DNA from: a bacterium
GTDB taxonomy: Bacteria > RBG-13-61-14 > DATKZS01
Assembly (NCBI GenBank): GCA_963674965.2
Contig: CAXXFL010000007.1
Span: 640,001 to 704,000 of the forward strand
Length of the DNA stretch: 64,000 bases
Reading direction: 5' to 3'
Part shown: positions 1-64,000 of the stretch, one piece after another
How the letters are laid out: each line of letters starts with the position of its first letter
How positions within the stretch are numbered: the stretch's first letter is position 1
Notes under the pieces: generated by a model
Told to the model about the DNA's origin: nothing
Seen by the model: the letters and a program-made list of their open reading frames with translations, nothing else
Database searches by the model: none
Translations under genes and position numbers: made by a program

Positions 1-480
1 GGCCGTCAATAATTCCAATGGACTGATTTTCCTTTTCACTTTGATTTTTCCTCCATTCCTTCCCGCCGGCGTCATGCGCGCTCGTCCTTTTGACAAGCCC
101 TTGTGATTCGCTTAATCACCCCGCGTGAAAGCCAAAATCGATCGCGAAAAACAGGGCCATGCCTATGGCGCAATGGTTTCTTTCATGCTATCTTCCCAAA
201 CAATATATGACAAGCGCCCGGGCCGCGTGGAATTTTTAGGTTTTATAACAATCATCTCCGCCGGGACCGAGGGCAAAGATCAAATGTAAATTATTAATTG
301 CTTCGGACGGCGGCGCGGGAGAGGGGCCGTTGCCTGAGGGTTGGCTTGGCGGCGCCATGGCCGATCCCTTGTCGTTTTCCGAAAAATTGGATCACCAGTC
401 ATTCTTTTGCATCAAAGAGGCTCTGGCATTTTCCGGCGGCCGTTCTTGCCGGCCGAGACGTGACTTAGCGAGGAGCGATC

Positions 481-3400
481 ATGAAGACTGAAGAACTCAA
501 GGCTGGCGTTATAATAATCTGCCTTTCGATCCTGGCCATGGGCGCTATATTCCTTCCCGGCTCTCAGCCGGGGGAAGGCCGTACCCTTGAAGACCCGGCC
601 AATTGCGGCTGCCACCGCGGATACGACGCCGCGGTCGAGCCCATGTACAACTGGCGGGGCTCGATGATGTCCATGTCCGCTCGCGACCCGATTTTCTTCG
701 CCGCCCTGGACCTGGCCAACCACGACCTGGCCGACGCCGGGACCTTTTGCCTGCGCTGCCATTCCCCCTCGGCCCACCAGGCGGGCAGGACCACGCCTCC
801 CGACGGCTCGGCCCTCACGGGCATCGACGTGGAGGGAGTCTCCTGCGACGTCTGCCACGCGCTGGTGGACCCGCTCAGCGCGGAGGGCCAGGCCCTGGCC
901 GATCCCGACGTGACCTCCTACGGCAACGCCATGTGGGTCCTGACGGAGGGGCAGGAAAAACGCGGCCCTTACGACGACGCCGAGGCCAGGCACGTGTGGC
1001 AATACCATGATTTCCAAAGGTCATCCGAGGTCTGCGCCTCCTGCCACGACGTCAGCAATCCCCTTTTATGCGACGCCGGCGACCCCTACAACGTACAGAA
1101 ATGCTTCACCGAGCAGCGCACCTACAGCGAATGGAAAAACAGTTCCTTCTCGTCCATGGGCGAAGCGGGAAACTGCCAGTCGTGCCACATGCCGCACGTG
1201 GCCGACGGCAAGGCCTGCAAGCAGGGATCCATCCGGACTTTCCTGCCGGTCCACCATCAAAACGGCGGCAACTCCTGGGTACCCGACGCCATCGCCTTGT
1301 TGTTCGCGGGCGACAACTCGATCGACTTCGACGCCCTGGCCGACGGTAAAGACCGCGCCATCGCCCTGGTCCAGGACGCCTCGACCCTGGAGAGCTTCGA
1401 CAAGACCGACGGGGGACCGGGCCTCATCTCGGTCCGTATCACCAATTCGACCGGCCACAAGCTGCCCACCGGATACCCGGAGGGACGCCGCATGTGGATC
1501 AACGTTATCGGTTACGACGCGGCCGATCAGCCGGCCTTCGAGTCCGGCGCCTACAACCTGGCCACCGCCGATCTGACCCTCGACTCGCAGGCCAAGGTCT
1601 ACGAGGCCCACTTCGGGGTCGAGCAGGGAGACGGGTCCTGCCTGCCAACCTTCCGCCTGGTCCAGAACAACTGCCTGGAAAAGGACAACCGTATCCCCCC
1701 CCGCGGCTTTACCAACGCGGCCTTCGAGGCGGTGGGCGCGGGTCACGAGCATTACCATTACGAGGACGGCCAGTACTGGGACGACACTCCCTACGCCCTG
1801 CCCCCCGGCGTGGTCCGGGTGGACGTGAACCTTTACTACCAGACGACCACCAGGGAGTATATCGAGTTCCTGGCCGCGGCCGACGGATCGAGCGTTCGCG
1901 GCGCCGAGCTTTTAAGCGCCTTCAACTCGACGAATAAGGCCGCTCCCGTTCTCATGGAAAGCGCGTCCCTCGTCATTGACTCGGACCTGGACGGCATGGG
2001 CAACGCCTGGGAGACGGCCAACGGCCTCGACCCCGGCGACTCGGCCGACGCCGTCCAAGACCTGGACGGCGACAGCCTTTCCAACCTCGAGGAATACCTT
2101 AACGGCACGGACCCGAACCTCGCCGATACCGACGGCGACAACCTGGACGACGGCCAGGAGGTAAACCACTACTTCACCGATCCCCTCAACCCGGACACGG
2201 ACGATGACGGCCTGACCGACGGCCTGGAGGGCAACACCCTCCTCACCAGCCCGCTCGAGTGGGACACGGACTCGGGCGGGGAAGGCGACGGCTCCGAGTA
2301 CAACATGGGCCGAAACCCCCTTGACCCGGACGACGACGCGGAGATAGCCGCCTACGACGCCATATGGACGGCGCCTCGCTGCGTCACGGGCAGGGGCATT
2401 TGCCTGGTCACGGAGGACTTAATCCTCGGCCGCGACACCATGGCCGGCGGACCCGAGCCCAACCAGCCCAATACCATCAGCCTCGATCCCTGTCCCGACG
2501 GGACCACGGGGGATTTCCATTCCGACGAGTCCATCGACCGGATGATCGTGACCGACCTGTCGGGCTCGACCTTTTTCGCGGGCGACACGGTCGAGGTGAC
2601 GGTCGCCCTCTGGTGCTGGACCGACGTGGGCTACGACCAGGTCAACGTTTACAACGGGGACTCGGCGAGCGGCTGGACATACCTTGGCGGCCAGGCCTGT
2701 CCCGGCATCGGGGCCCAGACCCTGTCCGTGGTCGGCCGCCTGGGAGACCACGTGGGGGACCAGTACATCCGGGCCGTCTTCTCCTACGAGTCTCCCCCCT
2801 CGGTATGCGACGCAGGGAGCTACTCCGACCACGACGACGTGGTCATAGCGGTCACGGGCCCCGCCTCCATCGACACGGACGGCGACGGGCTGAGCGATTA
2901 CGACGAATCCACCTATTACCTGACCGACCCGGAGGACCCCGACACGGACGGCGACGGGGCGATCGACTCGGCCGAGATTCTGGAGGGAACGGACCCGCTG
3001 TCCCCCACTGACTTCCTGGCCTTTGTTCCCAGGCTGCTCAATTACCAGGCCCGCCTAAACGAAGCGGACGGCTCTCCGGTGAATGGAGCGCTGAGCATGG
3101 TCTTCTCGATTCACGAGAGCGCCGGCGGCTCGACGGTCCTCTGGCAGGAGGGCTCGACCGTGGACGTGGCCGACGGTATTTTCAGCGTCATGCTGGGAGG
3201 ACAAAGCGCCCTTCCCTCCGATCTTTTCAACGGTGACGACGCCTGGCTGGAGATCGAGGTGGAAGGCGAGGATATGGTCCCCCGCAAACGAGCGGCCGCC
3301 GAGGGATTCTCGCATAACGCCCTGCGCCTCGGCGGGCAAAGGATCGAGTCCGGTACAAAAACCGTAAGCGCGGCGAACCAGTCTAACCTGACCGTCAACG

Positions 3401-3597
3401 TGGTCTTCTCGCGCCTGTTTAACGGGGCCCCGCGGGTGGCCGTCGGTCCCTCCAGCCTGGCCGCCGGAGGCGAGACCTTCGTCATCGGCGGGATTTATAA
3501 CCTCACCTCCGTGGGCTTCACCGCGCGCCTGGAAACCAAAAGCGGGGCGCCCGCGACGGGAGAGATATCATTTAGCTGGATCGCCATGGGAGAATAA
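481..3597 (+). CDS. Exported multiheme cytochrome c with Ca-binding DxDxDG (thrombospondin type 3-like) repeats and a C-terminal NYQARL module
   Basis: N-terminal hydrophobic signal; CLRCH, CDVCH, CASCH, CQSCH plus atypical CGCH; GHKLPTG motif; many DSDLDG/DTDGDG repeats. Confidence 0.8.
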   Translation: MKTEELKAGVIIICLSILAMGAIFLPGSQPGEGRTLEDPANCGCHRGYDAAVEPMYNWRGSMMSMSARDPIFFAALDLANHDLADAGTFCLRCHSPSAHQAGRTTPPDGSALTGIDVEGVSCDVCHALVDPLSAEGQALADPDVTSYGNAMWVLTEGQEKRGPYDDAEARHVWQYHDFQRSSEVCASCHDVSNPLLCDAGDPYNVQKCFTEQRTYSEWKNSSFSSMGEAGNCQSCHMPHVADGKACKQGSIRTFLPVHHQNGGNSWVPDAIALLFAGDNSIDFDALADGKDRAIALVQDASTLESFDKTDGGPGLISVRITNSTGHKLPTGYPEGRRMWINVIGYDAADQPAFESGAYNLATADLTLDSQAKVYEAHFGVEQGDGSCLPTFRLVQNNCLEKDNRIPPRGFTNAAFEAVGAGHEHYHYEDGQYWDDTPYALPPGVVRVDVNLYYQTTTREYIEFLAAADGSSVRGAELLSAFNSTNKAAPVLMESASLVIDSDLDGMGNAWETANGLDPGDSADAVQDLDGDSLSNLEEYLNGTDPNLADTDGDNLDDGQEVNHYFTDPLNPDTDDDGLTDGLEGNTLLTSPLEWDTDSGGEGDGSEYNMGRNPLDPDDDAEIAAYDAIWTAPRCVTGRGICLVTEDLILGRDTMAGGPEPNQPNTISLDPCPDGTTGDFHSDESIDRMIVTDLSGSTFFAGDTVEVTVALWCWTDVGYDQVNVYNGDSASGWTYLGGQACPGIGAQTLSVVGRLGDHVGDQYIRAVFSYESPPSVCDAGSYSDHDDVVIAVTGPASIDTDGDGLSDYDESTYYLTDPEDPDTDGDGAIDSAEILEGTDPLSPTDFLAFVPRLLNYQARLNEADGSPVNGALSMVFSIHESAGGSTVLWQEGSTVDVADGIFSVMLGGQSALPSDLFNGDDAWLEIEVEGEDMVPRKRAAAEGFSHNALRLGGQRIESGTKTVSAANQSNLTVNVVFSRLFNGAPRVAVGPSSLAAGGETFVIGGIYNLTSVGFTARLETKSGAPATGEISFSWIAMGE

Positions 3598-3762
3598 AAG
3601 ACTTGCGTCCGCTATACGCGAATTTTTACGGCTTGAGAGGACGGGGGAGGCGACTCCCTCTCCCACTCGATGAAAAGACGGCCGTTCCCGGCCATCGCGA
3701 AAATGGCCACGCCCGTATTTTCTAGACCGGGCCTCTTCTCGCTATCCTGGCTTTCTTACCTT

Positions 3763-4737
3763 TCACGCCTCTTTAACCTCCTCCTCGCCCGGCGCCATCT
3801 TCTCTTTCAGCGCGATGACTTTCTCGATGCCCGCCGCGTCGATAATGAGGTTATCCACCACGTCCTCGCTGACGTACTCGGTATTTGCGGCGCCCTCGGT
3901 CTGGCCGCTCGCCTGGTCTCGTTTATCGGGGCCGTCTTTGACCAGTTTCACCTTCAGGTATCCGATCTGGAGACATTTCTTGCACCGGTGAAGCTGGACC
4001 TCCGAGCGCTCTTTCTCCCCGGGAGCGCCAAGTCCCTCCAGGACGTCGTAGTTGCCCGACTCGAGCTCGTAGCGGAACTGGCTTTTGTCCTGGACCGGAC
4101 CCAGCTTAAGAGGCGAGTCGAAAACCGACTCGGCCCATTCCCCGCAATGCTCGCAAAAGGGAGTATACCTGGCCGAGCCGTCGGCGATGGTCACGGACAG
4201 TAGAAGTATCAAAAGGGCCTCGAGAATCCAGGCGATATAAAGCCAAAGGCCCGATGGGGTCCAGCCGAATATTTGCCATGCTCCCGCGTTTCCTATTGAA
4301 ACAATATTTTTGCCAAGCTCAAGAGGGTTGAATATCCAAACGTTCAGCGGCTCTTCCGCGCCGGCGTAAAAGAAATGGACCCACGCCACCCACTGGACAT
4401 AGACTCCCAAGACGCCCGTAATCAAACCGAAAAATGAAGCCAACATGGGCGAGCGGACCTTGCCGGCGGTCACGCCGAAGCTGACGCCGAGTCCAAGTAT
4501 GAATCCGAAAATGAAGCTGATTATAAAGGTAAACGCCTCAAAGGGATTGATATAGGAACCCCATCCATAAGCCGCGCCGCCCAGGAACGCGGCCATGCTT
4601 CCGAATAAAGGCATATAGATCAGGCCAAGGGGCGATATTTTGCCCGAGGGCGTATAATATTTTGAGGGAAGATAGTCGTACTCGGGCACGGCGTAGGTTT
4701 CGGGGTTATAGTGTTTATAATCCTTCACTGGGGCCAT
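3763..4737 (-). CDS. Hypothetical multi-pass membrane protein with C-terminal CxxC..CxxC (zinc-ribbon-like) region
   Basis: 324 aa, several TM segments, CEHC and CKKC motifs. Confidence 0.7.
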   Translation of the reverse strand: MAPVKDYKHYNPETYAVPEYDYLPSKYYTPSGKISPLGLIYMPLFGSMAAFLGGAAYGWGSYINPFEAFTFIISFIFGFILGLGVSFGVTAGKVRSPMLASFFGLITGVLGVYVQWVAWVHFFYAGAEEPLNVWIFNPLELGKNIVSIGNAGAWQIFGWTPSGLWLYIAWILEALLILLLSVTIADGSARYTPFCEHCGEWAESVFDSPLKLGPVQDKSQFRYELESGNYDVLEGLGAPGEKERSEVQLHRCKKCLQIGYLKVKLVKDGPDKRDQASGQTEGAANTEYVSEDVVDNLIIDAAGIEKVIALKEKMAPGEEEVKEA

Positions 4738-4976
4738 CCTTCATTTCTCGAAATTGCAAAAAATGGTAATGCTTTGGAATAATTATAGCACGAACAAGCT
4801 TATAGCCAAGCTGTCAATTACGCTTCCACCCCGGCTAAAAGGCCGTTTCTTCAGTATAAATGCCTGATAATAAAAGATTAAAAAAAATTATTCCGCCGCG
4901 CCGCGATTGATAAAGAACTTTATAAAACGGGTTCATTTTTTGAATCCTTATTCTTCCGGCAAACATCTTAAACATA

Positions 4977-5050
4977 GATTCCCAAAAACTTGCCAAACCT
5001 TTTCATCATTACCGAGTCCCGGAAGCAGCGCCGGGACTCGGTAATTTTTT
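4977..5050 (+). ncRNA. Putative sRNA unit 1 (pyrimidine-rich seed plus terminator)
   Basis: CAAACCTTTTCATCATT at 4994-5010; perfect 15-bp stem 5008-5022/5031-5045 followed by a T-run; 5' end estimated. Confidence 0.5.
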
Positions 5051-5061
5051 GTATAAGGCGC

Positions 5062-5089
5062 GGAACTTTTCCGCCTCGGCGCGGTCTGA
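5062..5089 (+). promoter_or_regulatory. ECF/sigmaE-type promoter
   Basis: GGAACTT-N15-GTCTGA. Confidence 0.6.
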
Positions 5090-5096
5090 ATATTTG

Positions 5097-5169
5097 ATCC
5101 CTCCAAAATGCCAACCCTTTCTTCTTGAAGCGTCTTCGGAAACGGAGGCGCTTCTCACTTTTTTTTTTT
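5097..5169 (+). ncRNA. Putative sRNA unit 2
   Basis: Leader related to unit 1 (GATCCCTCCAAAATGCCAACCCTTTCTTC); 12-bp stem with two G.U pairs and a GAAA loop at 5127-5154, then T11. Confidence 0.5.
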
Positions 5170-5180
5170 GCACTTTTTTG

Positions 5181-5208
5181 GGAACCTATTTTCACGGCGG
5201 GCGTCTTA
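5181..5208 (+). promoter_or_regulatory. ECF/sigmaE-type promoter
   Basis: GGAACCT-N15-GTCTTA, same spacing as the 5062 copy. Confidence 0.6.
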
Positions 5209-5215
5209 CAATTAA

Positions 5216-5277
5216 TAGCCAAATACAAACCTTTTCATCATTCTCCTAATCCCCGGTCGCCAAGCCGGGGATTTTTT
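5216..5277 (+). ncRNA. Putative sRNA unit 3
   Basis: CAAACCTTTTCATCATT at 5226-5242 (identical to unit 1) plus CTCCT; stem AATCCCCGG/CCGGGGATT plus T-run. Confidence 0.5.
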
Positions 5278-5317
5278 ATGGCCCACCCGATCGTTACCTA
5301 CTCCTATAATATTTTTC

Positions 5318-5346
5318 TTGGCAAAAGGAACCAGTCCGCCTATAAT
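5318..5346 (+). promoter_or_regulatory. sigma70-type promoter for the aminotransferase
   Basis: TTGGCA-N17-TATAAT, followed by an AGGAGG RBS. Confidence 0.55.
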
Positions 5347-5366
5347 CTGACCAAAGGGTAAAGGAG

Positions 5367-6605
5367 GTGGTCATGGCCGAGATAAATCTGACTAAATCTT
5401 ATGAGCTTTTCGAGCGGGCCCAGAGTATTTCTCCAGGTGGATACCAGGCTCCTCAAAACCCCTATTTTTATGGTTACGGCTCTTCTCCCGCTTTCCTGGC
5501 CAGGGGCAAAGGGTGCAGGGTCTGGGACGTTGACGGAAACGAATACATCGATTTCCTATGCGGCCTTGGAGCCATAGTGCTGGGCATGGGCAATCGGGTG
5601 GTGGACGAGGCCGCTCGCTCCCAGATGGAAAAAGGCGATTTAATGACCTTTCCCTCCTCCAAGTGGGTCGAACTGGCCCAGTACCTGGTGGACAGGATAC
5701 CGGGCATGGACTGGGCCATCTTCGCCAAGAACGGCTCGGACGCCACCACCTACATGACCCGCGTGGCCCGGGCCCACACGGGAAGGTCAGGCATAGCCAT
5801 GATAAGTCACGCCTATCACGGTTTCCATTACTGGTGCTCGGGCCCGGACCCGTCCATACCCCCCGAGTACCAGTCGGGCGTGTATTCCTTCCATTTCAAT
5901 CAGGCCCGAGAAATCGAGCGCCTGGTGGAAGAAAAAAAAGGAGAAATAGCCGCCGTGATACTGACCCCGGTGAGGCATGACGTGGCCAGCGCGCAGGTCC
6001 TTCCTACCCCCGAGTTCCTGGCCGCGGTGAGGAATATTTGCGACCGGGAGGGCATGCTCCTTCTCCTGGACGACGTGCGCTGCGGCTTCAGGTATCACGA
6101 GAACGGCTCGGCCGAGTATTTTGGCGTCGAGCCCGACATGATAGCCTTTGGCAAGGCCATGTCCAACGGTTACCCGATCTCGGCGGCCATGGGCAGGAGG
6201 AATCTTATGGAGGCGGCGCGAAAATTCATGTTCATTGGCACTCATTTTTACAGCGCCTCTCCCATGGCGGCGGCGCTGGCGTGCCTCGAGGAGATCAAAG
6301 CCTCGGGCGCGGTCGAGCATATGCTGAAAATGGGCGAGTTATTAAAGGAGGGCATTCTGGACGCGGCCGGGGAAAACGGCTTCAAGATCGATTACTCGGG
6401 CCATCCCACCATGCCCCTTATGATGTTCGAGGATGACCCGATATTCGAGAAGGCCAGACGCTTTAGCGCCCTGGCCCTGGAAAGAGGAGTGATCATCCAC
6501 CCCATCCACAACTGGTTCATCTGCGCGGCCCACGGTAAGGATGACGTTGAGCGGGCCGTCTCGGCCCTGGCCGATTGTTTCAGCGTGATGGCCGGCGAGG
6601 ACTGA
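5367..6605 (+). CDS. Class III PLP aminotransferase (glutamate-1-semialdehyde aminomutase-like)
   Basis: GKGCRVWDVDGNEYID, KNGSDAT, DDVRCGFR, FGKAMSNGYP motifs. Confidence 0.85.
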   Translation: MVMAEINLTKSYELFERAQSISPGGYQAPQNPYFYGYGSSPAFLARGKGCRVWDVDGNEYIDFLCGLGAIVLGMGNRVVDEAARSQMEKGDLMTFPSSKWVELAQYLVDRIPGMDWAIFAKNGSDATTYMTRVARAHTGRSGIAMISHAYHGFHYWCSGPDPSIPPEYQSGVYSFHFNQAREIERLVEEKKGEIAAVILTPVRHDVASAQVLPTPEFLAAVRNICDREGMLLLLDDVRCGFRYHENGSAEYFGVEPDMIAFGKAMSNGYPISAAMGRRNLMEAARKFMFIGTHFYSASPMAAALACLEEIKASGAVEHMLKMGELLKEGILDAAGENGFKIDYSGHPTMPLMMFEDDPIFEKARRFSALALERGVIIHPIHNWFICAAHGKDDVERAVSALADCFSVMAGED

Positions 6606-8223
6606 CCGGAGCTTCATGGCCTTGTTCCAGGTTGGTCAGCCTTATCTTGCCGGCCTTCTGGATGGCCTCGTCCCAGCCCGTCCCCTTTTTGAGGAAGACC
6701 ACCGTGTTTCTTTTGCCGTCCGCCTGCACCAGGACCCAGGACGGGTCGTCAATCATCCTTATGGTCAAGTCGCGAAGATAGGCGTCCCACAGGTCGAGCA
6801 CCGCGGCCTCGGGACGGTATTCGATCTCGATCGCCTTCAACCCGAGCGGGTCACGCAGGGCGTTCCTCCAAAGGTCCAGGGTGTACTCCCCCTTGATCTC
6901 CATCCTCGGGTCGGCCATCACCGTCCAGTCGGGCCAGCCGGCGAAGTAAAGATAACCTCCCAGCCTCACGCTGGTGATGACTTTGCCCTTGTAGCCGATC
7001 GACTTAAGATAATCCACTGACTCGACCGGGTAATAGCGGTAAGAAAACCCCAACCCCGGCTCGCGACCGGTCCGGTCCCAGTTCCGGTACGGCTGGATAA
7101 GGGTCAGCGTGGAAAGAAGCAAGGATATAACCACCGTCACGGCGGACGTGGAAAGTGACGCCTTCCTGACAAGGGACGGAGAAAAAGGACGGATGAACAA
7201 GACGTCAAGGTTCACCAGCGTCAGATGGATAAGGGACACGCTCGCGACGGACACGTTCCGCCTGGCGTTGACCGCCAGGTAGAAAAAAGCCGCTCCCACC
7301 AGAAGCTGAAAAGGCCGGACCTTCTTGCCCGCCAAAACGGAGGTAATAGCCGCGGAGGCCGCCGACAGGAAAAAAAATTTCACCGCTCGAAGCGCCGGCG
7401 GATCGGCAAACATGGATTGTATCTCGACGATGGTCTTTTTCTGGAGGGTCGCCCCCGTGGCCACCTCACCGAATAGCTCGAGGGGAAACAAAAAACCCTT
7501 CAGGCCGTAAGGCTGAACAAAACACGCGGCCACACAGGCGGCCAGGGTCGCAAGCCATGGCCAGGGCAAAATTCCCCTCCAGCCGAATTCCCTCTTCCGG
7601 ATCGCCTCGGAAACCATGTCCGCCAGGAAGGACCCTAAAATTACCAGACCGATAGGCCAAAGCCCCTGCGAGTTGGCCCAAAGAACCTGCACGGCGGGGG
7701 CCAGGATCAGGAGCCTCGTCTTTCCCGCGGCCGCCCTCTCAAGGACAAAGTACATGACGGCCATGTAAAGGCAGGTAAGAAGCTCGGGCCGGGCCATGAT
7801 CCGGGAGTCGATGGACAGGGCGAATATGACCCCGATCAGGGCCTTGATTGAAAGAGGCGTTTTCTCCGAGGTCGAGAAGAGAAGTAAAACCATGGTGGAG
7901 GACGCCAGGACCATGACCATAATCGACAGCCCCGTTCCGCCTCCCGCCCGATAAAAGGCGTAGCTTATCACCTGGAAGAGCCACTGGGCGTCGATCCATT
8001 CCATGCCCTGCCTGGTGAAGTTCCAGAAGTCAACCCTGGGGACGGCGAGGTTGTCGATTATCCATTCTCCCGTTTTGACGTGCCAGGGGATATCGTAGCT
8101 GTTTACCTTGTACGCCGAAAGAATCAGGATGAAGCCAAGGGCAAAGAAAAAGGATACAACGCCAAGCGCCCGGCCGAGCTTGCCATCTCCTTGGGCGGAC
8201 CCTTTGGCTCCGGCATGATCCAT
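6580..8223 (-). CDS. Multi-pass membrane protein, GT-C glycosyltransferase-like
   Basis: About 11 TM segments; DIPWHVKTGEWI, RPE, LWANSQG motifs. Confidence 0.6.
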   Translation of the reverse strand: MDHAGAKGSAQGDGKLGRALGVVSFFFALGFILILSAYKVNSYDIPWHVKTGEWIIDNLAVPRVDFWNFTRQGMEWIDAQWLFQVISYAFYRAGGGTGLSIMVMVLASSTMVLLLFSTSEKTPLSIKALIGVIFALSIDSRIMARPELLTCLYMAVMYFVLERAAAGKTRLLILAPAVQVLWANSQGLWPIGLVILGSFLADMVSEAIRKREFGWRGILPWPWLATLAACVAACFVQPYGLKGFLFPLELFGEVATGATLQKKTIVEIQSMFADPPALRAVKFFFLSAASAAITSVLAGKKVRPFQLLVGAAFFYLAVNARRNVSVASVSLIHLTLVNLDVLFIRPFSPSLVRKASLSTSAVTVVISLLLSTLTLIQPYRNWDRTGREPGLGFSYRYYPVESVDYLKSIGYKGKVITSVRLGGYLYFAGWPDWTVMADPRMEIKGEYTLDLWRNALRDPLGLKAIEIEYRPEAAVLDLWDAYLRDLTIRMIDDPSWVLVQADGKRNTVVFLKKGTGWDEAIQKAGKIRLTNLEQGHEAPVSPRRPSR

Positions 8224-8243
8224 GGGACGCGGTCCTCCGGGTC

Positions 8244-8828
8244 TCAGCCGGAGGAAGGATAAAACCTTGGCCTTAGCTTCAAGGCGATAAAATAAAACGC
8301 GATGGGAGCGGCCAGCCAGATAAGCTGGGGCATGAGGGTGATATCGTGTCCGTTATTCTGGAAAAGGGACGGGTTCCAGGGCCGGGGGATGTATACCCAC
8401 GCCTCCCCCAACGTCGAGGTCATCTCGACCCAAAGCTCGGAAGCCTGACCCCAAATAACCAGCGCGATAAGGTCGCGCGGGCTGAACTTTTCGAACAAGG
8501 GGCCTTTGCCAACTATCTTCACGCAGAGGACGCCGAGCAGGAAAAGGCCGCCGTCCCAGAAAGAGTGCATGATAATGATCACCCAGAAGGGCGCGGGAGA
8601 AGGCCGGACAAACCGGTGCACGGCCAGGGCGTCGCCGAACTCGTTGAGGGTTGACATGGGTATTTCCCAGGTCAGTCCCAGTCCGAAGCCCACCCAGAAG
8701 AGGACCCAAATGAACTTGTCTATCTTGCCGGTCTTGTACAGGGCGTAAACGGAGATGGGCGTTACGGTCCCGATGGTAAAGTCGATCCAGTAAAAATAAT
8801 TCCTGAACAGCTCGAGTATGGTTTGCAT
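8244..8828 (-). CDS. Hypothetical membrane protein
   Basis: 194 aa hydrophobic ORF, co-oriented downstream of ribE. Confidence 0.7.
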   Translation of the reverse strand: MQTILELFRNYFYWIDFTIGTVTPISVYALYKTGKIDKFIWVLFWVGFGLGLTWEIPMSTLNEFGDALAVHRFVRPSPAPFWVIIIMHSFWDGGLFLLGVLCVKIVGKGPLFEKFSPRDLIALVIWGQASELWVEMTSTLGEAWVYIPRPWNPSLFQNNGHDITLMPQLIWLAAPIAFYFIALKLRPRFYPSSG

Positions 8829-8843
8829 GGCCCTTTCCCGGTC

Positions 8844-9488
8844 TTAGAGGAACCCTTCCTCGGACAGCTTTTTCATTAATTCCCGGTCGGCCGTTTGGGC
8901 CTTGTCCTTGCCCATGAGTTTGGCCACGTATTTTCCAATAAGGTCGGTCTCGAGATTGACCTTGTCCCCCTGCCGCCTGTCGCCCAGGGTGGTGCGGCTC
9001 AGTGTCTCGGGTATGATCATCATCCAGAAGCGGTCCCGCTCCACTCCGTTGACGGTAAGGCTTATGCCGTCCACGGCGATGGACCCCTTCTCGACGGTGA
9101 GTTCCGTGATCTCGGGCGGGGCGAAAACGGTGACCCTGGCGAAGGTCCCCTCCGGCCGTACGTCCGCCACCCGGCCCACGGCGTCCACGTGTCCCGACAC
9201 CAGGTGTCCGCCCAGCCGGTCGCCCAGGCGAAGGGCCCTCTCCAGGTTGACGCCCGCGCCGACGGCCAGGTCGGCCAGGGTCGAGCGGGCCAGGGACTCG
9301 CTCGAGACGTCAACCTTAAAGCCGTCCGCCGCGAGGCCGGTGACCGTGAGGCAAAGACCCGAGACCGCCACCGAGTCGCCCAAGCCAACCTCGTAATCCG
9401 GGCCCGAGTAGACGTCCAAAGCGACGCCCGAGCCGCCCGGTTTCCTGCCCCTTATCTTTCCCACGCGATCGATTAAGCCGGTGAACAT
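8844..9488 (-). CDS. ribE: Riboflavin synthase
   Basis: MFTGLI start, GGHLVSGHVD, KGSIAVDGISLTV. Confidence 0.95.
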   Translation of the reverse strand: MFTGLIDRVGKIRGRKPGGSGVALDVYSGPDYEVGLGDSVAVSGLCLTVTGLAADGFKVDVSSESLARSTLADLAVGAGVNLERALRLGDRLGGHLVSGHVDAVGRVADVRPEGTFARVTVFAPPEITELTVEKGSIAVDGISLTVNGVERDRFWMMIIPETLSRTTLGDRRQGDKVNLETDLIGKYVAKLMGKDKAQTADRELMKKLSEEGFL

Positions 9489-10624
9489 CTCCCGCCTCTT
9501 CCTCCCCCGGACCTCGCCCGGGCCTTGGATATCTTGCCCGTCACCATGATATCGCCGCCCGCCATCCTGGCCCTTAGCGACGTAAGGCCCAAGGCGTCGG
9601 CTATCTTGTCCGGACCCTTGCCGCCGGTTATGGACACGCCGTCTCCACCGAGCAGTTTGGGCGCGAAGAAAAAGACGACCTCATCGGCCAGGCCCGAGCG
9701 GATGGCCGAGCCTAAAAGACCCGAGCCCCCCTCGATCAGCGCCGAGGCGATCTTGCGCGCTCCCAGTTCCTTCATCACCGCCGCCAGGTCCACGTATTTG
9801 CCCGAGCCTTTGACGCGGACCACCTCGGCCCCCGCCTCCTCGAACTTCTTAATCCGGGCCGCGCTCGTCTTTTCGTTACAAAAGATAAGCGGGCCGCCCT
9901 CGGCCGGAGTTTTCATTATCCTGCAGTCGAGGGGAACGTTAAGTCCCGAACTGACGATTACCGGCCGGGGATGTCTTTTCTTGCCCGCCAGCCGGACGGT
10001 AAGCTCGGGGTCGTCGGCCCGGACCGTGCCGCCTCCCACCATCACCGCCTGGCAGAAGTCCCGGAGCTTGTGTCCCTCGGCCCTGGCCTTCTCGCCCGTG
10101 ATCCAGATCGAGTCGCCCGAGGAGGTGGCGATCTTGCCGTCCAGGGTGGCGGCGGCCTTGAGGAAAACGTAAGGCTCGCGGGTCAGGATGTATTTGACGA
10201 AGGTCTTGTTAAGCTCGCGGCTTTCCTCCTCGAGCACCCCCGTCACCACCTCGATCCCCGCGCGTCTTAGTTTCTTGAAGCCCTTGCCGGACACGAGAGG
10301 GTTGGGGTCGGTCATGCTCGCCACCACCCGCTTCACGCCCGCGGCGATCAGGGCGTCGGCGCAGGGAGGGGTGGTTCCGAAATGCGAGCAGGGCTCGAGG
10401 CTGACGTAAGCGTCGGAGCCCATGGCCGCGGCGCCCGCCCGGCGCAGGGCGTGGACCTCGGCGTGGGGCTCGCCCGGCCGGCGGAAATAGCCCTCGCCGA
10501 CCTTCTCGCCCTTCTTGACGAGGACGCACCCGACCATCGGGTAATGACGCGTGTCTCCCCAGGCCCGCCGGGCCAGGGACAGGGCGCGCCGCATCCAGAA
10601 CTCGTCGTCCGGCCTTTCGGTCAT
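9473..10624 (-). CDS. ribD: Bifunctional riboflavin deaminase/reductase
   Basis: [29 protein letters not shown] motifs. Confidence 0.95.
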
Positions 10625-11100
10625 GCTATCTTGCCCTGTTCTTCCTTCTGGCGCTGGAGAAGGTCCCGCAACTCCTCCATGAACTGGTGGGCGTCCTTAA
10701 AGGAACGGTAAACCGACGCGAAACGGACGTAGGCCACGTGGTCCAAGTGGAAAAGCTCCTCCATAATGGCGCTTCCGACCACGCTGGCGTCGATCTCCTT
10801 GTCCCCGCTCTCCTGAACGCGAGACTCGATCTTGTCGGCTACTTTCTCGAGGGTGGTAATGGAAATGGGACGCTTCTCGCAGGCCTTCTTGAGACCGATG
10901 ATGATCTTCATCCGGTCGAAGGGCTCCCGCCTTCCGTCCTTTTTGATCACGAGCGGCAGGACTTCCTCGATGCGCTCGTAAGTGGTGAACCGGCGGCCGC
11001 ACTCGATGCACTCGCGCCGTCTCCTGATTACCTGGCCGTCCTTGGACAGCCTCGAGTCAATCACCTTGTTGTCCATCTCCTGGCAGAACGGACACTTCAT
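10621..11100 (-). CDS. nrdR: Transcriptional repressor NrdR
   Basis: MKCPFC..RRRREC..RFTTYE, ATP-cone, [10 protein letters not shown]. Confidence 0.97.
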
Positions 11101-11590
11101 CTTTCTTTCCTCCCTGGTAGCGGCGCACCCGGATTCGCGCCTCCTCGAATAACTTTTCCGCCAACGGGTCCGGGTACCCGTCCTCGTAAACTACCTCTTC
11201 AACTCCAGCGTTTATCAGCATCTTCGCGCATATGGAACATGGGAGGGTGGTGCAATAAAGGACCGACCCCGCTATGGAAACCCCGTGATAGGCCGCCTGG
11301 ATGATGGCGTTTTGCTCCGCGTGAAGCCCGCGGCAAAGCTCGGCCCTCTCCCCAGAGGGAACGCCAAGCTGAGCGCGGCGGCAACCCGTCTCCGCGCAAT
11401 GGGGAAGACCGCTGGGAGCGCCGTTATAACCCGTCGAGAGGACGCGCTTGTTCTTCACCAGCACGGCCCCCACCGCTCGCCGAAGGCAGGTCGTCCTCGT
11501 GCCCACCAGGCGAGTGATGGACATGAAATACTCGTCCCAGTCGGGCCTTTTGGCCGGCGCGGGCGTACTATCAGCGGCTTGCTTTTCCAT
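11057..11590 (-). CDS. dCMP/cytidine deaminase (ComEB family)
   Basis: [27 protein letters not shown]. Confidence 0.92.
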
Positions 11591-11873
11591 TGAAATACCT
11601 GGATATTGTATCTCATTTTGGGGCGGTTGTAAATATCATACAAGATGTTGTGGCCAAGTAAGGGCCTTAAATAATTGAGGAAAGAAATAACGAATCATCC
11701 GGGGCCATACTAAAAAAACAAACGTGCCGGCCTTTGTCTTGACCTTATTTAGCCGGCTTGAATTAAAAAAAATACTTTGATTTTCTCGCTTGACCGCCGT
11801 CCCCCTTCGCGATAATCTTGACGGGTAGCTTGAGTGACTCCCCAAGGGCTTGGGCAAAAGGCCTTTTAAAGTA

Positions 11874-14800
11874 ATGAGTAAGGAAACCACCGACAAGGCG
11901 GCGAGGGACAGGAACCTCCTGTTCGGAGTAATAGCCGTCCAACTGCACTTCATTCAACCGGTTGACCTTGCCAAGGCGGCCGCGGTTTGGGCCACCAAAA
12001 CGCAACGGGACCTGGGCCAGATACTGGTCGATATGAAGCTGATCAAGGCCTCGGACAAGGCCGTGATCGACCAGCTTATTTTCCAGAAAATCTCCATGCA
12101 TGGGGGAGACGTGGCCGGGACCCTGGCCTCCTTTGGGGGCGGCCGGGCCGTGGCCGAGTCTTTTTCCCCCGACTCCTTCTCCTGGTCCGGGAGCGGAGGT
12201 TACGCCGCCGAGACGAGCGAGCCCTCCCGCGACCCGATGGAGGACACCACCGACTTCACCTGGAGCCAGTCGTCCCGGGAGAGACAAAAGGTGGCCATCG
12301 AGCAGCCCAACCGCTACACCATCAAGGGAGAGCGGGGGAGGGGGGCCATCGGCCGGGTGCTGGTGGCCTTTGACGAGAACATCGGGCGCGAGGTCGCCAT
12401 CAAGGAACTGCTCACGGGCGTGGGCACGGGCTCGAGCGGCGGCGCCAACCGCAGCCCGTCCAAGCACACGGCCGAGGCCACGGCTCGCTTCCTGAGGGAG
12501 GCCCGCATCACGGGCCAGCTAAACCACCCGTCGATCGTGCCCGTCTTCGAGATAGCGCGGCGTCCCGACGACTCCCTTTATTACACCATGCGCCTGGTCC
12601 AGGGCCGGAACATGGCCGAGCACCTTCGGGAATGCAAGGACCTTACCGACCGCATGAAGTACGTCCCCAACTTCCTGGACATATGCCAGGCCATGGCCTA
12701 CGCCCACTCGAGGAACGTCATCCATCGCGACCTCAAGCCCAGCAACGTCATGCTGGGCGACTGGGGCGAGACCATCGTCCTGGACTGGGGCCTGGCCAAG
12801 GTGCAGGGATGGGACGAGGACTCGACCGACAGCCTGGACGCGGCGATGAGGGCCATCGCCGACGCCGGCGTTTGCGAGACCCTGCAGGGGGCGCCCATGG
12901 GCACGCCCTCATACATGAGCCCGGAGCAGGCCGAGGGACTCATAAAAAAAGTGGATAAAAGGAGCGACGTCTGGAGCCTGGGGGCCATGCTCTACGAGCT
13001 GCTAGCCGGCCGGCCGCCCTTTATCGGCCACTCGGCCTTCGAGGTCATGGGCAAGGTGATGAAGAACGACGTGGGGCTGGTTCAGGAGATCGAGCCCGAG
13101 GCCCCCCTCGAGTTCTGCGCCATCGCCCACAAGTGCCTCGAGCGCGAGCGGGACAAGCGCTTCGCCGACGCGGGGGAGCTGGCGGCCAAGATCGAGCGGG
13201 TAAGCCAGGTGGTATTCGGCGCCATGAGCTTCGTCCGGGTGCGTGAGGAGAGGAACGTGGCGGTCGAGCAGAAGCGGATCGCCGATGAACAGCGGATGAT
13301 CGCCGAGGAACAGCGGCGCATCGCGGAGGAACAAAAGAAGCTGGCCGAGGAGCAAAGGGCCCTGGCCGAGAAGCGGGAACGGGAGGCCCGGCGCAACCTG
13401 GCGGAGGCTTATTTCCAGTACGGACTTCGCTCGGAGCAGGAAAGGCGCTTTAACGACGCCCGCGTTTATTTCGCCAAGGCCCTGGCCCTGACGGGGAGGG
13501 AGGACGCCAGGAGCGCCCTTTACCGCCAGGCCACGAGGCGATTCAAGGTCACCCTTACGAAAATCCTGGATGGACACCAGGAGAGGGTCACGGCGGTGGC
13601 CTTCTCTCCCGACGGTTCTCACCTGGCCACCGCCAGTTGGGACGAGACGGTCAAGATATGGTCCGTCGAGCTGGGTGACTGCGTCAAGACCCTGCCGGGC
13701 CACGACGCCTGGGTGACCTCGGTGGCCTTCTCGCCCGACGGCGAGATGGTCCTGGCCGGGAGCGCCGAGTCGGCCAGGCTGTGGAACGTCGAGACGGGAG
13801 CGGTCGCTCGCGAGCTTCGGGGCCATGAGGCCGAGGTCATGTCCGTGGCCTTCTCGCCCGACGGCAAGATAATCGCCACCGGCGGCGTGGACCAGACCAT
13901 CGTACTTTGGGACGCGGCGGCCGGGGAGATAATAAGGACCATGAAGGGACACGAGGACTGGGTGACCTCGCTGGCCTTCAGCGCCGACCAGAGGATGCTC
14001 GTCTCGGGAAGCTGGGACGGGAGCGTCAAGCTTTGGGACTTCGAGTCGGGAGAATGCCTCATGACCCTGAGGGGACACGACGACGAGGTCAACTCCGTAC
14101 AGATCGACATGGAGTGCATCCACGCCCTTTCCGCCTCGAACGACAAGACCCTCAAGCTGTGGAGGATCGAGACGGGAGAGTGCGTCAAGACCTTCCGCGG
14201 CCATTCGGACAGGGTCTTCTCGAACTCCCTCCATCCCCTGGGCGAGATGGCCGTCTCCGGCGGAGACGACCACAGCCTGCGAGTGTGGTCCCTGGACTAC
14301 GAGGACTGCGAGCTGTCCTTTACCGGCCACGAGGGAAGGATATGCTCGGTCCAGTTCTCGCCCGACGGAAAAAACCTGGCCTCGGCGAGCTGGGACAAGA
14401 CCGCGCGCCTGTGGAAAGTCTCGGAGGAAAGCTCGGCCATGACGCTGTGGGGCCACGAGAGCGACGTGCTTTGCGCGGCCTATTCGCCGGACGGACGGCG
14501 CGTGCTCTCGGGGGGGGAGGACGGGACCTTCTGCCTGTTCAACGCCTCGAGCGGGGAACTGATAAAGAGCCGCGCCGCCCACGTGGCGCCCATCTCCGCC
14601 GTGGCCTTCATGCCCAACGGGGCCGGTTTCATAACGGCCAGCTGGGACCACACCATCAAGCTGTGGAACGCCAAGACCCTCGAGAACGTGATGAAGTTCG
14701 AGGGACATGAGGACGACGTGCTGGACGCGGTCTTCACCATGGACGGCCGCGGCCTGGTGTCGGCGGGCTACGACAACTCGTGCAGGCTGTGGGACGTACG

Positions 14801-15452
14801 GAGCGGCAAGTGCCTCCGGACCTTGACCGAGCACAACTACCCGGTCCTGGCCTGCGACGCCTCTCCCGACGGGGGCTACGTTCTGACCGGGAGCTGCTCC
14901 GAGCGGGAGGGCTTCGACTGCGTAAAGGGCGAGATGAGACTCTGGTCCATCCGCACCGGCGACTGCCTCAGGCGCTTCGTGGGGCACAAGGACAACGTGC
15001 TCACCGTGGCCTTTTCCCCCGACGGCAGGAAGGTCGTCTCGGGCAGCCTCGAGAGCGTCATGATCTGGTCGGTCCAGTCGGGAGAGAAGATACTGACCAT
15101 GTCGGGACACGACTTCTGGGTCAAGTCGGTGGCCTTCTCTCCCGACGGGACATACCTGGTCTCGGGCGGAGACGACGGGTTGGTGAAGATATGGTCGGCC
15201 GAGACGGGCGCCTGTCTTCTGACGCTCGAGGGCCATGAGGGGGCCGTGTGCAAGACGCGCTTTTCACCGGACGGCCGGAGCGTTTTATCGGCGGCCAAGG
15301 ACATGACGGCGCGGATATGGCCCATCGTCTTCGATCTGCTCGAGTCCACGGGGGAGGAGCTTTTCGACGCGGCCCGCGCCGAGACGGGCATGGCCCTGGA
15401 CGGCTTCAAGGTGGTCCAGGACGTCGGGAGGCCGGAGTCCGCGGACCTCTGA
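11874..15452 (+). CDS. Hanks-type Ser/Thr kinase with coiled coil and about 14 WD40 repeats
   Basis: VAIK, HRDLKPSN, DWG, GTPSYMSPEQ; repeated GH..V..VAFSPDG..W; start taken at the ATG at 11874. Confidence 0.92.
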   Translation: MSKETTDKAARDRNLLFGVIAVQLHFIQPVDLAKAAAVWATKTQRDLGQILVDMKLIKASDKAVIDQLIFQKISMHGGDVAGTLASFGGGRAVAESFSPDSFSWSGSGGYAAETSEPSRDPMEDTTDFTWSQSSRERQKVAIEQPNRYTIKGERGRGAIGRVLVAFDENIGREVAIKELLTGVGTGSSGGANRSPSKHTAEATARFLREARITGQLNHPSIVPVFEIARRPDDSLYYTMRLVQGRNMAEHLRECKDLTDRMKYVPNFLDICQAMAYAHSRNVIHRDLKPSNVMLGDWGETIVLDWGLAKVQGWDEDSTDSLDAAMRAIADAGVCETLQGAPMGTPSYMSPEQAEGLIKKVDKRSDVWSLGAMLYELLAGRPPFIGHSAFEVMGKVMKNDVGLVQEIEPEAPLEFCAIAHKCLERERDKRFADAGELAAKIERVSQVVFGAMSFVRVREERNVAVEQKRIADEQRMIAEEQRRIAEEQKKLAEEQRALAEKREREARRNLAEAYFQYGLRSEQERRFNDARVYFAKALALTGREDARSALYRQATRRFKVTLTKILDGHQERVTAVAFSPDGSHLATASWDETVKIWSVELGDCVKTLPGHDAWVTSVAFSPDGEMVLAGSAESARLWNVETGAVARELRGHEAEVMSVAFSPDGKIIATGGVDQTIVLWDAAAGEIIRTMKGHEDWVTSLAFSADQRMLVSGSWDGSVKLWDFESGECLMTLRGHDDEVNSVQIDMECIHALSASNDKTLKLWRIETGECVKTFRGHSDRVFSNSLHPLGEMAVSGGDDHSLRVWSLDYEDCELSFTGHEGRICSVQFSPDGKNLASASWDKTARLWKVSEESSAMTLWGHESDVLCAAYSPDGRRVLSGGEDGTFCLFNASSGELIKSRAAHVAPISAVAFMPNGAGFITASWDHTIKLWNAKTLENVMKFEGHEDDVLDAVFTMDGRGLVSAGYDNSCRLWDVRSGKCLRTLTEHNYPVLACDASPDGGYVLTGSCSEREGFDCVKGEMRLWSIRTGDCLRRFVGHKDNVLTVAFSPDGRKVVSGSLESVMIWSVQSGEKILTMSGHDFWVKSVAFSPDGTYLVSGGDDGLVKIWSAETGACLLTLEGHEGAVCKTRFSPDGRSVLSAAKDMTARIWPIVFDLLESTGEELFDAARAETGMALDGFKVVQDVGRPESADL
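13266..13375 (+). repeat. Coding heptad repeat (EQRRIAE-like x5) in the kinase linker
   Basis: EQKRIAD EQRMIAE EQRRIAE EQKKLAE EQRALAE. Confidence 0.8.
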
Positions 15453-15456
15453 GCCT

Positions 15457-15918
15457 TCAGGGCAGGTCTTTCTCCGACTCCACCGCCACCCCGTTGAGAA
15501 GAAGCAGCGAGGTGAAACATCCGATCCCCTTGACCACTCGGGACCCGTTGTAGACCTCGTAGACCCCGCATGACGGGCTCCGGTCCTTGAGCACCGCCCG
15601 GGTCGCTCCCGCCAGCCTGGCGATCTTGAGGGACTCGGCGGCCCCCCGCAAAAACTGCCTGGTCACGTCCGTCCCGTCCCGCAGAAGCAGCCGGTTCTTG
15701 CCGCCCCTCAGCATGGACCCGTCGCCGTGGTCGAAGTCGGCCGGCTCGCGGGGCACGGGCAGACCGGAAAGGGACTCGGGACAAACGGGAACGAAGCGTT
15801 TGCCCTCCAGGTAGGCGATAACTTTGTCGTCGCGCTTGGACACCCCGTTGTACCTGCACGCCACCCCCAGAAGGCACGCGCTGACCAGTATTACCTCGTC
15901 CTTGTCCGACTCGCTCAT
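15457..15918 (-). CDS. DUF523 / TudS-like (2-thiouracil desulfidase family) Fe-S protein
   Basis: VSACLLG..CRYNG, VCPE, RSPSCG. Confidence 0.88.
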   Translation of the reverse strand: MSESDKDEVILVSACLLGVACRYNGVSKRDDKVIAYLEGKRFVPVCPESLSGLPVPREPADFDHGDGSMLRGGKNRLLLRDGTDVTRQFLRGAAESLKIARLAGATRAVLKDRSPSCGVYEVYNGSRVVKGIGCFTSLLLLNGVAVESEKDLP

Positions 15919-16218
15919 GTCATCCTCCCCGCCGATGAATCGAGTATAAACGGACGCCCCGCCGGCTTCCGATCGTATGCCATACTATATAACCACCGGC
16001 AAGGGAATTTCAACGCGGAAAAATAAAAGGGGCAAAACGACGTCCATTTCGGAATGGGTCCGGCGCCGGCCTCCATGTGAGTCTCGCCCTTCGCCTTGAC
16101 ATACGAGCGCATATCATGGCAACATTTTTTCGAGTACGCCCATTGGGGCCGGATAGTGGGAGGCAAAAGGAATCGCGCCGGGCGCGGAAAAACGCCGGAA
16201 ATAAGCGATGGAGAAGGC

Positions 16219-17193
16219 ATGAGAGACCTGAAAGACATGGGGAGCGGATGGATCGCCGCCGCGGGATGTATAATCGTCATCGCGGTCCTGGCGATTATTT
16301 ACGCCATTCAAGGCGGCCGCCGCGAAGCCATGCGACAAGAGTTCCTCGCCTCCCGCGAGACCCTCGATAAAAGCGCGGCCCAACTGTCCGAGACCGTCCA
16401 GTCATATAAAACCAGACTTTCCGATCTGGAAAATGAAAACAAGGCATTGAAAGAAGGAATTGAAAAGGAGAGAGAGAGGATAAATTATCTTAACAAAAAA
16501 GTCACAGAATTAATTCGCGAGGATAACCATTATAGTAAAAAGGGAACGGAAAGCCGCAAAGATATCATGATGTTGCAATCGCGCCTGGCTAATAAAAAAA
16601 ACAAGCGGGAGATAAGCCCACAGCTTAGCAAGTACTGGCCCGTTATAAAGAAGAAAGCCCCCGACTTCATCGATCATTATAAAAGTATTTATCCGGACTT
16701 CGGCCGGGACGCTTTCGTTTCCCGTGAGTATGAGCCTAGGTCGCATGTCGGGGCGAAAGAAAATGTGTATTATGGAGATATTGTTGGCGTTCTTATTGAT
16801 TGTACCGTTGAAAACCACGATTACCGCGTCTGTTCATCCGATGAAACAAAGTGCATATCGACCGGGGTATCCTCCCTCGACGCTGATTCAAAGGTATGTT
16901 TCGACGACAATTTTTGGGAGTTGAGCTTTACGATCGCTCCTTGCGGGGCCGCCTGCCGCTACACTCATTTGACATGGCTGGATGAAGACACTTTCATGTT
17001 CGTGAACCACTATCACTCGAGCGCGCGGACGGACCCGGACATAGCCGGCGACATGGTCGTTCCCATAATAAATATCTACCGAACTTTGCCCGAGTACAGT
17101 GTATCGAAAATTGGAGAGCACGTCGGCCCGCCCGTGGATTATGATAAATTTCATGACGTTGACTGGGCATTAATGCCAACGAAGGTCCCATAA
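16219..17193 (+). CDS. Membrane-anchored coiled-coil protein, tandem paralogue 1
   Basis: Start moved to the ATG at 16219 by alignment with paralogues; TM, coiled coil, WLDEDTFMFV domain. Confidence 0.75.
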   Translation: MRDLKDMGSGWIAAAGCIIVIAVLAIIYAIQGGRREAMRQEFLASRETLDKSAAQLSETVQSYKTRLSDLENENKALKEGIEKERERINYLNKKVTELIREDNHYSKKGTESRKDIMMLQSRLANKKNKREISPQLSKYWPVIKKKAPDFIDHYKSIYPDFGRDAFVSREYEPRSHVGAKENVYYGDIVGVLIDCTVENHDYRVCSSDETKCISTGVSSLDADSKVCFDDNFWELSFTIAPCGAACRYTHLTWLDEDTFMFVNHYHSSARTDPDIAGDMVVPIINIYRTLPEYSVSKIGEHVGPPVDYDKFHDVDWALMPTKVP

Positions 17194-17206
17194 AAGAGGA
17201 GACAAG

Positions 17207-18196
17207 ATGAAAGGGTTAGGAGGCATTGGAAGCGGATGGATCGCCGCCGCGGGATGCATAATCGTCATCGCGGTCCTGGCGATAATTTACGCCATTCAAG
17301 GCGGCCGCCGCGAAGCCACGCGACAAGACCTCCTCGCCTCCCGCGAGACCCTCGAGAAAAGCGCGGCCCAACTGTCCGAATCCGTCCAATCATACAAAAC
17401 CAGACTCTCCGAAGTGGAAAATGAAAACAAGGAACTTAAAGACGATCTTAAGGAGGAGAAGGCGAGGATAAGTGATCTTGATAACAAACTTGAGAGCTTG
17501 AATAGAGAGGCCGACTACCATGGAAATATACTGAGGGAATGCCAAAGAAACCGAGTGCTTCTGCAGACGCGTCTGGCCACTCCTAAGAACAAGCGGGAAA
17601 TCAATCCGCAACTGAAAAAGTACTGGCCCATAATAGAGAAGAAAGCCCCCGGCTTTATCCAGCATTATCGAACCTTTTATCCCGACTTCGGCCTCGATTC
17701 CTTTATCTCCAGGGAGTTCGAGCCGAAGCTCGTGGGAGAAGGTAATGATCTGAGCTACGGCGAGCACATGGACGACATGGCCGACTATGTCGAAGGTTAC
17801 GATAATAGTTACAAGATTTACAACTACCGTGTCTGGTCTTCCGATAAAAAGAGGTACATCGCGACATGCATGGCTGATTGCGATGGTGATGAACAAGTGC
17901 GGCTACTGGACCTTGAAGCCAATTATCGCGCGACGATCGCCCCTTGCGGCTCCCCCTGCCGTTATACTAATCTGACCTGGCTGGATGAAGACACTTTCAT
18001 GTTCGTGAATCACTATCACTCCAACACTCGTACGGACCTGGACGTTACCGGCAACATGGTCGTTCCTCAAATTAATATCTACCGAACTTCGCCCGAGTAC
18101 ATTGTATCGCAAATTGGAGAGCACGTCGGCCCGCCCGTGGATTATGAGAGGTTTTACGGCGTTGAATGGGATTATAATTTGATGGTAAGCCCGTGA
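17207..18196 (+). CDS. Membrane-anchored coiled-coil protein, tandem paralogue 2
   Basis: Near-identical N-terminus to paralogue 1; GAGGA RBS. Confidence 0.8.
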   Translation: MKGLGGIGSGWIAAAGCIIVIAVLAIIYAIQGGRREATRQDLLASRETLEKSAAQLSESVQSYKTRLSEVENENKELKDDLKEEKARISDLDNKLESLNREADYHGNILRECQRNRVLLQTRLATPKNKREINPQLKKYWPIIEKKAPGFIQHYRTFYPDFGLDSFISREFEPKLVGEGNDLSYGEHMDDMADYVEGYDNSYKIYNYRVWSSDKKRYIATCMADCDGDEQVRLLDLEANYRATIAPCGSPCRYTNLTWLDEDTFMFVNHYHSNTRTDLDVTGNMVVPQINIYRTSPEYIVSQIGEHVGPPVDYERFYGVEWDYNLMVSP

Positions 18197-18236
18197 AGGC
18201 AAAAGAGGGAGGCGCCGAACGAGCGACGGAAGAAAC

Positions 18237-19217
18237 ATGAAAGGATTGAGCCGTAATATTGGGACCGGATGGACCGCCTTCGCGGGCTGTCTTGTCATCA
18301 TCGCGGGCATGTCGTTTTTCCACGCGATCAAGATCGACGGCTATATGGCCATGGAAAAGGACCTTCTCGCCTCTCGAACGGCCATGCAAAAAAACGCGCT
18401 GGAACTGTCCGAGTCCATCGGCTCTTACAAAGCCAAACTCTGCGCTCTGGAAAATGAAAACAATGAGCTTAAAGACTCGCTGGCCCGGGAGGAGGAAAAA
18501 GCGGATGAACTTCAAGATGAAGTAGATTCAAGGCAAAAATGGGCAGAGGAGAGTAAAAAAGATTGGCTGGAACGGCAAAAGCAGGTCGAGCGGCTTCAGG
18601 CGCGTTTGGCGACGCCAAAAAGCCGGCGGGAAATCAGCCCGCAACTTAAAAAGTTTTGGCCTATAATAGAGCAAAAAGCCCCCGACCTCATCGAAAATTA
18701 TAAACGTCATTTTTCGGACGTCGGACCGGACATGTTCGTCTCCAAGGAATACACGCCAAAGCTACTGGTCTGGAGCGACATGATATTCTACGATAAATCG
18801 GTCGATTACCGGGATTTTATATACCCTTACCGAGCGTACTCTCCCGATAAAAAGAAGGTGATTTCATCTTCATCCTGCCAGAAAATAGAAGATTGCGGCG
18901 TGGAAATGGAAGTACTGTTGCACGATCTTGAGTTCGATTGCTATAAAGCTCTTTCGGCGTGCTCGGCATGCAATTTCAAAGACCAGGCCTGGCTCGATGA
19001 AAATACTTTCATGTTCGTCACCAACATTTTAGTATATCATTATCTAACTGGTTCAGACAAGGATATGGTCAGGCCTTATATTTCCATTTATGTTTACAAA
19101 TCTTCTCCCCCCGCCGAGGCCCGTTTCGCCCTGATCGGAGAGCACTTCGGCCCGGTCGTGGAATATGAAGGGTTTATAAACACTGTTTGGGAATCTCGCT
19201 GGAGATATCACAAATGA
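18237..19217 (+). CDS. Membrane-anchored coiled-coil protein, tandem paralogue 3
   Basis: Shares REISPQL..WPII..KAP, WLDENTFMFV, IGEHFGP. Confidence 0.8.
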   Translation: MKGLSRNIGTGWTAFAGCLVIIAGMSFFHAIKIDGYMAMEKDLLASRTAMQKNALELSESIGSYKAKLCALENENNELKDSLAREEEKADELQDEVDSRQKWAEESKKDWLERQKQVERLQARLATPKSRREISPQLKKFWPIIEQKAPDLIENYKRHFSDVGPDMFVSKEYTPKLLVWSDMIFYDKSVDYRDFIYPYRAYSPDKKKVISSSSCQKIEDCGVEMEVLLHDLEFDCYKALSACSACNFKDQAWLDENTFMFVTNILVYHYLTGSDKDMVRPYISIYVYKSSPPAEARFALIGEHFGPVVEYEGFINTVWESRWRYHK

Positions 19218-19363
19218 TGCGGCCATAAATAGGGAGCGGCAAAGAAGGCGCGGCGGCCTATCGGACCCCGTGAGGATTTTAGTGAAAGGGCGAATTGGAA
19301 AAACCTTTCTCGGGAGGGGAAATCTATAAACTCCGCTTCGATCATGCCATGGTAATTATCCTT

Positions 19364-19460
19364 CACTTTCAGGGCGCTTAATCATTGATTACTCTTTCCC
19401 GGGGTGGCGTCCCGCTTGGCGATCCTGACCCCGGGCCGTTATATTTCCGCCCCATGGGCG
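19364..19460. repeat. Degenerate REP-like palindrome
   Basis: CCCGGGGT...ACCCCGGG stem flanked by CTTTCAGGGCG and CGCCCCATGGGCG in a convergent intergenic region. Confidence 0.35.
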
Positions 19461-19521
19461 ACAAGATTGGTTTGCATATTGGCCCCGGCTGGGCGGAACG
19501 TTTTATCTTTTGCCTTTATCT

Positions 19522-19884
19522 TTAGGCGAGGGCTTTTTTGATTTTTTTTAATAGGGCGGTGGGCCCGTCGACCTTGCAGACGAAGCCGTCCACGCCCGAG
19601 CTTCGGACCAGTTCGTCCAGGTCCTGGGCGCTCTTGTTCGAGTAGAACAGTATCTTGGGCCGAGGGTGGACGGTGCGGGAGATGATCTCGGCCAGGGCGT
19701 CCCCCGAGAGGGCGGGCATCATCACGTCCAGGAGCACCAGGTGGGGGGCGAAGCTCCTGATGGTCGAGCTGGCGCCGATGGCCCTGGTCGTGATCATGAC
19801 CTCGTAGCCGGCCTTGGTCAGCACCTTTTGCGCCAGCGCGCAGGAGTTTTCGTCGTCGTCGAGCACGAATATTTTATGAGTCAT
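19522..19884 (-). CDS. Single-domain response regulator
   Basis: VLDDD, LDVMMP, YS, CK receiver motifs. Confidence 0.9.
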   Translation of the reverse strand: MTHKIFVLDDDENSCALAQKVLTKAGYEVMITTRAIGASSTIRSFAPHLVLLDVMMPALSGDALAEIISRTVHPRPKILFYSNKSAQDLDELVRSSGVDGFVCKVDGPTALLKKIKKALA

Positions 19885-19951
19885 AAAGCTGTCCTTTCAG
19901 CGGCGCGGCCATGGGGCTTGGCGCTCCCCGGTTTTTTAGCGGACTTCGCGT

Positions 19952-20326
19952 TCAAGCCTCGGCCAGGGCTTTTTTCACGGCCTCCACCATGGCGATGGGT
20001 CCGTTGGTTTTGCAGTGGTATCCGGTGGCCCCGTTCTTTTCGGCCAGGGCCTTAAGCTCGGCCTCGCTCAGGTTGGAGAAGAAAACGATCTTGGGTTTTC
20101 GGAGCATGGACTTGTCGCCCTGGATGATGCTCGCCAGCGTGTCTCCGCCCAGTCCGGGCATCCTCACGTCCAGCATGACCAGGTCGGGCCTGACGTTCTT
20201 GATCGAGGACATGGCCCCGTTAGGCTCGCTTTGCACGTCCACGTCGTAGCCGGCCCTGGTGAGCACGGCCTTGACCAGCATGCACTCGTTAAAGTCGTCG
20301 TCCAGCACGAAAACTCTTTTCTTCAT
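19952..20326 (-). CDS. Single-domain response regulator
   Basis: Start MKKRVF at 20326; VLDDD, LDVRMP, FS, CK. Confidence 0.88.
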   Translation of the reverse strand: MKKRVFVLDDDFNECMLVKAVLTRAGYDVDVQSEPNGAMSSIKNVRPDLVMLDVRMPGLGGDTLASIIQGDKSMLRKPKIVFFSNLSEAELKALAEKNGATGYHCKTNGPIAMVEAVKKALAEA

Positions 20327-20712
20327 TGAGTCACGCTCCTGTCCTTGAGCAAAGAGTCGACCTGATACCAGAACTGCTTGGGTGAAAAGGGCTTGCCGAT
20401 CAAGATGTCGGCCCCCGCCGCGATCGACCTTTCGGCCTCCCGCCTCTTGTCCGAGGCGGTGATCATCACGATTACCATGTTGCTGTAGCGCGAGTCGTTG
20501 CGAAGGAGCTTGCAAAGACCCACGCCGTCCACCTCTCCCGGCAGCACCACGTCTATCACCGCCAGGTTGGGACTGTCCCGCTCGACCGCCCGGTAGCCGG
20601 AAACGGCGTCCGTCGCCTCCGCGGTCGAGATGCCCTTGGCGTCCAGAGTACGGGCCACGATGTCTCGGATAAGGGCGTTATCGTCGACCACCACCGCCTT
20701 GATGGCGCTCAT
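20323..20712 (-). CDS. Single-domain response regulator
   Basis: VVDDN, IDVVLP, ITA, KPF. Confidence 0.9.
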   Translation of the reverse strand: MSAIKAVVVDDNALIRDIVARTLDAKGISTAEATDAVSGYRAVERDSPNLAVIDVVLPGEVDGVGLCKLLRNDSRYSNMVIVMITASDKRREAERSIAAGADILIGKPFSPKQFWYQVDSLLKDRSVTQ

Positions 20713-22241
20713 TTCATTGCCCTCCTTTCAGGAAGGGTGAAGGAAAAGACCGACCCGAGACCCCTGCCAGGACTCTCGAACCACATCCTGCCCCCGTGAC
20801 CTTCCTCGATGATCTGCTTGGCGATGGGCATACCGAGGCCCGCGCCTTTGCTGTGATTGCTTACGTCGCCCACTTGCTCGAACTTGTTGAATACCCGGGC
20901 CGCGTCCGCCGGGTCTATGCCCTCGCCCTCGTCGGCCACCGAAACCATTAAGCCGTCTTCAACCGGGACGGTCGAGACGGTGACCTTTTTGCCCGCATCG
21001 GTGAACTTGATCGCGTTGTGGATCACGTTGGCGATAACCTGCTGAATCCTGTCCGGGTCGAACTCGGCCTTGCCCAGGACCTGGGAAAGGGAAAGGTCCA
21101 GGATGACGTTCTTCTTCTCCGCGTCGGCGCGAAGACCGTCAGCCGCCGCCATGGCCACCCGGTTGATCGAGTCCGTCACGTACTGGTAGCTCATACGGCC
21201 GGCCTCCATCCTCGAGAGGTCCAGGATGTCGTTGACAAGCCGCGTGAGCCGCTGGCTCTCGTGGTAGATGATCTTGATGAACTTGCTCTTCTCCTCGGCC
21301 TCCATGTCCCACTCGCTCAGGAACTCGGCGTAGCCAAGGATGTTGGCCAGAGGCGCCCGAAGCTCGTGGCCCACCAGGCTTAAAAAGTCGTCCTTCATCC
21401 GGTCCAGCCGCCGAAGTTCATCGTAGGCCCGGGCCAACTCGTCGTTTCGTTTCTCCAGGTCCTTTAAAAGAGCGTTCTCCCGCTCGTCCCTCCCCACCAG
21501 GACCATGCCCATCAGGTCGCCGCCCTGTCCCCTGATTACCGACCCGGACATGGTCACGGGGACCTCCGTTCCCTTTTTGCCGATCCACGAGGTGGAAGCC
21601 CCGGCCAGCGCGCCCGAGCGAATGCTCTTGATGAACTTGATCATGGCCCTGGAGTAGCGCTCCGGGTCCTTCTCCAGGATCGCCGCCGCCGGCTTTCCCA
21701 CCAGCTCGTAGCGGCCGTAGCCGAGCATCTTCCTGCACGGCTCGTTGACGTAGGCTATGCGGGCCTCATTGCTCAGGATGACCACGGGATCGAGAAGGCT
21801 GTCCACGAAGCGGTGGATGATCTCGTGAAGCGACTCGATCTCTTCCCGGCTCGCTCGGGTTTCCTCCGCTCCGGCGGCGTCTTTCCAGGTCAAGGTGACT
21901 CCATTTACCCGTCCGTCCGCGTACCTGGGCTCTCCCAGGACCTCGACTTTCTTAACGCGCCCGTCCGAGGCGACGAGCCGGACCGAGCGCCGCTCGAGAA
22001 ACTTCCCGCATTGACACGCCTGATCGAGGTCGCCGATAAACGACTGGCGATCGTCCGGGTGGATAAAGCGGCCAAGGCGTATGTCGCCTTGCGCTCCGTC
22101 CATGCTGATAAGACTCCTGAACGCTCCCGTGGCCTCAACCACGAGCCCCGAGGAGTCCGTCGCGCAACGGCATATACTGGAGAGTTGGTTTCCCTTCTCC
22201 AAAAACTTATCTTCTCTTTCCGTTTTTCCACCTAGGGACAT
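20709..22241 (-). CDS. Cytoplasmic PAS-PAS sensor histidine kinase
   Basis: HELRAPL H-box, NAIKFT, DEGEGI, GAGLGM; two PAS-like regions; no TM. Confidence 0.92.
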   Translation of the reverse strand: MSLGGKTEREDKFLEKGNQLSSICRCATDSSGLVVEATGAFRSLISMDGAQGDIRLGRFIHPDDRQSFIGDLDQACQCGKFLERRSVRLVASDGRVKKVEVLGEPRYADGRVNGVTLTWKDAAGAEETRASREEIESLHEIIHRFVDSLLDPVVILSNEARIAYVNEPCRKMLGYGRYELVGKPAAAILEKDPERYSRAMIKFIKSIRSGALAGASTSWIGKKGTEVPVTMSGSVIRGQGGDLMGMVLVGRDERENALLKDLEKRNDELARAYDELRRLDRMKDDFLSLVGHELRAPLANILGYAEFLSEWDMEAEEKSKFIKIIYHESQRLTRLVNDILDLSRMEAGRMSYQYVTDSINRVAMAAADGLRADAEKKNVILDLSLSQVLGKAEFDPDRIQQVIANVIHNAIKFTDAGKKVTVSTVPVEDGLMVSVADEGEGIDPADAARVFNKFEQVGDVSNHSKGAGLGMPIAKQIIEEGHGGRMWFESPGRGLGSVFSFTLPERRAMK

Positions 22242-22522
22242 GATCGGTCTCTAGCGTCCGCAAACGCCCTGCAACATGGTTATTCTTACTGATAAAAAGC
22301 CTTTCGTCAAGTTAAATTTTATTATTTTGAACGACGGTTAAAATCGGGGGCGGACGGGACCCGCGCCTTGCTCCAATTTCTGAATAGTCGGCTGGGAATG
22401 AATGGTAGCGAGAAATGAAGGAGCGAATGCTCAACCGCCACGTCAGACGGGATAATTCGTTGGGAACGATGGACGTTCTCTTGATAATTTGTTTCTTTAT
22501 CTCGCGCTTCCAAACGGTCGGC

Positions 22523-22900
22523 TTACTCCAGGTGCATGCTCAGGTTTCCTATGATGTATTGCAGTTGTCCTACGCTGTCCTTGACTTCCTGGGTGGCGTC
22601 GAGGTTCTTGGAGGCGTCGTCGCTGACCTTCTTAAGCATTCTGGCGGTGTTCTCGCTGAGCGATACCTGCCGGGTGGTCATCGAGTCGATCTCGACGAGC
22701 TTGGGCAGCATGGCCGAGTTGAACCCGAGGATTTTCTCGAATATCCGGGTGATTTCCTGTATGGTCGTTTCACCTTCCCGGACGGTTTTTCCTCCGGCCT
22801 TCCGCCATGGGGGAAAGCCGCGAGCCGCTTTTTCTTTATCTCGTCGCCGCTAAACTCGATTATTATCAGGGTGTCTCGCGTGACTCTGACGGCGAGCGCA
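22523..22900 (-). pseudogene. Probable remnant of a methyl-accepting chemotaxis protein C-terminus
   Basis: Reading across a frameshift near 22790 gives MAEG/GKTVREGETTIQEITRIFEKI..Q..SENTARMLKKVSDDASKNLDATQEVKDSVGQL, an MCP-like helix pattern. Confidence 0.4.
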
Positions 22901-23166
22901 ATCCTCTCTCGTGGGCCGAGAATTTCCGTTGAATTGGAAATCGCCATCGGATATAGTGGCCGATAAGGAAGAAGATATGACGGTCCCCGGGGTGGTCCGG
23001 CCGGTTTTGAAAAGACCGTCACGATAAAGCGAGGCTGGATAGGTACAAGGGTACATCGGTGGATGGAATAATAAAGGAGCTTTCGGCCAATGAATCAAAG
23101 CACCCATCCCGCAACGCGGGACCAGCGCGGTTTCAGAGAAACCGGACGGGCCATACGTTGAGGAGA

Positions 23167-24144
23167 ATGCAAATGGATTCGAGAAGATCGTTTATAAGGA
23201 AGGCTTCCTCCGGCGTCCTATTCTCCGGGGCGGTGGTGGCGCCGGTCCGCGGGGGAGCGAAGGAAGCGGGGCCAAGGGCCGTGATTTTGGATACGGATAT
23301 TGGAAACGATATCGACGACGTTTTATGCCTCGTCTATCTTCTCGCTAATCCGGGGTGCGACCTTATTGGCGTGACCACCTCTTACGGCCAGACCGCGCTT
23401 CGGGCCAGGCTCGTCTCGGCCATACTGCGGGCCGCAAGAAGAGATGACGTGCCCGTTCGCGCCGGGTCTTCCACGCGCCTTGACGGAGGAACGGAAAAGA
23501 GGGGCGTCCTTTACGACGAGCCCCTCGGGCGCTGGCCTCACCAGGAAAGCTTCGAGGAGGGCGCGGCGGCCGATTTCCTTTACCGGCGCCTTTGCGAGAG
23601 GCCGGGCGAGATAACGCTTATTTCGGTGGGACCCCTCACCAACGTGGCCCGACTTTTCCAGCGCTATCCCGATTCCGCGCGTATGCTCGGCCGCCTGGTC
23701 ATAATGAACGGCGCGTTCAAGGCCCCGGTTCCGGAATACAACGCCTCGGGCGACGCGCTGGCCACCGGGATCGTATACGACTCGACTCCCTTGACGGCGG
23801 TGGGCCTGGACGTGACCATCAAGACCCGCATGTCCTCGCGCGAGGTCCACGAGTGGTTCCTGGCCGGTCCGGATGACGGTCCCCTCCGGGCCGCGGCCGA
23901 TATGATCGCCGTCTGGCGCCGGGTCTCCCCCATTACCTTTTTCCACGACCCCCTGGCGGCGGCCGCGGCCCTCGACCCCTCCTTCTGCTCCTTCAAAAAG
24001 GTGAAGGTCGCCCCCACTAAAAACGGCGTCACCAAGGTGGATAAAAAGTCCGCCGTCAAGCCCCACGAAATAGCCACAGGGGTCGACAAAATAAGGTTCC
24101 TGAAACACTATCTCGACGTCGTGTCCGTCTTCAAGAATGGGTGA
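23167..24144 (+). CDS. Nucleoside hydrolase (IUNH family) with Tat-like signal
   Basis: SRRSFI; DTDIGNDIDD; GPLTN; EYN; HDP. Confidence 0.88.
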   Translation: MQMDSRRSFIRKASSGVLFSGAVVAPVRGGAKEAGPRAVILDTDIGNDIDDVLCLVYLLANPGCDLIGVTTSYGQTALRARLVSAILRAARRDDVPVRAGSSTRLDGGTEKRGVLYDEPLGRWPHQESFEEGAAADFLYRRLCERPGEITLISVGPLTNVARLFQRYPDSARMLGRLVIMNGAFKAPVPEYNASGDALATGIVYDSTPLTAVGLDVTIKTRMSSREVHEWFLAGPDDGPLRAAADMIAVWRRVSPITFFHDPLAAAAALDPSFCSFKKVKVAPTKNGVTKVDKKSAVKPHEIATGVDKIRFLKHYLDVVSVFKNG

Positions 24145-24238
24145 GGGAAGGCGGAGAAAGACGAGGAAATTTTTATTTTGGTCCAGGCACATCGCGAAAC
24201 GCGCAAGCAACGCGAGTTATCCGTCAAGGAGGCAAGTC

Positions 24239-24838
24239 ATGAAAAACAATAGATTAATCATCATATTAACAATGTTGTCCATTGCCATAATAGGCCCAAG
24301 GCCGTCAGGCGGTGCGTATGAACCTGAACTTTTCACGAAAGAAGAAATGATAGACTCTATCTACAAGTTTCAACGGTTAATGAACCAGGAGACTTGCCCA
24401 ACAATGGAGGATAATTACAGCCTCTTTCCCGCGGCTGATAATGGTGGTACTGAAAACGCATGCCGTGATTTCTTAAAAGATATTCCTGTAAAAGAAAGCT
24501 GTGGTCCGATTATATCTCCACAAGCATCATGCTTATTTGCCTATTTACGATCTAAAAATGGACCTTTATTTCGAAGTACGAATGGAGATAAAATTAGCAT
24601 TTACATTGAAGCTGATTTCAAAGAAGTAACTGAAAATAAAACAATCAATATTGATGCATTGATAAAAACCAACGATGGCGTAATTTTACCGGCAATATTC
24701 AGCATGACTGGGGCAAAATGCGCTTCATCTGACTTTGGGCATATTCAAATATTAAATATTAAGGGAAACACTCTAGATGATTACATTGAAGCTGATTTTA
24801 TAAAATACAAAAAGCAATACACTACAAATAAGCCGTAA
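24239..24838 (+). CDS. Low-GC exported hypothetical protein
   Basis: AGGAGG RBS, MKNNRLIIIL signal-like start, AT-rich. Confidence 0.65.
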   Translation: MKNNRLIIILTMLSIAIIGPRPSGGAYEPELFTKEEMIDSIYKFQRLMNQETCPTMEDNYSLFPAADNGGTENACRDFLKDIPVKESCGPIISPQASCLFAYLRSKNGPLFRSTNGDKISIYIEADFKEVTENKTINIDALIKTNDGVILPAIFSMTGAKCASSDFGHIQILNIKGNTLDDYIEADFIKYKKQYTTNKP

Positions 24839-24886
24839 ACGGGTACGATAGATACTACGTTATGCTACCTCGAAGGATGATGAAAT

Positions 24887-25378
24887 TTGATTGAGCAATT
24901 TAATCGAGCGGTCAGGGCATTAAATGGTATGGTATTTTCAGACGGAGGAGGGTCCGTTAATACTGGTTCCATGGTGACTTTGAATTTTGGAGAAAAGACT
25001 CCGGTCATATTTTGGCAAGGCCATCCTACAAGGGAATGTAACGGATACAAGTGGGATATTTGTCTATATCTCCAGTGTTGCGCGTGGAGATTATTTTCAG
25101 ATGAGGGAATAATTTGCAGTGATTATTCCGATATTGAGAAGATCAATGAAGGAATTAGAAGCGTCCGAAACTCGACGGTTATTTCGGTTAACGTTGACGA
25201 TAGGACCTTTGACTTGGATATAAGACTAAGCAATCACGCCACTTTGCAGGTTTTTTGCAATTCAGGCGACTTAGGCGGTGAATTTGATAATTACAGCTTA
25301 TTCTCGGGCGCGGATATTTTTACGGTAAAGCCGAATTGGATACTGGAACATAGCGTCAATCCACGGAGAATAAAGTGA
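24887..25378 (+). CDS. Low-GC hypothetical protein (possibly immunity-like)
   Basis: 163 aa ORF, TTG start with GAAGGA RBS; CAWR motif. Confidence 0.6.
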   Translation: MIEQFNRAVRALNGMVFSDGGGSVNTGSMVTLNFGEKTPVIFWQGHPTRECNGYKWDICLYLQCCAWRLFSDEGIICSDYSDIEKINEGIRSVRNSTVISVNVDDRTFDLDIRLSNHATLQVFCNSGDLGGEFDNYSLFSGADIFTVKPNWILEHSVNPRRIK

Positions 25379-25437
25379 TGGTATAAACGCGGCCCTTAAG
25401 GGTCCTGATTGTTATGCCATTACATTCACCGTAAGGC

Positions 25438-26946
25438 TCAATAATTCGTCAGGGTCTGCACTATCCCCAGGCCGCTGTAGCCGTTGGCCAGGTAAACCAG
25501 GCCGTCTTTTACCTGGACGCCCTGCGTGTAATCGCCCGTGTCCCAGACGCCGGCCAGGACCGGCCCGTAAGGGTTGGATACGTCGATGATCTGCAGACCG
25601 CCGTCGTTGCTGTCGCCCACGTAGGCGTGACTGCCGGAGAGCCACACTCCCATGGCGTTGCCGGGCGTATTGTATGCTCCATGCAAAGAGGGGGAGGAGG
25701 GATTGGCCACGTAAATAACCATGAGCCCGCCCGTGCCGTCGGCCACATAGGCGTAATTGCCGGACACGTAAACGGCATAGGCGCTGCCGGAGGTGTTGTA
25801 AGCCCCGGCATAGGAGGGTGAAGAGGGGGTGGACACGTTGAATATTATCAACCCGGATCCGGCGTCCGCCACGTAGGCGTAATTGCCCACGACCATGACG
25901 TCAAAGGAATTGCCGGACGTATTGTAGCCGGCCGCCAAGGTGGGCGCGGACGGCGTGGATACGTCGATGATTTTCAAGCCGTCGAAGAAGTCCGCCACGT
26001 AGGCGTAGGACCCCTCGACGAAAACGCCATAGGCCCTGCCGGCGGTGTCATAGGTCCCGACCAAAACGGGAGAGGAAGGATTGGACACGTCGATGATCTG
26101 GAGCCCATCCAAATAATCGGCCACGTAGGCGTAATTTCCGGAAACGTGCACGTCCCAGGCATAACCCGGCGTATTATATGTCCCTGCCAGCGTCGGCATG
26201 GAAGGGCTGGAGACGTCGACGATTATCAGGCCATAATCATAGTTGGCCAGATAGGCGTAGTCTCCGACCACGTGCAATCCATAGGCGTGGCCGCCGGTCA
26301 GGGAAGCCACGGGAGAGCATTCCCCGTTCATACAGTCGTTGTCCAGAAAATCTCCGCACACCTCGATCGCTCCGGGATAACAAGACGGGCAATCGTCGTT
26401 GCAGTCGTCATTGGGCGTATTGGAGCTGCTGGGCTTGTAATGGCCGTCGCCGTCCACGTCCAGTTCCCTTAAGGCGGCGGCGTCAACGCCAAGCGAGACG
26501 TCCGAAGTGGCGCAGTGCTCCGCCCTAACGGCGTATGGCGCGGTAGATATCCGGGAGCGGGGGATCATCTCAGGGTCGGCGTCAACCTGCACGCCCAGCC
26601 ATACCTCGGCGTGGTTCAGGAAAACCGCGGACAGGCCGCTCTCTATGCCCGCCGTAACCGTACCGGAGCCGATGAGTACATGGTAAAGTCCTCCGGCGAC
26701 CACGACGTCCTCCTGGAGTACCGTAAGATAGAGGGCCGTGTCGCCGGACTCTACCCCATAAAATTTGAACGTAATGTCAACCGTTGTCCCGTCCGCCAGG
26801 GGAGCGCCGTCGCCGTCCATAAGTCGGCCCTGATAATTTATCAACTCGGGAACCGATTGAGCCTCCCCCGTGATTGAAAAGGTAACCATGATAATGAATA
26901 GTACGGCCGCCACCCCTGTGTTGATCTTCATGACTTCTTTCTCCAT
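25438..26946 (-). CDS. Exported LVIVD-repeat beta-propeller protein with N-terminal NYQGRL module and Cys-rich DxDGDG..CND..YPGA.E.C.D.LDNDC motif
   Basis: About 7 repeats of G.A..V.V.GNYAYVAD..GL.IIDVS.PS.P. Confidence 0.88.
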   Translation of the reverse strand: MEKEVMKINTGVAAVLFIIMVTFSITGEAQSVPELINYQGRLMDGDGAPLADGTTVDITFKFYGVESGDTALYLTVLQEDVVVAGGLYHVLIGSGTVTAGIESGLSAVFLNHAEVWLGVQVDADPEMIPRSRISTAPYAVRAEHCATSDVSLGVDAAALRELDVDGDGHYKPSSSNTPNDDCNDDCPSCYPGAIEVCGDFLDNDCMNGECSPVASLTGGHAYGLHVVGDYAYLANYDYGLIIVDVSSPSMPTLAGTYNTPGYAWDVHVSGNYAYVADYLDGLQIIDVSNPSSPVLVGTYDTAGRAYGVFVEGSYAYVADFFDGLKIIDVSTPSAPTLAAGYNTSGNSFDVMVVGNYAYVADAGSGLIIFNVSTPSSPSYAGAYNTSGSAYAVYVSGNYAYVADGTGGLMVIYVANPSSPSLHGAYNTPGNAMGVWLSGSHAYVGDSNDGGLQIIDVSNPYGPVLAGVWDTGDYTQGVQVKDGLVYLANGYSGLGIVQTLTNY

Positions 26947-27581
26947 TAAGGTTTAGACTGTTGTTATTAGGAACCACCCGTGGCTTGAACTTTATGCTAA
27001 CAGTTCTTCCATTGCAAAGTCAAGATTGTGCATTGATGAAATTGATAAAGGCCTGAAAATATTACTATCTGGAAATGGGCCAGTATAAAAACGGGCGAAG
27101 TACTGCCGCTTCCGGCATGACCGGGCACTGGGGCGCCAAGCCCAGGCAATGGCGATGGCATTTTTATAAAATACATGCCGCCAGCCGCTTTCATAGATGG
27201 GTTGCTTGCTCATTTTTCATATTTCAAGAATCGCCTGGATCAATTGGAAGGAACGGGACTAACTGAATGGAAAAAATGTCCATCGCGTTTTTGCCTTCAA
27301 TAGTGCGTGGGCGGCGAGGCAGCCGGATGATCGCCTCTGGCCTCAATTTAATTAGCGGTCATCTTTCAAGTGGAGAAGCAATATAATAATCCGCGCGGTC
27401 TTGAGCGGAGCCATGCTCAGCCGCGGCTGCGCCGGTTACCCGTTGGCCCGCGGGATAATTAAAGCCATGCCGGTTCGCTTTGCTCGCCAAAACGAGTGGG
27501 GTACCGGCAAATAACGCCGAAGGCCGCGCCATTGACAATGCACTTTTGAGTATTACCTTATTATAAAATGAGGAGGGAATA

Positions 27582-28232
27582 ATGAGTAAAGTCAGACTTG
27601 GCGTTCTATTTGGCGCCCTGGCCGTCGTTGTGGGAGGAAGCGCCCTGGCGTCCGAGGAAGTAAGCTACAAAGTAATTAAAAAATACAGGGACTTCGAGCT
27701 CAGAAAATACGATTCCTACCTCGTGGCCGAGACCGAGGTGAAAACGGACTTCGACTCCGCGGCCAACAAGGCATTCGGTCTGCTGGTTGGCTATATCGGG
27801 GGCGAGAACGTGAAAAAAGAGGAGATCTCCATGACCAGCCCGGTCAACCAGCAATCCTCCGGCAAGGAGGGCGAAAAGATCGCCATGACCAGTCCGGTCA
27901 CGCAAATACCGGGATCGGAAAGCGATGGCGAAAAATCCTACATAGTGAGTTTCGTCATGCCGGCCAAGTACAACATAAAGAACATACCCGACCCCGTGGA
28001 CCCCCGGGTCAAAATCAGGGAGGTCCCCTCCAAGCTCATGGCGGCCAGGACCTACTCGGGAACGTGGTCCAGGACCAACTATCTTGAAAACGAAAAAGCC
28101 CTGCTTGACGCCCTGGAAGAGGCGGGCCTGAAAACCGTTGGTCTCCCAATATACGCCCGCTACGACCCGCCCTGGACCCTCTGGTTCAACAGGCGCAACG
28201 AGGTGATCATCGAGGTCGAGGCCCCCAAATAA
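27582..28232 (+). CDS. SOUL family heme-binding protein
   Basis: FELRKY, AF..L.GYIGGEN, IAMTSPV, ARYDPPWT..RRNEV. Confidence 0.9.
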   Translation: MSKVRLGVLFGALAVVVGGSALASEEVSYKVIKKYRDFELRKYDSYLVAETEVKTDFDSAANKAFGLLVGYIGGENVKKEEISMTSPVNQQSSGKEGEKIAMTSPVTQIPGSESDGEKSYIVSFVMPAKYNIKNIPDPVDPRVKIREVPSKLMAARTYSGTWSRTNYLENEKALLDALEEAGLKTVGLPIYARYDPPWTLWFNRRNEVIIEVEAPK

Positions 28233-28521
28233 CCGGGTGACTCTCGCGCCCCGGCGCGGCCAATCCCTCAATAATAATTCGGTGGGAGTCTTATCCGGAC
28301 ATGGGAGCCGGTTTTCCTCATGAAGGATGTCGCTAAAGGTTTTTTCCAAAACCGCCGGCTTCCCGCGTCGAGGTACGGATACAATTGATGAGTGGAGGGA
28401 GGCACGGAGCGGGGGCGCTTTTTCCCATGAGGCTCCATACTCAAGATTCATTGGAGTGCCACCTCAATTACTTTTCCGGCATTATCCAATCAAATAGAAT
28501 CCGGGCGAAAGTATTGGCAGG

Positions 28522-28715
28522 TGATGGCCCATGCATTTAATAAAAATGAATGGATGGCGTAGCCGCGGATTGAGTATATTATTCGAAGGCAGGCGCGTAA
28601 TAATTTTAAGCCCCTCCATTGGTCGAGACTTTTTCATTGCGATCAACGATGGAGGCGTTCAGCCCGCAGCTTCGCCGCCTATGCAGTATTGAGGACAATA
28701 TTGTATAGGCCACCC
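28522..28715. repeat. REPIN/MITE-like palindromic element, family A (full copy)
   Basis: Collinear with 54185-54383; inverted GGCGTAGCCGCGG/CCGCAGCTTCGCC arms. Confidence 0.75.
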
Positions 28716-28723
28716 CGCGATTG

Positions 28724-28966
28724 TCAAGCTAAAAGCCCGGCCACGGAGACGTCCTCGTCAATCTCCTCCCAGTGAATCCCGACGCCCTTTCCGATGAGTC
28801 TCCATGATTCCCGTTGTTGGGGCGTGGCGTCACGAAGGCGGGGGAACCATTCGAGAGGGGCGGAAATCTCGCGGCCGTCCGAGAGGAAAAGCCGGATGGA
28901 ATACTCCGTGAACTCGACCCTTAAGGCGAGAGGCTCTTTGCATATTTTATTCGTCGAAGTACTCAT
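28724..28966 (-). CDS. DUF2442 family protein (putative TA component)
   Basis: LSDGREISAPLEWFPRL..AT..QR..W..IG.G.GIHWEEIDEDVSV. Confidence 0.88.
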   Translation of the reverse strand: MSTSTNKICKEPLALRVEFTEYSIRLFLSDGREISAPLEWFPRLRDATPQQRESWRLIGKGVGIHWEEIDEDVSVAGLLA

Positions 28967-29186
28967 GCCATTTTTCAAGGATAAAATCCTCGCGTTCCTC
29001 CACCAGCTTTCTTATGTCATTTATTTCATGCGGTCCGAATCCAATGGATTTATTTAAAAATACCGGACTAAGCCAAAACTTGGCATAACAATCTCCCGAC
29101 TCGACGTGTACATGAGGAGGCTCAATTCCCTCATTGCTGAAGAAAAAGAATCGATACCCTCTAATTCTTTAAACCGTCGGGGACAT
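28947..29186 (-). pseudogene. DUF4160 family gene with in-frame stop at codon 6
   Basis: MSPTV*RIRGYRFFFFSNEGIEPPHVHVESGDCYAKFWL...WHEYFDE; TAA at 29169-29171; absent from the ORF track. Confidence 0.85.
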
Positions 29187-29447
29187 CTTTGTATTGATTA
29201 TGGTCGCGCGGGATAAGATTGTCAAGGCCTTTCGCTTGGAAAGCGGGACGCTGGGCGACCGAATCAATAGGGTTCTCGATATTCTGACTGCGTCCATTAT
29301 TTTCCATTAACTTGGAAATTCCAGTACACCGTCTGGACGTTCGCGAACGCTCCTCGAATATATCCATCCGCGTGTATCCAGTCAAATGTGATTCCAAAAA
29401 AATGGGGCGTTTTAGATCGTGAGTCTTTCCCGCGGCGCGGCCTCTTT

Positions 29448-29480
29448 AAAAAAAGAGAGCGGCCGTTTGGGCCGCTCTCC
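29448..29480 (-). terminator. Rho-independent terminator after the LysM gene
   Basis: GAGAGCGGCC/GGCCGCTCTC stem with an A-run on the + strand. Confidence 0.75.
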
Positions 29481-29501
29481 GGTAAGCGATGATATAAGGG
29501 G

Positions 29502-30818
29502 TCACTTTTTGGAGGGGTAGGTCATCTTCTGCCATTTCTTGTCTTTTTTGTACTCCTCGATGGGCCTTTCGCAGTATGGGTAGTCCATACCCTGCTCGTA
29601 TTCCTCGGCGGTGATGAGCCGGCAGGTGGGATCGTTCTTGCACCTGTTGATATCGACGGTGTGGCTGACTCCCTCGATTTCCCAAGAGCCGTACCTGCTG
29701 GTGAAGACCCTGTCGCCGATGGCCATTTCCCTCAGCGCGTCGGTCACCAGGCAGGTACTGGTCTTGGTCTTGGGCTCGAGCACGACGATGGTCCCGAGGA
29801 TTTTCTCGGGTATCCTTATCTTGCTCTCGGTGATCTCGTCGATGATGATCTCGCAAGGCTCGTAGACCACGAAGGAATTTCCGCGCATGACGCCGTCCTC
29901 CGCCCCCACGTCGATGTAGACCACGTCGTTCTCGCCGATAATCTTGGTTCCGGTTTTGTCGGCCACTATATAGGCGTGAAGCTGTTCGAGCTCGGCCCCC
30001 ACCAGCTCGACGTCCCTGCCCAGGGGCTGGTAATAGGGCGTGATATAATCGCCCGTCCGGGCCTCCTGGTAGGAATTCTCGATGATTCCCTCCGACACGT
30101 CGATCTCGGGCTTGGTGATGACCATCTCGCCCAGGTTCTCGAACTGGTAGCCGATAAGCTCGCCGGTCACGGGATGGGTGACCTTGATGAAGTCTCCCGT
30201 TGACAGGTCCTCCTTGATGCGGAAGAGGCTGTAGCGGTCCCCTGGCTCGACCCGGTCAACCTTGCCCACGTCCACGTATATTATGTCGTTCTCGCCGAGC
30301 AGGGCCTTCCTGTCCCGGTTGTCCACGATCTTGCCGGCCTTCTCCAGTTCCTCGAGTCCGATAAAGCCGGTGCTGGAGTGGGTGGGATAAATGATTTTAG
30401 GCCGTCGGCCGTAAGCCCCGACGCTGGAGCTGTCCGCCCCCATGTCATAGGCCGGCCTCTCGATGAGTCCCTCCGGATAGATATAGAGAATGTCGCCCGG
30501 GAAGATAAGGTGAGGATTTATGATAAAGGAATTCCTCTCCCATATCTTGGGCCAGTAATAGTTGCTGTTAAGATAGCGGCCCGCTATGTCCCACATGGTG
30601 TCGCCCGTCTGGACCACGTAGGCCAGGCGCTTTACCTGTCCCTCCTGTATCCAGATCAGCCCCATGGTTTCAAGGTCCGCGGTCGGGTCCTTGATCGTTA
30701 CCTCTCCGTCCGTCGCCAGGTCCGGCGCCGTGTCCTGGGCGCCGCCGCCGCCGGCAAAACCGATAAGCGCCATCATTATCAATCCGATGAGCGCCTTTTT
30801 TCCGCTTCCCCTTTTCAT
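29502..30818 (-). CDS. Exported LysM peptidoglycan-binding protein
   Basis: YVVQTGDTMWDIA..YL....WPKIW..N..I.NPHLIFPGD; signal peptide; GGAGG RBS. Confidence 0.88.
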   Translation of the reverse strand: MKRGSGKKALIGLIMMALIGFAGGGGAQDTAPDLATDGEVTIKDPTADLETMGLIWIQEGQVKRLAYVVQTGDTMWDIAGRYLNSNYYWPKIWERNSFIINPHLIFPGDILYIYPEGLIERPAYDMGADSSSVGAYGRRPKIIYPTHSSTGFIGLEELEKAGKIVDNRDRKALLGENDIIYVDVGKVDRVEPGDRYSLFRIKEDLSTGDFIKVTHPVTGELIGYQFENLGEMVITKPEIDVSEGIIENSYQEARTGDYITPYYQPLGRDVELVGAELEQLHAYIVADKTGTKIIGENDVVYIDVGAEDGVMRGNSFVVYEPCEIIIDEITESKIRIPEKILGTIVVLEPKTKTSTCLVTDALREMAIGDRVFTSRYGSWEIEGVSHTVDINRCKNDPTCRLITAEEYEQGMDYPYCERPIEEYKKDKKWQKMTYPSKK

Positions 30819-30843
30819 CTTGGACCCTCCTTCGCTTTTCAAC

Positions 30844-31788
30844 TTATTGGCAACACTCTTTCAGCTTCGCGTCGGCCTTGTTGGACGCCTCGCTGAACGG
30901 ATAAAGCAGCTTTACTTCCCTGAACGACTCGGACGCCGCGGTGGGCCGGCCAAGCTCCAGGTGACAAAGTCCTATCTTGTAAAGAGACTCGGCGGCCGCC
31001 TCGCTGGCGGGGTGGCGCTCCGTCACTATCGAGTAAACGTCCTTGGCCCGGGAGTAGTCGCCGTTGGCGAAGTGGTCCTCCCCTAGCCAGAAGGCCACTC
31101 TGTCCTCGTTGGCCCCGCCGCCGTGGTTTTTAAGGTAATCCTCCATAAGGGGGCGGGCCTGGCCGGAGTCGCCGCTCTCGATCTTTTCCTTGATCGACTG
31201 GTAGGCGGCCGACTCGCCGGGCGAGGAAACCGGCTCGGGCGCGGGCGCCTGGGCCGGGGCGGACGAGTAAGAGGAGATGTTCTCCGATTTGACGCCATTG
31301 TTGCTCGAGACCGGCATGGCCATGGTTTCCGCCGGGTCGGGCAGGGGAACGTAGTTGGTCCCCGGCAGGGGCGAACTCGACCTGGGGCTCTCGATTAGAG
31401 AGGCGGACGAGTCGCTGGAGTGGGCGATGATCAGCTTGCCCTTGGGCCTGGTGGTCGCGGGCTGGGCTCCCTCGGGCTTGAGCCTGACCACGTCCAACCC
31501 CGGCAGGTTGGGGGGAGGAGCGCTCGAGGCGAAGTCGTTCATCTCGTAGCTCGAGCCGGAGGAAAATCCGCTGGTCCCGTTAAGGCGCGCCGTGAGAAGC
31601 TCGACCTTGGTGCTCAGGTCGGCCACCTGCTTTCTGAGCTCGGCGTTTTGTTTCTCGAGTATCTCGAGTCTCTCGAGCACGTCGTTTTTCGAGGATTTGG
31701 TGGGTTTAAAGGGATTGGCTCCCATGGAGAGAATGGAAGCGGTCACGACAACCGCAACCACCGCCGCTCGGTTTGTATATCGCATCAT
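30844..31788 (-). CDS. CpoB/YbgF-like TPR protein
   Basis: Signal, coiled coil, Pro/Ser linker, TPRs (FWLGE, SLYKIG, YPFSEA). Confidence 0.75.
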   Translation of the reverse strand: MMRYTNRAAVVAVVVTASILSMGANPFKPTKSSKNDVLERLEILEKQNAELRKQVADLSTKVELLTARLNGTSGFSSGSSYEMNDFASSAPPPNLPGLDVVRLKPEGAQPATTRPKGKLIIAHSSDSSASLIESPRSSSPLPGTNYVPLPDPAETMAMPVSSNNGVKSENISSYSSAPAQAPAPEPVSSPGESAAYQSIKEKIESGDSGQARPLMEDYLKNHGGGANEDRVAFWLGEDHFANGDYSRAKDVYSIVTERHPASEAAAESLYKIGLCHLELGRPTAASESFREVKLLYPFSEASNKADAKLKECCQ

Positions 31789-32030
31789 TTTCCGCCTCCG
31801 CTGTCGCTTCCACATTGACGGCCCCAGGGCCGTCGCGCTTACCAACTTTTACGAATACAGTCGATTGATATAATTATACTTAATTTAGTGGCCCATTGTC
31901 AAGTAAATTAATAACTTCCGTAATCGGGTCGTTTTTCGGTCCCCATTTTCCCTGGGCCGCGGGGAAAATGATGGCTTCAATAACGGCCCTTTTCCCTTAT
32001 GCCTCATTGTATCAGAGTCGGAGGAAAAGA

Positions 32031-33461
32031 TCAATTCTCCGGGGCCCCTTCCCGAAAATCGTCGGCCATGCCAGTTATCCAATCCCGGAAATCAAGGTCC
32101 ACGTCAGCGTATTTTCTTTTCGTTACTCTTTTTACGGCCTCGCCGAAGTCCATTCCCTTTTCCATGGCCGACATTATTTCCCTGAGAGAAAAGGGGCCAT
32201 ACCGGGTCTCGATGTACTGCACGGCCAGAAGGCTTTCCACGTAGGCGGCCTGGGCCCCGCGCTCTCCCAAGGCCATGAAGCTTCCCTCGAGTTTTCGAAG
32301 CGGCGCCGGACGCCCGAGCTTCACGAGCCTCGCCGCCAGGGCGCCCGGGTCCTCGACCTGGCCCTCGCTTCTTTGCGCCATGCCCTCGTGGAACCAGACC
32401 GGGGCCTTGCCCCTGGCTACCTCATGGACCAGGGCGTGGGTGTACTCGTGGGAGATCAGTCTCTCCAGGTCCCTCGTCTTCCGCTTAAGGCCCTTGGCCG
32501 GTATCCTGATCTTGCCGTCGAAGACCGCTCCCGCCCAGGCGGGCGACCTGGTCACGTCCACGAACTTCTCGTCCGCGTAAAGGATAACCGTGACCGGGCC
32601 GTCGGGGAAGAAGCCCAAATCTTTTCCCACTTCCAAATAGGCGTCCTCAAGCATGAGGCCGATTACCCGGTGATTGCCAAGCTCGCCCGAGCCTTCTCTT
32701 TTAATAATAAAATGTCTCGTCCTCGACTGAAGAAAGTCGCGCTCGACCCTGGCCTCCCTCTTGGCCTTCTCCAGCATCTTTGCCGCTCCCTCCTGCTCGG
32801 GCTCGAGCGACAGGCTGAGGCGAAAGTACTCGACCGCCTCGTCCAGGCGGTTGTTCTCGTAACAGATGCGGCCCATGAGGTCGAAGGCCTCGGGCCGGCT
32901 TCCTCCCTCCTCGACGTAAAGATCGAGCCAGTTTTCGGCCTCGTCCTTTTTCCCCTCCTTATAGGTCGAGTAGGCCATGCCCCTCAAGGCCTCCTCGTTG
33001 TCGGGCCAGTGGAAAAGGGACTCCATGAAAAAACCCTTGGCCTTAACGTGGTCGTCCTCACTGAAACTCTCCCAGCCCCGGCGGGCCAGAAGGTGGCTCA
33101 TGTCGCGACTGAAAAGGTCGTTGTAGGGGTCTTGCTCGAGGGCGCGGCTCATGAGGGAAATGGCCTCGGCGACTTTTCCCGAGTCCGCCAGGGCCAGGGC
33201 CTCGATCCGTATCTCCGAGCCGCGGTAGGGCGAATGGCCGCCAGGGTCGCCAATGCCGCTTCCCGGCTCGTTCCAGCCGGGTTCGCCTGAGGCCAAGGAG
33301 ATGAAGGGAGCGGCGTCGGATATGAGCGCGGAATTGGCCGGGGGATTTTTTTCGCGGCCGACTTTCTCATTGTCGAAATGAAAAAAATATAGCCACGCGG
33401 CCGCCGGGGGAACGAGGACCAGGGCCAGAAGCCGCGCCGAGCGCCTGAATCCGCCCGCCAT
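32031..33461 (-). CDS. TPR protein with peptidase MA-like (HExxH) domain
   Basis: N-terminal TM, TPRs, HEYTH..P.WFHEG.A; start moved to MAGGF. Confidence 0.85.
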   Translation of the reverse strand: MAGGFRRSARLLALVLVPPAAAWLYFFHFDNEKVGREKNPPANSALISDAAPFISLASGEPGWNEPGSGIGDPGGHSPYRGSEIRIEALALADSGKVAEAISLMSRALEQDPYNDLFSRDMSHLLARRGWESFSEDDHVKAKGFFMESLFHWPDNEEALRGMAYSTYKEGKKDEAENWLDLYVEEGGSRPEAFDLMGRICYENNRLDEAVEYFRLSLSLEPEQEGAAKMLEKAKREARVERDFLQSRTRHFIIKREGSGELGNHRVIGLMLEDAYLEVGKDLGFFPDGPVTVILYADEKFVDVTRSPAWAGAVFDGKIRIPAKGLKRKTRDLERLISHEYTHALVHEVARGKAPVWFHEGMAQRSEGQVEDPGALAARLVKLGRPAPLRKLEGSFMALGERGAQAAYVESLLAVQYIETRYGPFSLREIMSAMEKGMDFGEAVKRVTKRKYADVDLDFRDWITGMADDFREGAPEN

Positions 33462-33475
33462 GTCCTTTCCTTTTT

Positions 33476-34507
33476 TCAGTCGCCGCCGCCCGGCGGGAAT
33501 TTCATAATCCAGGGCGCGGTGTTCGGGTTGTAATCGTAGGGCTTGCCGTTGTATTGGACCGAGGATACTCCGTCGGGGTTTCCGAGCGCGAGCCGGAGGG
33601 AGCGCGAGGCCTCGAAGGCCACGGTGGGGTTTTCCTCCGGGTTCAGGATGGCCTGTCTCGGCGGGTCTTCCCCGTCGATCGAGAAGCTCACCCAGCAGGC
33701 TTCCTCCAGGGAAAGGACCACCCGGTGCCTGATGGAAGTGGCGGGAGAGGTCTCGGGCGGAGCGGAACCCCCGCCGGTGGAGGAAGGTGGGGAGCCGCAT
33801 TTTTCGCAAAGGTCCTTGGGCGGACCAAGTTCCTCCCCAAGCCTGCTGATCCAAGGATATTTGGGCACGATGGGCTCGCGTGCCGGCGGCTCGTTCGGCT
33901 CGGGCTGGTCGGGGGAGGCGCCGGCGGCTGGAGTCGAGACCCCGTTCTCCTCCACCGGGTCGGGCGTCTCGTCGGTCGCCGGTATCGAGTCCCCGGGTTC
34001 CTCCGTCGTGCCGCCGCCGCTTATTATCTCGTCCGTCGTGGGCAGGCTCGAGCCGGAGTATAGTCCCGCCCGGTCCCTGGGTTCATCGGTTTTTTTGGAT
34101 ACGTCGTCGGGCGAGTTGGCGAGCCAGAAGGCCAGGGCGCCCACCAGCACCGCGATGATCATGAAGCCTAGGAGAAGATATCTTTGCTTGGGCGCGGGCC
34201 TTTTATGAATGACGGCGGCCTCGCCCGTCAGCTCGGGGTATCGGTTTTGCACGAACGAGTCGAAACGGAGCATCACGTCGGGCACGTTAAGTCCCACGTA
34301 ATCCGAGTAGCACCGGATAAACGCCCTTACGAAGGCGAGGGGAGGGAGGGACGCGAAATCGTCCTCCTCGATGGCCTCGAGGGCTTTGAGCTTGATGCGG
34401 GTATAGGAAGCGATTTCCTCGAGGTTTATATCTCGAGACTCCCTTTCCCGCCTGAGGTATTCCCCGAAGCTGTCGCTAATATCGACTTGTGGACCCATTA
34501 AACCCAA
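33476..34507 (-). CDS. rodZ: RodZ-like HTH/TM/DUF4115 protein
   Basis: FGEYLRRERE..LEEIA..TRI...L.AIEEDDF..LP...FVRAFIR.Y; TM; CWV..LGN. Confidence 0.8.
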   Translation of the reverse strand: MGLMGPQVDISDSFGEYLRRERESRDINLEEIASYTRIKLKALEAIEEDDFASLPPLAFVRAFIRCYSDYVGLNVPDVMLRFDSFVQNRYPELTGEAAVIHKRPAPKQRYLLLGFMIIAVLVGALAFWLANSPDDVSKKTDEPRDRAGLYSGSSLPTTDEIISGGGTTEEPGDSIPATDETPDPVEENGVSTPAAGASPDQPEPNEPPAREPIVPKYPWISRLGEELGPPKDLCEKCGSPPSSTGGGSAPPETSPATSIRHRVVLSLEEACWVSFSIDGEDPPRQAILNPEENPTVAFEASRSLRLALGNPDGVSSVQYNGKPYDYNPNTAPWIMKFPPGGGD

Positions 34508-34532
34508 TATCTTCCAGCCGACCCGCGGGGGC

Positions 34533-35354
34533 TTACCTCACCACGCCGGGGCAATTATATAGACGCATGTAATCCACCGATTGTTCCGCCTCGGGCGCTC
34601 CCTCGACGATGGCGGCCTTGGAAAACTCGTCGCAGGCCTGGGCGTAATACCCGAGCCTTCCGTACTCGACGCCCAAAAGGAAATGGGGCCTGGCGTAGTT
34701 GGCCGGGCAAAGCTGGATGGCCTTTTGATAGTCGAGAATGCCTTTTCTGTTGAGGCCCTGCTTCACGGCGATCTCTCCCCTGTTGGTATAGGCGATGCAG
34801 AAGTTGGGGTTGGCCTCGATGGCCTTGTTGGCCGCGTTCTCGGCCAGGAGCAGGTCTCCCTTTTGCAGATAGGCCCAGGCGAGGTTGCTGTAGGCCTCCC
34901 AGGGCCTAAGAAAAAGCTCGTCCTCCGCGCACGTCTCAAACTGGGCGATGGCCTCGTCCCAACGCTCCAGTTCCAGGTACATGACGCCCAGGGCCATCCT
35001 CGAGTCCGTGTGCGTCTTGTCGATCTCGAGGGCCTTTTTGAACGCGTCGATCGCCTCGTATAGCTTGTGCCGCTTATGATAAATAAGTCCCATCCAATAA
35101 TAGACCTCGGGGTCCTTGGGCTTGCACTGGGCCGCCTGGGTTATGGATTTGAGGGCCTCGATGTATTTGCCGGCGTTATAGAAGTTGATCGCCTGGCCCT
35201 TCATGGCGTCCACGTACTTGGGGTTCCTGCACTCCTCCGGTTTATTGGCGTATTTCAAAGCCTTGGGGTTGCACCCGCCGGCCACCGCCGCGACGGCCAT
35301 AATAACGGCCAACCGCGACAGGACCCACGAGAAGGTCGTCGTTTTGAGCTTCAT
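34533..35354 (-). CDS. TPR lipoprotein, PilF/PilW/Tgl-like pilotin
   Basis: AGGC lipobox, about 6 TPRs, position directly upstream of rodZ. Confidence 0.7.
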   Translation of the reverse strand: MKLKTTTFSWVLSRLAVIMAVAAVAGGCNPKALKYANKPEECRNPKYVDAMKGQAINFYNAGKYIEALKSITQAAQCKPKDPEVYYWMGLIYHKRHKLYEAIDAFKKALEIDKTHTDSRMALGVMYLELERWDEAIAQFETCAEDELFLRPWEAYSNLAWAYLQKGDLLLAENAANKAIEANPNFCIAYTNRGEIAVKQGLNRKGILDYQKAIQLCPANYARPHFLLGVEYGRLGYYAQACDEFSKAAIVEGAPEAEQSVDYMRLYNCPGVVR

Positions 35355-35428
35355 CTTTCCACCTCCATCACACGGCGCTCCGCATACCCCTTCAGTGCTC
35401 TCGCAAACAATATCGTCAGGGGAGGGCC

Positions 35429-36490
35429 TTACATCATGGCGAGAAACCGCACCAGTATCTCGTAGTCCTTTTTCGATATCCCCGCGGGTATTTCGACCTC
35501 GGCGGCCGCCGGCGGTGGCGTCGCGGCCCGGGGCGGGGGAGAAACGGGAGGAGGCCGCTCGTCCACTCCGCCGAGGACCTTGGCTTCCTCGGGCGTAAGC
35601 GCTTCCTCCTCGGGAACGGCCGGCTCGGGCTCCATTACCGCCTCCATGATGGGCTCGGCCTCGATGGTCTGCTCGTCGGCCGCTTCATCCTCGAGTCCCT
35701 CGAAGGCGGCCTCCACCTCGGCCGTTTCCTCGATGGCGGGAGCGGTTTCCTCCATCTCGAGGCCCTCGAGAAGGTCGTCTCCGGCGTCGAGAGGCTCGGC
35801 CTCGGCCGCCTCCGGCTCGGCCGGTCCCTCCTCGATCATCTCGAGGGCGTCCAGGGCGTCCTCCTCTGGCGAGTCCGCGCCGAGGGTCACCTCCTCGGCC
35901 TCGATATCGTCGCCGCCCAGGGTTATCTCCTCGACCCCGTCCGACTCCTGGGGGGTAAGGTCCTCCTGATCGCCCAGAACGTCAAGGTTGATCTCCTCGG
36001 CGTCCTCGCTTTCGAGGGCTATCTCCTCGGGCTCGGATTCGTCGAGAGACTCGATGACCAACTCCTCCACGTCCGCCTCTCCCTCGGCGTCGGCCGACTT
36101 CATAAAGGAGAGGTCCGCGTGAAACATGGGGGTCTCCTCATAAATGGACGCCTTTTCCTCGGGACTCTTGTCCCGAAAGCGCATGTCGTCGATCATGAAA
36201 CCCATGCTCTCGGCGAACTGGAAGGCGCTCTGGTATATGCCGCTTACCTGCTCGCCGGGGACGGCGCCCTCGCTCCATCTATAGAGCAGCCCCGTGTTCG
36301 AGTTGGCCAGGTAAAGGTAAATGTATACTTGATAATTACCCTGGTCGTAGACGGTGGAGATAAAGGCCTGGGCCGGCTCGGGCGGCCGGTCGGGCGGCGC
36401 CACCGTGGGTCGGTTAATCGAGGTATAAATATCGATTACTTCCTCCGGCCTGGTTTCAACGTGCGTCTGATTACTTTCGAGCTCAAACAT
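35429..36490 (-). CDS. Conserved-looking hypothetical protein with long acidic linker
   Basis: GGAGG RBS and ATG at 36490; globular N-domain (FAESMGF), Glu/Asp-rich linker, hydrophobic C-terminal helix. Confidence 0.75.
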   Translation of the reverse strand: MFELESNQTHVETRPEEVIDIYTSINRPTVAPPDRPPEPAQAFISTVYDQGNYQVYIYLYLANSNTGLLYRWSEGAVPGEQVSGIYQSAFQFAESMGFMIDDMRFRDKSPEEKASIYEETPMFHADLSFMKSADAEGEADVEELVIESLDESEPEEIALESEDAEEINLDVLGDQEDLTPQESDGVEEITLGGDDIEAEEVTLGADSPEEDALDALEMIEEGPAEPEAAEAEPLDAGDDLLEGLEMEETAPAIEETAEVEAAFEGLEDEAADEQTIEAEPIMEAVMEPEPAVPEEEALTPEEAKVLGGVDERPPPVSPPPRAATPPPAAAEVEIPAGISKKDYEILVRFLAMM

Positions 36491-36704
36491 TTCTACCTCC
36501 GCTTGGCACAGGGTGGCCGTAAGACAAGCCACGCTATCTCATGCGTCCTTTTTCGATCAAGGACCCAGGTTACCCTAATGGAAATAATTAAATTTATCCG
36601 CTAACAGTTTAACACGTTTGGTTTTTTTATCCAAGCGTTTATTTAAACTCCATTATGGGACCAAAATAAAGCCCCCTTTTCGATCGCCATGGGCCGCCTA
36701 AAAT

Positions 36705-37628
36705 TCACTCCGTTATCATTATTTCCCGCAGCTCGCGCGCTCTCACGTCCACGTCGGCCCTGGTTGTTTCTCTTAACCTGTCCAGGCTGAAGCCCTCGAC
36801 CGTGAAGCTGGCCACGGCCGCGCCATGGATGAGGCTTTTCTTCATGCTGGGCAGACTCGCGTCGTCCATGGCCGCCAGGTAGCCGATCAGCGCTCCGGCG
36901 AAGGTGTCGCCCGCTCCGGTCGGATCGATAAGATTATCCACCGGGTAAGCGGGGGCAACTCCAATGCCCTCGCGGGTGACCAGGGTCGAGCCGTGCTCCC
37001 CGCGCTTGACGATCAGGGCCGTTTTCACCCCGTCGGCCAGGAGCCTTCGGGCCGCCCTTATCACGTTGAAGTCGCCCGTCAGTTGCCTGACTTCCTCGTC
37101 GTTTATTACCAGAACGTTGACGCGGGGCAGAAGTTCTACCAACTCCTCCCTGGCTATGTCGATCCAAAGGTTCATGGTGTCGCATACGATGAGCTTTGGT
37201 CCCGTGACCTGGTCGAGGACCTTTTTTTGCAGGCCCGGATGGATATTGGCCAGGAAAACGTAGTCGATCCCCTTGTAATCGTCGGGCAATACGGGGTCGA
37301 AGTCCTCGAACACGTTGAGCTGGGTGTCAAGGGTTTCCCGGCCGATCATGTCCGGCAGGTATCTTCCCGCCCAGTGGAAAGTCTTGCCTTTTTTTCTCTG
37401 CATGCCTTTAAGGTCCACGCCCCTTTTCTCGAGGAAATCGACGTGCTCGTCTTTAAAGTCCTCTCCCACCACCGCCACCACGCTGGGCCGGCAGTAATAG
37501 GACGTGGCCACCGAGGCGTAGGTGGCGGCCCCGCCCAGGGCCATCTCGACCTTGCCCGTTTCCGTCTCGACCGTGTCGTAAGCCACCGAGCCCACGATCA
37601 GGACCCGGGCGTCCTTGTTTTCTCCCAT
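36705..37628 (-). CDS. PfkB family carbohydrate/nucleoside kinase
   Basis: VGSVAYD, GGAATY, DTMNLWI, DPTGAGDTFAG. Confidence 0.92.
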   Translation of the reverse strand: MGENKDARVLIVGSVAYDTVETETGKVEMALGGAATYASVATSYYCRPSVVAVVGEDFKDEHVDFLEKRGVDLKGMQRKKGKTFHWAGRYLPDMIGRETLDTQLNVFEDFDPVLPDDYKGIDYVFLANIHPGLQKKVLDQVTGPKLIVCDTMNLWIDIAREELVELLPRVNVLVINDEEVRQLTGDFNVIRAARRLLADGVKTALIVKRGEHGSTLVTREGIGVAPAYPVDNLIDPTGAGDTFAGALIGYLAAMDDASLPSMKKSLIHGAAVASFTVEGFSLDRLRETTRADVDVRARELREIMITE

Positions 37629-37789
37629 AAATTCGTCTCCTTCCCGGCGGCTCGAGGCCGCCCTGGCCGATCGCCCCTCGAGGAGCGCGGCTTGAGCCAT
37701 TTTCGCACGGCTTCTTGATATTGCAAAAGCCGGGTCCAGTAAAGCTCCGGGCTTGAATATCTTTTCCTCTCCTGTTCTAATAATCGGCC

Positions 37790-39046
<1,257 letters not shown>

Positions 39047-39135
39047 AAACGTTCCATTTTACGGCTGGAGCCAAGGCTTATCCTTGGCAAGGAAAAAGCC
39101 GTCCCCGGGCGGGTCGGCCGAAAAAATATCTTTTT

Positions 39136-40470
39136 TCAATACCCGATAAAAATGGGGTTGACGAAGAGCAGGCTCTCGGGCATGGTGGGGTCCTCGTAGG
39201 GGACCGAGTCGTCCACCGGGCCCACCACCTCGACGCGATAGAAGGCCGGGACCTTTTTCTCGCCGATCTCGTTGTCAATAAAGGACAGCTCGGTACCGTC
39301 CACTTCCTCGACCACCACTCCGTTCCTTATCAGCGTGGTCCTGCATCCGTCAACTGGATGGTCGAGGGAGAATCTGACGCGAGGCGCGGCGTCGAGCTTG
39401 ACTTCCATGCCCAGCATGACTTTCCTTTGGGCCTTGTCGCCGCCGGCCACGGACCACTCGCTCACGAAGGAGTCCTGGAAGGCCTCGCCCTGGAGGGCGA
39501 CCATGCGGCCCTCCCTCATGCATTTGTAGACCTCGGCCTCGGTGAACTCGTTCATATAGAAAAGAGTGGTGGCCACGGCCAGGGAACCCCCGAAATGGTA
39601 ATCGGCGTCCGCCGAGACCCAAAGGGGCCTGTCCCTCATGCCCACCAGGTACTCGGCCAGGACCGAGTCCCACTGGCCGCCCGGGCGGGGAACGACCTTC
39701 CATCCCTCGGGCAGGGCCGAGAATCCGGTCAGTCCCCTGAAGCGAGCGTTGTTGACGGGGGGAATGGCCATGTTGTGGACGGGGCCTATCCAGTCGTCGG
39801 GCGCCCAGTCAGGATGAACGCAATGCACGATGCCGCCGTTTTGGTCCAGGTAATCGACCAGTGCCTCGTAAGGCTCGTCGCCGTAATCCTTTTCCGGCTT
39901 AAGGGGCACCCGGTCGCTGGTGGGCATGTTTTCCAGAACTCGAGGGTCCTCGATGGCGTAGACGGTAAAGTGCTTTACCCCTCCGAGCAGCACGAGGTGG
40001 GGGAATTTGCCATGGTTCCGCAGGTGGGGAGGACTTATCTCGACGCCCTTCAACGCGATCATGTCCTGGGCAAGGGCCCTTTGCTGGATTTTCCTCAGGC
40101 GCTCGTAATATACGTCGTAGCCCACGCTTTCGACTCCTCCCCTGTCCCCGCACATATAATTGCCAAAGCATATTTTGCCTTCCCGGTGGTCGGTATAAGC
40201 CAGAATGGCCATGCCCTGGTCCTGGGCCAGGTCCAAAAGCTCGTCCGCGTCGCGTCGTCCGTCGCTGTAGGTCGTATGATTATGCAGGGAGGCCCGGGCG
40301 ACGATCCATCCGTCGCATGAATATTTTGGGGTCCTTTCCGGTTGTTTGGGCCTGGTCCCTATGGGCACGGGTTTTTTCTTTGCCGCCGGCAGGGTGCATC
40401 CATCCAGGACAAGGATGGTTGCAAGGCAAATTGTTAATGATAACGATATCTTTGGGAATTTCACAGTCAT
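39136..40470 (-). CDS. PHP-domain metallohydrolase, probable lipoprotein
   Basis: LDGC lipobox-like; HNHTTYSDG, TDH, GVE, HP, DYH. Confidence 0.75.
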   Translation of the reverse strand: MTVKFPKISLSLTICLATILVLDGCTLPAAKKKPVPIGTRPKQPERTPKYSCDGWIVARASLHNHTTYSDGRRDADELLDLAQDQGMAILAYTDHREGKICFGNYMCGDRGGVESVGYDVYYERLRKIQQRALAQDMIALKGVEISPPHLRNHGKFPHLVLLGGVKHFTVYAIEDPRVLENMPTSDRVPLKPEKDYGDEPYEALVDYLDQNGGIVHCVHPDWAPDDWIGPVHNMAIPPVNNARFRGLTGFSALPEGWKVVPRPGGQWDSVLAEYLVGMRDRPLWVSADADYHFGGSLAVATTLFYMNEFTEAEVYKCMREGRMVALQGEAFQDSFVSEWSVAGGDKAQRKVMLGMEVKLDAAPRVRFSLDHPVDGCRTTLIRNGVVVEEVDGTELSFIDNEIGEKKVPAFYRVEVVGPVDDSVPYEDPTMPESLLFVNPIFIGY

Positions 40471-40571
40471 TTTTCGACCCCGGAATTTTTTCCCATAATA
40501 CGTTTAATCCCGCTAATGGTCAAGTAAGATTTTCGTATGAATTGGCGGAGAGTAAGACGGACTTATTTGAT

Positions 40572-40859
40572 GAGCCTCTTGCGAAAGTCCCGCTTTAGGA
40601 GTGCGGCGGCTCGACGCCGCTTTTCTTCCGAGCGGCTTGACGCGAGGCAAGCAGGTGTATTAATAGGCCTTGTCAAGCCAAGGCCATCGAAAGCGGTCTC
40701 AAGCGACCGCACTCCTATGTCCCTATTTGTCAAGTGACCTCGAATTATTATATCGGTCCTGGGCAATCTCCTATTCGAACGCGTGGTGGTACACGGTTCA
40801 TTTTATCTTTTCGCTTCCGGACGGATCACACTCCAAAGCGGGACTTTTGCACGAGGCTC
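40572..40859. mobile_element. MITE-like element with about 33-bp terminal inverted repeats and internal REP pair
   Basis: Left GAGCCTCTTGCGAAAGTCCCGCTTTAGGAGTGCG vs right (rc) GAGCCTCGTGCAAAAGTCCCGCTTTGGAGTGTG. Confidence 0.7.
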
Positions 40860-40863
40860 GGAT

Positions 40864-40983
40864 AGTTATGAAAACGCGCCGTCCAAATGGAGTGGCTTAT
40901 AAAATTTTGCGCGCTTGTTTTTGAATTTGACAATACTCAGCCCGCGGCTCCGCCTTCCATGCATTTAATAAAGTTCATGGGCC
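40864..40983 (-). repeat. Family A palindromic element, half copy
   Basis: rc reads GGCCCATG..ATGCATGGAAGGCGGAGCCGCGGGCTGAGTATTG, matching the 28.5 kb and 54.2 kb copies. Confidence 0.7.
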
Positions 40984-41165
40984 GGCTAATCTCGTACATT
41001 TTCTATTATCCATCAGGGTCCTCGCCCATTGCCGAGGAAGTTTCTCCGTAGGCTTAATTGAATTTCGCGGAGCAGGTTGTATTATTGATGTACGGAAGGC
41101 CATTCGCGGCGAAGAACGCGGCGCGGGTGAGGCTTCATTAATAACGATCGCGAGGCGGAGAATAA

Positions 41166-42293
41166 ATGAAATCCTGTAAATCATCGGGAGCGGGGGGACG
41201 GAGAAGGGACTTTCTGAGGAGCGCCGGCTCGGCGGCCGCTCTGGCGGCTTTGTCTCAGGGATGTCTTCTCAAGCAGCGGGAGGCGGGGAAGCCGCTTCAT
41301 ATGAAGAAGCGGATGAAGTCCTCTGGCGGCGGTCCTGATCCTCTTCCTCCCACTGGCGTGTTTCCGGATATTGACCCGGCCTCGGTGGGCCTGGTAGGAA
41401 TCGGGGACTCGGTGCATGAGGCGGTACGAGAGGCGGTGATGGCCGCCGGCGGCCTGGATGAGATCGAGCCTGGCCAGCGCGTTTTGATCAAGCCCAACAT
41501 TTGCGGTCCGGCCATCCGCGGCAGGTACCCTGGCCGTATCACGACCAGCCCGGAGGTGGTCCGGTCGGTGATCCGTCTTTGCAAGGAGCGGGGGGCCGAG
41601 GTGATCGTGTCGGAGCGGTCCATGATCGGGACGGAGCTGGCCTTCAAGACCTCGGGCATCGCCCGGGTGTGCCATGAGGAAAAAGTCCGCGCCTTCCCCT
41701 GGACGCGGGCCGAGTACGTCCTTTTCAAGCCGGGCAGGCGCCACTGGAGCCAGGGGTTCCGCTATCCCAGGATACTCGACGAGGTCGATCACTTTATCAA
41801 CGTCCCTCTCCTTAAAAACCATGGAGTGGGAGGGGCCGACTTCACCTGTTGCCTCAAGTCCTTCGTGGGCGTGGCCATGCCCCTGGACAGGCACCAGGAG
41901 GGACCCGACGCCCTCCATACCAACAACATCGGCGAGAAGGTGGCCGAACTGAACCTTTGCGCCAAACCCCTCATCAACATTGTGGACGCGACCGAGATCA
42001 TGGTGGCGGGGGGACCGGACGGCCTAAAAAAGAAAGCCTCCATCTGGGTGAAACCGAAAATGATTATGGCCAGTAGAGACCGGGTGGCCTGCGACTCCGT
42101 CGCTTTTGCCACGCTCAGGCTCTACGGGGCCGAAGCCGGCGTGAAGCTTCCCTACATAAGTAAAAGGCCGGGAGAACAAGTGCAGATTTACTATTCCGCC
42201 GAGTTGGGCCTCGGCCAGGCCGATCCGAGCAAAATCGAGATAGTGGACAAGGGCGTGTCCCATTTTGACGAAATAAAGTCTAACTGGCTGTAA
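41166..42293 (+). CDS. DUF362 domain protein with Tat (lipo)protein signal
   Basis: RRRDFL..SQGC; VLIKPN, INVPLLKNH, DRVACD. Confidence 0.88.
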   Translation: MKSCKSSGAGGRRRDFLRSAGSAAALAALSQGCLLKQREAGKPLHMKKRMKSSGGGPDPLPPTGVFPDIDPASVGLVGIGDSVHEAVREAVMAAGGLDEIEPGQRVLIKPNICGPAIRGRYPGRITTSPEVVRSVIRLCKERGAEVIVSERSMIGTELAFKTSGIARVCHEEKVRAFPWTRAEYVLFKPGRRHWSQGFRYPRILDEVDHFINVPLLKNHGVGGADFTCCLKSFVGVAMPLDRHQEGPDALHTNNIGEKVAELNLCAKPLINIVDATEIMVAGGPDGLKKKASIWVKPKMIMASRDRVACDSVAFATLRLYGAEAGVKLPYISKRPGEQVQIYYSAELGLGQADPSKIEIVDKGVSHFDEIKSNWL

Positions 42294-42643
42294 TCTATAA
42301 TCATAACGCTAGGACCCCGCTACTTTCGGCGCCCGGACGGATAAAGCCGTCCGGGATGACCGATGAAAAAATGAGGTGAAATTAAAAAAATGTCGCCTCA
42401 GATTTTAACCATCTCTCGTCCATTGATATTAAATCTTTGCAAATAGTGGCCCTCCATCTTGCATTATCCATAATGGTTTTGATAGTATCGGGGCCAGAGT
42501 GTTTTTGATCGCTTATCTTCAGGGGGATTATAAGCGGCGGAAAGTAATTTGAAGGGACCTTTCGGTCCCGGGCAGTGAAACGGGTTTTTCAACGCGGGGA
42601 TTTTCAAGATTCAATCAAAAGCCGATTAAGGAGGGCATTTGCG

Positions 42644-44530
42644 ATGAAAAGGATTGGATTCGTATTAGCTTTAATCGCGGTCGCGGCCGTGTCGGTACCG
42701 GTCCTGGCCCAGACTACTCCCGAGATAGTCAATTACCAGGGCAGGGTCATGGACAACGGTTCGCCTTACAACGGACAGGGCTTTTTCAAGTTCGCCATAT
42801 GCGACGGGGCGGCCTCGAACACCTACTGGTCGAACGACTCGACCAGCGCCGCCTGCGGCGAGCCCACCAACGCGGTCAGCCTGAGCGTCAGCGGCGGCCT
42901 GTACAGCGTGGGCCTGGGCGACGCCACCCTTCCCAACATGAACGTCCTGCCCGCCTCGGTTTTCAGCGGCAGTAACGACGTTTACCTTCAGGTCTGGTTC
43001 GGCGACACCACCGCCTCCCTCGAGGCCCTCGCGCCCATGCAGCGGATCACCAGCGTGGGCTACGCCATGCAGGCCGAGAACGCCCAGACCCTGCAAGGGC
43101 TTCAGCCCAACCAGATCGGCGGCGAGCCCGACGTGGTCATAGTCGACGCGGCCGGACGAGGCGACGCGGCCACCATTACGGCCGGCCTGGCCCTGGCCGG
43201 GGCCATGCCCCCTCCCGTGCTGGTCAAGGTCATCGAGGGGACATACGTCGAGACGGCCCTGGTTATACCCGACAACGTGGCCGTAAGGTGCATGCAGCCG
43301 CAAAGCTGCGTGGTCGACGCCGTCGGCGGTCCGGCCTTTATCGCCGGCAACAATACCCGCGTCGAGGGCTTCGTGATCAGGAACGCCTTGGAGGGCGTTG
43401 TCCTTCCCCCCGGCAACGGCGGGGTCTGGATACGGGACAACCTTTTCCAGGACGACGGGATCGGCGTTTCCCTTTTAGCCGGCGTGACGGCCTGCAGCGA
43501 CGTTATCATCGAGGACAACTATTTCGATACCTTCAGCGGCGACGTGTTCCCCTTCTCCGAGGGCGTCAGAATGACCGCCGTAAACAACCTTTCCATAATA
43601 GACAACGAGTTCTTCTTCATACAGGGGCCGGCCCCCTATGGAATAAATATTTCCAACGGCGTGGGCGCTTTCATCCTTAACAACGACTTTTCCGAGATAC
43701 TCAGTCCCTCGGGCTCCGCCGCCGCCATTAACGTGGACATGATCGAGAACGTCGTCATCGAGGACAACATAGTCGCCCAATGCTCCGCCATGGACTTGCA
43801 GGGCATAGACTTCATGGGAGTCAAGACCGCCGCGGTCCGGGACAACGTCTTCCTGAAGATAAGCGGCGACTCGGTCATGGCCATCCGGGCGGCGGACTCC
43901 GACTTCGTCTCGATCGAGAACAATCAGATCATTGAAGTCAACGCCATGTATGGGTTTGGCGTGTTATTGGAAGAGGTAAGGCGGGTCCGGGTCGTGGACA
44001 ATAATATCACTTACGTCGCGCTCGCCGGCGAGTATTCCTTCAACGACTGGGCCATCAGGTACGTGGCCATGAGCCCGATGCCCATCGAGTTCCTTATCAT
44101 CAAGGACAACGTCATCACCTTCTGCAACAACGGCATTCACCTGGATTACTCCATGCCCGGACAGGAAGGCGCGGGCATGACCGACGAGCAGCTTATCGAG
44201 AGCAACGTGGTAATCAAGGGACCGGGGGAATACGGCAGGGGCATTCTGGTCGATTTCGCCCATACCTCCCAGATTCTGAAGAACAAGGTCAGAAAGTTCG
44301 AGGTGGGGATCGAGGTAGTGGGCGGAAACCCGATGTATCCTCTTGACGTCAATATCATGAGAAACGAATCCACGGGCAACGGCATGGCCGACTTGCTCAT
44401 CTCCTCGACCAGCGGGACCTTCAGGTCTTACTGGAACTACCTCAACGTTTTCCCCAAGGGCGGGATCATTCTTCCCGCCGTCCTCATCCAGAGGCAGGAC
44501 TACGACAACGCGGGCAATCTCAATCCATAA
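42644..44530 (+). CDS. Exported protein with NYQGRV module plus right-handed beta-helix
   Basis: Signal peptide MKRIGF..VLA; repeated I.DN.F/I.I..N motifs. Confidence 0.82.
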   Translation: MKRIGFVLALIAVAAVSVPVLAQTTPEIVNYQGRVMDNGSPYNGQGFFKFAICDGAASNTYWSNDSTSAACGEPTNAVSLSVSGGLYSVGLGDATLPNMNVLPASVFSGSNDVYLQVWFGDTTASLEALAPMQRITSVGYAMQAENAQTLQGLQPNQIGGEPDVVIVDAAGRGDAATITAGLALAGAMPPPVLVKVIEGTYVETALVIPDNVAVRCMQPQSCVVDAVGGPAFIAGNNTRVEGFVIRNALEGVVLPPGNGGVWIRDNLFQDDGIGVSLLAGVTACSDVIIEDNYFDTFSGDVFPFSEGVRMTAVNNLSIIDNEFFFIQGPAPYGINISNGVGAFILNNDFSEILSPSGSAAAINVDMIENVVIEDNIVAQCSAMDLQGIDFMGVKTAAVRDNVFLKISGDSVMAIRAADSDFVSIENNQIIEVNAMYGFGVLLEEVRRVRVVDNNITYVALAGEYSFNDWAIRYVAMSPMPIEFLIIKDNVITFCNNGIHLDYSMPGQEGAGMTDEQLIESNVVIKGPGEYGRGILVDFAHTSQILKNKVRKFEVGIEVVGGNPMYPLDVNIMRNESTGNGMADLLISSTSGTFRSYWNYLNVFPKGGIILPAVLIQRQDYDNAGNLNP

Positions 44531-44548
44531 AGCAAGCTCCCAGCGGGC

Positions 44549-44586
44549 AAAGCGCGGGCCTTTGCGGGTCCGCGCTTTCGTTTTTA
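44549..44586 (+). terminator. Rho-independent terminator
   Basis: AAAGCGCGGGCC/GGTCCGCGCTTT stem plus T-run. Confidence 0.65.
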
Positions 44587-44840
44587 TGGACTCGATCGTA
44601 AAATGGACCGACATGAGAAAACCAAGAAAATCCCTCTCGGCCTCATGTCCTCGAGAGAAGACCGCGGATCGAGCGTTCCTCTCCTATATGGATAGCTCCT
44701 TGCCGGCTAAAGTGTTAACATATTTCGGGGGGAAACTGAATTTCCATATTGGGGATTGAACTCCCGTTCACGGCTTGATATATAATACTACTGGCCGGAT
44801 CGGCAAGGTTTGACCGGCCGGCGAGGAAGGAGGACATGTT

Positions 44841-45065
44841 ATGAAAAGTCAGTTCTGGTCCACCATCTTGAGCTTCATTCTGCCGGGAATCGGCCAGATA
44901 TATAACGGCGACTGGCTGAGAGGGATTTTCTGGCTTATCGTGACCCCCGGGTTCTGGATAGGAAGCGGGGGCACGCTCGGCTGGATATGCCACCTCATCG
45001 CGGCTTACACCGCCTACAAGAGGACCGAGGAGATCAACCTTTTTCGCTCATACGCCGGGTTCTGA
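44841..45065 (+). CDS. Small membrane protein (PG.GQ.Y.G family)
   Basis: AGGAGG RBS; LSFILPGIGQIYNG. Confidence 0.8.
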   Translation: MKSQFWSTILSFILPGIGQIYNGDWLRGIFWLIVTPGFWIGSGGTLGWICHLIAAYTAYKRTEEINLFRSYAGF

Positions 45066-45108
45066 GATTTCTTGCAATACGGCTGTTTTATTTAATGGGA
45101 GGTTTTGA

Positions 45109-47844
45109 ATGAAAAGGCTATTTTTCGGGGGCTTCATGGCGGCCGCTCTCATGCTCGTCGGGACGGCGGCCCTGGCGGCCGACCTGCTCGCCAGCCCCTA
45201 CCAGGCGACGATAGCGGTCAAGCAGTACGAGGCCAAGCTGAAGGAAGCCGGCGTTTCACCGGACGAGCTCGAGGTGTTCTCGATAGGCCAGTCCCATATC
45301 GACGCGGCCTGGAAATGGCGCCTGTCGCAGACCCATACCAAGGTATACAACACCTACGGCCAGGCGGCCGAGCACATGGACGAGTACCCCGACTTCCGTT
45401 TCTCGGGAAGCTCTCCGCAATATTACGAGTGGCTCCTGGACGAGCACCCCGAGGTCTTCCAGAAGATAGTCGAGAAGGAGGCAAAGGGACAGTGGGAGAT
45501 CGTGGGCGGCATGTGGGTCGAGCCCGACGGCAACATGCCCGACGGCGAGTCCTTTACTCGGCAGCGACTTTTGGGCCAGCTTTTTTACAAGGAGCACTTC
45601 GGACATATCTCCGAGGTGAGCTGGCTGCTGGACAGCTTCGGCTATAACCTCAACTATCCCCAGATCGTGTCCAAGTCCGGCGCCAAGTACATGTGGACCA
45701 ACAAGCTTACCTGGAACGACACCACCATCTTTCCCTTCCACCATTTCCGCTGGCGCTCTCCCGACGGCTCCGAGGTCTTGACCTACATCTGCCAGCATTC
45801 TCCCATGCCCATGTACTTCCCCTACTCCGAGTTGGGAAAGTACAGGGACACGAGAAGGATGCTTAAGCCCGGAGCCGAGCTGGTGGCCAACTACTCGACC
45901 CCGAAACATGTCATCGACGAGGCCATGAGCCAGGACCTGGTGAACGTGATCGGCGTGTTCTACGGCCTGGGCGACGGCGGTCTGGGTCCCCGCGAGATCG
46001 AGATACGCGTGCAAGAGGGTCTGGCCCGGGAGGGATACGTAAAACCCGGAAGCGGCCTCGAGCTTTTCCAGGCCATGGAGAAGTGCAAGGACCGGATGCC
46101 GGTGTGGAACGACGAGATGTACCTCGAGTTCCATCGCGGGGTCCTAACCACCCAGGCGTGGATTAAAAGGGCCAACCGGGAGGCCGAGCAGAAGGCCAGG
46201 TCCGCCGAGACCATAAGGAGCATGCTCCAGGTGATGGGGGTCAAGTATCCTTACGAGGGCCTGAAAAAAATCTGGAAGCTCATCCTCCTCAACCAGTTCC
46301 ACGACATCCTGCCCGGGTCGTCCATACCCGAGGTCTACCAGGACGCCAGGCCCCATTACAAGCTGATAAATGACACCCTGGACGACGTGACCTTCGGCGG
46401 ACTGCGCGAGCTGTCCGAGATGATCAAGACCAACCCGCCGTCCAAGGACATGGACTCGATCCTGGTTTTCAACTCCCTGGGATGGGATCGAGACGGCCTG
46501 GTCCGGCTCGAGGTCCCCTCCGGCAAGAGCTACAAGGTGGTGGATAAAAACGGCGGCGCGGTCAAGAGCCAGGAACTCGAGCGCGAGGGCGTGACTTACC
46601 TGGTGTTCCGGGCCAAGGACGTGCCCAGCGTGGGCTACAAGACCTACTACGCCAAGGAAGTGGAGGCGCCCGCCACCGGCGAAGGCCCGGCCATAAGCGA
46701 GGACGGCGAGGGCTTCACGATGGAGAACGAGTTCGTGAAGGTCTTCATCGACAAGAAGCAGGGCTGGATCAGGTCTCTTGTCAACAAGGAAACGGGCAAC
46801 GAGTACATCCGGGAGGGGGCCAACAAGATCGGGGCTTATTACGACAAGCCCGCCGCCTACTCCGCCTGGAATATCGACAAGGACTACTTAAAGCATCCCT
46901 TCGATATACCCGAGGCCTCGAGGGTCGAGGTCACCAGCCGGGGTCCCCTTTGGAGCGAGATACTGCTGGCCCGGGAAATCGTGACCGACGGCAGGAGGAC
47001 AACCTTCGAGCAGCGCGTGAGACTGGTGGAGGGCGACCCGGTGGTCTACCTCGACCTCGACTCCGACTTCCATATGTGGGACACCCTGGTAAAGGTCGAG
47101 TTCGACACCGTGCTCCACTCGAACACCGTGGCCGCGGACGGCCCTTACCTCGTGGTCGAGAGACCCACCCATCCCCAGACCGAGGCGGAAAAGGCCCGCT
47201 GGGAAATGCCCTGCCACAAGTGGATAGACCTCTCCACCGGCGAGGGCGGGCTGGCCCTTTTAAACAACGGCAAGTACGGCTTCTCCCTCAACGAGTGGGG
47301 CACCGGCTACCGCCTCTCCGTGATCAAGGGGGCGAGATACCCCCGGGCCAACCCCGAGGCCAGGGACGTCAAGCACCATTACTACTCGTGGCCCATTCCC
47401 ACCGGCTACACCGACCAGGGAGCGCAGCATGCCGAGATGGGACTTCTGGCCCACAAGGGCGGCTGGCGCGAGGCCAAGCTGTGGGAGGCGGGCTACAACT
47501 TCAACGCGCCCATGGAGGCCATCTGGACCACGGACGGCGGGACCAAGCTGGGCGAGCGGGGCTCGTTCCTGACGGTCAACTCGAAATCCGTCTATCTCGG
47601 GTCGGTTAAAAGAGCGGAGGAGGACGGCGACCTGGTCATCCGCCTGGTCGAGGCCGCGGGCAAGGGCGACACGGCCGTGCTTCACTTCGGCGAGGGCTTC
47701 CAGGCAACGGAGGCCTCGTCCACCGACCTGCTCGAGATGCACCCCGAGACCATTCCCATCGAGGACGGGGCCATGCTGAGAGTCGGGGTCAAACCCTACG
47801 AGATCAAGACGGTCAAACTCAAGATGAACATGATCGACATGTAA
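45109..47844 (+). CDS. GH38 alpha-mannosidase with signal peptide
   Basis: SHIDAAWKW, VGGMWVEPD.NMP.GES, DSFG, NQFHDILPGSSI. Confidence 0.92.
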   Translation: MKRLFFGGFMAAALMLVGTAALAADLLASPYQATIAVKQYEAKLKEAGVSPDELEVFSIGQSHIDAAWKWRLSQTHTKVYNTYGQAAEHMDEYPDFRFSGSSPQYYEWLLDEHPEVFQKIVEKEAKGQWEIVGGMWVEPDGNMPDGESFTRQRLLGQLFYKEHFGHISEVSWLLDSFGYNLNYPQIVSKSGAKYMWTNKLTWNDTTIFPFHHFRWRSPDGSEVLTYICQHSPMPMYFPYSELGKYRDTRRMLKPGAELVANYSTPKHVIDEAMSQDLVNVIGVFYGLGDGGLGPREIEIRVQEGLAREGYVKPGSGLELFQAMEKCKDRMPVWNDEMYLEFHRGVLTTQAWIKRANREAEQKARSAETIRSMLQVMGVKYPYEGLKKIWKLILLNQFHDILPGSSIPEVYQDARPHYKLINDTLDDVTFGGLRELSEMIKTNPPSKDMDSILVFNSLGWDRDGLVRLEVPSGKSYKVVDKNGGAVKSQELEREGVTYLVFRAKDVPSVGYKTYYAKEVEAPATGEGPAISEDGEGFTMENEFVKVFIDKKQGWIRSLVNKETGNEYIREGANKIGAYYDKPAAYSAWNIDKDYLKHPFDIPEASRVEVTSRGPLWSEILLAREIVTDGRRTTFEQRVRLVEGDPVVYLDLDSDFHMWDTLVKVEFDTVLHSNTVAADGPYLVVERPTHPQTEAEKARWEMPCHKWIDLSTGEGGLALLNNGKYGFSLNEWGTGYRLSVIKGARYPRANPEARDVKHHYYSWPIPTGYTDQGAQHAEMGLLAHKGGWREAKLWEAGYNFNAPMEAIWTTDGGTKLGERGSFLTVNSKSVYLGSVKRAEEDGDLVIRLVEAAGKGDTAVLHFGEGFQATEASSTDLLEMHPETIPIEDGAMLRVGVKPYEIKTVKLKMNMIDM

Positions 47845-47863
47845 CGATCGGACCATGAACGAC

Positions 47864-47895
47864 AAGGGGCGGTCCGGGTGGCCGCCCTTTTTCTT
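47864..47895 (+). terminator. Rho-independent terminator
   Basis: AAGGGGCGGTC/GGCCGCCCTTT plus T-run. Confidence 0.7.
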
Positions 47896-48016
47896 GACGC
47901 CCCGCTCGGGAGTCTCCCGGCGCCGGACGGCCAAACTTATACCAATTTTAATTTTTTCTCGCCTTGGCCGTTTTAAATCTTTTTTATTGTGATATAATAC
48001 TACGCTCGGGAGCAGT

Positions 48017-49243
48017 ATGCAGGAAGTCAAAATTATCGGGGTGGGGTTGACCCCGTTCGGGAAATTTCTCGATCGTTCTCTCAAGGACCTGGCCAGGGAA
48101 GCGGTTGAAAACGCCCTGGACGACGCGGGAGTTTCCTCGATGGACGTGCAGGCCGCCTTCGTGGCCAACAGCATGGCCGGCCTTATCACGGGACAGGAGT
48201 GCATAAGGGGCCAGGTCATGCTCCGGCCCATGGGCATGGGCGACATACCGGTCATCAACGTCGAGAACGCCTGCGCCTCCTCCACCACCGCCCTTTACCT
48301 GGCCTGGATGGCCGTGGGCTCGGGACAGTTCGACGCCGTGCTGGTCCTGGGGGTGGAGAAGCTCTACCACGCCGACCGCTCGCGAAGCTACCAGGCCATC
48401 GCCTCCAGCATGGACCTCGAGCAAATCCAGGACTGGCTCGTCATCAAGGAACAGGAACAGCAGATGAACGGCATCCGGCCCGGCCAGAAAAGGACCCGGG
48501 ACAGGAGCGTGTTCATGGACTTTTACGCCATGGGGGCCCGCGTTCACATGGCCAAGTACGGGACCACGGTCGAGCAGCTCGCGGCCCTTTCGGCCAAGAA
48601 CCATTACCACGGCTCGCTTAACCCCTACGCCCGGTATCACAAGGTCTACACGATGGACGAGATATTGAACGCGCCCCTCGTGGCGTATCCTCTCACCAGG
48701 CTCATGTGCTCCCCCATTGGCGACGGGGCCGGCGCGGCCATAGTCTGCTCGGCCGATTACGCCAGGGCCCGCGGCAAGACCGACGCCGTGAGCGTCCGCT
48801 CGATCTGCCTGGCCTCCGGCGTGGACCGCCAGGTGGAGGAACCCGACATAACCAGCCGCGTGGGCGGAAGGGCCTTCGAGCTGTCGGGCGTCGGCCCGGA
48901 GGACGTGGACGTGGCCGAGCTTCACGACGCCACCGCCTTTGGCGAGCTTTCCGCCGCCGAGGAGCTGGGGTTTTGCCCCCGGGGCGAGGGCGGCCGCTTC
49001 GCTGAGGAGGGCCACTCGAGGCTGGGCGGCAAGCTGCCCATCAACACCTCGGGCGGGCTCGAGTCGAGAGGACATCCCCTGGCCGCCACGGGCGTGGCCC
49101 AGGTGGCCGAACTGGTCAGGCAGCTACAGGGCAAAGCCGGGCTGCGCCAGGTCGAGAACGCCAAGGTGGGACTGGCCCAGAACGGCGGCGGCGCCATCGG
49201 CCTCGAGGCCGCGGTTATGGCCGTAACTATCCTTACTTGTTGA
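48017..49243 (+). CDS. Thiolase family protein (SCP-x type)
   Basis: ENACAS, ELHDA, NTSGGL..GHPLAATG, QNGGG. Confidence 0.92.
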   Translation: MQEVKIIGVGLTPFGKFLDRSLKDLAREAVENALDDAGVSSMDVQAAFVANSMAGLITGQECIRGQVMLRPMGMGDIPVINVENACASSTTALYLAWMAVGSGQFDAVLVLGVEKLYHADRSRSYQAIASSMDLEQIQDWLVIKEQEQQMNGIRPGQKRTRDRSVFMDFYAMGARVHMAKYGTTVEQLAALSAKNHYHGSLNPYARYHKVYTMDEILNAPLVAYPLTRLMCSPIGDGAGAAIVCSADYARARGKTDAVSVRSICLASGVDRQVEEPDITSRVGGRAFELSGVGPEDVDVAELHDATAFGELSAAEELGFCPRGEGGRFAEEGHSRLGGKLPINTSGGLESRGHPLAATGVAQVAELVRQLQGKAGLRQVENAKVGLAQNGGGAIGLEAAVMAVTILTC

Positions 49244-49344
49244 TCTTTTAACTTCTTCAACGCGCGCGTCCGTTTCATTTTCCACTTGAAGTTCCCATAC
49301 CGGCCTTTGACTGCCGGGGAAGGCCGAGCTAAAATATTGTCAAG

Positions 49345-49502
49345 CGTCAAGGTTAGCCCCTCGGGGCTGGAAAGGGAATCCGGTGAAAATCCGGAGCTGT
49401 CCCGCAACTGTAATGGAGGAGCCCGGCCCGAAACGCCACTGGGATTATCCTGGGAAGGCGTGGCCGTAAGCGAAGATACCTGAGCCAGGAAACCTGCCTT
49501 GC
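49345..49502 (+). promoter_or_regulatory. Cobalamin riboswitch
   Basis: AGGTT..AAAGGGAATCCGGTGAAAATCCGGAGCTGTCCCGCAACTGTAA..GCCACTG..GGGAAGGC..GAGCCAGGAAACCTGCC. Confidence 0.95.
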
Positions 49503-49539
49503 CGCCAATGTCCTGAACCTCGCGTGAAAGGAGAAGGCA

Positions 49540-51678
49540 TTGCCCAGCGAGATTATACCTGTTGTCGAACGTATCGGGAAGTTAATCTTCATCATCCAGC
49601 CGACCGCGAAAAAGGCCCCCCTCGCGGTGGCCGCGGCCCTGGTCCTTTTATTCCTCTCGATGGCCGCCCCGGTCCGCGCCCAAGACGAGGCCTCCGGCGA
49701 GGGGGAGGAATACCTCGAGGACGAGCTCGAGATCGATCTCGACCCCATCGTGGTGGAGGGAGACGCGGTCATCAGCGAGCGGGAGGTCGAGAACCCCACC
49801 AAGTTCATGACCGTAATCGACACGTCCGACTCGAGCGGAAGGGTGGACACGGTGTCCGACGTTTTAAGCGACTCGGTGGGGGTACAGGTCAACCAATGGG
49901 GAGGCCTGGGCAGTTTCGCCACCGTCAGCATCAGGGGCTCGTCCCCCAGCCAGGTCCAGGTTTACGTGGACGGAATTCCCCTCAACCGGGCCCGGACGGG
50001 AATCGCCAACATAGGCGACCTGCCCCTCGAGGACGTCGAGTATATCGAGGTCTTCAGGGGCTTCACGCCCGCCGACTTCGGTTCCTCCGGGATCGGAGGC
50101 GTGGTCAACCTCGTCACCAAAAGCGGCAAGGAAAAATCCGCCGTCACCAGCGCGTCCTATGGAAGCTACGACACCTACAAGGCCCTGGCCTCGGCCTCGG
50201 GACCGGTCGGACCCGTCAGCGTCATGGTCTTCGGCGAGTACATGCAAAGTCAGGGGGACTACGATTACGTCAACGACAACGGCACGCCCCTCAACGCGTC
50301 CGACGACTTCGAGGAAACGAGAAGGAACAACGACTTCGCCTCCGCCGACCTGACCCTTCGCGTCTCGGGAGACGCGGGGAACTGGAAGCTGGACGCCGTG
50401 GCCATGGCCCACGACAAGGACCAGGGACTGCCGGGTCTCCAAAGCATGCAGGCCGAGCATACCCGGCTGGAGACGGACCGGCTTTCCTCCACCCTTTCCG
50501 CCCGGAACCGGGGCCTTTTGGGGGGCCGTTTCGACCTGACCCTGGCGGCCGACGGCTTCATGGAGGACCAGCTTTACGACGATCCCTACGGCGAGGTCGG
50601 GCTGGGCGGTCCTCGCAGGACCGAGAACCAGATGAGGACTTACGGCGCCCGGGCCAAGTCAACCATCCGCCTGCTGGAGGACGACCTCATCCTGACCGGC
50701 TTCACCGAGTATCGGGAGGAAACCTACCAGGCCCTGGACAAGCTGAACGGACTGGACGGCCGGCTGCAGAAAAGGGACCTTTGGACCAACGTCTTCCAGG
50801 TCGAGGCGACCGAGCCCACCGGCTTCATCACCGTGCAGGCCGCGGTTAGAAACGAGCAGTACTGGAACGACCTGGAGGGCGATCCCTTCTTCGTCTGGTC
50901 CAGCCAGGCGGGCGAGAACAAGGACTACCTGAACCTGACCAACCCGTCGGTGGGACTATTGGCCCGGCTGACCGACGACCTTCGCTTCAAGGCCAACGCG
51001 GGGCAGTACCACCGGGTCCCGACCTTTTACGAGCTGTTCGGGGACAGGGGCGTGGCCGTGGGCAACACGGACCTCAAGCCGGAAAAGGGGGTCAACTGGG
51101 ACGTGGGACTTTCCTACCGGGGCGAGGGAAACGAGGCGGTAAGCGACCCCTTCGTCGAGTACGCCTTTTTCCAGAGCCGCGTCGAGGACCTGATCCTGTT
51201 CTTCCAGAACAGCCAGCGCACGGTTAGGGCCATGAACATAGGCGAGGCCCTGATCGGAGGCCACGAGATAGCATTCGGCCTGCGGCTTTACCGTAACGTC
51301 AAGATCACCGGCAACTACACGCTGCAGAGCGCGGTGGACCTGGGCGAGGTGGACTACTACTACTACAACGCCCTTCCCCACCGGCCCATGCACGAGGCGT
51401 ACGGCAAAGTCGAGGTCCTGGCGCCCAACGACCCATTGAAAATCTGGGTGGACGGGAGCTATATAAGCGGCAACTACTGGGACCGGGCCAACCTCTACGA
51501 GGTGGAGGACAGGCGGATCGTGAACCTGGGGATAACCTGCGAGATATTCCGCCGGGACAAGCGCTTTATCGAGGTCACCCTCGAGGCCAAGAACATGACC
51601 GACGACCGCGTCTCCGACGTGGCCGGATACCCCCTCCCCGGCCGGAGCGCCTTTATCACGCTTCAGGCCGGCTTATAA
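49540..51678 (+). CDS. TonB-dependent receptor, BtuB-like
   Basis: Plug SIRGS..QV.VYVDGIP..IEV.RG; LKPE; GYPLPGR; directly behind a B12 riboswitch. Confidence 0.9.
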   Translation: MPSEIIPVVERIGKLIFIIQPTAKKAPLAVAAALVLLFLSMAAPVRAQDEASGEGEEYLEDELEIDLDPIVVEGDAVISEREVENPTKFMTVIDTSDSSGRVDTVSDVLSDSVGVQVNQWGGLGSFATVSIRGSSPSQVQVYVDGIPLNRARTGIANIGDLPLEDVEYIEVFRGFTPADFGSSGIGGVVNLVTKSGKEKSAVTSASYGSYDTYKALASASGPVGPVSVMVFGEYMQSQGDYDYVNDNGTPLNASDDFEETRRNNDFASADLTLRVSGDAGNWKLDAVAMAHDKDQGLPGLQSMQAEHTRLETDRLSSTLSARNRGLLGGRFDLTLAADGFMEDQLYDDPYGEVGLGGPRRTENQMRTYGARAKSTIRLLEDDLILTGFTEYREETYQALDKLNGLDGRLQKRDLWTNVFQVEATEPTGFITVQAAVRNEQYWNDLEGDPFFVWSSQAGENKDYLNLTNPSVGLLARLTDDLRFKANAGQYHRVPTFYELFGDRGVAVGNTDLKPEKGVNWDVGLSYRGEGNEAVSDPFVEYAFFQSRVEDLILFFQNSQRTVRAMNIGEALIGGHEIAFGLRLYRNVKITGNYTLQSAVDLGEVDYYYYNALPHRPMHEAYGKVEVLAPNDPLKIWVDGSYISGNYWDRANLYEVEDRRIVNLGITCEIFRRDKRFIEVTLEAKNMTDDRVSDVAGYPLPGRSAFITLQAGL

Positions 51679-51689
51679 GGAACCCGAAC

Positions 51690-52898
51690 ATGGCCAATAA
51701 AATAAAACTTAGCGCGGCGATCATGGCGTCGTTGTCCCTATCCATGCTCCTTTGCTCGAGTTGCCTTATTTTCCCCGACCCTCGCGGCAACCTCCCCGAG
51801 GAGGGGGGCGACAAGCCCGCGTCCGGCTTCGCCTTCGTGGCCACGACCGACTACAGCCTTTCCGGCGGATTCGGCGTGGTGGACCTTGACTCTCTCTCGA
51901 CCTACATCCCGGACGCGGTGGAGGCCTCGAGGATAGTAAGCCCGGACCCGGTGGTCAGGGTCCATGGAGACTATATCTTCGTCATCAACCGGTTCGGCAA
52001 CGACAATATTACCGTGCTCGACCGGGAGTACGGGGTGGTCAACCAGTACGCGATACCGGGGTGCGAGTTTTACGGGATCGAGTATCCGGCCAACCCTCAC
52101 GACCTGGCCTTTGTAAGCGACGACAAGGCCTACCTCACCCGCTACGGGTGCAAGGACCTGTGGATACTCAACCCGGTGACGGGAGAGCGCCTCGACTCGA
52201 TCGACCTGTACGACGAGGGATACCAGGACGCCGACGAAAGACCCGAGATGAGCGGCATGCTCCTCCACGGCGAGAGCCTCTACGTGGCCGTGCAGCTTCT
52301 CGACCGGTTCGCGCCCGGAGAAAAGTGGCCGCCCGCGGGGGAGAGCTTCCTCGTCGTCATCGATACCGCCACCGACCGGGTCGTGGCCGACGTGCTTCTG
52401 ACCGGGACCAACCCGGTCACCGACGTCGAGTACAGCGCCGAACTGGACCGCATACTGGTGGGATGCGCGGGCAAGTACTACGAGTCCGAAGACGGAGGAG
52501 GCGGCATCGAGTCAATCGACCCGGCTACGGCCATGTCCGAGGGATTTGTCATCGACGAGGAAACCATGGGAGGCGATATAGGAGATTTCGCGGTCGCCTC
52601 CGCCGAGAGGGCCTACGCCACCATTGGCGACCTGGACTTCCGATCCACCTTGATCGCCTTCAACCCCTCGACGGGGACCGTGCTTAACGACAACGTGTAC
52701 ACCTCCGCGGCCGGGTTCGTGTTGTGGGACATAGCCCTCGCCTCGAACGGCCGCCTCCTCGTGTGCGACAGGAACGCCACCGACCCGGGGCTGGTCGTGA
52801 TCGACATCAACGACTCGGACGCCCTCTTGACGCCCGGCGGTCCCATTTACCTTGGACTTCCGCCCTTTTCCATCGCCCTCGTCGAGGAGGCGCCCTAG
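51690..52898 (+). CDS. Beta-propeller lipoprotein (YncE/BtuG-like)
   Basis: Lipobox-like CSSC; repeats VINR, NPHDLAF, VIDTATD, GTNP. Confidence 0.7.
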   Translation: MANKIKLSAAIMASLSLSMLLCSSCLIFPDPRGNLPEEGGDKPASGFAFVATTDYSLSGGFGVVDLDSLSTYIPDAVEASRIVSPDPVVRVHGDYIFVINRFGNDNITVLDREYGVVNQYAIPGCEFYGIEYPANPHDLAFVSDDKAYLTRYGCKDLWILNPVTGERLDSIDLYDEGYQDADERPEMSGMLLHGESLYVAVQLLDRFAPGEKWPPAGESFLVVIDTATDRVVADVLLTGTNPVTDVEYSAELDRILVGCAGKYYESEDGGGGIESIDPATAMSEGFVIDEETMGGDIGDFAVASAERAYATIGDLDFRSTLIAFNPSTGTVLNDNVYTSAAGFVLWDIALASNGRLLVCDRNATDPGLVVIDINDSDALLTPGGPIYLGLPPFSIALVEEAP

Positions 52899-52962
52899 CC
52901 CCTAAAGCTTGACGGCCTGACCCAAGCGCGACGATTTATAGGCGGCCTCCACTATGCGCATG
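52891..52962. repeat. Direct repeat copy 1 of the convergent gene junction
   Basis: 72 bp matching 54386-54457 with 8 substitutions. Confidence 0.92.
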
Positions 52963-53118
52963 GCCCGGCCGGGTAACACTGGGTGACCCGTCCGGTTTCG
53001 CGGAAACCGCGCGGGTCTCGCGTAGCGGGATGGGCAGCCCGAGCCCCTGGGTGGCACATGGTCCCGAACAACAGGTAACCGTTGCCCTCAGGCGTGTGAC
53101 CTCCGGCGTAACCCATAG

Positions 53119-54153
53119 CTACCTTCCGCCGCCCATGTTTTTACCTGAGAGTGAGAAAGCCATATCAATAAATGGCCCGATTGATTTTCCGATGATGGCA
53201 GTGCCCGTATCATGAGGGGACGGGAAATTGAATTTACTTTTCGCCGCGCCATTCAGGGCAAAATCATGACCTTCAATATTGACAATGCAGAAGAGGCTGT
53301 CCCGACATTCGAGAATCACTTCATCAAAACGGAAGGGCCAGTCTCCTTCATAGTCTTGTTTTGAGATCAGCGCCGAAGGCCACGGGCTGCCTAAGACATC
53401 CTCTTTTTTCCTCTGAGTCCACTTATCCTTTGACTGTTGAAAATACTTGGCTGAACGCCGATAGTCGATTGTGCCGAACTCCTCATCCTTCATCTTGATA
53501 AAATCAGAGACTATCGAGGACATCTGCTGAAGTCTTCCGCCATGCCCGCCCAGAGTGAATTGCATCGTAATCGCCCTGCACAATCTTTCCAGCTTTGAAA
53601 TAATCTTAGCGTTCACTTTCGGATAATAGTCTCGATACAGGGCATCCATTGAGTCCCCGGTGATGTAGGGGCTTGGGTCTTCAATCGCTTTTTCAAGTTC
53701 CTCCCACTCCGCTTTTGTTTTGATGGGCGGATGCGAACTTCCCGTAACGATGTCCAGGTTGTAATACCGGGCCTTCTGACCAAACTCCGACAGGACGTGA
53801 ATGATTTTATCCAGCAAAGGGTCCGTCTTCAGATAGTCAAGATCATCGATTAAGAGCGGCTTATCGTTTGTGGAAAAATAGTCGGCCACGAGATTTTGCT
53901 TTAGTTTCTCCAAATCATGCCCAAGTTTGATGAGAAATTTCGTGTCTGGAAATTTTCCAGTTCTCGCTTCATGGACAAGGCAGAAGAAACATTTTATGAG
54001 GCGTTCAAAACCACTAGCGAGCAACAGTTGCGGAAGATGAAAGAAATCATCGCCCATGCGGATTTCCTGCAATTCACCGAACCCGGAGACAATCAGGTTC
54101 TTGGCAAGTTCCAGTTCCTCGATGAGGCACGTGGTTTTCATTGAATCGTTCAT
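53119..54153 (-). CDS. Low-GC HEPN-like hypothetical protein
   Basis: SGFERLIK, GHDLEKL, ARYYNLD pattern; GC clearly lower than flanks. Confidence 0.6.
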   Translation of the reverse strand: MNDSMKTTCLIEELELAKNLIVSGFGELQEIRMGDDFFHLPQLLLASGFERLIKCFFCLVHEARTGKFPDTKFLIKLGHDLEKLKQNLVADYFSTNDKPLLIDDLDYLKTDPLLDKIIHVLSEFGQKARYYNLDIVTGSSHPPIKTKAEWEELEKAIEDPSPYITGDSMDALYRDYYPKVNAKIISKLERLCRAITMQFTLGGHGGRLQQMSSIVSDFIKMKDEEFGTIDYRRSAKYFQQSKDKWTQRKKEDVLGSPWPSALISKQDYEGDWPFRFDEVILECRDSLFCIVNIEGHDFALNGAAKSKFNFPSPHDTGTAIIGKSIGPFIDMAFSLSGKNMGGGR

Positions 54154-54184
54154 TTATTGTTCTCGATCATCGCGCCACAACGCT

Positions 54185-54383
54185 GGGTGGCACATGCATT
54201 TTCACAAAATGCATGGGTGGCGTAGCCGCGGGCTGAGTATTGCCATTTCCTAAATTACGCGCGGATTGTTTTTAGCTCCTCCACTTGAAAAAGGCCTTTC
54301 GATACGATTGGCGTAAGAAGCGATCAGCCCGCGGCTTCGCCGCCCACGCAATATTGAAGACAATATTGCATGATGGGCCACCC
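54185..54383. repeat. Family A palindromic element (full copy)
   Basis: Terminal IR GGGTGGCACAT/ATGGGCCACCC, arm IR GGCGTAGCCGCGGGCTGA/TCAGCCCGCGGCTTCGCC, two side hairpins. Confidence 0.8.
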
Positions 54384-54385
54384 TT

Positions 54386-54457
54386 CGCCCTAGCCCCTAA
54401 AGCTTGACGGCCTGGCCCAGGCGCGACGATTTGTAGGCGGCCTCCAGAATCCTCATG
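54386..54457. repeat. Direct repeat copy 2 (3' end of the intact oxidoreductase)
   Basis: Matches 52891-52962. Confidence 0.92.
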
Positions 54458-55398
54458 TTGACCAGGCCCTCGTCAAGGCCGGGGGAGGGCGCCTTCCTGG
54501 TGGCCACGCTTGAGAGGAAACACGACATCTGCCGGTCGTACATGACCTGGGCGCAGTGGTCCTCCCGGGGGGGCAGGGCAGGATGGAAGGTCCCCATCCG
54601 CCCATCCATCTCGAGTTTCACCTCGGTGGGAAAAACCCGAGCGTAGCCCCTGGTCCCGAACAACTGGGTGCTCGCCTCGGGGCCGTCCATGTGGGGGTTC
54701 CACCAGCCGCTCTCGACCACCGAGACCACCCCGTTCTTCCATTTGATGAAAAGCACTCCCACGTCGTCAACCTTATAGTCGCCGTACCTCGTGTCAACGT
54801 GGGCGTACACGCTCGCGGGCGCCGGGTCCCCCATCAAGTAGCGCGTCGTGTCGATGGCGTGAACGCCCATGTCCACCAGGGCCCCGCCGCCGGCCAGCTT
54901 CTTGTCCACGAACCAGCCGGACGGTCCCCATAAGGCGTGGACGCCGTAGCTCTTGGTCTTGACCACGTCTCCGATCCGGCCGGACTTCACCGCTTCCCGG
55001 ACGTAGTTCACCTCCTCGTCGAAGCGCCACATGTGCCCGACCAGGACCACCCGCTTTTTGCGCCGCGCCGCCCGGGCTATTTCCATGGCCTCGGCCGCGG
55101 TCACGCTCATGGGTTTCTCGAGCAGCACGTCCTTGCCCGCCTCGATCATGGCTATCGAGTGGGGAGCGTGATACCTGTTGGGATGGGCGATGACCGCGGC
55201 GTCCACCTCCTTCCTCTTAACCAGCGCCGAGGCGGAGGTGGTGGCGTAGGGGACCCCGTATTTTTGAGCGAACCTCTCGGCCGACTCCCGGGTGCGGGCG
55301 CAGACCGCGACGATCCTGGCCCCGCAATTCTGCGCCGCCCGGGCGTGCATGTTCCCGATGAAACCCGCGCCGATGATGGCCAACCCGATTTCCTTCAT
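54397..55398 (-). CDS. Gfo/Idh/MocA family oxidoreductase
   Basis: IGAGFIG, EKPM, GGGALVDMGVHAID. Confidence 0.92.
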   Translation of the reverse strand: MKEIGLAIIGAGFIGNMHARAAQNCGARIVAVCARTRESAERFAQKYGVPYATTSASALVKRKEVDAAVIAHPNRYHAPHSIAMIEAGKDVLLEKPMSVTAAEAMEIARAARRKKRVVLVGHMWRFDEEVNYVREAVKSGRIGDVVKTKSYGVHALWGPSGWFVDKKLAGGGALVDMGVHAIDTTRYLMGDPAPASVYAHVDTRYGDYKVDDVGVLFIKWKNGVVSVVESGWWNPHMDGPEASTQLFGTRGYARVFPTEVKLEMDGRMGTFHPALPPREDHCAQVMYDRQMSCFLSSVATRKAPSPGLDEGLVNMRILEAAYKSSRLGQAVKL

Positions 55399-56408
55399 CC
55401 TTCTTCCTCCCCCGTTGAAAGCTCCTCTATTCGCTTCTCCAGTTCGGCCTGGAGGCGGCCCCTTTTCTCGCCGTCCAGCTTGATCGAGAGCGCGTCGAGC
55501 GCCTTTAGCGCGCCGCCCAAAAGGGGCGGGCAGTCCAGCGCGATCAGCCGGACGCGAGGGAACTCCGCCGCGACCGTCTCGCCTATGGCCTCGACCAGCG
55601 CCGGGTGCGAGCCTTTCTGAAGAACGCTACCGCCCAGGGCCAGGACCACGCTTTCTTCCTTGTTAAAGAGCCGCCTCATCACCGCCAGGGCCGCCTCGCC
55701 GGCCGCCTTGCCCTGGTCCTTTAAAATCTCCCGCGCCGCGCGGTCTCCCTCCGCCGCCGCCTCGAACACCAGCGGAGCCAGAGCGGCGGGATCGAGCGGA
55801 TCGGGCGAGTCGAAATACTCGCGCTCGATTATGTCCACGAGCGCCTCGAGGCCGAGCGCTTTCTTGAATTTTTCCTCCAAGAGTCCGGGGACGGACCTTC
55901 CGTCTATTCCCTTCATGGCCTCGACCAGGCCGGCCAGGGCAATGGACCCGCCGTTGGCCTTGTCGCCCGTGATCGGCCCCAGGCCCCAGGCTTTCCTTAT
56001 CCGTCCATCCGCGCCCACGCCGATGCAGTTCGAGCCGGCGCCGCCTATTAGCGCCACGCCCACGCCGTCGGGAGTGGCGGCGCGGAGGGCGAGGAGGGAG
56101 TCGTTAACCAGCTCGCTTTTTTCCGCGGGATCGATCGGCCCCAGTATCTCCTCGAATACCAGGAAGTCCTTGTCCCGGTCGGCCCCGGCCAGGCCGTAGC
56201 AGGCCGCGTCCACCTTGCCGATCCCGGCCTCCTCCAGAGCGTCGCCTATCACGCGGGCCAGGGCCTTCCGGGAAGCGGCCCGGCCTATGCCCTGGAAGTT
56301 GCATCCTCCCGCCCTCGCCAGGGACAAGACCTCGCCCGACCCGGCGGCCACGCAGGCCAGGGTCTTCGAGTTGCCGCCGTCCACGGCCAGTACTATCCGC
56401 CCGCTCAC
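55395..56408 (-). CDS. BadF/BadG/BcrA/BcrD-family sugar kinase (GlcNAc-kinase-like)
   Basis: VDGGNSKT, GLAGAD, VND, GAGSNC, GGSV. Confidence 0.88.
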   Translation of the reverse strand: MSGRIVLAVDGGNSKTLACVAAGSGEVLSLARAGGCNFQGIGRAASRKALARVIGDALEEAGIGKVDAACYGLAGADRDKDFLVFEEILGPIDPAEKSELVNDSLLALRAATPDGVGVALIGGAGSNCIGVGADGRIRKAWGLGPITGDKANGGSIALAGLVEAMKGIDGRSVPGLLEEKFKKALGLEALVDIIEREYFDSPDPLDPAALAPLVFEAAAEGDRAAREILKDQGKAAGEAALAVMRRLFNKEESVVLALGGSVLQKGSHPALVEAIGETVAAEFPRVRLIALDCPPLLGGALKALDALSIKLDGEKRGRLQAELEKRIEELSTGEEEG

Positions 56409-56423
56409 CGCGCTCTCCCCCCG

Positions 56424-57704
56424 TCAGTCCTGCATAAGCTCATGGGAGTTGGCGCGGATTTTCTCGATGGCCTCGACGATCTGCTTCATGTCCGCCTTTT
56501 TGGACAGGAGCATGGACTGGTGAAAATTGACCGACTCCTCCCGGTAGGCCCGCTCGCATACGGGCAGCTTGAAGCGGGACGGGTCGATCCGCTTCAGGTG
56601 GTCCTTGCCGAGGTTATGGCGCCTCTTGGTCAGGGGCCGGTACAAGGAGCAGTCGTTAAGGGGAACGTAGCAGGGCTCGGCCTGAAGCCCGAGCTCGAAC
56701 CCGAGGGCAAGGCGGAACTTCCATACGTCGAGTCCATCGAACGCCTCCGCGTCGTAGCGGAAGGCGAAGTTGAAGTAGCTCTGGGAGGTGGTCCGCTCGT
56801 CGCGCTTCATGGGCGTAACGCCCGGGACCTTCTCCAGGAGCCCGTTCAGATATCTGGCGTTGGCGTCCCTTTTCTTCACCTGGGCGGGCAGGCGCCGGAG
56901 CTGCTCGAGGAGCACGGCGGACTGGAAGTCGGAAATCCTGTAGTTGCCGGACTGGATAAAGTCTCCCTCCGCCCCGTACTTGCCCGAGCCCTTGTCCGAC
57001 CCGGCGTCCATCATCTCGGGACGCCTGCCGCAGTTCCGGAGCGCGTCGAGCCTCATGAAAAGGTCGCGGCTCGAGGTGGTCAGCGCCCCGCCCTCCCCTC
57101 CGGTCATGACCTTCGAGAGCTGGAAGCTGAAGCTGCCTATGTCTCCGATGCTTCCCGCTGGTTTCCCCCTCCAGGCCGAGCCGTGCTGGTGGGCGCAGTC
57201 CTCGATAACGGCCAGCTTGCGCCGCCTGGCCAGCTTCATGATCGCGTCCATGTCGGCCATGCACCCGTAAAGATGCACGGGGATGACGGCCAGCGTTCGG
57301 GATGTAATCGCCGCCTCGGCCGCCTTCGGGTCCAGGCACCAGGTATCCGGGTCCACGTCCACCAGCACGGGCACGGCGTTGACGTCGAGCACGGCCGCGG
57401 CCGTGGCCTGCCAGGTGAGGCCCGGCACGATGACCTCGTCGCCGTACCCCACGTCCAGGGCCTCGAGGGCGAGCTGAAGGCTGACCGTGCCATTGGCAAC
57501 GGACAGGGCGTATTTGCTCTGAATGAATTTCGCGAAAGCGGCGTTGAATTTTCTCTCCATGGATCCGTTGTAGGACCAGACGCCGCTCTCGAGGACCTTC
57601 CCAAGGTTCCGTCTCTCACCCTCCCCCCAGATCGGCCACTTGGGCCAGGGGTCCTTTTTCGCGTCCCTTACCGGTTTCCCGCCCTTGATCGCTAACTTGG
57701 CCAT
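56424..57704 (-). CDS. DegT/DnrJ/EryC1/StrS sugar aminotransferase (RifK/BtrR-like)
   Basis: WPKWP, NGT, EDCAH, SFQLSKVMTGGEGG, GNYR. Confidence 0.9.
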   Translation of the reverse strand: MAKLAIKGGKPVRDAKKDPWPKWPIWGEGERRNLGKVLESGVWSYNGSMERKFNAAFAKFIQSKYALSVANGTVSLQLALEALDVGYGDEVIVPGLTWQATAAAVLDVNAVPVLVDVDPDTWCLDPKAAEAAITSRTLAVIPVHLYGCMADMDAIMKLARRRKLAVIEDCAHQHGSAWRGKPAGSIGDIGSFSFQLSKVMTGGEGGALTTSSRDLFMRLDALRNCGRRPEMMDAGSDKGSGKYGAEGDFIQSGNYRISDFQSAVLLEQLRRLPAQVKKRDANARYLNGLLEKVPGVTPMKRDERTTSQSYFNFAFRYDAEAFDGLDVWKFRLALGFELGLQAEPCYVPLNDCSLYRPLTKRRHNLGKDHLKRIDPSRFKLPVCERAYREESVNFHQSMLLSKKADMKQIVEAIEKIRANSHELMQD

Positions 57705-57746
57705 CCAAGACCTCCTCTTCATTTTTCAGTTCATGCACCGTCTCTT

Positions 57747-59021
57747 TTATACTCGACTCTCGAGGCGAATAGCGTGAGTTTCGAGAATATCGTCCAGCAC
57801 CCTCGCCGCCGCGTCCGCGTCCGGTCCCAGCGGATGCACGGCAAGCGCGGCAATCGCGGCGTCTCGGCTGCCCTCCACCGCGGCCTTGACCGTCAGGGTC
57901 TCGTAGGACTTGACCGCGTGCATAAGTCCCTTTATCTCGAGCGGCAACCCCCCGACGGGGATGGGAGACGCGCCGCCGCGGCCGACCCGGCAATACAGCT
58001 CGACGGCCGCCTGGCCGGGCAGGTCGGGAATGGCCCCCCCGTTGAGCGTAATAAGGACCTGCTTGTCTCCCCGGTCCAGCGCCGCGGACTCGATATACTG
58101 GAGGGCCGCCGCCGAGTAGTTGGCCCCGCCTCTTTGTCCCAGTTCCTCCGGCTTCTTGTCCCGAGCGGGGTCGGCGTAAATTTTCATGAGGGCGGCCTCG
58201 ATCTCCATTACCTCCTCCGCCCGGGTCTTGGCCCTGGTCCCCTGTTTCTCGATCATGGTCCGGGTAAGGTAATAGTACCGGAGGTAATGCATGGGGACCA
58301 TGCCGAGGGCTTTGAGAAACTCGGCCGGGTACTCGATCTCCTCGAGGTTGGCGGGCCTGGCCGACGACCCGGCCCAGCCCAGGACCCGGCCGGTCACGTC
58401 CTCCCCCTTTAGCCTGACCCGTCTGACCCAGCTCAGGTGGTTGAGGCCCACGTAGTCGAGGTCCAACTCGTCTCGATCGACGCCCAGGGCCCGGGCCAGC
58501 TCGAGGTGGAAGGTAAGGGGAATATTGCAAAGGCCAACGGCCTTGACCCGCGAGTGATTAAGGACCGCCTCCGTGACAATGCCGGAGGGATTGGTGAAAT
58601 TGACCAGACCGGCCTCCGGGCAATTCCTCTCCATGGACCGGCAGATATCGAGCATGGCCGGGATAGTCCGAAGCGCCTTGGCAAAGCCGCCCACGCCGGT
58701 GGTCTCCTGGCCGATGAGGCCATGACGGGCGCCTAATAGCTCGTCCTTTTTCCGAGCCTCGGCGCCGCCGACCCGTATTTGAGCGACCACGAAATCCGCT
58801 CCGGCCAGGGCCTTTTCCAGATCAATGGTTTTCGAGACGACGGCCGCCGCCCCCGCCGCGCGCGCCATGCGCAGGCAAAAGCCGTGGACCGCCTCCAGCC
58901 TCGGCCCGTTCACGTCGTGAAGGCAAACCTCCCCGATCGAAAGCGCCTCGGCCCGGGCCAGGGCGCCCTCAAGCAGTTCGGGGGTATAGGAACTGCCGCC
59001 TCCTATGACGGCGATCTTCAT
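57747..59021 (-). CDS. GH4 6-phospho-beta-glucosidase-like
   Basis: MKIAVIGGGSSYTPE, GQETTGVGG, NFTNP, GLCN, GLNH, RGGANYS. Confidence 0.92.
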   Translation of the reverse strand: MKIAVIGGGSSYTPELLEGALARAEALSIGEVCLHDVNGPRLEAVHGFCLRMARAAGAAAVVSKTIDLEKALAGADFVVAQIRVGGAEARKKDELLGARHGLIGQETTGVGGFAKALRTIPAMLDICRSMERNCPEAGLVNFTNPSGIVTEAVLNHSRVKAVGLCNIPLTFHLELARALGVDRDELDLDYVGLNHLSWVRRVRLKGEDVTGRVLGWAGSSARPANLEEIEYPAEFLKALGMVPMHYLRYYYLTRTMIEKQGTRAKTRAEEVMEIEAALMKIYADPARDKKPEELGQRGGANYSAAALQYIESAALDRGDKQVLITLNGGAIPDLPGQAAVELYCRVGRGGASPIPVGGLPLEIKGLMHAVKSYETLTVKAAVEGSRDAAIAALAVHPLGPDADAAARVLDDILETHAIRLESRV

Positions 59022-60022
59022 CTTATTCCTCGCCGGGGAAGCTCGATCTTCTCGCCGTCGGAGAAAAAAACCATCTCGGGCGTGAACTCCATCTTGATCC
59101 GGTCGCCGGGAGTCTCGGCTATGGTCCGATCCAGCGAGGAGAGCGGACTCAGTGCGACGGGCCAGGTTATGGTCGTCTCCTTGCCTCGGGCCAGGTCCAT
59201 GGAGTGGTAATAAAGGGAAACCCTCTTCTCGTCCCTGCCCGTCTTGGGCGACAGAACAAGCTCCCCCTCCAGGGCCGAGATGTTCTTGCCCGACTCGTTT
59301 CTGAGGGTCACGTCTATCTCGAGGCCGTCGCCGATGACCCACTTGCCCTCCACCGCCCGTTTCTCTATGTTCAGGATTTTCACGGCCCGGTCCAGCTTTT
59401 CCCGCACCGGCTCGTTCAAGCGCCTAGCTCGCTCCAACTCCTCGCTCTTGAGCATATCCAAAAGCTCGGGCAGGTTCGATATCTCGACCACCTTGAGATG
59501 GCCCTCCTCGGTCCCGCTCATGAGCAGCTCGATCTCGTAATCGACGTCCCGCGTTTTATCGCGGACCTCGATCACCACCGTGCGAAATTCCCCGCGCTTT
59601 CCCTTTTTCTTGATGCCCCTGAAGCTCACGTCCCCCAGGCTTTTCAGATCGGTCCCGCCGACCCGCGTTTTGTCGGCGTCATGACCCGCGCCTCCGGTGG
59701 TCACCCATTTCTCGACGGCCTCCTTGGCGCTCCTGGCGGCCAGGGGCTTGGTAAGCCTGGCCAGGCCCGAGACGATCTCGGAAAGCAGGCCGTCCTTCTT
59801 GTCCATGGAGTCGGCCACCCGGTCGTATCCCCGGCTGATGACCGAGTCGACGTCCACGTACTCGTTGAAGCCGTCAAGGTCCCGCTCGGCCGCGGCCAGC
59901 CTGATCCTCGCCAGGGCGTACTCGGGCGAGGCCTTGTAGTATCCATGCCCGAGATAGCCCAGCGCCGCCGCCGCGACGATCAGCGCGAGCGCAAGAGCGA
60001 CCTTGTTCTTTTTACTCCCCAT
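59018..60022 (-). CDS. Membrane-anchored hypothetical protein (DUF2939-like N-domain)
   Basis: TM then SPEYAL..I..A..RD...F..YVD. Confidence 0.65.
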   Translation of the reverse strand: MGSKKNKVALALALIVAAAALGYLGHGYYKASPEYALARIRLAAAERDLDGFNEYVDVDSVISRGYDRVADSMDKKDGLLSEIVSGLARLTKPLAARSAKEAVEKWVTTGGAGHDADKTRVGGTDLKSLGDVSFRGIKKKGKRGEFRTVVIEVRDKTRDVDYEIELLMSGTEEGHLKVVEISNLPELLDMLKSEELERARRLNEPVREKLDRAVKILNIEKRAVEGKWVIGDGLEIDVTLRNESGKNISALEGELVLSPKTGRDEKRVSLYYHSMDLARGKETTITWPVALSPLSSLDRTIAETPGDRIKMEFTPEMVFFSDGEKIELPRRGIR

Positions 60023-60201
60023 GGCGTTCCTCCCCGTCGAGTGGTCCAGCGCCGAGGCCTTTCGCGATCATCGATCTCATGGCCCATATTATTGCACGCC
60101 GCCAAGCCGCCTATCAACGCCATATGTCCCATGGCCCGTCCCTTCGCCGGAGGGTGTTCGCCATAATTGAAGCGAGGGGTTTTCCGCGTACAATAAGTAA
60201 A

Positions 60202-61197
60202 ATGGAAGATCGATACAACGGACTCGTGGAGGCCGAGTCCTTACCTCCCCCTCTTCCCGGAGCGCCGGCCGCCCAAGGCCCTCCCAGGCTGTGGCCGCAC
60301 GCGCTCCTCCTGGCGGCGACCTTTTGCACGACCGCCGCGGCGGGCTCTTACCTGGCCCACTTCGACTCCGACTTCCGTATATTCTGGGCGTCCTTCAAGT
60401 ATCGGCCCGAGTGGATACTGGACGGGCTCGCCTTCGCCATCCCGCTCATGGCCATATTGATCTCCCACGAGTTGGGGCATTACATCCTTTCCCGCCATCA
60501 CGGGGTGGACAGTTCCCTGCCTTATTTTATTCCCGGCCCCAACCTGATCGGGACCTTCGGGGCGGTGATCCTTATGAAGTCCCGCGTGCCGGACAGGAGG
60601 GCGCTGTTCGACATAGGCGCGGCCGGTCCCCTGGCCGGGTTGGCCGTGGCCGTCTTCACCATGATAGCGGGCCTTCTCACCGCCAGGACCCAGTGGTTTT
60701 TTCCCGCCTACGAGTCCAAGGACTTCGTGCTTTTCCATCCGAACTTCCTGCTCATGATCTCGAGCGCCGTCTTTCCCTCCCCCCCGCCGCCGGAAGCCCT
60801 GGGCGCGCTTCCCGGCGCCATTGACGCCGTTCCCCTTTTAAACAGCCCGCTTATCGACGCGGCCTGCGTGGGCTTTCTCGTAACCATGCTGAACCTGATG
60901 CCTATCGGCCAGCTCGACGGCGGCCACGTGGCCTACGCCGTGTTCGGAAAACAAGCCGCCTGGCTGAACGCGGCCGCCATTATCGGCCTGCTCCTTATGG
61001 GCCTGGCCTGGATACCCTGGTTCGGGCTTCTTTTCATCCTGCTGGCGCTGATGGGCAGGAAGGCTTTCACTCATCCCCCCACCCTCGATCCCGAGGCGTC
61101 TCTCGGGACCGGCAGGATATTGCTGGCGGTCCTGGTCTTCATCCTTTTTATCATGATCCTCTCCCCCGAGCCCGTGAGCGTTTATATCAGCCAGTAA
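60202..61197 (+). CDS. Site-2 protease (peptidase M50)
   Basis: HELGH, GTFGA, AGPLAG, NLMPIGQLDGGH. Confidence 0.92.
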   Translation: MEDRYNGLVEAESLPPPLPGAPAAQGPPRLWPHALLLAATFCTTAAAGSYLAHFDSDFRIFWASFKYRPEWILDGLAFAIPLMAILISHELGHYILSRHHGVDSSLPYFIPGPNLIGTFGAVILMKSRVPDRRALFDIGAAGPLAGLAVAVFTMIAGLLTARTQWFFPAYESKDFVLFHPNFLLMISSAVFPSPPPPEALGALPGAIDAVPLLNSPLIDAACVGFLVTMLNLMPIGQLDGGHVAYAVFGKQAAWLNAAAIIGLLLMGLAWIPWFGLLFILLALMGRKAFTHPPTLDPEASLGTGRILLAVLVFILFIMILSPEPVSVYISQ

Positions 61198-61305
61198 ACG
61201 ACCACTCCGCCGGGCCGCGCACCCGGCGGCGCCGAGGCGCGCGTAAAGCCGATGAAGGACCCACCCTCGAGATTTCCTCTTGCGATTTTTTCCATGTCTA
61301 CTATA

Positions 61306-61315
61306 CTTGTACAAG
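61306..61315. promoter_or_regulatory. Putative TA operator palindrome CTTGTACAAG
   Basis: Perfect 10-bp palindrome overlapping TTGCGA-N16-TATACT, upstream of the antitoxin. Confidence 0.5.
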
Positions 61316-61353
61316 AAGGACATTAATTACATATAATGAAGGGAGAAACGTTC

Positions 61354-61611
61354 ATGAGGAACAGGTTTTCCATGGGAGAGGCGAGAAAGAACCTGACGGA
61401 CATCGTCGGCAGGGTTGCCTACGGGGGAGAGCGCATAGCGATCGGCCGGCGCGGCAAGGACTTGGCCGTCCTGGTTTCCATCGAGGACGCCGAGCTTCTC
61501 GAGTACCTGGAGGACAGGGAGGACGTCCGCGCCGCCCGCAAGGCGATGAAGGAGGGGGGGAAGAGCCTTGACTGGGAAGAGGCGAAAAAGAAACTCCGCC
61601 TGGACAAATGA
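61354..61611 (+). CDS. Phd/YefM family antitoxin
   Basis: SMGEARKNLTDIV..V..GERI.I.RRGK..AVLVS. Confidence 0.9.
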   Translation: MRNRFSMGEARKNLTDIVGRVAYGGERIAIGRRGKDLAVLVSIEDAELLEYLEDREDVRAARKAMKEGGKSLDWEEAKKKLRLDK

Positions 61612-61868
61612 GCTACAAGATCGAAATCAGGCCCCGGGCGCTAAGGTCGCTCGCTAAAATCCCGGAGCCTGACCGAGGTCGTATAATAAAACGGATCGAC
61701 CGGCTTGGAGACGACCCTCGCCCGGAGGGGAGCAAAAAGCTGAAGGGGGCCGACGACCTTTACAGGATTCGGGTTGGCGACTACCGCGTGGTATATGGAA
61801 TTCGAGACGCCATTCTCACAGTACTCGTCGTGAGAGTCGCTCATCGCCGGGACGTTTACGGGAAATGA
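61608..61868 (+). CDS. RelE/ParE family toxin
   Basis: PRPEGSKKLKG..YRIRVGDYRVVY..HRRDVY; ATGA overlap with the antitoxin. Confidence 0.93.
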   Translation: MSYKIEIRPRALRSLAKIPEPDRGRIIKRIDRLGDDPRPEGSKKLKGADDLYRIRVGDYRVVYGIRDAILTVLVVRVAHRRDVYGK

Positions 61869-61895
61869 GGCATTGCCGAGGGAAGGAGACTTCAA

Positions 61896-62507
61896 TTGAT
61901 TTTATTCGACGAGCTTTTGGATACTCTGGACTTCAAGGCGAAGGCGGAAAAACTGGCGGCCGATTTCAGGGAGAAAAACGGCCTGGGCCGGATACACCAG
62001 CTCGGCCTCGTGGTCCCGGACGTGGAGGCGGCGGCCCTTGCTCTCGAGTCGAGGGGGCTGGGCCCGTTTTTCATCGCCTCCGGCGCCCCGGTGCTTTGGA
62101 GGGAAAAGGGCCGGGACCTCTCGTTCAAGGGAAAGCTGGGCATGGCCATGCACCGCGGGTTCGAGCTCGAGCTTCTCGAGCCGGGGGCAGGCTCGAGTTT
62201 TTACGGGGATTGCGTGGACCGGGCGGGCAAGATAGTAGTCCAGCACCTCGGCCTTCTGGTGGAGGAGGTGGACGAGTGGTCGGGCCGGCTTTCCGGCCAG
62301 GGCTGTCCGGTCCGGGTAAGGGGCCGCATCAAAACGGGCCCCCTTACGACGGACTTCGCCTACATGGACACCATGGAGGAGGCCGGCCTCGTGATCGAGT
62401 TCATAAGCTGGAAGGTCCTCGGACGCGGCTTCACGCCGCCGGGCGGGCTCTACCACGCGCTGGGCAAAGTCCAGAAGCTCACCGGCTGGAGGAGCCTTTC
62501 GACCTGA
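61896..62507 (+). CDS. VOC/glyoxalase family protein (methylmalonyl-CoA epimerase-like)
   Basis: HQLGLVVPDVE, ELELLEP, QHLG, FAYMDT..IEF. Confidence 0.82.
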   Translation: MILFDELLDTLDFKAKAEKLAADFREKNGLGRIHQLGLVVPDVEAAALALESRGLGPFFIASGAPVLWREKGRDLSFKGKLGMAMHRGFELELLEPGAGSSFYGDCVDRAGKIVVQHLGLLVEEVDEWSGRLSGQGCPVRVRGRIKTGPLTTDFAYMDTMEEAGLVIEFISWKVLGRGFTPPGGLYHALGKVQKLTGWRSLST

Positions 62508-62620
62508 GATTAATGGCCGGAACAATCCTCCGGCGCGCTCTTCGTTTCTCCTCCCGACGTTTGCCGGTTGGGGTTTTGAGGGCTATGATATTTTCATAAC
62601 AATCAATAAGGAGGCTTGGA

Positions 62621-63481
62621 ATGAGAAAGATAAAACTGGGTCTGGCGCTGGCGTTGGGACTGGCGCTGGCTTTATCGACGGTGGTCATGGCGGGGGACGA
62701 CGACGTTATCGCCGAGGCGGAGAAGCTTCGGGACCAGGAGAAGTTCGAGGAGGCCAACGCCCTTTTGATGGAGCTGGCCAAGACCAACCCCGACCATCCG
62801 GACGTTTACTGGAAGATTTCCCAGAACTACTACGACATAGGCGAGAGGATCGACATCGAGAAGGACAAGGACAAGAAGCTGGACATGTACGTGAAGGCGG
62901 AGGAGTGGGCGAAGAAGGGATACGACAAGAACCCGGGGCTGGCGGACAATACCTTCTGGATGGCCGTGGGCCTGAGCCAGCAGTCCCAGACCAAGGGCAT
63001 CGCGGCCACCCTGATGTCGGACCGTACCCTGGCCAAGAAGATCGAGGACTATTATATCCAGGCTTCCCAGGCCAAGGAGTATCATTTTAAAAGCGACGAC
63101 TCGGACACGGTCTCGAGCGCTCACTTCGCGCTGGGCCAGTTTTATCGCAAGGTCCCCTCCTCGATCGTGGTGAAGATGCTTATGGGCACGAGGGGAGACA
63201 TGGACAAGTCGGTCGAGCATTGCCGGAAGGCGGTCGAGATGTACCCGAACAGCCACGAGTACAACAAGGAACTCGGGGTGTCGCTGCTTTGCCGGGACGA
63301 CGACGGGGACAAGGCCGAGGCGGCGAAATACCTCAAGAAGGTGGGCGAGCTTACGGCCGAGACGGCCCTGGACAAGATCGACCAGGAGGACGCGAAAAAA
63401 CTTCTGGCCGACCCCTCGATGGCCTGCGGATACAGCCGGGTGCAGCAGGAGGAGGTGTCCGACGACGCCTTTAAGGAATAA
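62621..63481 (+). CDS. Exported TPR-like protein
   Basis: Signal peptide; helical repeats; LGQFYRKVP..GD..KS. Confidence 0.8.
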   Translation: MRKIKLGLALALGLALALSTVVMAGDDDVIAEAEKLRDQEKFEEANALLMELAKTNPDHPDVYWKISQNYYDIGERIDIEKDKDKKLDMYVKAEEWAKKGYDKNPGLADNTFWMAVGLSQQSQTKGIAATLMSDRTLAKKIEDYYIQASQAKEYHFKSDDSDTVSSAHFALGQFYRKVPSSIVVKMLMGTRGDMDKSVEHCRKAVEMYPNSHEYNKELGVSLLCRDDDGDKAEAAKYLKKVGELTAETALDKIDQEDAKKLLADPSMACGYSRVQQEEVSDDAFKE

Positions 63482-63498
63482 TTTAAGGGAGAGCGTTG

Positions 63499-63531
63499 CA
63501 AGGCGCGGGTTTTTCGGCCCGCGCTTTTTTT
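63499..63531 (+). terminator. Rho-independent terminator between convergent genes
   Basis: GCGCGGGT/GCCCGCGC stem plus T-run. Confidence 0.7.
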
Positions 63532-64000
63532 ATTCCTCGCCTTCCTCTTTGCTTCCCTGGTCCGGGTCGTTCCCGTCCTGGACGTCCCGCTCGGGAGGCG
63601 GTTCTTTTCCGTACTCGGAGGCCGGCTCTCCCGTCTCGCACACGGTCAGGTTCTCGTAGCCGGGGGCCTTGCCTCGGAAGGATGTACAGGTGGCGGTCTT
63701 AAACAGCAGCTCTCCCACGTAGTCCTCCTTGATACACTGGATTTGTGATGGCCGCTTTTTCCTCTTGTCGTGGTAGCGGTGACAGTCGTTGCAGTCGCCC
63801 TCCTCGTGGCACTTCACGCAGGTGTCCATTTTGAAAAGCCGCTCCATGGGAACGTTGAGGGTCCCGGCGCCGGTGCAGTGGCATTGCCAGCATTTATAAT
63901 GAGGAGGGAACCGGTGATCGGAGTGCTGGAATATCTGGCGGTCCACGTAGGAGGTTTTTCTTTTTTTCAGCCTGTCGGGATGAAAAATCGACTTCGGGTC
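63530..64000 (-). CDS. Multiheme cytochrome c (c3/c7-like), 5' end beyond the window
   Basis: CWQCH, CVKCH, CNDCH; frame open to position 64000. Confidence 0.8.
   Translation of the reverse strand, partial: DPKSIFHPDRLKKRKTSYVDRQIFQHSDHRFPPHYKCWQCHCTGAGTLNVPMERLFKMDTCVKCHEEGDCNDCHRYHDKRKKRPSQIQCIKEDYVGELLFKTATCTSFRGKAPGYENLTVCETGEPASEYGKEPPPERDVQDGNDPDQGSKEEGEE

Follow-up and report, generated by a model that had tools for sequence, protein, structure and literature searches.

The window, meaning the whole 64,000-nucleotide stretch of DNA that was analysed, carries at 4941-5279 three consecutive units, each of which joins an ECF-type promoter, an unstructured leader of about 30 nt and a strong terminator. 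All of these elements were found at the positions first given for them in the original prediction, which had proposed three tandem promoter-leader-terminator units. Unit 2 has the ECF-type promoter GGAACTT (5062-5068), a spacer of 15 nt and GTCTGA (5084-5089), while unit 3 has GGAACCT (5181-5187), a spacer of the same length and GTCTTA (5203-5208), both on the plus strand. The promoter-like motif of unit 1 (4942-4970, plus strand) consists of GAATCCT (4942-4948), 16 nt and ATCTTA (4965-4970); it lines up, in register, with the other copies' promoters and is a weak match because its -35 box, GAATCC, is without the GGAAC core. The ECF promoters first proposed thus hold as GGAAC-type promoters for units 2 and 3, and unit 1 departs from that core. 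The pattern GGAACYT-N15/16-GTCT has three matches in the 64-kb window (5062, 5181 and, on the minus strand, 54087), against a mean of 0.18 in shuffled sequences, none of which reached three in 100 trials.

The predicted sRNA of unit 1 is about 75 nt long (4977-5052), with its 5' end placed from the -10 box, and those of units 2 and 3 are about 74 nt (5096-5170) and about 64 nt (5215-5279), all on the plus strand. A 17-mer, CAAACCTTTTCATCATT, is found at 4994-5010 in unit 1 and again as the core of unit 3 at 5226-5242, with no further copy in the 6.5-Mb genome. Taken as GCCAAACCTTTTCATCAT (4992-5009, plus strand), the unit 1 core is perfectly complementary over 18 nt to the start-codon region of a giant secreted-protein gene at G000:C4:330923, G000 being the genome of the window. 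The counterpart in unit 2, CCAACCCTTTCTTCTT at 5111-5126, has diverged, with three substitutions and one indel separating it from its siblings.

Each unit ends in a plus-strand intrinsic terminator. In unit 1 (5008-5051) a 15-pair stem (5008-5045) is followed by TTTTTT, in unit 2 (5127-5169) a 12-pair stem (5127-5154) is followed by a T run at 5159-5169, and in unit 3 (5248-5279) a 10-pair stem (5248-5273) is again followed by TTTTTT. A terminator scan of 4600-5500 gave six sites, compared with 1.3 ± 1.5 in shuffles, and the three strong ones are the unit terminators. The predicted RNAs fold into a free 5' stretch of about 30 nt and a single hairpin, with z scores of -5.2, -3.7 and -3.8 for units 1, 2 and 3, values that none of 200 shuffles equalled in each case; the fold energy of unit 1 is -28.5 kcal/mol. 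Open reading frames of 35-86 aa overlap the array, but a gene caller based on codon usage calls no gene between 4738 and 5366, in agreement with the earlier statement that no credible ORF covers the region. Among sequence data sets, 4700-5500 is present in two DNA contig sets of a single study and in no listed RNA run.

Distribution and conservation of the RNA family

A fourth copy with an ECF-type promoter was located on the minus strand at G000:C7:89267-89380, giving three tandem copies in the window and one elsewhere in the genome. The notion of three siblings was therefore right as to homologous tandem units and has to be amended in that the genome holds four copies and the three units are not equivalent, because the promoter of unit 1 is poor and the core of unit 2 has diverged. 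Tandem pairs occur in two relatives (G001 and G003), and the other genomes with the family have single copies.

A covariance model, R1, was trained on eight units from three genomes. Unit 1, which scores 87.5 bits, is itself one of the training sequences. The model identified new copies in seven further genomes with E values of 8e-12 to 9e-7, which places the family in 10 of the 13 genomes of the phylum, that is, in 10 of the 11 genomes of the order and in neither of the two from the sister order. A pattern for the full architecture was run over 185,579 species genomes and returned 11 loci. Seven of these (eight copies), all from uncultured MAGs and identical in sequence to copies in the genomes of the phylum, have a hairpin of -20 to -35 kcal/mol directly after the core, while the remaining four come from unrelated taxa and are without such a hairpin. 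Metagenome contigs contributed 23 loci, of which 16 are intact with a hairpin, one is cut by the contig end and six have no hairpin. As far as searched, the predicted sRNA family is confined to one order of an uncultured candidate phylum. The conservation of promoter and core in relatives, on which the original prediction had staked its reading, is thus seen in 10 of the 11 genomes of the order and on metagenome contigs.

The hairpin behaves as a conserved RNA structure. Among 22 distinct copies, all 12 of the 12 stem pairs have changes on both sides, and 89.7% of stem cells are paired; shuffles give 56.8%, with 0 of 500 at the observed value, and sliding the partners gives 62.7% at most. These counts lean towards structure because they were taken from an alignment fitted to the covariance model. 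A covariance model from related genomes had been suggested at the outset as a check, and the model together with the hairpin covariation backs an RNA gene. In the same 22-sequence alignment GGAAC is present in every copy but two, unit 1 (GAATC) and a copy in G003 (GAAAC). Copies obtained with the model or with the collection patterns were partly selected for a promoter, because the promoter was included in those queries; in a search with the core only, every copy found bears a promoter, which lifts the bias for the 11 genome copies it recovered and not for the metagenome copies.

A BLAST-level DNA search with 4880-5300 against 40 relatives gave only short matches at chance level, some of which later turned out to be the cores of genuine copies. 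At C6:65682-65738 a promoter and a core are present, but this possible fifth copy was set aside, its terminator being absent. The core-like GAAGCCAAACCCTT with a hairpin after the anti-sigma gene was treated as chance, because it occurs at two of 11 sigma loci and with a hairpin in G000 only.

Rfam 15, which includes MicA, RybB, MicL, VrrA and LhrC, has no family that matches the array at gathering score, and the RNA family is to that extent unannotated, as had been proposed. At gathering level the window has a single match, a cobalamin riboswitch at 49333-49515. At E <= 10, region 4700-5450 has 13 sub-threshold matches, the best of them mir-4782 (24.7 bits, threshold 100) and PsrR1 (21.3 bits, threshold 42); these and the other weak matches, GadY among them, lie far under their thresholds and were rejected as identities. 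Literature searches found no paper that joins RBG-13-61-14 with an sRNA, and nothing relevant on ECF-sigma envelope-stress sRNAs in uncultured bacteria with covariation.

Complementarity to the start of a giant secreted-protein gene

Computation showed the conserved core GCCAAACCYTTTCATC to be exactly complementary, over 12-26 nt, to the region of the start codon in eight genomes, always in the same orthologous gene for an exported protein. In G000 the product of this gene is a secreted protein of 2056 aa with a signal peptide and a dockerin/Ig-like look, for which no family match was found in Pfam or NCBIfam. The eight target proteins are homologous from residue 1 in all 28 pairs, at 27-69% identity. 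A 15-mer complement of the core has 17 zero-mismatch sites in the 13 genomes. Eleven of these are the sRNA genes themselves, and the other six are start codons of homologous secreted-protein genes, that of G001 among them, each behind a GAAAGGAG ribosome-binding site. G002 and G004 provide two further target starts through their own core variant.

The longest perfect runs between the RNA and the mRNA start of the same genome are 16-20 nt in G000, 18-20 in G001, 22 in G002, 26 in G004, 20 in G005, 22 in G006, 12 in G007 and 22 in G008; the run in G007, by reading of the sequences, extends to 17 nt if one G-U pair is allowed. Between genomes with differing core variants, by comparison, the runs are 6-12 nt. 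The RNA core and the target mRNA start change together in several lineages. Matched changes, given as mRNA/sRNA, are AAAAGG/CCUUUU against AAAGGG/CCCUUU and GGUUUGG/CCAAACC against GGCUUGG/CCAAGCC, and further matched pairs are GGACGGCU/AGCCGUCC, GGCUAU/AUAGCC and, upstream, CGGGAUG/CAUCCCG and ACGUGAUG/CAUCACGU. As a control, porin orthologues that also start with MKK or MKR have runs of 5-11 nt only.

Within G000, the target start is the longest genome-wide non-self match of unit 1 (18 nt), unit 3 (16 nt) and the fourth copy (20 nt), and in a ranking of 8797 candidate start regions it falls within the first two loci. Unit 2 reaches a longest run of 8 nt with the giant-protein start, and its best genomic matches, of 16 nt and 15 nt, lie within coding regions (a histidine kinase gene and one other gene). 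In two of the ten genomes with the sRNA, G003 and G009, whose assemblies are fragmented into 240 and 400 contigs, the candidate sites that were read do not include the start of a giant-gene orthologue. A target starting MKGFGW would be expected from the metagenome copies with AGCCACCC; a protein database search for it gave one N-terminally truncated protein. The fourth copy and an identifiable, conserved and co-varying predicted target, the mRNA start of the giant secreted protein, go beyond the first reading of the locus.

The sigma factor and alternative explanations

The original prediction had proposed a genome scan for the promoter motif and its cognate ECF sigma factor, and the motif was indeed found to recur at an RpoE-like sigma/anti-sigma operon. 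In 8 of 11 genomes, G[GA][AC]AC[CT]-N15-17-[GA]TC[TA] stands directly before the orthologous ECF sigma gene or in the interval that separates it from its anti-sigma gene, against a chance expectation, by our own estimate, of about 0.07 matches per locus. The regular expression has no match at the sigma loci of the other three (G001, G005 and G011), and in G001 GGAACAT-N16-GTCATT can be made out by eye. The promoter before the anti-sigma gene, GGAACTT-N15-GTCTTG, has the architecture of the unit 2 promoter. Because the motif stands at this operon in 8 of 11 genomes, GGAACYT-N15/16-(G/A)TC is probably the RpoE-like sigma factor's own promoter. The best NCBIfam match of the sigma factor, whose gene in this genome lies at G000:C7:771682-772473, is TIGR02939 (RpoE), at 159.6 bits and under the cut-off of 236 bits. 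Its partner protein has a zf-HC2 domain and, by our own reading, would be an anti-sigma factor with one membrane segment. The shared motif is the whole basis on which we infer that, among the roughly ten ECF-type sigma factors encoded in the genome, this one serves the sRNA promoters.

Several other accounts of the array have to be weighed. That the units make no trans-acting RNAs, and are promoter/terminator debris, cis-acting leaders or insulators of adjoining genes, or a small intergenic repeat, is very improbable. Unit 3 does lie 94 nt upstream of an aminotransferase gene, but the genes adjoining the copies vary between copies and genomes (aminotransferase, glycosyltransferase, groES and a thioredoxin-like gene), every unit closes with its own strong terminator, and the gene downstream of the array has its own sigma-70-like promoter with 11 of 12 matches at 5318-5346. 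Just four copies are present in 6.5 Mb, and an order-wide core that co-varies with a distant gene would be unexpected of debris. It is scarcely credible that the functional product comes from the minus strand as a short MKRFG peptide, or that the units are functionless inverted remnants of the giant gene's 5' end. By hand translation, the reverse complement of most copies reads ATG-AAA-AGG-TTT-GGC and continues in a short frame of 9 to more than 30 codons, and the fourth copy has GGAGG 4 nt upstream of the minus-strand ATG. Yet the ribosome-binding site is missing in most copies, the frames enter the promoter, the core is kept at the nucleotide level without the synonymous variation expected of a peptide, and no more than about 20 nt resemble the giant gene. 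The peptide reading was rejected on the varying lengths of the frames, the lack of an ATG in unit 2 and the presence of promoters and T runs on the plus strand only.

Other alternatives accept the sRNA genes as real and differ on their control or their targets. Another ECF sigma might read the GGAAC/TCT boxes, or the RNAs might be constitutive, in which case the envelope-stress link would be wrong and the pairing with the giant mRNA would stand. The number of ECF-type sigmas in the genome speaks for such an account, as do the AAC-type -35 boxes that related ECF groups have in common, the degenerate -35 boxes of unit 1 and one G003 copy, and the sigma operon promoters, in which GTCA often takes the place of the (G/A)TCT seen in the sRNA promoters. 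It is made improbable by the motif, equally spaced, that 8 of 11 genomes have at the sigma/anti-sigma operon, by G002 and G004, which use GTCA at sRNA and operon promoters alike, and by the result that the sRNA-type promoter motif is absent from the 250 nt upstream of every one of the genome's 11 sigma-like genes. A broader range of targets is rather unlikely, the giant protein then being merely the best-matching one in a set of exported proteins starting Met-Lys-Arg that the family dampens, with units 2 and 3 diverging towards, for example, a lipoprotein or a porin. The thought arises because the invariant CCUUUUCAU is antisense to AUG-AAA-AGG (Met-Lys-Arg), and many genomic AACCTTTTCA sites, judged by eye and without a formal count, run antisense to the start codons of genes whose N-termini look like signal peptides. 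A gene for a 616-aa lipoprotein (G000:C3:194779) has complements of 14-17 nt; its orthologues within the genome's own family keep ATGATGAAA(A/G)GGTT, and the G003 variant matches the CCCTTT copy of G003. This complement is absent in G005 and G007 and weaker in G002, so that the lipoprotein holds as a conserved target only inside the family containing this genome. A Porin_O_P gene (C1:17665), the top prediction for unit 3 with a z of -5.7, was rejected as a conserved target, since its orthologues at ten loci of relatives pair too briefly with their own sRNAs, in runs of 5-10 nt. Only the giant-protein gene showed co-variation past the 9-nt core.

Proposed circuit and comparison with known systems

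On present evidence it is reasonably probable that the units are independent stress-sigma sRNA genes that repress a giant secreted protein. Gene anatomy, family conservation, hairpin covariation, the motif common with the sigma operon, and target complementarity with co-variation were all obtained by computation. In the proposed mechanism, envelope stress would free the ECF sigma from its membrane-spanning zf-HC2 anti-sigma factor, and the freed RpoE/SigW-like sigma would transcribe sRNAs of about 64-75 nt from GGAAC-type promoters. The core, GCCAAACCYUUUCAUC, would then pair with about -5 to +20 of the giant secreted-protein mRNA. Because the duplex would cover the start codon, ribosome binding should be blocked, and synthesis of a very large export substrate would stop. 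Since an ECF promoter is joined here to a core that matches and co-evolves with the giant-gene start, the sRNAs would most likely silence the giant protein under stress. For this scheme we infer the transcription of the RNAs, the positions of their 5' ends, this sigma as the driver, repression as the outcome and envelope stress as the signal. The reading of the array as an unannotated, predicted ECF-sigma-driven family of sibling sRNAs acting on envelope-protein mRNAs is supported, having come through each of the computational checks that the original prediction listed.

The sRNAs RybB, MicA, VrrA and MicV have a GGAAC-type ECF promoter, a short single-stranded 5' seed and one terminator hairpin, and repress envelope mRNAs around the start codon; their short seeds act on many porin mRNAs with the help of Hfq. 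MicL also works with Hfq, and the LhrC copies of Listeria are arranged in tandem. The units have the architecture of the RybB group but are not homologous to it and have no Rfam match. In contrast to that group, they would form a duplex of 12-26 nt with one conserved target, porin pairing is not conserved, and the host belongs to an uncultured phylum and not to the Gammaproteobacteria. Unlike for these Hfq-dependent RNAs, no Hfq gene was found here by a PF17209 search, which did give matches in 5 of 14 control genomes; the genome is 97.6% complete, and Hfq thus seems to play no part. MicL, too, is unrelated by sequence or Rfam family, and its target is a small lipoprotein, whereas the target here is the 2056-aa secreted protein.

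According to the cited reports, RybB, MicA, VrrA and MicV are sigma-E-dependent sRNAs of enterobacteria and Vibrio (PMC6694218), and MicL of Escherichia coli is a sigma-E-dependent sRNA that represses lpp (PMC4102768). As with MicL, an envelope-stress ECF sigma would be the driver, the RNAs appear dedicated to one very costly exported protein, and pairing would take place at the translation start region, where MicL is described as inhibiting translation (PMC4102768). MicL is reported to arise from within the cutC coding sequence and to be processed, while the units here are free-standing multicopy intergenic genes (PMC4102768). Hfq co-immunoprecipitation is among the methods of the MicL study (PMC4102768). 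LhrC1-5 of Listeria monocytogenes are described as multicopy envelope-stress sRNAs that repress the adhesin LapB, in an interaction reported not to need Hfq (PMC4132741). The present family resembles them in its several sibling copies, in its presumed link to cell-envelope stress and in the mRNA of a large surface-associated protein as the direct target whose translation is impeded, the pairing here being predicted (PMC4132741). By the same report, LhrC is under the LisRK two-component system and pairs through three redundant CU-rich sites, whereas the units here have ECF-sigma-type promoters and one long contiguous complement over the start codon (PMC4132741). Furthermore, the host of LhrC is Gram-positive. 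The organism here has BamA and hence an outer membrane. The LhrC family is not among the Rfam matches for region 4700-5450 at E <= 10. By analogy with MicL and Lpp, the likely function of the RNAs is translational repression in envelope stress.

To our knowledge, only a few cultured Proteobacteria have yielded a detailed picture of the RNA side of ECF envelope-stress responses. Here the sequence alone allows a comparable circuit to be traced in an order that has no cultured member, its components being a sigma factor with its membrane anti-sigma factor, sRNAs in several copies and a single exported target. The co-change of RNA and mRNA over lineages whose target proteins are about 30% identical is unusually direct comparative evidence for an sRNA-target pair. 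It supplies a candidate regulator for a giant surface or secreted protein, and a new RNA family becomes available for Rfam-type annotation of metagenomes. More doubtfully, the family may govern secretion load without Hfq, in that it would read the opening codons of signal peptides and throttle a class of exported proteins besides the giant one; if true, an uncultured phylum would have arrived on its own at a sigma-E-type RNA arm of the envelope-stress response, one whose recognition rule is bound to the export signal itself.

Three tandem units and a further copy in the source genome

A 635-nt intergenic gap houses all three predicted sRNA units, bordered on the left by a membrane-protein gene with no Pfam match (3763-4737, minus strand) and on the right by a class-III aminotransferase gene (PF00202; 5373-6602, plus strand). 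The original prediction of three consecutive units was borne out: they lie head-to-tail, each with a promoter-like motif, then a leader rich in C, T and A, and finally a strong terminator. On the plus strand, the motifs are GAATCCT-N16-ATCTTA for unit 1 (4942-4970), in which the -35 box has no GGAAC core, GGAACTT-N15-GTCTGA for unit 2 (5062-5089) and GGAACCT-N15-GTCTTA for unit 3 (5181-5208), with terminators at 5008-5045, 5127-5154 and 5248-5273, respectively. The pattern GGAACYT-N15/16-GTCT has three matches in the window, where 0.18 would be expected, a count reached by 0 of 100 shuffles; the third exact match (54087-54112, minus strand) falls inside a coding region by crude gene calls. The 17-mer reported to be common to units 1 and 3 has exactly two copies in the window, and the 6.5-Mb genome contains no others. 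The predicted RNAs consist of ~30 free nt and one hairpin, with fold z of -3.7 to -5.2, and the suggestion that they are novel agrees with an Rfam 15 search, in which the units had no match at or near threshold. The sole gathering-level Rfam hit in the window is a cobalamin riboswitch (RF00174, 49333-49515, plus strand, 124 bits). A near-consensus sigma-70-type promoter, TTGGCA-17-TATAAT (5318-5346, plus strand), lies ahead of the aminotransferase gene, so that read-through out of the sRNA units is not necessarily required for its transcription.

A fourth copy, on contig 7 and far from the window, was recovered by three whole-genome scans, using the core (the conserved leader stretch) and terminator without requiring a promoter, the promoter and terminator, and a covariance model. 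It comprises GGAACCT-N15-GTCTAT, AAATCCCCAATAAAAAAGCCAAACCTTTTCATCA and a terminator of -33 kcal/mol. On contig 6 (65682-65738, plus strand; locus L023), GGAACC-N-GTCT is followed by ACAAACCTTTTCATC without a terminator, and this site may represent either a fifth copy that has decayed or mere chance. Two repeated strings inflate naive counts of the promoter motif across the genome: GGAACTCGGGCCGGTACTTCATGGTCT, identical at ~30 sites (e.g. contig 2 at 556, contig 6 at 332096 and contig 7 at 637128) inside ~30 copies of an insertion-sequence-like gene, and GGAACTATCTCAAGGACTGGCGTCT, with ~12 occurrences.

Conservation in relatives and metagenomes

Thirteen species genomes of the phylum were compared, 11 from the order and two from a sister order. 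The covariance model was built from 8 aligned units of 3 genomes and spans the promoter too, making it a detection model, not a pure RNA model. It found new copies in 7 further genomes, with E values of 8e-12 to 9e-7, so that promoter and core, expected to be conserved in relatives, were recovered in 10 of the 11 genomes of the order (training genomes counted) as well as in metagenomes. The one genome of the order that gave no hit has a completeness of 87% and consists of 820 contigs; neither sister-order genome gave a hit. A loose promoter and core pattern matched in two more genera of the source genome's taxonomic family, with tandem pairs at those loci. In one relative (G003), a tandem pair sits upstream of groES.

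The exact whole-architecture pattern was found at 11 loci among 185,579 species genomes, where ~6 chance matches are expected by our own calculation. Seven of these loci (8 copies), all from uncultured MAGs, have a strong hairpin immediately after the core, and their copies are identical in sequence to copies from the phylum's genomes; the remaining four come from unrelated taxa and lack it. Metagenome contigs yielded 23 loci, 16 with the hairpin, one cut by the contig end and six without. Among 22 distinct copies, the hairpin is kept though its sequence varies, with 12 of 12 pairs changed on both sides; in an alignment fitted to the model, 89.7% of hairpin cells are paired, compared with 56.8% in shuffles (0 of 500 reach the observed value) and at most 62.7% with slid partners. 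Unlike the hairpin, the leader core is nearly invariant, CC(A/G)A(A/G)CC(C/T)TTTCATC. Judged from these sequence comparisons, the units are a real, conserved RNA family, and a new one.

A different sRNA-like unit lies directly downstream of the sRNA copy at loci L048 (genome G008) and L049 (G006), and is also found at L045 (G009) and L054 (G007); in three genomes it forms a tandem with a copy of the family. The unit combines a GAAACCTTTCC-type box, a conserved GCCCCTCCTTTT(CC)TCGG stretch, possibly an anti-Shine-Dalgarno sequence, and two hairpins. In the source genome, GCCCCTCCTTTT has one exact occurrence, outside any such unit.

A candidate cognate sigma factor

The source genome encodes ~10 ECF-type sigma genes. 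The candidate cognate gene is located on contig 7 (771682-772473, minus strand) and is followed by a gene for a zf-HC2 anti-sigma protein with one membrane segment. Its best NCBIfam match is RpoE (TIGR02939) at 159.6 bits, below the 236-bit cut-off, and the next is SigW. The genome scan proposed for the motif and its sigma factor led to this RpoE-like operon: GGAACTT-N15-GTCTTG is found 47 nt upstream of the anti-sigma gene and GGCACTT-N15-GTCAAA upstream of the sigma gene. The motif is present at orthologous loci in 8 of 11 genomes, between the two genes in the source genome, G002, G003 and G004, and upstream of the sigma gene in G006, G007, G008 and G009. The G001 locus has a version with one mismatch, by eye, and the motif was not found at the sigma loci of G005 and G011. 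Auto-regulated ECF operons carry their own promoter; the GGAAC-type motif of the sRNA genes is thus probably the signature of this RpoE-like factor. All 11 sRNA genes recovered from the genomes by core complement alone carry the motif, so the sigma link stands also when no promoter is demanded in the search. BamA is present, and the organism therefore possesses an outer membrane. Immediately past the anti-sigma gene (~450-510 of locus L009, minus strand), a core-like GGGAAGCCAAACCCTT precedes a G+C-rich hairpin that lacks a T run; this arrangement is not conserved at the relatives' sigma loci.

A probable giant secreted-protein target and its predicted regulation

The core is antisense to (G)ATGAAA(A/G)GGTTTGG, and this 15-mer was searched across the 13 genomes with up to one mismatch. 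The zero-mismatch sites number 17, comprising 11 sRNA genes themselves and six start codons of protein genes, each preceded by a conserved GAAAGGAG ribosome-binding site. These proteins start with MKRFG or MKGFG, followed by a signal peptide and dockerin-like DxNGNGxID repeats; the G001 start is among the six, and its reading frame was read. Two further targets are found in G002 and G004, with CCAAGCC in the sRNA core and GGCTTGG in the target. Homology among the eight proteins begins at residue 1 in 28 of 28 pairwise comparisons, at only 27-69% identity. The source-genome target has 2056 residues with long Cys/Asp-rich repeats and no Pfam or NCBIfam match; a language-model look-up offers, as a lead only, kinship with Dockerin_1/Big_2 proteins.

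The longest perfect run between sRNA and target of the same genome is 16-20 nt in the source genome, 18-20 nt in G001, 20 nt in G005, 22 nt in G002, G006 and G008, 26 nt in G004 and 12 nt in G007 (17 if one G-U pair is allowed, read by hand); runs between genomes with different core variants are 6-12 nt. Differences at target codon 3 (AGG vs GGG), codon 4 (UUU vs CUU), codons 5-7 (GGC-UUU, GGC-UAU or GGA-CGG-CU) and the 3-5 bases ahead of the AUG are each mirrored in the same genome's sRNA. In the source genome, units 1 and 3 and copy 4 all have their longest non-self match of the whole genome at the target start, which is within the top two loci by duplex energy among 8797 candidate start regions. 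As a control, porin orthologues, which also have MKK/MKR starts, form only 5-11-nt runs with their own sRNAs. In G003 and G009, which are fragmented assemblies, the sRNA is present and an orthologous target start was not found. These data suggest that the target of the family can be read from co-variation.

The core of unit 2 has drifted, with a best run of 8 nt on the target and its best source-genome matches intragenic, which could mean decay or a switch to another target. Its diverged core has a 16-nt perfect complement in a histidine-kinase-like coding region (contig 2, 226807, plus strand); by our own estimate, ~0.05 such matches are expected by chance. A lipoprotein gene with a 14-17-nt complement to the sRNA is restricted to the source genome's family. 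A target paralogue (contig 1, 208915-210414, plus strand; 73% identity over 503 residues, one in-frame TAG) retains a 13-nt complement to the core at its start, GTGATGAAAAGGTTAGACGG, and ~25 more giant ORFs weakly share the target's N-terminal domain. The top duplex energy (z -5.5) belongs to an 874-aa secreted-protein gene (contig 6, ~104560, minus strand), the start region of which pairs with the core and the 5' AAUCCCC of both copy 4 and unit 1. Its long ORF is not in frame with the ATG-AAA-AGG start; translation from a TTG or a frameshift in the assembly could account for this.

The predicted duplex covers the AUG from about -5 to +20, within the ribosome footprint. Pairing would be expected to block translation initiation, probably followed by mRNA decay. 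An Hfq gene was not found in the source genome, and the long contiguous complement would fit chaperone-independent pairing. As in RpoE systems, the membrane anti-sigma factor would release the sigma factor upon receiving a signal, and the resulting sRNAs would reduce the burden that a very large export substrate imposes.

For the predicted circuit, the closest known systems in function are MicL-Lpp (PMC4102768) and the RybB/MicA/MicV group (PMC6694218), and the multicopy layout and adhesin-like target resemble LhrC-LapB (PMC4132741). By the Rfam 15 search, the family is a member of none of the MicL, RybB/MicA/MicV or LhrC families, and no paper dealing with sRNAs in this lineage emerged from a literature search, which did not extend to supplements. 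The regulatory principle is already established; what appears to be new is the RNA family, with a target that can be read from co-variation.
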